Below, one piece after another: positions 1-64,000 of a stretch of 64,000 nt of DNA. The notes beneath the pieces were generated by a model, which saw only the letters and a list, made by a program, of their open reading frames with translations, searched no databases and was not told the origin of the DNA. The position numbers and the translations under genes were made by a program. Within the stretch, counting starts at the first letter, position 1. Each line of letters opens with the position of its first letter. Origin of the DNA: Trichoplax adhaerens (taxonomy: Eukaryota > Animalia > Placozoa); assembly GCF_000150275.1 (NCBI RefSeq), contig NW_002060951.1:2662580-2726579 (forward strand), read 5' to 3'.

Positions 1-458
1 AAAGGACATTTTAACGGAAAAAGGTTTCTCCTCGTTACGCAGATTTTCCCGAAGCAAGTTCACTTGCGGTTTGCTCCACTGTACCTTAATATTCAAGCTC
101 GAATAATCAATATCAGCTTGCTTCTTACAGTCAATTATACTAGTATTAATAAATCATGCGACTGCTTAATAATTGTAAAATCGTTTGCATGCAGGCCTCT
201 AGACTGTGTCACTATCACTACCTGGATAACGCGAAAGGAACTCTTAAGATCGTTTACCGAATTTCAATGCACCTTAAGCCTTTTTTGATGAATTGCATGG
301 CATAATCAAATTGATGTCGAGACATAAATCAGCGAATTGACTATTAAATTAGCAATCAGTGATACGCTTATGATTTACAGTATCTTGAGGTTGATGAACA
401 GCATCTTTCATTTAGCTTTCGTACTTGATTTCGTTGAAGCAAGAATACCAGTATTACC

Positions 459-2781
459 ATGTGTTTAATGTTGTTATTCTCCGCTAAAATGATAACCCTG
501 GCAATATTCTTCGTAGCCATGCCTCTATGTGTTACATTTATCGGATCTGTGGTCACCATCAAATTTGCTATACTAACGTCAATGTTTATATGCGTAATGG
601 ATGCACTTCATCTGTGGTTCGTAAGGAAATTGCTATTTACGATAGTCGATATTCTACGAGAAATAAAATTATTAATTTAATAACATTGTTATCTAATAAT
701 TAATATTTAAACATCTTGTAGCAATTGCGCGGTGCTATTCCTCCCGGTACTAGTATTACTGTTAATCGTGCCGGTAAACGTCATTCCAACATTCGCGATG
801 TCATTGTATAGTTTTTTCCTTGGCCTCTCTGGACTGTTAACTGCTTTCCTAGAGCCTTACGCTATTACGAGTCTAAGTATGCTTTACAGCCAAAAGCTAG
901 TTGATGAATCGTTGCAATGGCCAACCTTTAATAAGGTTAGTGTTTCGCCACCTTTTTGAACCCACCAAAATCTACAGGATCAGGAGCTACACTTATTATT
1001 CGTAACAATGTAGCAGACATTTTCTTAGTCGAGTTGAAATCTAAAATCATCATTAATTACAATCAGTCCGTTTATTAGTGTAACATGAAAGTTAGGTGGA
1101 TTAACTTTAAAAACAATGTACGAATATATCCAGTCTCATACTTTGATATCAGTACATGTAAGAATATTTCAGATCATGTAGCCTTCAAGATTGCCCTTAA
1201 GTATTTACAGTAACTCCTTAAAATTTTTATTACGTGGTTATTGGTGTGGTTGACTTCTAGAATTGTCCATGTTGATACTCACAACAACTTTCATACATAC
1301 GTATATATTCTAGTATCATCAATTAAAAATAAATGAGTTATAATGATTTTAATGTTTATAACTTTTCAAGGGGATCATCTTGGCCATTACTGTAACGTGC
1401 TATACAGCTTCGGTTAAGTTGGGCTTCCTTCTATTGTTTCAGGGCGAAGCTATGCTATACTGGTATCTAAAGCTAATGTGATTGCTGCTGTAATTACGCT
1501 AATCGTCAATAAGGCTACATTTTTCTTAAAATTTATTTATATCAATACTGCTATGAAACGAAGAGTGAATATTCACGAAGTTATGTTTTGATTTCTGATG
1601 CTATTATTGATATATTGGTGAAACAGGCCAATATTATGTATTGTGGTTCTGGCTATCCTTATCGGCACAGCTTCTATCATTAAAGATGAAGGTAACTACA
1701 CCCATGACCAACCTCTAGTATGTATATATTTGTTGAGACACAATTTGGCACTGGAATCAAATTTTGGGGGAATTTGTCCAATTTTCTTACAGGAAAAGGC
1801 TAAATATCGTAATATTATGAAACAAAAGTTTTGTAAGGGTTACAAGAATCTAATTTAACGATGATAAGTGCTTATATTAGCAATACTAACTTCTTCAGGC
1901 ATCATTTCGGATGCTGCTGTTATTACTGTGGGAATGTTTTGGTTTATCAGTACGCTGTCAACTGAAAATTCAATTAAAACGCAGTTCCAAATTACAGATC
2001 AAAGGCATTTAATGTAATATTAATTTCTTAGCCTGAATAACTAGAACCTATAATTGCATACGCAATTGTATTAACAAATTCTATTGATAAATACGTAGAT
2101 CCATTGACGACGCAGGAACAAGTATCCTTGCTTATTTTTGGATTTTTACTAATTCGGTTATATGTACGCAACTTCAAACACTTTTAATCCATAACAGATA
2201 TTGCCTTCCTTCGATGAATCCTTTGCGTTACTAAGTTTTAACTTTATCTTACAGCATTTGCGGATTTCGGCAAGCTCTTATTGGGTTACTATTTATCGGG
2301 AATGTTTTTGTTACAAGTTTTCATTCGAATAAGCTCCTTTCTTTATATGCTAAGCATTATTATGCAATATGTGCAGGTGAATGTATAGTTCACTTTGCAC
2401 ACTACACTATATAAAATCTACTTTGCATGTACTGTGATACTTTATGATTTGTATTTTCGCGTATATGATACAGTATAGTATATGTAACTTAGTCGCTCCT
2501 TATAGCTTACGTTAACGCTTATACGAATATTCTTTTGTTAACAGGAAAGTCCCATGGTGACAGTAGATAAGAATGTGTCATCATTTCCGAACATTTTACA
2601 GATTCTTATCACAATTTTTGCCTATACCGAGCTTCTGCTCACTGTTGCGGTTAATATACGAAGTGATATAAATATTCCAGCGTGGCAGTTACGATTCTTT
2701 ATTTCCAATCGTAGCATTAAGGTAACTCAGGCTCTCTCGCTAGCTATTATTTATTTGTGGAGAATGGCAAATGTTGACTAA
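459..2781 (+). pseudogene. Decayed or highly divergent multi-exon MFS membrane transporter, loosely SLC37A4/G6PT-like
   Basis: Hydrophobic ORF fragments (459-680, 732-959, 1643-1858, 2554-2781) and short pieces in the same order as G6PT segments: GSSWPLL (~1372; cf. GLGWPPC), ILVSKANVIAAV (~1457), AFADFGKLLLGYYLSG (~2254; cf. ALEVGGLVGSIAAGYLSD), VTVDK...MANV. Stops and frame changes interrupt them. The similarity is by eye only. Confidence 0.3.
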
Positions 2782-3767
2782 TTAATTATAATTATTGATG
2801 TAAATATATATAGAGGTCATACCGCTGATGACATGATACCATTGTATATTTGATAATGTTAAAATGACTGAATCAATAGCGTTAGCTATATTTTTAGATT
2901 AATATTAATTCAATGTGTCCTAAGGCGAATAAAATTGGAATAGGACTTTTATGGGTATAAAGCATGATGCAATTAGATAGCCTCATTTGATGATATTCGC
3001 TGTATGTGTTTATGACCTAGAAAATATATCTCTTAGAAAGTAAGTAGGTTTATTTCTTTGCAATCATAAATGAAAAATTTCAAGTGGTTGAATGAAGAAC
3101 TTCATTTACTTTTTACTTGATAATCATCTTATCTCGGGTGCAATGACTGTCGACGTATATTTTGTTGCATACTAGTAATACCGATATTCATAAGGTCTAT
3201 TACAGAATCCGATAGATATTGCAACACTAATCAATAGTGGATACCGGTAAAAATTTTACCCAAACCTTAAATTCCGCAATATGATTGTGTATATATTGCA
3301 GCTATAATGACAACATCATCGACTGCCCGTGTGTAAGCGTATATCCGTATTACTTACGAAAAGCGATCATATATTTATGCGTATGTGGGAAGCTAAGGAA
3401 CAAATGGTTAACAGCCAGATTTTTGCAATAAGCCTTGTTAAGAGATAGTATTGTCATAAAATAATGTTCATATACTCATTTAGCATTTTAATGTAAAGAT
3501 GTTGAAACTTTATTGTAAGAATTCTCAAGTAGTGTCTCTTACCAATAATGGAAATATGAACTTAAGGAAATAACGACAATTTTATGCATTCTTGCTTAAT
3601 CATAAAACGAAATTCGCGATACTATGATTGGTTTTCGGAATAAACGGACAGGTTAAAGTGTCCAAATACATACAATCTAAATATTTGCAATTATGAGAAT
3701 ACTGTTGAAAATTTGGCTTTGCTTCGTAACTGATATGCCATAGCTTGCAAAAGTTCTCGTAATAGTA

Positions 3768-3965
3768 TGTAGTCTAAGTTATAGAGATAGAAATTAAGGT
3801 ACAGTGTGAGAGCTAGCGTAGATCAGCGTGCAAGCTGTCGTGAATTAGCGTGTGGAATACTAAGGCACTAATAATTCTATGGTAGAAAATGCCGGAATTT
3901 ACATTTATTGAATTAGAGAACAGGATTGTAGAATTATATATACTATATTCCATAACAGGTTAGTT
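3768..3965 (-). mobile_element. Partial copy of older LTR-like repeat (family B), without the nested insertion
   Basis: Starts TGTAG. Shares blocks with 4964-5110 (gtagatcaRcgtg..agctgYcgtga, ctaataat, ggtagaaaatg) and with 5495-5545 (agagaacaKgattgtagRatta, acaggtta). Right boundary approximate. Confidence 0.55.
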
Positions 3966-4630
3966 CGAAAAGAGATACGCTTATTGTTATTCCAAAATAT
4001 TATAATGTATGCAATTTAATTTTATATTGTTGTGATTACCGAATGACTATCTGAAAAATAAATCAGAATCTAGCCGTAGAAATTATTTTAAATCTAAAAA
4101 AATTCAACTTTTGATGTATTCTGATTTACTTCAACGGATTGCTATTAATCTTTATATACGTTCACACGTAATAATTATTAATTTAAGTACTATAAGAATA
4201 CCGTATAAAAGCACGTACATCAAATGGATATTGGTACCTTCATCTTAATATTTTGAGATCAGTAAGACATATGAAATAGACTAAATTGACCAGCAATGAT
4301 ATCTTGTAACAGGTATTTTTATTATTAAAATTGTAAGTGCAATAAAAGTATCTCATAAACATAATTATCCTAGTTCAGGAGGAATTTTAGAAAAGGCTTT
4401 ATTACAAAGTTTAAGAATAATAGAGTAATAATTAATAAGATAAGAACCAATTCTAAAGTATTCTGAGCTCAAAGTGAAGTGAAGTTTTATGTGAGCTCAT
4501 CTCCACAGTTCTTAAATACAATTTGCTTTATTTATTTATGGCAAAACTTTGTTGCTTGAATCAGAATTGAGTCATCAAACAGAAGATTTCTACATGTTTT
4601 ATAGTACGACTCAATCTGCTTAAAATATTA

Positions 4631-4737
4631 CTAGTACAAACTCCCGTCACTTAGCTGACGGTTTACGATAATGTGCTCATTTAGCAGATAGTATTACCAT
4701 TTGATAGACCTGTCTGAGGTTCAGTAACTTTATACCG
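4631..4737 (-). mobile_element. Helitron 3'-terminal fragment, copy 1
   Basis: Minus strand ends CCGTCA-gctaag-TGACGG hairpin, 9 nt spacer, CTAG, then T, which is the canonical Helitron 3' end. About 107 bp are highly similar to 27293-27401. Confidence 0.7.
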
Positions 4738-4963
4738 AGTCATATAAATCTTATGCCACCAGTAATTAACTGACAAATATCAGTAATCAACAGTTTTTAA
4801 TACCGTAATTAACGTCCTCTAATATTAGAATCGCAACAATATCTAATATCTATTCTTTAAATCTAACTATATTGTGATGGAGGGTTCGAAGAGTCGGATA
4901 ATGTGGTTTTAGTTGTCATGCAGAGACTTGCACAAGGAGCTTAAGAAAAAGAGAATACTTTAT

Positions 4964-5762
4964 TGTAGATAGTAGTTAGGTATAATGTGATAATTACGGT
5001 AGATCAACGTGGTAGCTGCCGTGAGTAAATTGTGAATACTACCTGTAGCTAATAATGCTACTCAAGAAATCTAAGGTAGAAAATGGTGGTATTTATGGCT
5101 ATGGCATTAGAACACATCGCTGCCACCATGTAATAATATCTTCTTTAAGTAGCGTAAAGTGTTTTAAGGTAGACGATGATAGAAGGTATAAAGGATTTTA
5201 TTGAGATACAAGTTATAGGCTAACAATGATATGGTTGTTATAGATAAGGTATTTGAGATAGCAGGAACGTAAGAACTGACTAACGAGTTAGCGTACAAGG
5301 GTATTTATAGGTTTTAGATGAGATTGAGATAATATCTTTATATGTATAGCATTTCGTCTATATGTGGTCATGATGTCGTACATTATGAATGTAATGCAAT
5401 ACAGTACTTAAACAGTATATGATAAGTATTCATATATTAGGATATTACTATACTAGGCATCTTCTATATAAGATCATAATGTTACAAACACATGCAGAGA
5501 ACATGATTGTAGGATTAGATACAACATATACCATTACAGGTTATAGAATAGCAGATGATTGTAGAAAATAGCGAGTACTGTAATAACTAAATACAGTAAC
5601 CTATATATGAATGTGAAGTAAGTGGACTGTAGATATGTCTAAATATAAGAGTAATACAACATGTCTATATTTAAGAGTAGAATATAGTTACAGTATATTC
5701 TAAATACACTATATATATCAAATATAGCTATCAATACAATCAAATGTAGGCGCATCACTACA
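4964..5762 (-). mobile_element. Older LTR-like element (family B, ~420 bp net) interrupted by the family A LTR
   Basis: TGTAG...CTACA inverted termini; both halves match the uninterrupted copy at 3768-3965; minus-strand CATAAATA TATA-like box near 5090. No TSD seen. Confidence 0.55.
5118..5486 (-). mobile_element. 358-bp LTR (family A, 5129-5486) plus an 11-nt primer-binding-site remnant (5118-5128)
   Basis: TGTAA...TTACA termini; minus strand has a CTATAAATA TATA box (~5302-5310) followed by AATAAA (~5197-5202). TGGTGGCAGCG follows the LTR directly and is complementary to a tRNA-Leu 3' end (CGCTGCCACCA). Flanked by AACACAT direct repeats (5111-5117, 5487-5493). Near-identical to 26897-27254. 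Confidence 0.85.
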
Positions 5763-8700
5763 GGTTTATGCTATGCAATAGCTTCATTTAATGATCTGCG
5801 ACTAACGTGTTGTGATTACTAACATATATCTTACTGATTCGAGATAACTTATGTAAATATGTGTTACAATCAGGAAGTGCTTACTAAATAAGACTTTTTT
5901 TAGTTACGATGAATTAAAGAACTTTTTAAAATGATTTGGATGAGGATTACATTCTGACTTACTAGAATTATCAGGTTCTCTTACGAGTAAAGTTCCCCCT
6001 CCTAAACTCAGTTAAATCTAACAGCAACTATCGATAATTAATCAGTCCCGATTTATCTTCGTGTATATCCATATAATCCCTTATTTCAGCATACTTAAAA
6101 TACTAGACGATCGAGTTTAGTTAAGTATGATTCTTATCTTTGTATATAATTATTGTCGCTAAACATTTAGCATCCTTTTTCAAAATTTCAACCTATAACT
6201 TCATTAAACACGGTAACCTACGTTTATATATACACCTATCAAACAGTCTCTATTGGTACTTGGGCTGTTTAAGATGTTGCATTTGAACTAGATCCATTTC
6301 ATTAGATTTAAAATGAAAGCTAGTTTATCAGATAGTAAGTACTGGGAAAATAAAATCTATCTATTATACTGGAATAGATAACTATTAGTTGTTAATGTGC
6401 AAAAGGATTATCTATGATGGAATGAGCTGTCAAACCAATACATTACTGAAGTAGTCACAATAGATAAAACTATTATCGATTATGTCAATTATTGTAATTT
6501 GAAATATGATAATTAAAACTGCGCTATTAGTCAATAAATGTCTTTATGAAAAGAAGGCACGTTGAGAATTCCACTCAATAAAATCGTGAAGGTAGGAGGT
6601 GCATAAAAACAGCTGAGTTAAATTATTTTTATTGACGTGAAACGAAATTCATTGTGCAGATTTGATTGATGTTGATAGGCCTTCCCACTAATGATAAAAA
6701 TGCATTCTTCTTAAAAGCAATAATTGTACACTGAAAATAAACATAAATTACACCAATTATATTATTCTTGCATGCTGTGTTATAGACTCCGATCAATTCT
6801 GAATACGTGTACATCATATTGTATTAATTTGGCTTCTCTCTCACATTTAATTTACACAAGGCTGTCAATTTTTTACATATTTAACTACACCACTATAGAA
6901 CAAAAAATGCTATTTATACAGACATCAGAATTGGATACATTTAAAATCTTTAGACGTTGTTCCGCATCTATCGACTCGTGATATGCTAGCGTAATGCTCA
7001 AATTTGAATCGACTAAATTTTATATATTACCAATACTGAAGTTTTGTAACCTTAATTAGTAACATTATATCTAGTATCCCTTCCAGCTATTTCTTTATTA
7101 CATTAACATTAAGCCATTTACAATTTCGTTTAAATGAAACTTGTAGGCTGCTCTACTTGTACTTCAATAGTACACTCTAAGCACAGCATGATATCAGTTA
7201 TTCCATCGTTCGTCAAGTTCATCGCCATTGCATCCCTTATTAGCTGTAACTTTATGATCATTATTAGTACTTCTGACTTAGGCTCTTAATTAATTTCACA
7301 TTCCTAGCGATTAAGATATTTATAATACAGAGAGCTACTTCATCTATCGTTGATGCCTCTGCTACTAATAAAATACAAAATTTTTATCACAACATTTTTT
7401 CTAAACGACCAGTTCAATACAGCATTAAATAAAATAATCTTAGCTATCTTCTGAAAGTCATATGAGAAGCGTGCTAACTCTCTCATCAGTCATTCAATTA
7501 ACTTGTTAATGACATCTCGATGAAAAGATCATTGTTAAGAACACTAATTTAATATTCATGAGCCACTCTTCAATTAAATTTGAAATATGTCCAATCAGAG
7601 CAGAATGTGGCAAAATGCCGCTTTGACCAATTGTGCTAATCGTTCCATCGGCGGTCACTCAATCTTATGAATTGCTTTTATGGTAATGATTCTTCTGAAT
7701 CCGAATGATGTGCAAAATATAGATAGCGACAACAAAGTTTTAAATATGTACCGCAACGTATAGAATCAATCTGCACTAAAAACACATTTCTTGCATACGC
7801 AGCTACGCTTAGATAATGTTAATTGCTAACATTTTCTGTAGATACCTTCACCTACCATATACAAAGAACTTAGTATTGGTTTACATTCAGCACGAAAGAT
7901 CTTTTACCGTCTTTAAGAAACGGTTACTTCAGATGCTATCTCAGTTCTGATTTCCCTAGCACAGGTAATTGTTCACGCTAGATCTACTAAGTTACCAACG
8001 ATCGATAAGACATTTGGTATGCAATTTTAAGGCAATAGCCATCGCTTCATTATAAAATGATACAATCATAAAATAGCTTATCCACAAGACATGAATATTC
8101 TAGTCTGGAAAATACATAAATCTCTATATACCTTTAATTTACGTAGTTATAGAAATATTCTTTTATAGTTGAGTTTTCAAAGAAGGCTACCTGCAACTGC
8201 TAGATTGATAACCATGCAATAGATATCTTCTTGCATAGGAGTGTATATTATTATTTAACCTTTAACGGTCGCAACTCATCATGTTCTTATGCATATAACC
8301 CTCCTACATTTACTTTATTAAAATATATACTGATATCATACGATATACTCTCGTAGACATATCAAAGAGCTAAGATAAATAGCAGAAAGAATGAATGATT
8401 TATTTAATAAAATATAACCAGAGAAAAGAATAGGAGACTTTCAATCAAGACTTTATGGCCATTATATATCAAATTAAATTATATTTCAGCGAGTTGAGGG
8501 CGATAATGTAATAACGCTAATATCCTAATTTTACCGCTATCTATATAATAGGATATTGGATAGGGTGTTGTGGTTGCCTATCGAACGAGTAGTACGCAAT
8601 TATGGTTATGGTATCCTACGATTGATTATAACCTATTCATATCGCCGTAAGCAATTAAGTATAACCAGCATACATTCTTTCATCACTTGCTAACATACCA

Positions 8701-10401
8701 ACAAATTGAGAGAAGAAAATAATCCTAATGCCTCAAAACAACATGAATAAAGACTTTACTGGAAAATAAGAGCCTAGCTATGAAAATTCCTTAAAAATTA
8801 TAACAGAATAAAATTAATTCATTTTGTAGTTCTAATTTGTTATCGAATAACTGTGCTTTCAGCTTTACTTACAACATAATCTATTATTGTAAGACATAGA
8901 GATAATATAGATTGTGAATGATTATTGCTTTGAAACATGATACAGCAACTGTTGCCATTCAAAGCGTACAAAGCCAAAATGCAATGTTTTCTGATATTAG
9001 CTGAATCACGATAGTTTTACTGTTGATATAAGAATTAACACTGTAGATACTCTAATACAGGAGAGTTAAGATGTTGCAAATGATTGCCATACTCAAATGA
9101 GATTAATTTGAACGATTATATGTATACGTGCTACAGAAATCTAGGAATGCTAGATAATGAAAATAAAACGGATAACGGAAAATCAAGAGATCGAAGATTA
9201 AATATTATACATTAGTAAGCATAAGTGTTAAATTAACATTAGAAATGCGATCAATTGGATATCTACTGTGATTAATTATCTTGTACTACTAAAGTAATAA
9301 TTAACTCCGAATCTTTATGCATGCCTTATAGTTAAGTATAACTTCCTCATCACATTTCAATTCATGATGAACTGTACCTCCTTTTGGTCAATAAAAATTA
9401 AAATGGAATGAAATAACAAAATAAAATATTATTGACTGAAAGACGACAATGATTTCTGAAAGGGATAACAATCATTTACCATTACGATCTAATAGAAGGG
9501 ATATATATGAATAACCAATCGTCTTCTATATTTTCTTCTAAAGATTTTGCTGCATACTCTCCATAGTTGAGTTATAATCAGAAAAAGAATAAATTATGAA
9601 GGAAAACACTCCTCCAGGAGGTGATCAAGCATTTGTCACATGATCATGATGAACAAAAATTATCAAAAGAATTAACGGAATTGGTAGGATTGCTGTTGTC
9701 AGCAACATCTAATTGGATAATAGAAGCAATGTATTGTCGCGAAGATTGAAATACAGTACAATCAATTGAAAGGTGGGCGTCAGGTCACAGGCGTCAACAT
9801 CAAATCCCCATATTAAATGGTTAAGATAAATAAAATTTCTGTATAAAAACATATACAGATATGAAAAGAGAGCTAGTGACTACCTGATTGTATAGAAGAT
9901 AATAAAAAAGAGTTGGATCATGGGGAGTTTATAGAATTGGAATGATGATCGATTAATATGACATCAGTTCTAAACAATAGAGAGTATAGGGTATAAATAT
10001 CATCGTTAATTACGGTGAAAAGTAACTCATGAAAGTTAAAAATCGATTGAGTACATCGCAGTAGTAGTCTATCGGTACTGACTATACACTGTCAATCAAA
10101 TCAAGCGCCAAATGGGCAATTGATTCCCACCTTGTAAAATATTTTCTAACTAATCCACGTGGTTAAAGGAGAAAAGAAGGGGCTGGTGCTACCGTAACAA
10201 AACTATTTTTGTTCTACTGTATACAGAACAGTACCCGTAAATCGCCACTACGTAGAGTCCTGATGAGAACAACGGTCTAAGAGGAAAGAGTTATTGCGCT
10301 AAGACAAAAAGAGTAGCACGATATAAAATAAGGTGTAGTCAGTTACTACAGTACAGTAGCTTTGGTAGTTTACGCTTCAAATTTTTTAAAATTTAGTAAA
10401 G

Positions 10402-10418
10402 CACAACAACAACAACAA
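10402..10418. repeat. Short (CAA)n microsatellite
   Basis: cacaacaacaacaacaa upstream of Musashi. Confidence 0.7.
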
Positions 10419-11099
10419 ATAGGCTAGTAGCATTTCAAACTATCTACTTCTATTACAGTAGGAACAGATTCTAGTTAGTGATATATTGGTTAGTAGTTTT
10501 TTGTGCGCTACATTCATAATTTCAGCTTCTAGTATAAAACTAGTTTGAACTGCTGCTATAGTTAACCTTCATCTAGACCATTTTTCAACTATCAGCTGTA
10601 GATATTTCGTAAGCCGGAATTTATCTAGCAATTAAAATTATATAACGAGACATATAGATATATATGGTATATAGAAGAAAGTGATATCTATCTATACTAT
10701 ACATAGATAAAGCCCCTTGGAATCAGCTCATCGCAAGACAAGCCATATCGATAGAGTCACTATCGTCATTTTAGGTCGAAATCGCTATTATTGATTTAAC
10801 CTCGTTATACAAATATACGCGAACGCTTTTGGCATCACCCTTTGGTCGATTTACATACCGTTCTACAACGCAAGAAAGATAGAATAAACTGTTATAAAGT
10901 GATTCTATCTTACCAACTACTGGAAGTTAAAAGATTACCAGCACTTAAAGTCATTCTTAATTTCACTACGATTTAGTTACAAAATATTCTTATTATTTTT
11001 GAAAAGGACTGCCTTTACCTAAGTTACCAGTAACTCTACCTCGGCATACCATTTACTTTTATCAGTCAGTTAACGGTTGAATTTAAAAATATTCTAGCA

Positions 11100-14000
11100 A
11101 TGGAAAATAATCAAGAAGAAAAACAATCAGATAAACCAGAAGAACAACAGCAAGTGCAAGACGAGCAGCAAACTTCGGCACCAAGTTCACCACCACCATC
11201 ATCAACAACAGCGATGACTACGACCACGTCTACTAATTCGATTTCAAGTAGTACAGCGAATGCTAACGAATTGGCAGCGAACGCGTCAAGCAGTGAATTA
11301 TCGCAGGATCCAGGGTAAGTCATAATACGTTTTCCTGGGCATGTCTTCAAATATTTTTTGTTTATTCAGGTCAGTAATTTTAATCGACAGTTTAGTTTGA
11401 CACCTAATCTATGATAGCACTTTTATTCTTATCCAATTTTCATTCCTAACCGGAGTATCTTCAAATTAGATCAATTGCTGTCATAAAATTGTCAGTTTAA
11501 ACTTGAACTGTTTTTTATACTATAATTTTATCTTCAAACAATCCTTATTTTACTCTACTATCGTAAACTTTTCACTCTAAGATCATTATTGGCATGGGAT
11601 ACTATTTTTTATATCAAATACTGGTACAATATCGATAGATCTAGCTAGATATTTCTCAGATGACTAACTTTATCGCTGCCTTTTCAAGATAATTAATGAC
11701 CTGCCGTGTACTGTAACTCTGGGGGTTGATACACTACTAAAACTTTTATATCAACTAACTTAATCGGTTCCCGTATCATTTCTTTTTTCGGAGAACTCAA
11801 TTTATCGCTCTAAGTTTGATACTATGGTTTAACATTTTACTAATTTAACAACAAATCCATTATAATCTAATTTTTTTTCTTTCCTATCCTTTACTTTGCT
11901 TTTGGTTGTCGCTCATGGTCAATAGCAAAATGTTTATAGGTGGTCTAAGTTGGATGACTAACACAGGTCAGTATCTATTTCCAGTGATTATAAGAAGCAG
12001 TAGGATACGAGTACAAGATAAACTATTCAAATTAATAAAACAATTAAATTCGATCCGCAATACTAGTAGTTTTACATGGAGTCGAATACATCAATGCTTT
12101 TACACTTCAATATTATTGCTATTACCTTATCATCAACTATTCCTTAGCAGCATAGTTTAACGACATTCCTGTTTTACGTTATGTGTCAATTATTATCTTC
12201 CTCCATTGTATCTTTACTAGTATTCTTATTCTCTTCTTTCCTTGTTATTGTCATACTATGGAAGTTGTTTCGGTTATAACAGTCCAACAAATCTAATTCA
12301 GTCTTGCAATAGCTTGTCGCCATAATATAAAATTAATTGTTGAAAAAGTTTTAATGATAGATGAAGCTGTTGCCATTAAGGAATATTAAGTCCGTACGCT
12401 TTACTATACACATCTAATCTCACCGCTTGTTTTTAGTTTAAAGCATTTTTTAAATCATTTCCTTCTTTAGATTGCTGCTAATCTTTAGATTTAATTGCAT
12501 AATCTTCAATAGTATGGTACTCAGTAAGACTGCTACGGCAAAATATTTTTCTTTTGCAGTATAATAGCTAATACTAATTTGCAAAAAATCTATGTTACGA
12601 CTCCTTACAAATTTAAAATCTGAATCTCTGTAGTTGTAACAACCACTTTATTCCCTTATCGCGCTTTAATAACGTTTCTTTATGTTTCAATTTCAACTAG
12701 AAAAATTACGGGAATACTTCGAGAAATACGGTGAAATCACTGAATGCGTTATCATGCATGATCCCATTACCAAACGCTCAAGGTTTGTTAGAATTTAGAT
12801 CATAGAAGGTTAAATCATTCATACCTGATGGCCATATCACCGTTAATTGATTAATTATCAAAGTCTTGAGACTTTTTAATCTATCTTACCGCTTTTGATC
12901 GTGCCCGAAACGTCAAATAACTTACGGAATTTTTCGGAATTTTAGATTCAACAAACTTTGCTTTTCAGTATTACGATGCTAGGATCGCAATATTTGTATT
13001 ATCCATAACGATCAATTTCATTTCTGTTTTTTAATGCGATGAATCTATGTATAGTCATATTTAAAATACGCTAAATTTTTAAGTTATGCCTTCGTAATAA
13101 TAACTATTAGGTTATAATTCTCAAATATGGGTATCTAATTCCGACCCAGAGTTAGGAGAGGGGCTATAAATCGTGTAGCCTTTATTCGGTAGTGATAGTC
13201 GCCTTAAGAAATAACTAATGATGTCCAAATCCAATTGAATGTAAAATTTACACTCACTCAGTTATAAGATACCGTATTAGTAAGCTCTTTTACTTCTCTT
13301 TATCTCAGTCGTGTTTCATTTTAATAAATGTTCGAAAAAGTTACCAGTATTGCCAGTAAAACTCGGTAATGATAGGCCTTCAAACATGCCAATGCACTTT
13401 GTAATACAGTATCGCTCAACTTATGAATATCAATTCAGGATAGTTATTGATTGATAGGCGTCATTATTATTATGTGTGTATTATTACTACTCCCTTAATT
13501 TTCTAATGTTATTGATTTATGACCATATTTGCTCGACTTATTGCTAAAAGGCATATTTAATAGAGAGAATAGCATGACAGTAAATAGACCAATATCTTTA
13601 AATTCTATTCAAGAATAGAAAGAAATTGATGTTTAAGATCTATCATTTTGAAATACTTAAATTCACTCATTGACAGAGAAAAGCCTTTTGTATTTCTGCG
13701 CTATAATATTAAGATTAAATAATAAAAAATACTGTATGAACATTTTCAATGGAAGACTTAGCTAGCTTCACTGTGTTCGTTCAAATTATCTGTTAAGCCT
13801 TCGTACTTTAGATTATTTCACATGTTTCCTGATGTTAATTTTCCTATCTTAATGATTGTATACGAATTAAATCCTTTAGTAATTCTAATTTTTCGTTCGA
13901 CACGATATTTAAAAACTAGACCTTATTACTCTTAGTTGTAAGGGTCTATTTGACTATATTTAGTTTTATCCACGAATACGCAATGCTGTGAGACTTCTGT

Positions 14001-17000
14001 TCTGCAGTATACATTCTTATGAAAAATCTTCGAGAATATGTTATGTAGCTTCTTTCCCATGATTTTTATATTGAATTTTGTGCTGTATTGCCATAAGATA
14101 CGTTTAAAATACACTATGAATGATCATTCTATCAGATCTTCAGATTAGGTTAGTTTAACGATGATACTTTTTACTATACTGATATGAAATAATTTATTTG
14201 ACAGGGGATTTGGCTTCGTTACTTTCACTGATGCCGATAATGTGGAAAAAGTTTTGCAAAGCGGGCCACATAAGTTGGATGATAAAAATGTAAGTACTTA
14301 ATAAATAGCAACTACTACGTGATGTGTTGTTAAAGGTTACAGACGATGATCAGAATACTCAAATATCACATCAAAATATTCTGTAGTGAGTTGTTTTAGA
14401 ATAGTTTATATTGCTTTTGGAATAATCTATATGACTTGCAGCGTGTGATCTTTTGTGCACCTATGCGTGTATATACTTATTTCGATATAATTTCTGCTTT
14501 GATTACTTTATAGTATGTCTAGTAATACTGCATGTCCTTGTTAGTAAAACACTAGTATAGTAGAATCGTTAGAAGCGCTATGCCTTAAAAATGTGCCGTA
14601 TATCATCAGGACATTAATATTTCGTCCCGTTCCTACATATGTATTATTTAACGTTATTATGCTAAGGCAATTTCCTATACATTTTGCTAAACGGGCTCTA
14701 CATAACGATCATAATTTTTTCAGCAAAGGGATTTTAGTTTAGAGGAAAAGACAGTTGCAGTTACGGTTTCAGCTACCAGCATTTTAAATATAATACTGTA
14801 TTCTTTACTTACTTTATTATCCATTTTAATCACAATGATTTCTTTAATAGTATTCATACTACAACATGTAGCTAATTTATGGCAGATAATATTGACTACT
14901 TCTATTGCTATTACAACTACTGGAATTCAAATAGTACAATTTCCCATTTGCAATATCAATAGATGTAACGATACAAATAGAATGTAACTATAGCTAGCTA
15001 AAGTTAACTATTGTTATTGGCTTTCATTAATTTTTACTTTTTTTAGCGATTGAAATAGCCTTGAGAATAAATATGTCATTAATAGTTTATATATGAATAC
15101 AATATGAGAATTAAATCTGAATTAAATAACATATGATGAAAATACCTTTCAATGAAGAATGCTTTTAGAAAACTGCAAGTCCATATTGATAGTAAACGTA
15201 TTAAAAGTAAAGGCATAAATTGACAAGAGCTAAATTTCCATAGTTTATACGTAAACAGATATTTAGTCATTAAAAAATGCATTCTAATTAAAGGATCAAT
15301 AACTGTGTATTTAATCTATCTCATGAATGTACATTCAGAAATTAAAACATATGATAGATTGATAAGATTCTGCTAGAATGATAGAACATGAAATTGGAAT
15401 GGATAGATTGTAGTGATCTTGAGAGTACATCGCTATCCATTAAAAGTTTACAATCAAAGTTATTTCAGTTTTCATAAATAGTAATTTCAAATTATCGTTA
15501 AATTACTAATTATGCTCTTTATTTTTTACCTTAAACTTACGTCGTACACTTGATCAATTAAAGGGACTACTGATTAAAATATTTCTAGACAGATATTTGA
15601 TAGATAAATCATATTCACTATTCCTTTCAATACTTTTTATTTCATGTAATCTTCCACCTCTTAAGATACTTATATGTGATAGGTTATTTGATCTTTCACA
15701 TTTACCTATTGAATGAGAAGTTAATCAATTTAAGTTTTACCTAAAGAGATTTAGTAATATACTTCCCATCAATCAATTTATTATGACTTTAAGACCGAAA
15801 ATGGACAGTTACACTCAGTTTGAACCCTACTACATTATAAATGGAGGTGTATATCTCGAAATAAGATCAGTAGCAGCAAATGAAAAGGCAAAAAAATCAT
15901 AGCGTACTTACTATTATAGCTAATATCGCCTCTGTTGCAAAATGAAGTTGGATTATTAACATGTACTGTAGTTAATAAGTTTGACAGATATTTTACATTA
16001 ACTTAGCCTTACTGCATTGTAGGGCTCATTATAATTTATACTTACGTAACTTAATTACAGGCAATATAGTATAAACTGAACCATTTCTTGAAAGGTAATT
16101 ATTTTCATACTATGAGCATGAGTGACTTAGTCAATTCTATGCGGTAACAAAAATCATTTTATTAGTTATATAATGGATAAATAGAAATCTATTTGTATTC
16201 ATACTTATTCTTGCTGCTATAAATTGAATTATAGATGACTATATAGTTATTTAAAGAATATTTTAAGATTCTTTGTCGAAGTAGATCCTTTCAATTATTT
16301 TTAAATACATGGTATTTATAGTAAAAAATCACTGAATAGCTGCAACTTTACTCTGATTAAAGAAACTAAATAATCTGAAGAGTTATTCTTTATTCAATCA
16401 GGTTGCATCTGCTATTTAATTTTACCTCTAACTTTTATATAAAATCGAATCTTACCTTATATATCAATAACTCGAATATTATCTAATTACATTTTATAGT
16501 TCTAAAGTAAGAAATTTATACATTAGTTGAAGGATTTTATAATATTATTTATAGTATTTGTATACCGTAATCTAGTTAGTTACCTATTCGGGAACTTATT
16601 ATTGCTAATTAAATATGAAACAGCTAGCTAATATTGTATTATATAAGATATGATAAATATATCCTAAATTCTAAAATGACTAAAAAATCAGCATTGTCTA
16701 TTAATAAATTTATATGTCAATGTTGCGATAATATCAGATTTATCGAAATGTAATGACAAAATGATACTCTATATGTCACTATCACTTCGAGATCAATTTT
16801 TTTATGATAGCAACATAATCTCAGCTGACATATTGATGACATATCATAAATCTATTTAGTTAAATGTAAAAAAATCATAGTAATTTTGTAATACTGAAAT
16901 TATAATTATCATTCTAGATTGATGCTAAGGTAGCTTATCCTAAAAAACAAAGGCAGAAGGTGAGTGATGATCTGTGAAAACGTTTTATACATTGCCAATT

Positions 17001-20000
17001 TGAATTTTTAATGGCTAAGTGATTTATCAAGTATTCTAATACTGACAAATTAATGCTAATCATCGATAAATGATTTCACATAAACTCCTAATTCAAATAG
17101 TAAAACTTAGACATTCAACTCGTGAATTATAACCTAGATTACAAAAAAGTGAAAATATTTTTGTTGCACATCGTAATTGTCTTAGTCCAAAATATCGTTG
17201 AAATTCGTAGCTTACTTTGTGGCTTTAGCCAGCGCTCAATATCAGTGATAGTCACCCTAACTGATATGATCTATATAATTTTTCAAAGTGTAGAGATAAC
17301 GTAGGATTATAAAAGTTAAGATAGTTCTGTTATTACTCATTCTATTATCAGCTGGTGACTAGAACGAAGAAGGTGTTCGTTGGCGGAATTGCTACCAATA
17401 CCACGACAGAAGATATTACAAAGTATTTTGAAACTTTTGGCCAGGTAAATTAAAAGATTTATGCTCAGCAACTTGATGTCTTAATATGTTTTTTTCTATT
17501 TTATTGAAAGGAGGATATCGTCTAATGAGTTAGTTGTTATAACTTGAATTTATATTAAATTTACTTAGAGTTTGCAATTCACTTTTCATTTGCTCCAATA
17601 ATAATAGTGTTTTATCATTGAATACTTTTTCTCGACTATAAAAAACGAGTATCAAATGATGATATTTAATATAAATTTTACGGGATATTCGAGGGGCTGG
17701 GATAAGTATACTATATCCAATTATATTTGATATTGTAAAGCATAATTGATATGTCATTAAATCGCATATACGATAATATTCGATCTTTCTGCTCGTTATA
17801 GCGCTATAATCACTACCACAGTACATAATAACATGCAATGTATGTATGCAAATACGTAGTAATGACTCATTTTCTATCTTCTAGTATTAATTACTACTGA
17901 TATTTAGATAATTTATAAGATAAATAGTGTTCAGTTGATTTACTAATATGAAATTAGCCATCTGTTTAGTTCTGCTTTTAACTTTGTTTCGGTATTTTCA
18001 GAAAGTGGTACATCATTTAGTAAGCAATCCATTCGTACTTTATCCAATTTACTCTATCAAAGTATATCTAAAGTGAAAAATAAATTACAGAGTAAAATAA
18101 TCGACTTCATTTTATGCTGGAATAAAAAACTCCCTAAATCAACTGGTTGGTATTAGACAAATGGTACATAAAAAATAAGATTGTAATCTTAGACACTCAT
18201 GTGACAATACCAACGTTATGAATACAGCAATATTGACTTGCAAAGTGTCATACAGCTACGAATTAAGATTTTCTGTAAATTATAAACCAAGAAAGTAACT
18301 TATTATCCGTTATTTCTGGATAATTCAACGTCCATGCTTTCAGTCATATACTTCGTAGGTTCCTGTGGTGTGATCAATGAATAATTTTATTCCACAGTTT
18401 AATAATAATGAATATTTAGCGCTGAACCGATTTGAACTAAAACAAATAGTAATATATCCCTGGGATTTTGTAGATATTTGAATTCAGGATAAAATAAAAT
18501 TTTATCTGTATAGTGACTTATTACAAAATTTTTAATATAATACTATTGAGATTTCGTTTAATTTATCCGCGTAATGTAATAGAGTTATTAATCAACAATT
18601 TCACAAATGTGCCTGTATAGTTAGGATTGCTTTTATTTTGATTGACAAAGAACATATCTATGGCTATTTCTATGACCCATATATTCAACTTGAAATAAAA
18701 TAATTATGAGCTCAATAATACGTCAGTAATAATAAATTTAATTCCTTTCTAAATGCTAAATACTCCTTTCTTGATCATGGATAAACAATAGATAGAGGAT
18801 GCTATGCTGATGTTCGACAAATCAACTCAAAGACATCGAGGTACGGTTTGAAGTCAATGAGTTACTAAAAGAACTTATTATAATCGTTTGCTCGTATAAA
18901 GGGCAGTGGAGATTTCCATTAGGTCTAAATTTACACAAGATTTAATCGAATTTTCGTTACTTTTTTTACGGCCAAATCAATCATTAAGGCTTCGGATTCG
19001 TAATATTTGAATCGGAAGATTCTGCTGATAAGGCTTGCGAAGTTCATTTCCACGAAATCAACAATAAAAAAGTAAAATAGCACAACTAAACTGTTTAGAA
19101 ATTTTACTTGACTCAATAATTATAATGCATAATTTTATCAATGATGCTCCAACTAAATTTAATTTCATAGGTTGAAGTCAAGAAAGCACAACCTAAAGAA
19201 GTCATGCATTCCCAGACTAGTGGAACAAAGGGTCATCTCAAAACTAATCACAATCGTGGAATTCGTAAGTTATCATGTAGTTCTTATACCATATCTGTAC
19301 CGTATGTAGAAATTTAATATCAGCCTGTTATGTAACAGCTATAGTCTTTAAAGATAATTTATTAACAAAACTCTATAATTAAAATAGCAAATTACGCTTC
19401 TTATGGTGGGTTTGGTCGTGGTTACCCAGGTTTTGGCCCTGGATTTGCAGGATTCCCGTTTGCTGGTTGGACTAGTTTTATCTTTGCCAATTTAGAGGTG
19501 ATTATTTCCTAACGATCATCATTGGATGTTAATTGTTTGCATAGGCTATAACGCTGCAGCTGTTGCTGCTTACAACGGTCGAGGCCGAGGTGGAAGGGGC
19601 AGACCTTTTATGAATCCATTTGGTCCTGGAACTCATGGTACAGCAGTAACGCAATAATTTCTCTACGAAGATGATAGATTGACAAGATTGATATGCTTAT
19701 ACGTCTATAGTATATAAATATATAACGGTAGAAATATCTTAATGTAACTATTACGATCACAGGCTTTCCTGGCTATCCGGGGGGATTCGTAGGTACAGAT
19801 CAACGAAGAACTTCTGCTAACGCATATTATCACGAATATCCTATTGGTGGTAGTAATATGAGAGGTGGTCCACGCAATGATGCCAGCCCTATCCATCAGG
19901 CTGATTATGGTACTGAAATATTAATTTGACGCCACACTAATAATTTTTGTAAATACCTTTATTCTAAAAGATATCACTGATTAGATTTGAGATTATTTTT

Positions 20001-20394
20001 AAAATGCCTCTTTTACCTACGATAGGATTAATGAATAGTTATGGAGCACCACAAGGATATGGACCACCAACTTCACCTGGAGCACGAGGCTACGGACAAA
20101 CTACTAGTCCTGGACCAGTGGTTGAAGCCAATAATTCATATGGTCAAGCTTCAAATAAGTCGCAACCGGCTGGTAATGGATCTATTACATATAATCCAAT
20201 GCCTTCAGCTTCGAATCAGCAACCTGGAGCTGGCTATCATCCTTCAACATTGACAGTAAGTACACACCTAGATAATATTGTTAACGTTGATTAATGGACT
20301 TGTTTCAGTTACACTACGGTACAGGACGGTAACTACTGTATAGCTATTACTGATTATTATATCCATTGATTTTGTCTATTTACAGAGAGGATAA
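11100..20394 (+). CDS. MSI: Musashi RNA-binding protein (2 RRMs), 14 coding exons
   Basis: Exons 11100-11314, 11926-11966, 12701-12782, 14205-14289, 16918-16959, 17352-17444, 18792-18840, 18989-19071, 19171-19264, 19388-19465, 19545-19637, 19763-19909, 20026-20255, 20386-20394 join in frame over GT-AG introns: [98 protein letters not shown]. The last micro-exon (RG*) is less certain. Confidence 0.95.
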
Positions 20395-23121
20395 AGCTAT
20401 AGTAAAATATTTCAAATTACGGTTATTGCAACACTCCAAGATGACCGTTGATAATACAATTGAAGAAGCAAAAATAGTAACAGAGTAAATACTCAATTTT
20501 AAAAGAAATTTTCCTCCTTTGTAAAGAAACAACATTAGAAGGTTTTGTGTAATAAGTTTTGGGCGGCAAATATGAACGAGCAAGTAATCAATCACTTGAG
20601 ATCCCAATTTAGTTGTGTTAGTGGCTTCCAATTTCATCTATATTTCTCTATTAGACATTAATTTGTTGGCTTAAACGTTTAGATCGGATCGTATTTGGTA
20701 TAAAACTCTATTTTGTGAGGTTAACATGATTATTTCATTGTATGGAGTTGATACGTGTACAATGATAATTAATTCTACTGATTTTTGGTACTTTTTTGTC
20801 GCGCACTTATAGAGTAAAAGTAGATGTAAAATAATTAGCTTATAAACTACCGTGATTGATTATTGTAATTTTTACTCAGCCAGTTACTAGATAAATGCCT
20901 TTTTTTTTAACATGATAGCAGCATGGATTAATTACTACAGTAATTACTTTTCCTATCCCAATTATTATTTGTCTAATGTGTCTTACAGAATCAACTTGTC
21001 GCCCCTTACTTAAAAATTTTATTAATCAGCAACTTGGATTATCTTGCTTTGATTTTTCTTCTTTCAGCCAACAATAATTTTCCATATATCTTCTGCACAT
21101 TTCCTATGTTCTTTTAACCAATACAAGATATCGTCATTTTCGATGATTCTGTTTGCAATAGTTGAATGATCTTAAAAGCATGACAAATATAAGATTGCAT
21201 CAATAACAACAGCTAATGCTTGTACGAGTATGGCATATTCTGATGGAAATATGTCGTATGTGACAATATTGATTGGACCGGAATCTTATTTACGATCATG
21301 TCTTGAATCAGTCCAATTTATCGTATTATTCGTTAATTGGCAGTTTATTTTTTAACTGTGGTTGAAGAATTATTTCATCAAAAAAATTAATTCAATTCTG
21401 CGTTTGTCATTTGGAATGGAGTAATTTGCAATCAGTGTTCTATCATTTTCCATAAAGCTTATTAAAATCATAAATTGTACGAAATTTTCACGTTCTTGCA
21501 TGACTGCTTACAAACTGAAACCAAGGCTTCGATATGGTATCGTACTTATTTCTGTTGATTAGCACAAGTAACAGGACCGATAATTGTTTTATGGCTGGCA
21601 TTACTGCTTTATAGCGCTTATAACGGTTCTTTAAGTACACTAATAGAGCAGTTAAAAGGCATCAGTTTTCACATTTATTTCGTAATGTTTAAGGTCATGT
21701 CATCCTCTTGCTGCATCTGTAACTCTGCAGCTATACAGTATCATGAAAGTATGTATCCTAGGAGTACCTATTGAAATTTTATTATTATTTCGGTAGATTA
21801 ATTATTAATTTGATTCAGCCATTGTTAGTGAAAGTTAGCAATATGATTGATTGTAACGAATTATGCTTAGCAGTATAAAAATACAGTTATATATTCACGC
21901 TCCATAAAGTGCATTGTTATGATAGTTGAGATGATATTATGCATGTAGAATTTACATCTTCTCGGCCTTTCATTGGAAGATATTAATAGGTACAAATGAC
22001 AAACCTACATCCATAAACTTCTTAAATTGTCCCCTGACAATAAGCAGTGTGGTGTTATCACAATCAGAAATTTTTGAGATCTTTTGCCTCGGTGTTGAGT
22101 TTACTGAGTCGGGAATATTGATTATTATAAGTTAATCAATTACTTATTATTGATCAAACAAACAACTGCATTACTTCATACCTAAAGTCGATCTTTACTA
22201 TTTAACCGGATTTTCTTAAAATATGATCCGAACAATGAATTAGATTTAACTACTAGATGATTTATTTTACCGATTTCTTAGCGCAGTTTTCGACAATTAA
22301 CCTAAAGGTAAGCTCCTTCAGTCCAATAAACGATAAATAGCCGCACCCAGTAATACAGTGCACTCTTACTTTCGTGTAGGGCCACATAGGCCTACTTTAT
22401 AGCAAGAGGTGATCTTATTTGAAATTAATAATTTGTAATTAATTGATCACTACTTTTCGTGGTTAATGACTAGTAAGGTATTTATTATTACTAATGTTTG
22501 TAACTTTTTCATCAACTACAAATATAAGGCCATACGCGTATCGTTTTGATAAAATCTATCTATAAAGTGAGTAACGATTCCAGATAAATAAATTTCAAGA
22601 ATGATGCTTCCTTGGTATGAAGTAACAGTACTGTGTAAAGTCTAGTGGTGATATTAATATATTAATCTTGCGTAATATCGCCTTTGAAATCGATATACTT
22701 TCTTTTATTGAAGATATTCGCACGTATGTACAATTACATCAACTGTGATTTTATTCAAAAAAAAGAACTTAAAGTGTAATAAGCAAGTGTGAGATGTCTT
22801 TATTTTGTCACTGGAGCGTATTCGAAGTGTATGCTTTTTGTAATAAGAAAATAGATAAATTAACCACAATGGGTATCACTGCGAAATGTACTGAATCGAA
22901 CTTGTACGTAAATTAGCTGTCAAAGACGCTCTTCTTTATCTAATCTACTATATAACTCTTTTAATACAAAAGAATCAGACAACATTAGCTCAGTGATGAC
23001 AAAGTCTATCATTTAGTGATTATTGTATCAATATTTTACGCAATATTAGATTTACTAATATGCACTTAAAGTTAATTTAGAGTAATATTTAAGGCACAAG
23101 ACTGGTACTGAAAGTACTGAC

Positions 23122-24727
23122 TCATAAAGTCGAATTCCACATCATTTCCTTAAATTTTTTCAAGTTAATTTGGGTTATTACTTGGATAAGTGATCGATTT
23201 GAACGATTATCCCAGTCAATAACAACCTGGCCTTTGGTTAATCTTCCATCTGTTTCAACACTGGCCGCAACTTCTACATAGTCCTTTACTATTGTTGGAT
23301 CTAACACAGTTGCTACCGCGACGGCATCACTTGATGTATATCCTTTAGGAGATTCGTTTCTCCAATTGTCTAGGACATTAGCCAGTATATTGCGAGTAAA
23401 TTGACTTTTTTTGGTCCCTTGACAAAACCATTTCTTTGTAACCCAATCCCAGGGTAGATAGCTAGCTAAAGCACTTTCCCAAGGTACAATACGGGTGGTG
23501 CAGACATCAGGAAATGTTTCTAGGACAACGTTTGCAGCTTCCGGATCGGCATAAAAGTTGAATTCAGCGGCTGTGGTAATGTTACCCTTACCTAAAAGAA
23601 ATACTGTAGATAAGTACTAACAAGATTTTTTTTGGTGTTAGATCATTTAATTTAATAATGTAACATCACGGTCATATTTACTTAACTTTACTCCGACTGT
23701 CCATGCAAGAACAGTCGAAGCACATAGTAATCACTATGTACTTTGCTATCCGAAAGTTGGAAACGCAAATAAACACGCCGTACGTACAATAGCGATTGTG
23801 ATGATACTGTATTGCACACCCGTATACGAGCTCGTACATGTACAATAATTTAGTATTAATTAATAGATTGATAATTGACAGCCCTAACATATTGTAGACA
23901 TAATATAATGTATTGGATTTGACAATACAGTACAGTATATTGGAGCTACCATTGGGCATTGGCAGATATTATTTCTAACAAGGGTAATCCACGCATTAGT
24001 CTTAAGGCAGAAACAATTCATGATCAGTAGGTCCAAAACGTCATTAGGGTTTCTTAATTGCAGTAATGATCACGAAATATTCAATTTCAAGGGGCTGACG
24101 TTATATTAATAGCATACCTTGATAATTTCCTCCCATTATGGTCAAGTCTTTGACTTTACTCGGAAATGTGGGATCAAGTCTGCATGCTAAGGCAAGGTTA
24201 GTCAGTGGTCCAATCATAATCAAACTTACTTTATTCCTATTCTGATTAATTAAATTGATCATAGCATGGACAGCATGGTCTTCTCGTAGTACTTTGTCTT
24301 TCCATTCTGGGTTATCATTCCTTTTTTTGATATCACCTAATCCGTCGGTCCCGTGAAAAGGAGGCGCATGGACGTGTTGTGTAACCAATGGATGATCAGC
24401 TCCTGCGAAGACTGGAATATCGTCGCGCTCGCAAATTTCCAGAACGTAGGCTACATTCTTTACAACTTGGTCGACTCTGATATTACCGTTAACACATGTT
24501 ATACCCAACAATTTCGATGTACGAAATGCGGATAATGCAAGTATAATTGCATTTGCATCATCAATACCACAATCGACATCCATGAGTAAAAGATTTTCAC
24601 TTTGTTTATTCTCTGCAATATTCGAATATTTAGCGTGGGCCAATGTTGACAATGTCTGCTGAACATTACAATATCGGCTAACAACTCTTTTGCTTAGAAG
24701 ATTACCAAAACATCGCATAAAAGACAT
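23122..24727 (-). CDS. Nucleoside hydrolase paralog A (IUNH family), ~359 aa, with a probable mitochondrial presequence
   Basis: Exons 24727-24118 and 23591-23122 (1080 nt, in frame). Motifs DVDCGIDD, VNGN, FHGTDGLGD, GPLTNLA, MGGNYQG^KGN, AEFNFYADPEAA, SSDAVA. Confidence 0.93.
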
Positions 24728-24834
24728 CCTGAGATCTACTGTACATTAATAGTCGATTATATTATGTAATTTTTTATGGTTATTAACCTCATAAGAGATG
24801 TAGGTAGTGAGGCGACGGGTCCGCTAGTGTTATA

Positions 24835-25230
24835 CAGTGTACTGTATAGCTTAACAATAATATAAACGTTTAGTTGAGGGATAAACGTTATTAATCCATT
24901 CTAAATTTGACACCGTAGTGTACAGTACAGTACAGTACAGGTGATGCAGCACCTGAATGTACTGTACAGGAGGCCCAGCCATAATAAGCCCGACTACTCA
25001 GATACTCAGCGTAAATAGCTTAAACGATGATACATTATTCTAAGAGTCTTTAAGCTATTTACGCTGAGTATCTGAGTAGTCGGGGTTATTATGGCTGGGC
25101 CTAATGTACTGTACACTGTACAGTACAGTACAGTACATAGCGAGAGCTAGTGGACACTGTACAGTGTACAGTACTGTACTGTACTGTATACTGTATACTG
25201 TAGGCTTTGTATTGTACAGTACTGTACTGT
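24835..25230. promoter_or_regulatory. GTAC-based repeat field between divergent NH-A and NH-B
   Basis: Runs of (GTACA)n and (GTACT)n such as tacagtacagtacagtacag and gtactgtactgtactgta in the 546-bp gap between the two ATGs. The regulatory role is inferred from position. Confidence 0.5.
24971..25102. mobile_element. MITE-like 132-bp foldback element
   Basis: 54-bp inverted repeats (24971-25024 and 25049-25102, one mismatch), 24-nt spacer, termini AGGCCCAGCC/GGCTGGGCCT. No clear TSD. Confidence 0.7.
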
Positions 25231-25273
25231 GATTGAATTTTAGAAGGAGCAGTTTGGCATTTGAACTAAAAAG

Positions 25274-26474
25274 ATGTCAGAAATTGAAACATTGATTGCT
25301 GGAAAAACTTTGCTCTTGGATACCGATGCCGGTATTGATGATGCTCATGCTCTAATGGTTGCATTAACTCATGATAATTGCCGTGAGATTGTTGGTATTA
25401 CATGTACTTACGGCAACTGTTTAGTCGATCAAGTTGTTAAAAATGTTAGCTATATTTTAGAGTGGTATGATCGAAAGATTCCAGTATATAAAGGAGCACA
25501 AGCATCCCTAATGCGGACATACGAAGATTTAGCTTTTCATGGCCTTGATGGTCTTGGCGATATTGAATATCGTTGTGATAACAAGGAATGGATAGATAGT
25601 TTGTTGCAATCAGAGCATGCCGCAATAGCTATGATTAATTTAAGTAAAAAATACGAAAAAGAAATCACTTTAGTAGCTATTGGACCATTGACGAATCTTG
25701 CATTAGCATGCAGGATTGATGGGAATTTCCCTTCAAGACTGAAGGAATTGATTGTTATGGGAGGTAGCCATACAGGTAGGAGATATTGTGCATGCCCACA
25801 GTACTATAACATTTATACCCCAGAATAACTCTGAGTAGATCGTCATATGTTTGGTTAGCTAACCTAACTTAGATAATATAATTATTCCTGCAACTTTCTC
25901 CGGTTAATGGACTAATAATTATAATTAATATACTGTAGTCATAATTAATTAATTTGAAAACTTTGTTCTGACTTAAATTTTAGCTATGGGTAACGCTACA
26001 TCAACGGGAGAATTTAACTTTGTCGTCGATCCGGAGGCGGCTGCCATAGTTTTAGATGAATTTCCAAAATCCTGTCCCGTTAAGATTGTACCTTTAGAAG
26101 TTACTCATGCTTGTAGCATCGAATGGGATTGGATGTACGACACATGGCTTAAACAAGATTCCCCAAAAGCTACATTGAATCGAGATATGACGAAAAACCT
26201 ACTGAAAAAAATTAAATCTGGGATACCGGAGGGTTATCCAGCCTGGGATGTGCTAGCTGTTGCTACGGCCTTGCAACCAAATTTTATTCGTGATAGTTTC
26301 AAGACCTTTATGACCGTGGAACTTCATGGCAGCAGGACGAGAGGACAAGCTGTTATAGATCGAAGGATGAAATGTGATTACCCAGTTGAAGTAATTACAA
26401 AAATTGATAGGGAATTGCTACGAGAAATGTTATATAAATCGACCATGTCAATGGAAAGTCATGTTAGCTCATAG
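25274..26474 (+). CDS. Nucleoside hydrolase paralog B (IUNH family), ~330 aa
   Basis: Exons 25274-25775 and 25984-26474 (993 nt). DTDAGIDD, TYGN, FHGLDGLGD, GPLTNLA, GEFNFVVDPEAA, PAWDVLA. Confidence 0.93.
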
Positions 26475-26896
26475 TAATGACTTGACTAATTAATGAAGAG
26501 CCACGCTAAAATATTTTTGATCATACAATACACAATCGAACCCATCTTACACCTGTCAATGTGAAGTAAAATAGATCTTCGGATGATAATTAACATTACC
26601 TCATTTACCTGCGGCAAACTTCTCGATTTGTAAATACCTATTCTTTTAAGTGTAAAATTTCGTAAATAAGATGCACTCTCGTAGGCGTAAGGATGACTCC
26701 TCTTTTATGTACGTTTATAAAATATGTGTAATTTTGGAGTTACAATCTTGTAATCATCATTAGGGACAGTTCCTGTAACAATTTGACTTGTCTTATAACT
26801 TTTAGTAATTCTTAGATTGTTATCTTGATAACATGTAATAAAATTAAAAATCTTAGTTTATACTCCATTGCACATTTTAACTAATTTAATACCTGC

Positions 26897-27254
26897 TGTA
26901 ATAATATCTTCTTTAAGTAGCGTAAAGTAGTTTAAGCTAGACGATGATAGAAGGTATAAAGGATTTTATTGAGATATAGTTATAGGCTAACAATGATATG
27001 GTTGTTATAGATAAGGTATTTGAGATAGCAGGAACGTAGGAACTGACTAACGAGTTAGCTTACAAGGGTATTTATAGGTTTTAGATGAGATTGAGATAAT
27101 GTCTTTATATGTATAGCATGTCGTCTATATGTCGTCATCATGTCCGTGTGTTATGAATGTAATGCAATACAGTACTTAAATGGTATATGATAAGTATTCG
27201 TATATTAGGATATTACTATACTAGGCATCTTCTATATAAGATCACAATGTTACA
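26897..27254 (-). mobile_element. Solo LTR, family A (358 bp)
   Basis: TG...CA termini, near-identical to 5129-5486, flanked by CCTGC (26892-26896) and CCTGT (27255-27259), a 5-bp TSD with one mismatch. Confidence 0.88.
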
Positions 27255-27292
27255 CCTGTATTATGTATTCAGTTTTGCTTATATTATTGTTA

Positions 27293-27452
27293 CTAGTGCA
27301 AACTCCCGTCGCTTTGCTGACGGTTTACGATAATGTGCTCATTTAACAGATAGTATTACCATTTGTCGTAGACCTGTCAGAGGTTCAGTAACTTTATACC
27401 GTATAGTATTACCATTTGATAGACCAGTCAGAGGTTCAGTAACTTTATACCG
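27293..27452 (-). mobile_element. Helitron 3'-terminal fragment, copy 2, with an internal ~50-bp tandem duplication
   Basis: Minus strand CCGTC-agcaaagc-GACGG hairpin, 9 nt, CTAG, T. The block atagtattaccatttg...gaggttcagtaactttataccg occurs twice. Confidence 0.7.
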
Positions 27453-28435
27453 TGTAAACAACCTGCTATCTGAGTTTATTCGACCGAAGATAGTCTATGA
27501 TGCTACAATTTATAACGGAACACTCCCCACGTCCTTCAATTCATGAATGTGTGATTTAGCGGAGTTTTGATTGACCTTCGGTCGATTACCTTCTTACAAA
27601 GTGCTCTTATATGGAGATAAACTTAGGGTTACGGAAGGTGCATAATAAGCAATTGCGGTAAATTGCAGCTATCCCTAATGATGGTCACAGGACTGTGTAA
27701 CTACCAGCTACTGTATTCATCAAGTGCGGTACTGTCGTTACAAGATTGTACTGTACATATTTTGTTAATGTTTTTAAACTTTTCAAGTGAAACGAAGTAT
27801 TGTAGATGAAGATAATCGATTTCTTATAATTATAAATAAATATGATATCTAATTGGTGAACCTTTTCAATCTGTTGGATACCAGATGCATTAAGTATGAT
27901 ATTTTAAATTGTTATATAAGATGGATTTTCAACAATTTAAGCCTGTTGCATTTGCAATGAATTTATTACGGTTTCGGTCTATTCGGATTTACTGTACTGT
28001 AGCGCTTTCCATAACTTTTGCTGTTAAAATCGACAGACTACGAGACCATTACATAACGTAATGGCTTAGTTGTTAGTTGAATGGGAGTCGATGTGATAAA
28101 TCATATGGTTTGATAATAATAATAATAAAAATCAGAATAAGTTCTTATTATCTAGTATTCACCTTAAATATTGTCAACTTTTTAGATACTGCTAGTAGTA
28201 CTATGTGTTCCACATTTATTAGTTTCATAACTGAAACAGCTGTTTTTATTACACTTTTATCCAATGAATTCCTCTAAATAGTATAACGGTACGGTAATTT
28301 CATTAATCAATTAATTTTTCTTGTAGCAACTGCTTTTGCGTTTCTATTTCTATTACTTGTAGAACTTTAGTGTTCGCAGATAATGCAAACTGTCCCAGTG
28401 CATCTTGTCTATTGAATTTTAGAATAAAAGCGAGA

Positions 28436-30284
28436 ATGGGTTGTCATCTTTCAAAAAAAGTCTACCGTTATCATAATGTTTCGAGTGACCCTGGTATTAA
28501 AACGTATTCACGATATGAACATCCGAAAGAAGAATTATTACCTAGTATGCTTAAATCGGATAAAAAATGGCTAATTATTGATACAGACGCTGGTATTGAT
28601 AGCGCTTTAGCGATCTTGTTGGCTCTACATCATGATGATGTGGGTAATATTCTAGCTATCACGTGCGTCAACGGAATTGTAACAGTAGATCAAGCAGTCA
28701 AAAATGTCGTATATGTTCTTAATATTTGTGATTGTGATACTATTCCAATATATAAAGGATCAGATCGACCTCTTGTTGGAGATGGATTGGCAAACGAACC
28801 CTGTTATAATGGTCAAGATGGTTTAGGTGATATTCATGATCGTTTTGATTCTAGATTGTTTTATAATAAAATCGTCAGGTCGGAGAATGCAATTAATATC
28901 ATGGTTTCACTTGCCAGCCGGTATGAAGGAAAAATTAGTTTGATTGCCTTAGGTCCATTGACTAACTTAGCTTTAGCCTGCAAAGTAAATCGAAATTTTC
29001 CTCGGCAGTTAAGAGATTTAACAATATTAGGTGGAAGGTACTGTCCAGGTACGTATCGAAACACATGCAACATATAGTTTTTCTTAGAATAGAGGGCGCG
29101 ACGTCTCTAGAGTTTTAGTCTGATTTCCTATAGTATATACTGTAGGTACAATACATAAATTAGCATTAATACGTTTTATATATTACTGTGTTCCATATAA
29201 TATATCTTAAATTTTAAAACAGATATCTTAAAAATGTACTATATTAGCCACGCTAGTTTCTATGTACACACCTCGTGTGCTCCATCGTACTTAACAAAAT
29301 TGCCTTTCATCATCAATACAGAATATCCTAGATTAACTTTATTGTTAATATATCTTGATATATAAATGATAATTCAAAATCTATTTCTTATATTTATATC
29401 GTAATAAATTCGTTCCGTGTATCTCATCTCAATTTCATGTACGTTATAGTTCTTTACTTTCTGTAAATCTTCCAATACAATTTCCTGCTTTCTATATAAT
29501 AGAATCTCACTCTAAAGTTCGTATACTGTGTGAACTTTCATCTTATACTACAGCATTTATATTATTGTCCTATTTACTACTTGTAACTATTTTTCTTTGC
29601 ACATGATTTATTTACTAGCTAATTTTCTTATTACAAAATTGACTTATCACAGTTTGTATGAGGCTATTTACTACAGGTGTATATTCATATACTCTATTTC
29701 TGTAGCATTCTTTCATGTGATTATAGGTAATACTACATGCTAGTGTGATCAATGCTGAGTCATCTAACGATTTGTGCTTGAAAAACAATTATAAAATCAA
29801 TTTGTAATTGATAGGTCTGGAAGATGCGCTAAACAGTAAAGAATCAAACTTTCTGATAGATCCAGAAGCCGCTCACATAGTGCTAAAAGAATATCCCCTT
29901 ATGTGCCCTACGCGTATCATTAATGGAGAAACAGTAGTCCATCATCCAATAAATTTCCAGTGGACAAATGATGTTTGGTTGAAGAATGATACCAAAAAAA
30001 GTGGTTTTGTTGAACAAATTGTTAGTAAAGCCTTACAATTCTATCGACGGAGAGATACTAACGGATATTATGTCTTTGATCCAACAGCAACGGCTGTTGC
30101 TATTGATCCACATATCGTCATTGGTGCTACTCAAATCAAAGTGGAAGTTAATTTGAGAGATCCTGATTGTCGAGGTCATATAGAAATTAAGTTGCAAGGC
30201 TCTGAGGAAGATGGAAATTTACTTCTTGTTCAAAACATTAACGTTGATGTGCTGAAAGACATGCTCTGGAACACAGTTAAATGA
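28436..30284 (+). CDS. Nucleoside hydrolase paralog C (~360 aa), N-terminal MGCHLSKK acylation motif, degenerate active site
   Basis: Exons 28436-29048 and 29815-30284 (1083 nt, intact frame). DTDAGIDSA, VNGIV, YNGQDGLGD, GPLTNLA, ESNFLIDPEAA, YVFDP. A splice acceptor at 28421-28422 precedes the ATG. Confidence 0.9.
29141..29552 (+). mobile_element. Possible diverged LTR-like insertion in the NH-C intron
   Basis: TGTAG...CTACA ends, TATATAAA followed by AATAAA, and short blocks (atctcaat, ttcctgct) in the same order as in the family A LTR sense strand. No TSD; an alternative end is 29675. Confidence 0.3.
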
Positions 30285-31514
30285 TAATAATAAGCCTTAT
30301 TTTACAGACTTATTTGTCTGTCTCAAACACGGTATTATTCCTAAGTAATATTTAGCATAAGTTTATTTGTTACTCGTAGTGGTATTTAATTATTACTGCA
30401 AAAGGTATAAAACACAGATTTAAGTTATTACGAATTATTAAATCGATATAATTTGTCATGGATAGAAGCAGATACATATTTGCATATAGTAGACAGGAAA
30501 ATATTTTTAGTTCCCTTAGCTTAAAGTAAGCAGGGTTTCTAAAAATACCGGTAGCACGTGCAAAATCCGTTAGCGTAAGGATGATTACTAGTGATAACTC
30601 AAATATTTCTAAAGTAATACTAAGGATATACGTAGTAATGCACCAATATTAGATGTTACAAATTATGATTAAGTAAGTGCAAGTTAATACAGTCACTGTA
30701 AAATCAATTCGAAATGCAGTAATACTAGTTGAGTCTGCATAAGAGAAAGGAATTTAGCCATATTAATGTCCCTAACTATCGAGAAATTATATATTTATCA
30801 TCTATTTAAAGTTATTAATAGTAATTTGATATATGTACTACAGTATATCATTAATTAGCCAGTCATAAAATTGCTATCACGCAATCATTTACCTCGATTC
30901 TTTATTAATAAACTTAAAAAATTAATAACCAAAACATGAACAAATTTTAAAGCAGTTATCGCCTTAGGAGAATATTAATCACGGTAGTCAACTCGGCGAT
31001 TATACAACACTTTATGCAATAGATAAAATAATATTGCTCGTCTCTAGAAACGCTCTTATAGCAAACTAATTTATGTATACAAAGATATTTAGCTGTATGT
31101 AATTTCCAATCTTAAACAGCCAATAAAATGTTCAAATCCTTTTTAGTGATTAAAAAATATCATAACAATATAAGGCTACCAATTAATTTAGACATTAACG
31201 AAGGTTTCGTAAATGACTAATTTACGTCTTCAATAATTATAATTATATTGACTTGAATTACTAAATTTAATTAGGAGCCAATAACAATGTCAAGGGGAAA
31301 AACTAAAATAATAGCTTATACTGCTTATAAATAATTAAGCCGCATTTCAAAACTACTAGGGACGAAATTAAAATTTTCCATGCGGCATATATTACATTTG
31401 ATGAACTTTCTGTATCTGCATCGATGGAAGTCAATCAACATTAAACTCACTGAAAAGTATTATGAACAAATTTTGCCATCCTCAAGTCTTTACACCAGAA
31501 GAATTTTAGATTTG

Positions 31515-34125
31515 CTAGCGACATTCCCAAACTTTAATCGTTAAATCAACACTACCTGTGATAACGAACGGTGACGAACGATGAAAATCTGAAAAAACAA
31601 CGACATTAGGATCTAACCAACTTAATTAAAACGTCAAAACAATAATTATTGTGAAGCACGTTACTAAACAACGCTGCTTCTGTACCTATTGTAGTAACAA
31701 AATGATTATGAGCCTCTAGACTTTTTGAACATCTTTTATGTCTTAATTCCCAAATTTTGATAGTCTTATCGTCCGAAGCGCTAGTAAGGTATTTACCACC
31801 AGCATGAAATGCTAAACCTCTAACCCAATTATCATGGCCCACCTATGATAATTAAAAATAACTATGAGCGCAAGATACTTCTTTTTAAGGCTATTAGCGT
31901 CATACACAAAAATAAGGGTATACCAATGAAAATAGGCAAACTGCAGTAGTGACATCCCATATTTTAATTACACGATCTCGAGAACCAGAAGCTAAAAATG
32001 GGCCAGACTTTTGTCCCTTCGGCACTTCTGTACCACTGGCCTCATTAATATACCTATTGCAACTTTCTGGAGCCCACTTAATACATTCAACTACATGTTC
32101 ATGACCTCTCAATTCTTCTTTGCATTCTTTACTGGATAGTGACCAAATGCGAACAGTCTAGAAAGGTAAATGATTGCAATAAATCTTAAAGTTTCTACAA
32201 AATTTTTTAATATTTACGTTTATACGATAGCGGGAGCATTTCACCTGATCGTTGGAACAACTTGCCATTAGAGATCCTAAAGAATTAAGGTGCAGTTGTT
32301 GAATTATGGGCTACAAAATTGTAACATTCAAATTGCGCTAATAATATCGCTAACCGTCAGATGCAACAGCAACTCGTCTCACCCATTCCCTATGACCTTC
32401 GAAATTATAAACACAGTACCTAACAGAATACGGCAAATCATACTACGATTAAATGCGTATAAACGTTAACGATTTCTTAGAGGCTAATACTAACCCAGTT
32501 GCAACTTCCCACATTTTAATAGTTTTGTCTCTTGAGGAAGATAATAAAAAGTCGCCGGACGGGAGAAAGCATACCGATGAAACATTATGATCGTGACCTT
32601 AAAGTAATATCATTTTGATATCACAAAAATGTCCAGTTAGAGTAATGTTCGTATGATTATTAACAAGCCGTTATAACACTGACCACGAAGTGTCATTCTG
32701 CATTCAAAAGTTTGAAAATCCCATATTTTGACAGTCATATCAGCAGAGGAAGATGCTGTCGAAAAGTGTTACAAGAAATATCTAATAAATTTACTGTAAA
32801 ATAGCTATTAAAATTGCAAGATTAAAAGCTTACCGAGTAATTTACCACTAGAATCAAAGGCCAAATCTTGAACTGAATCAGTATGTCCTCTCAATGTTCT
32901 TTCAAAATCGCCAGATTCATAATCCCAGATCTAAGAAAAATAGCGCGTTAATCAACTGTAAAAGCTTATCGTTTATCATAAAATAATTATACCCTAATAT
33001 AAATTAATATAACCTTCATCGAGGCGTCTTCTGATGAAGAAACCATAACGTTATATACTGGGTGGAACACAACACAGGTAATAGGACTTCGATGACCAGA
33101 AAGACTATGTCTATAAAGTACAATCGATAATTTGTTTTATAACACTTGGCTCAACGTGAGAAGCAGAATAGAGGATTCGATAAATTACTTTTCCGGTGGT
33201 CTGGGGATCCAGTCGTTTGAGGAACGAGAATTTCTTGTTGGAACTGCACAGTTAAGTAGATGGTATTAATACCATAATGATAACACTAATGTTACAGATA
33301 AATCTTCTAACCTCCGCTGTTCATTTCTCTTGTTGTATTATTAAGCCTTAATTCAAGATCCATAACCTATCATCATAAAATAATCTTATCCTTCATAATG
33401 GTTCATTTGTTCATATTAATAATGAGGATAATTATAATTCTTTAGTAATTGATAACTTTTACGCAGGCATTTATCATTTGTGGCAATTTTAAGATTATGC
33501 TTACTTTCTTCTGCAATCTTACTACTGAGGTCCATTTTTTCTCTAATAAGCCGCTGTACTTTTTGTTATCAATTTCCTTGGGCTAACAAGATCAAAACGA
33601 ATATAGAATTTCATCAACAGTATTTCATGGTTCTAGTACAGTTACAAAACGAAAATTAATCTATTTTAACTACTCCTTCAATGTATAGCGCCCTCAGAAA
33701 GAAAAATAGGATCCAGCAGACTAAGAAAGGTAAATAGAAGTTATAAGAGTAGCTATGGCCACGTACAATTGATGCATCTTTTTTAAAGGCTTCCAGGGCG
33801 TTAGTATATCCACATGATTGAAGGTAATCAGCGACAGCGAAACGCCTAGCGTTGGTAAATGGTAGAGTTAAAATAATCTGTTCATCAATCCATAGCTAAC
33901 AAGTCTCTTATCGCAATAAAAATTGTATATCACATACGCGTGCAGTACATTTTATTAAAATAAGCAGATTAGTGACCGTTCTAGAGACAATATAATAAAA
34001 CTTCATTGCTATAATACTTAACATTGTATCCATCTCATTTTAATATTATATATAATATCAGCTTATGGTTAGGGGTTAAAGCTTGGAACTTACAGTTCTT
34101 CTTCTTGCTTTGGTGATAGTACCAT
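31515..34125 (-). CDS. PAFAH1B1: Lissencephaly-1 (LIS1) dynein regulator, LisH + coiled coil + WD40, multi-exon
   Basis: [11 protein letters not shown] start, [61 protein letters not shown]-terminal [18 protein letters not shown] introns. An acceptor near 34196 implies an upstream non-coding exon. Confidence 0.96.
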
Positions 34126-36429
34126 ATTCGGATAGTTGTACGCAAAGATTGCAGGTATACTTACGCTACAAAAATTCCTTTTAAGCTACTTTAGACCTAC
34201 AATACACTATGGAGCCATTAAAAATAAAGCACACGTTATACAATATCCAGATAACTACTAGGCAAAATCTATTCCAGAATCACAAATCATAAATTACAGT
34301 ACTAAAACTTTGCCAAAAGGGACGAAATTGCCCATAATTCGTACTTTGTCGCCGATATATTGTGCTATAAATAGATACTATAATAAAATAAATCTGAGTC
34401 TGTTTTTGATCAACTCAATTAATGGTTTAAAAAAATCAGATAAGAACTTGTAGGTAGGATGCATGCGTTTCTTCACGTAGATCATCAAATCGTAACGTGC
34501 GTCACAGACGCTTTACAATAATACTAACGTAATTTTTTACTAAATCGTTTATTAGAGCGGATCATCAGGCAGACTATTATGATTAACTAACCTGAATCAA
34601 GAAATGCAATGATGTAGTAAAATTCCCTTTACATTTAAATAAATACCGTATCAGATGAGGGCAATCTCTCAACCCGACGTATCAAATTATATTGGGAGCT
34701 ATTTTGCTAAGAACTTCTGTCTACAGCACTGTATTGTTTCTAGTCTATATTAAGTGTCCGTACACGCGTAACGTATTGCCAATGGCAATGGGAGAGGTAA
34801 AGGAAGCAACCCTAACAATTGTATTTAATGTAAATAGAATCAATACAGTATTTCCCCAGATGCAATAATGCACTGTTTTCTAACTTAAACTTCGAATACA
34901 GTATTCATTCAAATTTCAAAACAACAAAATACTTGTGGACTTTGAGATGTTACTAAAAGTATTTCAACTGTAGTATAGCAATAGGACATTTAAGACTATT
35001 CTAGGTCACGATGTAAAATATTTCAAATAGAGATTGCTCTTGTAAGATTTTAATAATTCTAATTTCATACATCATTTAGCATGTAACGCAGTACAATTAT
35101 TCAATGCTACTAGACAATTCTGTCGAGGGGACTTTGCACAATAATGTACTTCAGTGTATCGTATCACATAAAGTTTTTTAACTGGATCGCAAGAAAGATG
35201 CATAGTGTATAAGCAGTATCTCTCGCGATTCATAAAATATAGACTACTGGATACAGACCAAAAGATAAGTCTTCATTCAAGTTAAAATTGTCATACGAAT
35301 ATGGTGCAGAGAAGAGTGCTCTGTAGACCACCTTGCATTCGTGGTTGAACTGAATCAAATCAGCCATAGCGGCCCATACTCATACTCATACATGCGGTAA
35401 ACGAATCAACAAACTGAGATGTAAGCGTACATGCCCAACTAGCAGTTTACTTCTTTCGCACCCACGGAATACTGTAATTAATGGAAGGACAACTGTATTT
35501 AACACCGTTTATAGCATGGATCTCATTAATAAACAGTTGTGTAAACCGACCGCGACTTGTTGTAATGTGAAATTAGATAATTTATAATGTATACAGTATA
35601 TTTAAACGATATTCCTCACCTTTATAAAGTATGTATACAGTACAGTACTGTCCATTTACTCGTATTCGATCCTGAATTAATTAATTACTAAGTGAATAAG
35701 ATACTCAGGCGCAATGAATTTGCGTTACCTTACTAGTATGTAGGGATCGATTGCAATAATTGTAAGGTCTAGTAATGTAAATGCAGAAAGTACTACTGTA
35801 CTAGAGGCAAAAACATTAGAGCACTGCTTCTGTCTAACATACCATGAATGTATAGTGCGTGTACAGTATTAATTAACATGGTCTCTGAATAGTGGAAAAC
35901 GTAGTGTTTCTGTTCTCCACGATCAAGGTGATCAAGGAAATATTACAACTACAGCATCACTACTGTACAATCCAAAACTTGATTAGGTGCTATAAGTATA
36001 ACCGTGTGAACTAAAGTCAAGAATGATAGCGTCGTAGTGCCATAAACTAACGATAATTTGTCAGTAAATTCAATCAAAATAGGTCGTGAAACTTTTAAAT
36101 TTTGCGAGAATTCTAAAACTGAAATAGCAAATCATGTTCAAGATACTGTACGTAATAGAAGGCGTTTGCGTAAAAATGCAATTAATAAGAGGCCGCTGCT
36201 ATAAAAATTGTTTAACACTGGATTCAAAAATAACCTACCTACAATATATAATGTATCAATAACGGTTTTCTTATATTTGTTCAATCGCTTTTAATTCTTC
36301 CTATAAATTGGAAATTGTAGCATTTAATAAATAAAAGTATTATCCATAACCTCTGCAGCTTGTACGCGAAAGCACTGTGCAATGCAAAACGACGCCGATC
36401 TGGATTTTAGAAGTCAATGGCTCAAGAGA

Positions 36430-37900
36430 CACTACAGTACTGCTTGTTAGCTTTTTAAAGGTTGCAGCACAGTATCGTGCATCATACATAGTACAATACT
36501 GTAGCATGTTGCGGCTGCGTGAGCGCTCTGGCTCAGCACGCGATGTCGTAGATTAACTTGAATATAATAAAAAATATACAGTATATAAATATAATATACT
36601 GCCATTAGTAAGTAACACTAGCTGCCATAGTACTGTACAGTACTATACTACAGGACTACAGTACAGTACTGTACTACTCACTGCTTAGTACTGTACTAAA
36701 AAGTTTTAATTTACAGTACATAGTACAGTACGTACTGTACAGTGTGCACTGTACTGTACAGTACAGAATACTGTACAACTGTAGTACTGTACAGTACAGT
36801 ACAGTATATTGTACAATACTGTACATACTGTACTGTACAGTACTGTACTATACTGTACACTGTACAGTACCTAGTCCTTCAGTTGGCAGTCTGCAAATAC
36901 CAATCTCAGCTCTTAGATAAGTCTGGTCCATTACCTCTATGATCTCGTCAGATCATATAATTGGGGAATTTACAAAAATCGTACCAATATATCTGACCAC
37001 TCATCTTTTTAGGCAGAGTGTAATAAGATAGCATGTATTTTTTTATTATTTTAATCACGATGCTGTGCTGTACGAAGTACGAAAAATCGTTCTTGTGCCG
37101 GTATAACTACACTGTACAATGTACAGTGTACATGTATTAATTAGTGTATAAACAGAGGTAAAATGAGTTTGACACCCCTTGTATAAAGGTATAAAAAGTC
37201 TTACAGTTTACTGAATACAGTATCACGTACTGTACTAACAGTACTGTAAATACACGAATTAACTGTAAATAATTAAATGAATTAATTAATGAATAAACAG
37301 TTGATCCACATTGGTAACACTCATTTATTTCTGAGATGAAATCGATGTTAGATAAGTTGGTAACAAAAGCGATGAAAAACTAATCGACGACGATTACATT
37401 ACTGTACAATCAGAGGTTGTGCAAAAGTATGGCTAGGTGTACTGTACTCGTACAGTATACTGTAGGTACTGTGCTCGTATATTGTTTTTCTTGGAAACTG
37501 CGTAAAAAAATTTCTTAAATTAGAATATAAAATTTCATCTAATACTCGTACAGTACAGTACTGTAAATTCATTCTTCGTTTGTTAATAAAATAGTGATTA
37601 CGCTTGTATAATTTCAAAATGAATCGATTACTGTACAATATGTAACCTATCGTGGGTCTATTATAAGTACAGTACAATAGATACTGTATTACGAAAATTG
37701 TTATAATAATTTCGTTTCTCTCGCGGTTACTTTATTTAACTGGCACATTTCATGGAGTAAGATGCTTTTTCCTCCTCCCACTTTCACGTAATCCATACTA
37801 TACAATACTGTACGCGTATATTTAAAAAACTAACTTTACTGTACTCTACACCTGACAGTGTACAGTACAGTCTCTAAATAAGGGTCTCTACTGTACTGTG
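36430..37900. promoter_or_regulatory. GTAC-based repeat field, probable LIS1 promoter / first-exon region
   Basis: Very dense TACAGTAC/GTACTGTA units at 36630-36870, with more at 37110-37130, 37440-37470, 37550 and 37860-37900. A minus-strand donor-like site AG|GTACTG lies at 36871/36870. The link to LIS1 is inferred. Confidence 0.45.
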
Positions 37901-40001
37901 TGTAAAGCTACGGTACAATAATAAATACGGTATATTAATAAATATTATATTATTATTCGCTAAGTTACGTTTGTATGAGTGACATACTACACTACAGTAT
38001 ACTGTGCAACTATCCTCAAACCACGAATAGTACTCGCGAGTCTACCTACACCCGTTATGCATTAAAATGACTCATCATCTTGCTGTAACGGTTTTAGGTT
38101 AAGTTTTCATTTGAGCGCCTGTCCTGCTCCTTACTCTTACATGTATAACAATGATAACTGGTCTTTTATACTATGGACTATATTTGTACATATGCGACGA
38201 GCAGGGCTTAATAATGTAATTCTTTAATTTTGTTGTATCGAACGATACTGGATATGAGTAAGGTAATACGAAGAAACGTCTACGTCTGTTCGACTATTTT
38301 CGTTCATGCGATAGCTCAAATAAAGTATCACGGAAATATTGCGTACGTATATTACTGATAAAGACTAGTTGCATGATTCCATTATCACTATTCGCTGGCC
38401 TTTAAAGTCTGAGTGATATACTCGTATTACTCTTACAACTATCGTTGAGTAAAATTTGAGCTACTATATTTAATTAATATACGTATTATTATTGCTACAG
38501 GGTATAGCATAGTGTCATAGACTACGACATATAATTTAGTAGTCTATTATATGTATTACTGTATTATAATTACCATTATTAATATTCCATATACAACAAT
38601 AATCAGTACTGTAATTTACTGTAGATTCTTTCTAATTTTGATACGATTAAATTATAAATTATAGTTTACTATCATGAGCGAATGTAATGTACGCAGTCAG
38701 ACAGTAGGTCCAAAACTAAATGCAACAACTGTCAGATAAGATCCAGAGATGATTCAGGATTAGAATAAGCTTTATTGCAATCGCACGACTGTGTTACAGC
38801 TAGTGATGTCAGTTATCCGTTATCAGATAATAAAATTTTGTTATCTACTATCTACTGTACTACCTGTCAATCAATAAGCTAAGTGGATCTGTAGGTACAA
38901 GTGAAGTTTATTGAAAGCCCGTTAGGCTTTTATAGTAGAGCTCCGTAAGATTACAGTAATCGCGTAATACGTTAAGGTATCTGATAAGCGGTAACATACG
39001 CTGTAAAGCAGTATACAACATACACACATAATACAGTGGTAATACGGTCTAACACGTAAGATAAGCGTATAGTTTAATCTACATTAATCTACACTACCCA
39101 CCTGCTTGCTATCATCGCGATGAAAACAGTTGTACTATACTATCGCAAGATACTGTTAAACAGCTTTAAAACTTCTAAGAATAGCGTTGTCAACGAATTA
39201 TCACAACCAAATTACAAGTTCTATACCCTTGACTCTATCTTAGGAAATATTTTGACAATCGATTGCTGGTCTTCCGCTATACAGGAACAGAGCACGTACT
39301 GATGATGAGACGATGAACGATGGGTAAATTGCTAAGTGCTACTATTCTATGACATATATTTACGTAGATATTTGCAATAGTACAATAACTGCAACATAAA
39401 CTAGCGTTATGAGTCACGATCCGTCTGCAATGCAATGCCAGCAAGACTAAACTGTAGTATTAGTTAGCGATCATTAATTAAGTTGCTATCATACAGAGTT
39501 ACAAGCACCGTACTACATTGCGTGTACTCTGCAACTAAGTACTTCATATACAGTATAATTATCATTATCCTTATTTACATAACTACATTCCATGATTCTA
39601 CTTTGCATACTCAGAGTTACTACAACATGTCACCGTTAAGAATTTAAGATGCAAGGAAACTGGAGTACTAATGCATCTTTTACTCAGTAAAACTAATAGG
39701 AACTACAAAAAACATTTTCATAATCTGTGTTTTCTTTTATAATACAACAAATTAACTTGATAATCTTTATTGTAAAAGTATGACTGTTATTGCAAGGTAT
39801 TAGCGTACCGCTGTATATTAGTCAGCATAACTGTGTTTACTGTTAGTGTGTAGTCAATGGTCTTTCATTCATTATTAATAATGGATCTTCATTCGCTTCG
39901 AATGGCTATATTGTAATATACTGTGGAATATAAAATCAATAAAATGATATTTTCTCCGCATTTGCGTTATCAATAGCGGCATTACTAATTTATATGATGC
40001 A

Positions 40002-40037
40002 ATTGTTAATTATAGACGTATTGTTAATTATAGACGT
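40002..40037. repeat. 18-bp tandem duplication
   Basis: attgttaattatagacgt occurs twice back to back. Confidence 0.85.
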
Positions 40038-40985
40038 GTGTTATAATATTAATTAATAGCGCGCTCTAACACAGACATTATTATAGTGAATCATCCATGA
40101 CTAAAAATGTAAACCTACAATCACTTCAAATTTTCTGGCTTGTAATGTAAATTGAACTGAAAGAATACGCATAACATCTCTAATCTCTTTTAGAGGTAAT
40201 TACTTAATTCCATATACTGCTACTACTGCCCCTATGGTGACATTGATAGACCGAAATATGTATTTATCGTCACTTAAAAATAGCATCAAGCTAACACTGA
40301 TATAATATAAAAACACGTAAAGATAAAACTATTTCGATGTCAAAGTGGAATTGTTAGCATAACTTAAGGTAAATATCGGTCCGCCCTGATTAAATTATCA
40401 ATCTTCATACTGAAAATGACCCAAAAGACGAAATTTAAATCTGAAATTCAGTTATAAACCCTTTATATTGCTAATTTTAATCGTATGAGATAAGAAACAC
40501 AAAGACTATTTAAATTAAGTTAGATAATTAATAGCTATATGCACTAATATATATTTAATAATCGATATTAAATCAGTCGTACGTGCAATCATCATATGCT
40601 AACACTGGCAGTAAATTAATTAAGTATAATATTTGTAAGAAATCATGTACAAGCAATATCTGATGGGCAATAATAGTATAAGAAGTAGTTAAATAAATTA
40701 TAAAGTATAAGACCTTATTTTATGTATAAATACAATCACGTTAACAAGAATCATAAAACAGAACTCTACTATGTTAATGCACTTCAATTAACTGTCTAGT
40801 TCATATTTTCATGATATCATTTAAATTGTGAGATATTGGATAAGGAAGACGATGAAAAGTTTATAAATTAACCAGAATTACGAATTGATCTACTCTGACA
40901 AATAATAGCTTTATGTCATGAGAAGATCGTAATTCGCATGTAGCAAAAGCCGATATTAGTAAGGCATATTGATAGAATCTTTCGA

Positions 40986-42769
40986 CTAATTTTGTGCTGC
41001 GGTGATCATCATATTCTTAACTGCATCAATGTTGAGTTTTAATATGATTTCTAATCTTGGCGTTTGACTAGTGTCAATTTCAAGCCAATCTACAATTAAT
41101 TGACCCCGAGACAATCTACCAATTAATTCGACTTCGGCGTTCACTTTAGCACTCTTAATAATTAATTCAGGATTAAATGTTAAAGCCATCACGATAGGAT
41201 CACAAATAGCCATACCTGTGAAAAGTTTTGAACGATAAAACTTTAAATTGCTAGAAAATACTGCATGATTAAAACGACCCTTTTCACTGCGATATGTGAG
41301 CCATTGACAAACCCATTGCCAACTAACTGAGTGAAGTAATGCCGTCTCCCATGTTACAAGTCGAGTGATGCAAACAGAAGGAAATTCTTTAATAACAATA
41401 TGAGCAGCCTCTGGATCACTATAAAAATTAAATTCTGCTGATGGTGTTGTGTTACCTTTGCCTATATAGAATGTATCAAGTCTACTTAGTAGATTAATAA
41501 TAAATATTAAATTATAAATGAACTTATCTAGATACAAAGTCATTGACAATTGATAGTCGAATATGATCGTATATAGTTATATTTAGTGCAGGTGATAGGT
41601 ACAGTTCCAGAACAATAGAGATAGAAAGCGACTAATTTCAAAGAAACCAAAATCAGAAAAAGTAACACACAAAATACGACTTTGGTATATATGCATAAAA
41701 ATAAAATTTCATTTTTATATAGAAGTATACACTAGATTTCGCTGCTAAAAATTACTGATGAATTAGATAAATGATATTTCAGCGAACAATATCGAGTGAA
41801 ATATTTTATTATTTACTAATATCTTGATTTATACTGTATTTAGAAAAAATTTGCTTTCTTTATATTCACTACAGCTAATAACATAATCATGAATGATTGT
41901 GTACACTACCGTTAGATGTACACTATTCGATAACTATTGGATAAAAGTCTATTAATTATCTTACTAAATTAGTTATTTGAAAACATCGAAGGCGAGATTG
42001 TGATATAAAAATAGTAATACCACCACGAACTACAGTTAATACGTAGAAATATTACCGTTGTCTATGACTAATTTAAGTATAATGTGAGTAAGAAGCATTC
42101 TTTTAGAGCAAGGATACGCACAAAGAAAAAAATTGACTACGAATTATTAACAGATACCGATCAAGAGGATCTACAGCTATGTCGTTATGAAGATATACTC
42201 GTGTAAAATATTTTATTAACTTGTTATGTACTTTTTTGATACTTAGTAAATTAAATACTGTAACATATTCACATAATAAAAATCTTACCTTCATGATTAC
42301 CGCCCATAATAGTGATACTAGATAGTTTACTTGCGAACGTAGAATCAAGCCGCTGAGCTAAAGCAATGTTAGTCAATGGAGCTATAGATGCGATATCTAT
42401 CCTTCCTTCATAATCGTTTACTAAACGTACTAGTGTACTGATACCGTCTTCGTTTCGTAAAACTTGGTTTAAGAAAGCCTCATCGTCCTCTCGATTTGGT
42501 ATATCACCTAAACCATCTCGTCCATGAAACTCAGTGGAATAGACAGGCTTACCAAGAATAGGCTTAGCTGCACCTTTGTAAACAGGTATGTCGCTTCGAT
42601 TACATAATTTTAAGACGTAAGCGACATTTTTTACTACTTGATCGACGTGAACACTTCCTGTAACGCATGTAATAGCTAGGATGTTGACATTTTGACAAAT
42701 TGCAATCATAATCGCTTGGGAGTCATCAATACCGCAATCGGTATCGATAATGCAATAACGATCGGACAT
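40986..42769 (-). CDS. Nucleoside hydrolase paralog D (IUNH family), ~318 aa
   Basis: Exons 42769-42289 and 41461-40986 (957 nt). DTDCGIDD, FHGRDGLGD, APLTNIA, MGGNHEG^KGN, AEFNFYSDPEAA, AICDP. Confidence 0.93.
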
Positions 42770-43440
42770 TTTGCTTGAATTTTCAAACGTTAAACCATAC
42801 AAGGATCGCAGATAAATACTACTAACTACCGATTAGAAATTCATTACATCGTACTCCACTAAGTTCCTAGCAAATACGGTATACAGCTAATTACATTAAA
42901 CTGGTGATCATAGGATCAAGTATATAAAAAGTTGTCTACAAAGAGATTCGTAGAGCTATAGTCATGCACTGTTATCTATAGTAATTTTATTTTATACTGT
43001 ATATATATATATATACGATGTAAACCGATGCGAACAGTCTCAATCCCAAGTAGCTGAATACACAATGTCTTCGCTATTATACTTATAACAATACACAAAT
43101 ACAATACGCAATCTCAAAATTATGCAAGCTTTTATAAATTTTTATTGTTTTAGTCGCTATGACTAACTGTATACAACGTTATCATATAAGATAGTTTAGT
43201 TTAATAAACTGCCTTGATGAAATTGCATAATAATCGTTGAAAATCAGAAAAGTGACTGAAGGGATCGGTATCTGTCAACAGTAAACTACGGAAAGTTCAC
43301 TTAATTAGGGAAGATTTATATGGTTTACTATTATATCACCATCGATGCGGAAAAAGTCAGTGAAACCGTACATAACTACAAATGACCATAATTAAGGTAG
43401 TAACTCCACAGATTCACAATTAAGGCAAAAATTCAAAAAA

Positions 43441-53159
<9,719 letters not shown>

Positions 53160-53569
53160 TATAAATTACCTAAATTCATCCCAGTTATAAAATAAAACAG
53201 ATTACATCATTATAATATCAGTACCAGTAGGTTTAAGTTAAAGAAGATTTTGGGGTCGTTTTTAATTTCAGCCGCCATTAATAACGATACAAAAATATTA
53301 ACGAAAGTCTTGGATCACAGCATGCTAACCACGAGAACCGAGGGCATTTTTCTTACTGAATTATAAAAATGGAGGAATTTTAAATATTACCTTCGGGCCA
53401 CAACCTTGACTCCCAACAAAAATTAGTTTTGAAGAGTACTCAAAAATCTCCCAAATGGCAAAGACTGTGCTACTTTTTACTATTCCTTCTTTTTCGCAGC
53501 TCGTGGGATTGCAGCTTGAACAGAAATGAAAAACAGTGTCAAGTGTGTAACAGATAAAACTGAAAAACT

Positions 53570-54390
53570 GTACACGGTATAGTACAGCACAGTACACTAT
53601 TGCTGTACACTGTATAGTACAGTTGTACGACTACTCGATTGCACTGGTTTTCGTAACATAATTATGGTTCACAGAAAAAAGTTGTCACGCTTTCGTCCGT
53701 CATTCGGCGTGCTCAGTAGCTGTTCAATGGAGGCCACAATGCGGTACGAGCGGGGACTAGTATACTGTAGTGTAACCTTAAAAGTTTACTACTGTAACAG
53801 TACAGCAGTTATAACGGTACATGTGCGCCTCTGCTTACAGTAGTGCATGGCAGTGTACAGTGTACAGTACGTTTATCCAAACCTAACGTACTGTACTGTA
53901 CAGTAATCACTTTTGTAGTTGTACAGTACTGTACTGTACGTAAAATTTGGAAGGCCTAAGATACCGTACAGTACAGTACTACAGTATACTGTTATTGTAC
54001 TGTACACTGTACATTGTACTGCGGCCCCAGAAGGCTCAGAGTCAGGTCTAGGCCGCCTCAGACAATGGTGCACTCAAGTGGAGTCATAGAGGTTAAGAAA
54101 ACCTCTATGACCTCTATGGGCGCAGTGTATAATTTGGTACCGTACTCTACAGTACACCAGTGTACATATAATACGTACTGTACTATACCAGTGAAATGGA
54201 TCTTGACAAATTTAACAGCCCGACACGATATACTGTACTGTACACTGTGTACAGTACGAACAATGTACACTGTACAGTACTGTACAGTATGTCAATAGTA
54301 AAGAGACATGTTTTGCGCGCGAATTTAATAAAAAAACAGTGAAAATGGTACAAAGCATACTGCACAGTCTTTCCTTTAATGTACAGTACT
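53570..54390. promoter_or_regulatory. Bidirectional PRPF8/RFC2 promoter region with a GTAC-based repeat field
   Basis: Head-to-head genes with ATGs at 53159 (-) and 54479 (+). The interval is full of TACAGTAC/GTACTGTA/TGTACA units with two GC-rich hairpin islands. Confidence 0.55.
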
Positions 54391-54478
54391 GAATGAGCTT
54401 CTATATTTTTAAGAAGTTTTAATTCAAAAATTTCGAAAACTTTGTAGCTAACATTAAACACTAAATAACGAATTGAAA

Positions 54479-57400
54479 ATGGATGACCAAAGAGAATCAA
54501 CTAAAAAATGTTCCAATATTCCTTGGTAGTAATACATGCTAAGTCTATTCAGTAGCCTGCAGTTAATTTTCTGCTACAGTTTTATCTCTATTCTGTAGTA
54601 AAATTGTACATCTATCAAATCTAGGATTGAAAAATATCGTCCAAAACAATTGGATGAGGTCGTTGGTAACGAAGATACTATTAGCCGACTGGAGGTGCGA
54701 ATAAATTGCTAGCGTAAATTTAGTCTAAAATGGCTACGTAGAAAAGTTAGTACGATACGTAAATAAAAACTTCCTATTTTTAACTTGCAGGTATTTGCAA
54801 AGGAAGGTAATTTGCCTAATATTGTAATTGCGGTAAGTCTTGTATAATGCTACACAATCATGGCATGTTTGAATGCGTTGTCTTCCACAGTAAAAGACTT
54901 TCTTCTGTTTGCTGTAAGGCGTAAATCTGTCTAAGGACACTACAGTAGAAGATAAGCTTGAATTAAGCTTGAGAATGTCCCACATGTACTGTACGTGTAT
55001 GCATTCAGAGTTGGACACTAATTAATAAAAGTACTTATTATTGAAAAAGTATTTCTCTACGTTCATGATTGCACTTCCATTTCAGTAAGGATCACTAACA
55101 CCTTTGCCTGAGTAAGCTATATACGTTTATAAGGATTGTCGAAGCTTGGAGTGAGACTGAATTTCGACAAAACTTACTGGTACATATACGTACAGCGCAA
55201 TACACGCTGGATAGCACATCAAAATTTCATTCGTTGCTCATGTACACTGTAAAGTACGTGGAGCATTGCAATGCCCACGGCCTAATATATATGTACAGTA
55301 CTGTAATTTCGATATTATTTCCTAACTTACCGTACTGACTAAAATTCCTTATTACATAATGACTAACATTGGTGTACTTACAAATTTTTTTCAGACTGTT
55401 TGATGCTCAAATAGCTGAACTCTGCTAAGTATTTGGTGTTGTTTTTATTTAGGGACCTCCTGGAACTGGTAAAACAACAAGTATATTATGCATAGCTAGA
55501 CAGCTTCTTGGAACTTCAATGAAAGATGCAGTCTTAGAGCTAAATGCTTCAAATGACAGGTAAAATTAGCCCCTCATTATGCTTAATTGGTTCACATTAC
55601 GCAGCAATAGAGTCGGTGAAGCGAATGCTATTGATCATACTATTTAATCCTAGTACTTTATGCAATTGCTTACGAACTAGTATTAATCAGCAGACTCAGC
55701 ACTATTATATACTGCTTATATATGTATATTATGAATAGATTTAAGAAATAATTATTTCATGATAATAATAGTCGATACATTCATAATTCACTTTATAAGG
55801 GGCAATATTATTTTTAAATACTTGACATTACCAGTGCACCTAAAAGAGAATTATACCTTAATTGTGATGAACAAGAATACATCCGACTACGCAGATCTTA
55901 CATTTTATAGATAACCATTTACGAAAGTATACCATAATTTAACTTTCTTACTATATGTACTGTAGAGGTATCGACGTGGTGCGTAACAAAATTAAGATGT
56001 TTGCGCAAAAGAAGGTTACATTACCTCTTGGCAAACATAAAATTATTATATTAGATGAAGCAGACAGGTATCAGATTTTTCACTCTTTGCTCCATTCCAA
56101 TTATTCATTGCGTTAAAAAAAATGCGGCTTCGAAGACTGCATCATTTAATATCAGATTAATATGTATTTTGATAATCTCCAACATTAACTATTAATTTAC
56201 TATTCTTAAGCATGACTGATGGAGCACAGCAGGCATTACGTCGGACAATGGAGATCTATTCGAAGACCACGCGATTTGCTCTAGCTTGTAATACATCTGA
56301 AAAAATTATAGGTATTAACCTACGATTCCAGTTTGCTACCTCATCATATTGACCCTATTAGCTTAATTTAAAAAGATTGAGCAGTTTCTAAATCTCTGGT
56401 ATAGAGCCTATTCAATCGCGATGTGCCGTTTTAAGGTTCACGAGATTAAACGACTCACAAATCTTGGCTAGATTAATGGAAGTTTGTCGGCAAGAAAGCG
56501 TAAGGCATTAATCCAATCACTAGACTTTTAACTTCCTCTAAGTTTTATTAAAAAGCCCTTTTTATTTGACCGGCTTTGTTCTAGGTTATTGCTACTAACG
56601 ATGGCTTAGAAGCAGTGATATTTACTGCTCAGGGAGACATGAGACAGGTTGGTATGTTAATTCCAGTAACACTCATCATTTAGTGATGTTATCAGTGCAA
56701 TCACTTCATACTACGTCAATACTTTCGATAATGAACATGCTGTAGGCATTAAACAATCTACAGTCAACATACGCTGGATTTGGACACGTAAATAGTGAGA
56801 ATGTTTTCAAAGTAAGTTTATTGACGAATAGGAATACTGTTTCTTGTAAATGTGTTGGAAAATCTACAGTTTGTCTAAACATGCTATGATAATAATATAA
56901 ATCGAACAATTACGCTCGAAACATTGTTAAAATATATTACGATTACACGTCATTTTCTATCCATTGCGCGGTATTATGATTTTCTTTTATCATTTTGTTG
57001 ATATTTTCTCTTAAGTGGAGATTTCCATAGTTAAGTAGATCTATTTAACAATCATTAAATATAAATATTAGTGATTCCATCTATTTAATGCAGCACTTTC
57101 TTTTGAATATCATAACTGTACAAAATTTATATGGCGAAGGTATGTGATGAACCACATCCTTTACTTATAAAACAAATGATACAAGCTTCGATTGAATGCA
57201 ACATTGACGAAGCTTATAAAGTCCTATCTCACTTGTGGCAGCTTGGGTATTCTCCAATTGATATTATCACTAATATCTTTCGTGTGTGTAAAAATTACGA
57301 TATGCCTGAATACTTAAAGCTGGAATTCATAAAGGTTGCATAATACACATAACTATCATATCATTGGTTATAGTAAACTTATTGCTAACCGATATTGTCA

Positions 57401-57517
57401 CATACATAGGAAATAGGATTTACTCATATGAGAATTGTGGAAGGAATAGACTCTTTACTACAATTGTCCGGATTATTATCAAGAATGTGTATAAAAAGCC
57501 TTAAGAACACTGGCTAA
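54479..57517 (+). CDS. RFC2: Replication factor C subunit 2 (40 kDa), 11 exons
   Basis: MDDQ...NIPW^[23 protein letters not shown], Walker [38 protein letters not shown], Walker [62 protein letters not shown] introns. Confidence 0.96.
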
Positions 57518-59016
57518 GCCAGAATATTCAAGACGTATGTTAAGACAGCATATAATTAATGTTAATGCAGATGGCAAGGTGCTAATATTTTCGAGCTTAC
57601 GTATATGCCTTGTTCAGATGTTAATGGATATTGTTACATGAAGATTTGAGTTTCTTATTGCAGCGAACTTTGTGCAATCTGAATATCGTTGGGGCGCGGA
57701 CGCAATTTGTAATGTTTTATATGGAAATGTCTAATAAATCACTTAGTGTTTTCAGTTGTGTATGTTTGTTTTTCGTATCGTCACTACCGGTAATATGTGA
57801 CAAAGTAAGCCTTGACCTTGCAACTATTTCGTACTTAATTAAGCGATTATCAGTTCCCTGAGCTACGTTTACTTACCATCAGAATCTTGCACACGTAATG
57901 TTCTTATAATGAGAACTTTAACTACATCTGCAATGGTAATTAGTAACTAGTAGTGCTTAAATGTAACAGTCATTTAAATAGATGGAATCAGTAGTAAGAT
58001 GTAACGAGTACTGAAATTTAGCTGGAAATCAACGCTAAAGATAACGGTAGTGGTAGTGGACACCTGTTTGAGGCCCCTGGATCTGGTCCCAGAGATAAAA
58101 ATCGAATTCTTATTCCTATAATCCGATCCTAGTCTGTAAAACAGCATTTTTCAAATTCGATCAGCAGTGGTGTTTCGATCTAGAAAATAGGTCTGCACGA
58201 TGTGCGATCGCGCAAACAAAATGCAGTATGCTTGCGTTCCTACACGTAAACGATTAAAAGTACAACCACGATGTCAGTTTGAAATCACTACGGAGTTTGA
58301 CCGCAATTTCCACCGGCATTATGACCGTGACGTCAGTGTGACTAAAATTTGTAGCAAATAATTGTATAGAAGGAACAGTACTGCTGTACTTTCATGAGTA
58401 ACACAGAAACGTAGCTTAGGATACAATGTAAACTAATATAATTAAAGCTTGAGTAAAAAGTTCGTGCAAGAACCCTGGCGTATAGCATAGAATACGCTAA
58501 TGAGGCTTACTATGTCTCCAAAACTTTTTCAATTAACAGACCGACAAAACGCTAATATATGCAAATAGTTAATCGTTAATCAATAATTTTAATGCAAGGT
58601 CAGATTCGCTGTTTAACAATGTGCCAGTTAAAAATCCTTTTAACATTTTAGTAAATATAACAGTAATGCTGCGGTACAAAACCGTAACCACTACACCGTA
58701 GGTATGTTATATCAATGCACAAGAATAATTATAGCTTGATAAAAGGCCGTAAAATAATTTCCAGCAAATAGATATGAAATTTATCTCCATATTATAATAA
58801 GCTTGAGTATTAGTGCCCTCAATAAAGTCAGTCAAAATATATTTCATCCCACCGGTTGGTTAAATTATTGAACACTGGAGCTTTCTCAAATCGCGAAAGA
58901 ATCAGGAAACACTAACCATGAAATGGTAGCGTAGTAAAGCAAGAGTAAAAATATTCTTGATTAACGCAATTGGGGTCTCTACACATAGCAACGTTAAATA
59001 GTATCCCATAGCTTGT

Positions 59017-62000
59017 TCATTTATCGCTATCACTGTGATAATAAAACAGCAAAATTAAAACTTAATCAGAAGGTCCATCATACTATGCATTCGAATTTAT
59101 AAACACTACCTGGTCTCAGGAGTTGCTAATGGAGCTGAAGTCGAAAGATTTTGTAGACCATTGATCATATTTATGAATTGAGCAATTTGATTATTGTCAT
59201 GACCAATTTCAGTCGGCTTAACAAACATGTAAAACAAACAATATATTACTGTTCGGATCTATTAAAGCAGTTAATGCCTTAGTTACATTACGCAAACTAA
59301 AATGCAAACTCACTATATCAGCGACTTGATTCTGGTTTATGCCAGCAGTTAATTCCTTAATCTACATGATATCGAGCATATGCATCAATTTTCACGAGAA
59401 TATATTGCAGTATAACATCGGTAATGTAGTGCAATGAAGATCGCAATACAAAGCTACCTTTTTCTGCATTACAACTGCCTGTCCAGTCAGGCGATTTAGA
59501 AACTCAGAACTCTCCTTAGTACGGTCATCCTTTTCTCCAAACTAACAAAAGTTATCGTACCGTCAGATAGTATCATTATTATATGAATATTGCAAAACAT
59601 TCAATCAGTTATACGTTTTAATATCACATTATTGGTAACACTATATTACGTTACTTATTGTAAAGATATCTTTGAATAACGTACAACAGATGCCAAATAT
59701 ACCAGTGTACGAATATATCTTAAGTTTTTAAGGAACAATATATCACACCTTGCCGTTATAAATATTGAATACTTGTTTTTCGTGATGCATCGCTGAACGA
59801 AAGTCACAGGCAGTAGATTTAACGATAGCTAAAAGATGATGGCTAAATTCAAGTACGATTATAAGGCACAAGAGTTTAAAAGCTTAGATAGTTAAAGAAA
59901 TTACAGTACAACACTTTTATGTAGCATGTACCTAATTGCGGCATTGATACTATCATCTCCATAATATCTAGGATTTAGCGAAAGCACGATATTAAACAAA
60001 ATTGATACACTTTCGAATTATCTTAATCGAATTTTTCAGTTGTCGTATCAATACTAAAAGTTACATTACCGTTGTTGGATTTCCAAAGCGTTTATTAAAA
60101 ATTGGATAGCGTTTTGACTATTTTCAGTAGCAAATAATATCAGTCCAATGTTACTCTAAATCAAATTAAGACAACCAGTTACTGGCAACAAATTCATAAG
60201 AGTACATTTAATTATTACAGCAAATGCTCAAACTTACATCGATTGTAGCCATATCTGGATGATCTTCGCCAAAAACCAAACATGTTAGGTAACGTGCACG
60301 ATACATCAAACGCAGTGCAACACGTTTTTGGCCAGCAGCATGGCAATATAACGACAAATGCACCTAAAATAAAGGGCCAATGTAATTAATTATTTAAGGA
60401 TTGATAAATCTATATGCGTATTTATGCTTAAATATAAGGATAATAAAGGTACGTACGTAAGCAATGATAGTTTCTTGACTGTCAACACCAAATAATCTTT
60501 CACTCACTATAGTTGCTTTCTTTTGAAAACAGACAGCCTGCGAATAAAATAATCTAGTAAATTTTTCTAGAACTTCGTAACAATTTTAATCTCAATGTTA
60601 GAATTTTATCCTAACCACCGAAGACAGTCAGGTTATATCGATCTAATAAAAATAATCTCACCTGAACAGGATCATCACAACTGTGATGAATTCGAGCAAT
60701 AGATCTACATAATAACAAGTAAAGACTTGATTTCATCAATATTGCTCTAAAATTAATATAATGTCCTAAACTTTACAGTAACATCCAACGAGTACTCAGT
60801 ATAGCGTATATGTTAGGAATCATTACAAACTTCATAACTATTTTTATTTCATCACAGACCGCTGGATATAAGATTATGAGTACACAATTTTTTATGTCTG
60901 TTACCTTTGTTCCTTAAGTTCAATAACACGACCAAAATTGCGACAAAGCTATATTTAATTTTAGAATTTAGAAATAACCTGAAACATGCAAAAACATCAG
61001 GATGTAGCGGCCCATAAACTTGCTGAAAAATTGCTAGCGCCTCAATGAGTACATCTAGAGCTTCCTGAATTAGGCCTGTGATATACGAATATATCATAAA
61101 AAAATAAAGATATAAATAAAATTTGCAGTGCTAATACCTGTTAAGGCATACGCCTACAATAGGACGTTTACAATGTAAGTAACAAGCAAATTTAGCCAAT
61201 TCTTGAGCAAGGTTCCTTACCAGCTTGTAGTCTTTGCTGAGCAATTTCGAAAGCAGTCTCCGTATAATTTAACGCCTTGAAAATTTAAACATTCTATGTT
61301 TACTTCTAAGCAGAATGTCTATTTTGAAAGGCAATCTCCGGTACTAACCTTCGGATTTAAGTGCTTTACACGGGGAATAATATTCACTATGTCATCGTCA
61401 TTAAAGGTTAAGACCTTTTTATTATCAAATATATATTCTCGAAGGACTACCTGAACGCCTAAAATAAAGCATAAATCGATCTTGTAGTAAACAATCTATT
61501 CTGGTGATGACTCAAACCCATATCTATCACAGCGGTTCCTTTCCGTACCTGTTTGCATACAAAAAGCGCGCAAAACAGATATTCTCTGCAACTTTGCTAG
61601 GTATTGGCCAGGAATATTATCACTTTGAATTCTTTAAAATTAGAATAAGAGTTCATTAACTTTCCTTTAGCTACAAAGCAAACGTTAATTGATAATGCTG
61701 AAGCACAGGTACACATACTGTGGTATTTCATATCCAAAATAAGTGGAAATTTCGGAGGATATTTGCTTCCATAAATCTTCAGGTGATAAAGAAATCCATC
61801 CTACTAAGTATGCCATCAAAATTTACGCCCTTATTAAATCATTCTATTCGAATTATTAAATTACTCGTATCATATACGCCTAGGTTTTTATAAAATGATT
61901 TGAAAATACTTCGAAGTAACTCATCGACTAACGCAAATCAGATTTATCTTGTGCTAAGTTGTGGGGTTTTGTATGCTTCTTTCTATTCTTCTTTTTCTTT

Positions 62001-64000
62001 GATGGTCGTAACTAATACAGAAGAAGCAGACTTAATTGACATCTCCGTATAGGTTAGATATAGGTTATAAATAAATTGAAATACTTGTATACGATGTAAT
62101 GTACATACATCATTTGGTATATTCGGTAATGGATTATTAACAGAGCCCTAGTAACCAGGAAAGTGATAAACACGAAGTATGTAAAAGAAATATACTCAAA
62201 ACGATTTAAAAATAAATGGGTATCAAGCATGAAAATTCAATTACCAGGAAGCAGTTTAAAAAATGAGAGATGGCGCAAGATAAAACACGGAAGCTGGCTA
62301 GAATTGGTAGTAGTGAAGAGTAATTTATTGGTTTATAAATTTAACTGCAATTTTGACTACGGCATATTACATATAGTCTATCAAAATCAATAAGTTTAGC
62401 AGCAACATCGTACTACGTCTTATCAGCTCTTTAAAGGTTCTCTTTGCAATCCTAGTAATCATTTCCGTCAAGCACAGTTTCTAGTTTTAAAAAAATTTTA
62501 ATATAAACCTTAATTTCTGAAATGTTATATTTTGTCGAAAAAGATTTAAGCATCTAACTGCAAACAAATCAGACAAATTAATAGATAAAACTATCGCCAC
62601 ATCGGACTTACATAAACATAAGACAGTTCCGGCGTATTAGCAATTAAAGATGCTATATAGCCAATGTAGCGAATATTGATACCCCTATAAAGATATTTAG
62701 TAACATCAAATTACCCCGAAAAATGGATAATGTATCATCTTTAAGTTAAATAGCCAAATAAGGCACCTTTGATGCAATACATCCTTAAACGAATTTCCAT
62801 CGACCGGACTAGTCAGACTTTTCAGTTCTTCAATCTTCAAAAGTTAGAGTCCATGTTTAATGTATGATTTACCGTATAGGCGAATTTAAGCACTTAAATA
62901 TAACAGCTTGTACCGTTTTAGGGATAATACTTTCAACTAAGAATTTGGCTGCATCATGAGCGAGTGATTTATCCTTTCCCAAAGCTTCACTCTAGATGTG
63001 AAAAATTAAGACTTTACTATGGAGTTACAGCGATATCACCTTTAGAGCAATAGTACCTCAGATTCCGAAAACTTTATGTTGGGTGTAAATAGGTCGGGAT
63101 TAAACCTAATATCAAGTTCTATAATCCATACAAGAGTTACTTTTTAATTAAATAAACTTAAAACGCGGCATGCGAGTTTCAATTTACCAGTACTAGAGTA
63201 TGAACCCACAGCAGCGGCAGCTTTTTTCTTTGCTTCTATTACTTTTTCATCTGAGAAAATATTAGAATAAACTGTAATTAATCATTCAAAAAGATTTGGT
63301 TTGAGTAAAGCAATGTAAGCTTAAAATACTATACGGTACTTTGATTTTGTCCCTCGTTAGGTCCGTTACTATCACTTAATTCATTTTTGCCACCTTCTTT
63401 AATTTCTTCTGTAGATGGTAACGATTCCACCGGAAGTTCACTTAAAGCTTCATTTCCATGTTGATCAACTCCGTCCTTAAAATGTATCAAACCTAGTTAT
63501 TCTGAGCTGCAAATATATAAAAGTATGCTTCTGAAGACACCTTATCTTTAAATTGCTTTTGCTGATCAGCGTAAGAGTATATGGCGACAAGTCTCCAGTA
63601 CAGCATGTATCGACCTCTGAAAAGAATAAATGTGTTTCCATAAACTCACTCTTCCATTTTAGTAGATGATCTATAAAATTACGTACGCAATAAAAGCTTC
63701 CACGAGCTCACGACGTAAACGAGACAAGCAGTGCCCATGGTTCAAAGGAAAATATTTACGGGGTTTATCATCATGATTACTCTCATTTGCTATAAATATA
63801 CCCATAAAAGAAGCTTATTATTAATTATAATGTACATTATATCTAAGCAATACTTTATTGATAGCTAGACCTTTTACCATCTTTAAAGAAATCTCTACGT
63901 ACCCTCAATGAAGTTTACATCTATTGGTAATGTTTTAATTAAATCAACAATATATCGTCTTCGATCGTATCCAAGGATGCCCTACGCAGTTAATAAATTT
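59017..64000 (-). CDS. CLUH: Clustered mitochondria protein homolog (Clueless/Clu1), 3' part; 5' end lies beyond the window
   Basis: Many short exons: FPLNHGHCLSRLRRELVEAF, GINIRYIG, GVQVVLREY...IIPRVKHLNPK, FQQVYGPLHPD, LRLMYRARYL...FGEDHPDMATID (TPR region). The probable stop is in a terminal micro-exon at 59017-59032. Confidence 0.92.

Follow-up and report, generated by a model that had tools for sequence, protein, structure and literature searches.

Nucleoside hydrolases (NHs) carry the N-terminal fingerprint DXDXXXDD (PMC10474468), and octacoordination of a Ca2+ ion is characteristic of all of them (PMC10474468). Asp10, Asp15, Asp241 and the backbone oxygen of Thr124 bind the metal, Asn158 and Glu164 bind O5', and Phe165 lines the base pocket (PMC2898832; PMC10474468). 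Within this fold, the type III effectors XopQ/HopQ1 are inactive on common nucleosides and re-use the pocket for ADP-ribose (PMC8910321), the NH-like domain of Saccharophagus degradans Sde_0182 is inactive but still binds ribofuranose (PMC8910321), and the paralogous NH subunits NSH1 and NSH2 of Arabidopsis modulate each other's activity (PMC8910321).

Here we analyze TRIADDRAFT_59096, an annotated but unstudied 360-aa protein encoded by two exons in Trichoplax adhaerens. New regulators commonly arise as pseudoenzymes from metabolic enzymes. Within the NH fold, to our knowledge, inactivity has been described only for an effector and a carbohydrate-associated domain, both bacterial and both with the metal site kept. 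We propose that TRIADDRAFT_59096 has probably become a membrane-bound protein that is either no enzyme or an enzyme put to a new use, because it has gained a predicted anchor and lost several active-site residues that are otherwise invariant. In its specific form, to which we give a rough probability of 0.45, this reading holds that a cytosolic NH of the inosine-uridine type underwent a placozoan-specific duplication and that this copy is now membrane-tethered, its hydrolase activity lost or strongly impaired.

An earlier note on this DNA had suggested a repurposed membrane-tethered NH and knew of no described example. The first suggestion stands as far as an expressed and maintained NH-fold paralog with a degenerate site and an N-terminus fitting the acylation consensus. 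The second has to be narrowed, as inactive NH-fold proteins (XopQ/HopQ1, Sde_0182) and the regulatory NSH1-NSH2 pair are known (PMC8910321), although the literature searched yielded no account of an NH that is lipid-anchored or has a degenerate Ca2+ site. Literature searches likewise returned no paper that joins nucleoside hydrolase and pseudoenzyme, and none that mentions the accession numbers of TRIADDRAFT_59096; papers that touch on both NHs and myristoylation deal, judged by title and abstract, with other matters. An animal NH that combines a degenerate Ca2+ site with a predicted dual lipid anchor, and that is conserved among placozoan lineages, would extend the list of inactive NHs and, if the reading is true, would add a component to nucleoside handling in a phylum where NH and ENT transporter genes have expanded.

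Gene, paralogs and predicted fold

The T. adhaerens genome contains five NH paralogs including TRIADDRAFT_59096, four of them within the window, the whole 64-kb stretch of DNA that was analyzed. The gene and its neighbors in the window are laid out as follows.

28436..29048, + strand: exon 1, residues 1-204 and the first base of codon 205; N-terminal extension and first half of the NH domain
29049..29814, + strand: intron of 766 nt, GT..AG, phase 1
29815..30284, + strand: exon 2, residues 205-360 and TGA stop; second half of the NH domain
23122..24727, - strand: paralog A (P0127), canonical motifs and a long presequence-like N-terminal extension
25274..26474, + strand: paralog B, canonical DTDAGIDD, GN, HG and EFN
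40986..42769, - strand: paralog D (TRIADDRAFT_28800, P0123), canonical fingerprint, Asn39 replaced by Ser

Exon 1 is an open reading frame that ends at a GT donor at 29049 and is identical to the deposited protein P0121. Searches used the exons singly, plus the full-length proteins P0121 and P0001. The Pfam family PF01156, whose cut-off is 34.2 bits, matches both exons, at 140 bits for exon 1 (profile positions 1-150) and at 65 bits for exon 2 (positions 159-295), and exon 2 aligns to 1MAS, 1EZR and 8CTM. The same gene model underlies the 360-aa proteins deposited for T. adhaerens (P0121) and Trichoplax sp. H2 (P0001), and RNA-library contigs (Logan) from both X7 and X9 span the 29048>29815 splice joint. 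TRIADDRAFT_59096 is thus expressed and correctly spliced, and the intact reading frame and splice sites noted earlier are borne out. An Rfam search of positions 26400-31000 gave no match, and two placozoan cell atlases list TRIADDRAFT_59096 in their supplements under neither its gene number nor its family name.

An AlphaFold model of the protein (pLDDT 85.5, pTM 0.86) matches NH structures in Foldseek with TM scores of 0.75-0.90 and E-values down to 6e-26. Confidence falls below a pLDDT of 50 for residues 1-40 and to ~61 for residues 201-210. The model thus gives a confidently predicted NH fold behind a disordered N-terminus of 40 residues.

Paralogs A, B, D and E (the last being P0129) are 45-48% identical to TRIADDRAFT_59096, share its two-exon structure with the intron after GG-x4-G, and fall with it into one placozoan clade (support 88/89); all five come from a placozoan-specific expansion. 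Unlike TRIADDRAFT_59096, the four keep canonical fingerprint, GN and EFN motifs, and none starts with MG. A uniquely long stem branch for TRIADDRAFT_59096 was considered and rejected, as its stem measures 1.04 compared with 1.08 for B/E and 0.75 for D. Orthologs P0002, P0122 and P0125, from two further placozoan lineages, are 77-81% identical to TRIADDRAFT_59096 and have intact frames.

Active-site motifs and residual catalysis

TRIADDRAFT_59096 shares its Pfam family and fold with the group I NHs (Crithidia IU-NH 1MAS/2MAS, E. coli RihA/RihB, plant NRH, C. elegans 5MJ7). Common to both are Asp8, Asp10, Asp14, Thr126, Glu166, Asn168, Asp242, GPLTN and DPEAA. It differs from them in having no full DXDXXXDD, no Asn39, no Gly-Asn O5' loop and no EFN aromatic, and in adding a 44-residue N-terminal extension with a putative acylation signal. 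The motifs lie at the following positions.

28580..28603, + strand: DTDAGIDS, residues 49-56, degenerate NH fingerprint; Asp8, Asp10 and Asp14 kept, Asp15 replaced by Ser (Ser56)
28667..28678, + strand: VNGI, residues 78-81, in place of V-x-G-N (Asn39 to Ile)
28808..28822, + strand: NGQDG, residues 125-129, in place of HGxDG (His82 to Asn)
28952..28966, + strand: GPLTN, kept, includes Thr126
29817..29849, + strand: LEDALNSKESN, remodelled ribose-5'-OH loop; Glu166 and Asn168 kept
30075..30080, + strand: Phe292-Asp293; Ca2+ ligand Asp242 kept, Phe at the His241 position

The altered motifs, including the GN lost after the intron, were all found as first described, and an alignment with 117 homologs shows how rarely these columns vary. 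Asp15, a bidentate Ca2+ ligand, is Asp in all 117 homologs and Ser here, so that DTDAGIDS departs from the fingerprint of catalytically competent NHs; the orthologs read DTDAEIDS and have exchanged the invariant Gly12 for Glu as well. Asn39 is conserved in 116 of the 117, and the Ile that replaces it is kept in both orthologs of TRIADDRAFT_59096. In the ribose loop, the usual K-G-N has become L-E-D at residues 206-208, with a one-residue insertion just before it. The Gly159-Asn160 pair, each member of which is conserved in 116/117 homologs, is thereby replaced by Glu207 and Asp208. ESN (residues 214-216) places Ser at Phe167, in a column between Glu166 and Asn168 that is aromatic in 116 of 117. 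The His82 column, by comparison, holds His in 88 and Phe in 28 of the homologs. With Ser in the orthologs and Asn in TRIADDRAFT_59096 this position is variable, and its change is less telling than the others. Phe at His241 was rejected as a defect because that column varies within the subfamily (Pro 68, Tyr 23, Cys 12).

Overall, 12 of 58 near-invariant columns are broken in TRIADDRAFT_59096, many radically; paralogs A, D and E show 3-10 mostly conservative changes over the same columns. The comparison supports a catalytic and Ca2+ site that is degenerate at positions invariant elsewhere.

Could the protein still be an enzyme? This alternative would make TRIADDRAFT_59096 a membrane-tethered hydrolase whose remodelled site has shifted from common nucleosides to a non-standard riboside, such as an NAD-derived or ADP-ribose-type compound, and we consider it possible though unlikely. 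TRIADDRAFT_59096 keeps Asp8 together with Asp10, Asp14, Thr126, Glu166, Asn168 and Asp242, and the latter six are invariant among the orthologs too (FDP is kept at the Asp242 site in P0125). The backbone oxygen of Thr126 is a Ca2+ ligand (PMC2898832), so that three of the four in the set Asp10, Asp15, Thr126 O and Asp242 remain. Both ribose contacts Glu166 and Asn168 also persist, although Asn160 is Asp in the remodelled loop and Asn39 is Ile. Since most of the Ca2+-ligand residues and the general base Asp10 are present, residual or altered activity is possible, and Ser56 or the new acidic Glu207 and Asp208 might partly compensate for the lost Asp15. XopQ offers a parallel, as this long presumed inactive protein binds ADP-ribose (PMC8910321) and, according to the abstract of a 2026 preprint, cleaves 2'cADPR. 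Against an altered enzyme stand the universality of Asp15 among the homologs, the Ca2+ octacoordination of all NHs (PMC10474468) and the orthologs' additional loss of Gly12. Moreover, positions of the leaving-group pocket are not the same in all orthologs (His82 is replaced by Asn or by Ser), which would be unexpected of a tuned active site.

N-terminus and predicted lipid anchor

The second departure from canonical NHs lies at the N-terminus.

28436..28567, + strand: N-terminal extension of 44 residues, absent from paralogs B and D, predicted disordered
28439..28459, + strand: putative acylation signal GCHLSKK, residues 2-8, for N-myristoylation (Gly2, Ser6, Lys7/8) and palmitoylation (Cys3), read from sequence
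28505..28570, + strand: conserved linker stretch, residues 24-45, candidate short linear motif

The dual-acylation consensus has a Met-Gly start, an uncharged residue 3, Ser, Thr, Ala, Gly, Cys or Asn at position 6 and no Pro at 7, with Cys at 3 as the palmitate site. Src-family kinases and G-alpha-i/o subunits, whose N-termini are dually acylated, start with Met-Gly-Cys and have Ser at 6 followed by basic residues, as does TRIADDRAFT_59096. Their cargo domains are unrelated to NH, and acylation of TRIADDRAFT_59096 is predicted only. Its residues 1-8, MGCHLSKK, fit the myristoylation and palmitoylation consensus, and the start and ~40-aa linker reported earlier are present. The orthologs begin with MGCHYSKK (P0002) and MGCHHST (P0122). 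The MGCH.S start is therefore kept in all three placozoan lineages, and among the NH proteins compared, the 117 homologs included, an MGC start is unique to TRIADDRAFT_59096 and its orthologs. These features lead us to predict a lipid anchor. In the Trichoplax genome, a profile search placed the DHHC palmitoyltransferase domain above cut-off in at least 15 places. Six-frame searches for the N-myristoyltransferase (NMT) domains PF01233 and PF02799 were blank, a result that in such searches does not equal absence. G-alpha first exons were sought as a Trichoplax example of an MGC start, and the only one recovered is of the Gq-like palmitoylated type (MAMLCC).

A soluble pseudoenzyme without an anchor, either because MGC is internal to a longer protein with an upstream exon splicing in near 28423 or because the start goes unused by N-myristoyltransferase, is in our view rather improbable. 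The X7 and X9 RNA contigs begin at 28486, downstream of ATG 28436, the frame stays open over the 45 codons before this ATG, and the AG at 28421-28422 could in principle act as acceptor for an upstream coding exon; the blank NMT searches point the same way, with the caveat given above. However, ATG 28436 is the first in-frame ATG after the upstream stop, its context has A at -3 and G at +4, and it is the annotated start in both deposited genomes, H1 and H2. The gene calls of both orthologs likewise begin at MGC, and Gly2, Cys3, His4 and Ser6 are conserved in a segment (residues 4-23) of which overall only about half is conserved.

Candidate roles and selective maintenance

In the membrane-tethered reading that we prefer, Met would be removed, Gly2 myristoylated and Cys3 palmitoylated, and the acyl groups together with Lys7, Lys8 and Arg11 would keep the protein at the cytoplasmic side of a membrane. 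With its Ca2+ site weakened and its contacts to ribose and base lost, it would hydrolyze N-glycosidic bonds far less or not at all. The retained inner pocket residues and the invariant linker motif suggest that a ribosyl ligand and/or a partner protein may still be bound, and the protein would then serve as a binding, scaffolding or regulatory module and not as a bulk nucleosidase.

TRIADDRAFT_59096 resembles XopQ/HopQ1 in combining an NH fold with an N-terminal addition. XopQ, however, retains its Ca2+ site, lacks the interface beta-strands, is monomeric and is a secreted bacterial effector; it is absent among the sequence matches to TRIADDRAFT_59096 at E <= 0.001. Sde_0182 likewise differs, as a bacterial, multidomain carbohydrate-binding protein with a retained Ca2+ ion and without a lipid anchor. 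The known inactive NH-like proteins combine a preserved Ca2+ site with the loss of leaving-group residues, and missing or masked interface elements leave them monomeric, whereas the Ca2+ site of TRIADDRAFT_59096 is degenerate, its interface hairpin strands are present in the AlphaFold model (residues 306-316 and 327-330) and its nearest relatives are active-type NHs. For these reasons we regard it as an analog of XopQ/HopQ1 and Sde_0182, and not as a member of either group.

The modelled beta-hairpins are elements that build group I NH interfaces (PMC8910321), which raises the possibility that TRIADDRAFT_59096 is a regulatory subunit that forms hetero-oligomers with paralog A, B/E or D, an active partner that it would recruit to the membrane or modulate there. 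Candidates would be at hand in the four or five co-resident members of one placozoan expansion, and mutual activation is documented in the plant NH heterocomplex (PMC8910321). Both NSH1 and NSH2, though, have the fingerprint and activity and are not membrane-tethered. In TRIADDRAFT_59096, near-invariant residues of the C-terminal hairpin are altered (Glu317 to Asn, Gly320 to Asp, Asp330 to Lys), and the NH paralogs of E. coli form no hetero-oligomers (PMC8910321). We consider such a subunit improbable.

More speculative still is a lipid-anchored NH-fold receptor at the inner membrane face that would bind nucleosides or an ADP-ribose-type messenger through the surviving ribose pocket and would use the invariant linker motif to signal or to recruit partners. 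Such a receptor might work alongside the expanded, pocket-altered placozoan ENT nucleoside transporters. If true, an early-branching animal would have a membrane-proximal nucleoside sensor of a kind not known before.

Both orthologous lineages share the MGCH.S start and the degenerate motifs, in line with the motif conservation that the earlier note had asked of orthologs, and both have 21 of the 22 residues of the linker (24-45) identical. This sharing argues that the degenerate state is old and maintained, not decay, and supports selective maintenance of TRIADDRAFT_59096. A scan of JGI metagenome contigs with ortholog P0002 found no relative. Ortholog path lengths are 0.26-0.33 for TRIADDRAFT_59096 vs 0.06-0.07 for paralog D, an evolution ~4-5 times faster that could reflect partial relaxation. 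A decaying, functionless duplicate, an expressed pseudogene in the making, would fit this rate and the loss of catalytic residues but is very improbable given that frames are intact in three lineages at ~20% amino-acid divergence with every indel in frame, that splicing and expression are retained, that the linker is nearly invariant, and that a nearby genome differs only outside the coding sequence. In that genome (run X1), the locus shows 0 differences over 1083 coding nt and 14 over 1815 flanking or intronic nt, with a one-sided chance that we estimate at ~0.001; this contrast points to recent constraint on the coding sequence.

Gene structure, expression and paralogs

The 64-kb window is eukaryotic DNA rich in AT (30-38% GC), and its source genome comprises 105.6 Mb in 1414 contigs. 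The nucleoside hydrolase (NH) paralog TRIADDRAFT_59096 consists of two exons that were searched one by one, with full-length work using deposited proteins; the cut-off for PF01156, the inosine-uridine nucleoside hydrolase family, is 34 bits.

Structure of TRIADDRAFT_59096
28436-29048, + strand: exon 1, PF01156 match of 140 bits
29049-29814, + strand: intron, phase 1, GT..AG
29815-30284, + strand: exon 2, ending in TGA, PF01156 match of 65 bits

Solved NH structures align to both exons. A protein search with exon 1 retrieved RDD40024.1 (360 aa) from Trichoplax sp. H2, which clusters with the T. adhaerens protein TRIADDRAFT_59096 (XP_002115017.1, B3S4I4; here P0121). Deposited P0121 equals the exon model at every residue and differs from the H2 protein solely at residue 203 (Cys to Tyr; window 29042-29044). 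Cys203 is the residue inserted in a remodelled loop and is His in the orthologs.

Contigs from two runs recorded as RNA libraries (X7 and X9) cover 28486-29046 and 29813-30203 and join across a 766-nt GT..AG gap, with the cut placed at 29048/29815, so the gene is transcribed and spliced as modelled. This agrees with the earlier note, which read the frame and splice sites as intact. The contigs begin 50 nt downstream of the ATG, leaving the 5' end outside their coverage. Upstream, 26900-27480 shows very high depth in all four runs (up to ~85,000 in run X1, 800-900 in X7 and X9). A large number of contigs part from the window at 27291/27292, 27365 and 27402, running on into unrelated sequence, and ~55 nt are duplicated internally (27352-27402 and 27407-27453). 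The stretch resembles a mobile element or a repeat present in many copies; an Rfam search found no match for it.

The Trichoplax genome holds five NH genes, four of them in the window.

NH genes other than TRIADDRAFT_59096
24727-23122, - strand: paralog A (P0127)
25274-26474, + strand: paralog B
42769-40986, - strand: paralog D (TRIADDRAFT_28800, P0123)
C1413:5950128-5951247 (L003 1459-2671), other contig: paralog E (P0129), the fifth gene

Placozoan NH paralogs form a single clade in the exon-1 tree (support 88/89), and the expansion is therefore lineage-specific; the ~90% exon-1 identity of E to B points to a recent dispersed duplication. Apart from placozoan sequences, no closer relative emerged from a full HMMER search of 1.84 billion representatives. 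The stem of TRIADDRAFT_59096 in the exon-1 tree is not unusually long (1.04, against 1.08 for B/E and 0.75 for D). Paralog A (24101-24727) carries a ~45-residue N-terminal extension with many basic and hydroxylated residues, resembling an organelle presequence; the extension of its ortholog P0134 is similar in kind but different in sequence.

Active-site losses and predicted fold

Every motif loss listed in the earlier note is found in the TRIADDRAFT_59096 sequence. Columns were counted in an alignment of P0121 with 117 fish, amphibian, invertebrate and bacterial homologs.

Motif columns altered in P0121
Asp15: Asp in 117/117 homologs; Ser56 in P0121
Asn39: Asn in 116/117; Ile81
Gly159-Asn160: conserved in 116/117; Glu207-Asp208, with a one-residue insertion just before
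Phe167: aromatic in 116/117; Ser215
His82: His in 88 and Phe in 28 of 117; Asn125

The His82 change carries the least weight, since family members already differ there. Retained are Asp8, Asp10, Asp14, Thr126-Asn127, Glu166, Asn168 and Asp242. In NHs, the Ca2+ ligands are Asp10, Asp15, Asp241/242 and the Thr124/126 backbone oxygen; Asn158/160 and Glu164/166 contact O5', Asp10 and Asn166/168 hold the nucleophilic water, and Phe165/167 lines the base pocket (PMC2898832, PMC10474468). By these published roles, P0121 lacks a bidentate metal ligand, an O5' contact, Asn39 and a base-stacking residue, and keeps the general base and the remainder of the inner pocket. In a second alignment P0121 breaks 12 of 58 near-invariant columns, with further breaks in its C-terminal half (Trp242 to Gly, Glu317 to Asn, Gly320 to Asp, Asp330 to Lys); of the same columns, 3 are broken in A, 6 in E and 10 in D, nearly all by conservative changes. 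DxDxxxDD, GN and EFN are present in A, B, D and E, save Ser for Asn in the GN of D. Paralog D (42269-42802) reads VTGS, with Ser at Asn39 and DxDxxxDD intact, and is the only sequence of the 117 to lack Asn39.

AlphaFold, run with the 117-homolog alignment, predicts P0121 with a mean pLDDT of 85.5 and a pTM of 0.86. Residues 1-40 fall below 50, which we read as disorder, and the remodelled loop (residues 201-210) scores ~61. By Foldseek the model matches NH structures at TM 0.75-0.90, and it contains the beta-hairpin strands from which group I NH interfaces are formed.

Ortholog constraint and the N-terminus

Orthologs from two other placozoan lineages cover exon 1 (P0002, ENA; P0122, Logan) and exon 2 (P0125, which shares a 3.6-kb contig with P0002), with 77-81% identity to P0121 in the domain and ~77% in the N-terminal part; a metagenome contig scan for ortholog DNA found no relative. 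The earlier note had proposed checking motif conservation in orthologs, and the degenerate motifs do recur: the MGCH.S start, Ser at Asp15, Ile at Asn39 and FDP are shared with P0121, and so, in exon 2, are Gly for Trp, Asn for Glu317 and Lys for Asp330. The His82 position is Ser in orthologs versus Asn in P0121. P0002 and P0122 read DTDAEIDS, replacing by Glu the family-invariant Gly12 still present in the window; either the metal loop is still eroding or a new carboxylate may have arisen in it. Residues 24-45, a predicted disordered linker, are identical at 21/22 positions in both orthologs, and about half of residues 4-23 are conserved. Frames are intact in three lineages, with single-codon indels only. 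Run X1, whose locus coverage resembles genomic DNA, differs at 14 of 1815 non-coding nucleotides in and near the gene and at 0 of 1083 coding nucleotides (one-sided chance ~0.001 by our own estimate). Together, the shared motifs, conserved linker, intact frames and X1 contrast argue for an old, maintained state; neutral decay is highly improbable. Ortholog path lengths indicate faster change in TRIADDRAFT_59096 (0.26-0.33) than in paralog D (0.06-0.07), assuming the same source species for both genes' orthologs.

N-myristoylation follows a known consensus, and Src-family and G-alpha-i N-termini are of like kind. MGCHLSKK, as the earlier note had recognised, fits that consensus (Gly2, no charge at position 3, Ser6, no Pro at position 7 and basic residues thereafter), and Cys3 is a candidate for palmitoylation. 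No earlier in-frame ATG follows the stop 45 codons upstream, the bases at -3 and +4 are A and G, and both deposited genomes annotate this start. Both orthologs keep the MGC start, which was found in no other NH among 269 proteins retrieved. DHHC genes occur in the Trichoplax genome. A six-frame genome search for the N-myristoyltransferase domains PF01233 and PF02799 was blank, which does not show absence; DHHC and G-alpha were readily found, and the blank probably reflects the method more than a true lack of the enzyme. Because the AG at 28421-28422 could accept a coding exon from further upstream, we hold our estimate for the predicted lipid anchor at about two chances in three.

Proposed function and precedents

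We propose, with a probability near 45%, that dual acylation would tether the NH fold to a membrane, that hydrolysis would be gone or much weakened, that the inner ribose pocket and conserved linker motif would stay, and that the protein would work by binding a ribosyl ligand, a partner or both. The pseudo-enzyme or sensor suggested in the earlier note is supported in part: the expressed paralog, degenerate motifs and consensus start stand; its functional claims are inferred. Among alternatives, a re-specialised enzyme is unlikely. A soluble pseudoenzyme leaving MGC unused is slightly less likely still; the possible upstream exon would favour it, and the orthologs' MGC start speaks against it. 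Within the membrane-tethered reading, regulation of paralogs through hetero-oligomers is a doubtful sub-case; its precedent is Arabidopsis NSH1 and NSH2, which assemble into a heterocomplex and activate one another (PMC8910321), and the predicted interface strands would be in keeping with it.

The earlier note knew of no described example. NH-fold proteins without nucleosidase activity are already described in a 2022 review (PMC8910321). Our literature search found no paper on TRIADDRAFT_59096 or a lipidated NH. XopQ, a monomer that binds ADP-ribose, and Sde_0182, which binds ribofuranose, both keep Ca2+ (PMC8910321), whereas the Ca2+ site is the degenerate part of TRIADDRAFT_59096; XopQ is reported in a 2026 preprint to cleave 2'cADPR. 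With active-type NHs as nearest relatives and interface strands in its model, TRIADDRAFT_59096 falls outside the XopQ, Sde_0182 and NSH1-NSH2 groups. It is a real gene of inferred function, cheap to test, in a fold where pseudoenzymes have precedent. The representative search also returned uncharacterised degenerate NH-like proteins: P0126 (666 aa), with tandem NH domains, the second without Asp14 and Asn39; P0267, a C2H2 zinc-finger-NH fusion without Asp15 and HGxDG; and P0258 and P0264, with single fingerprint losses each. NH pseudoenzymes are therefore, judging by sequence, recurrent.
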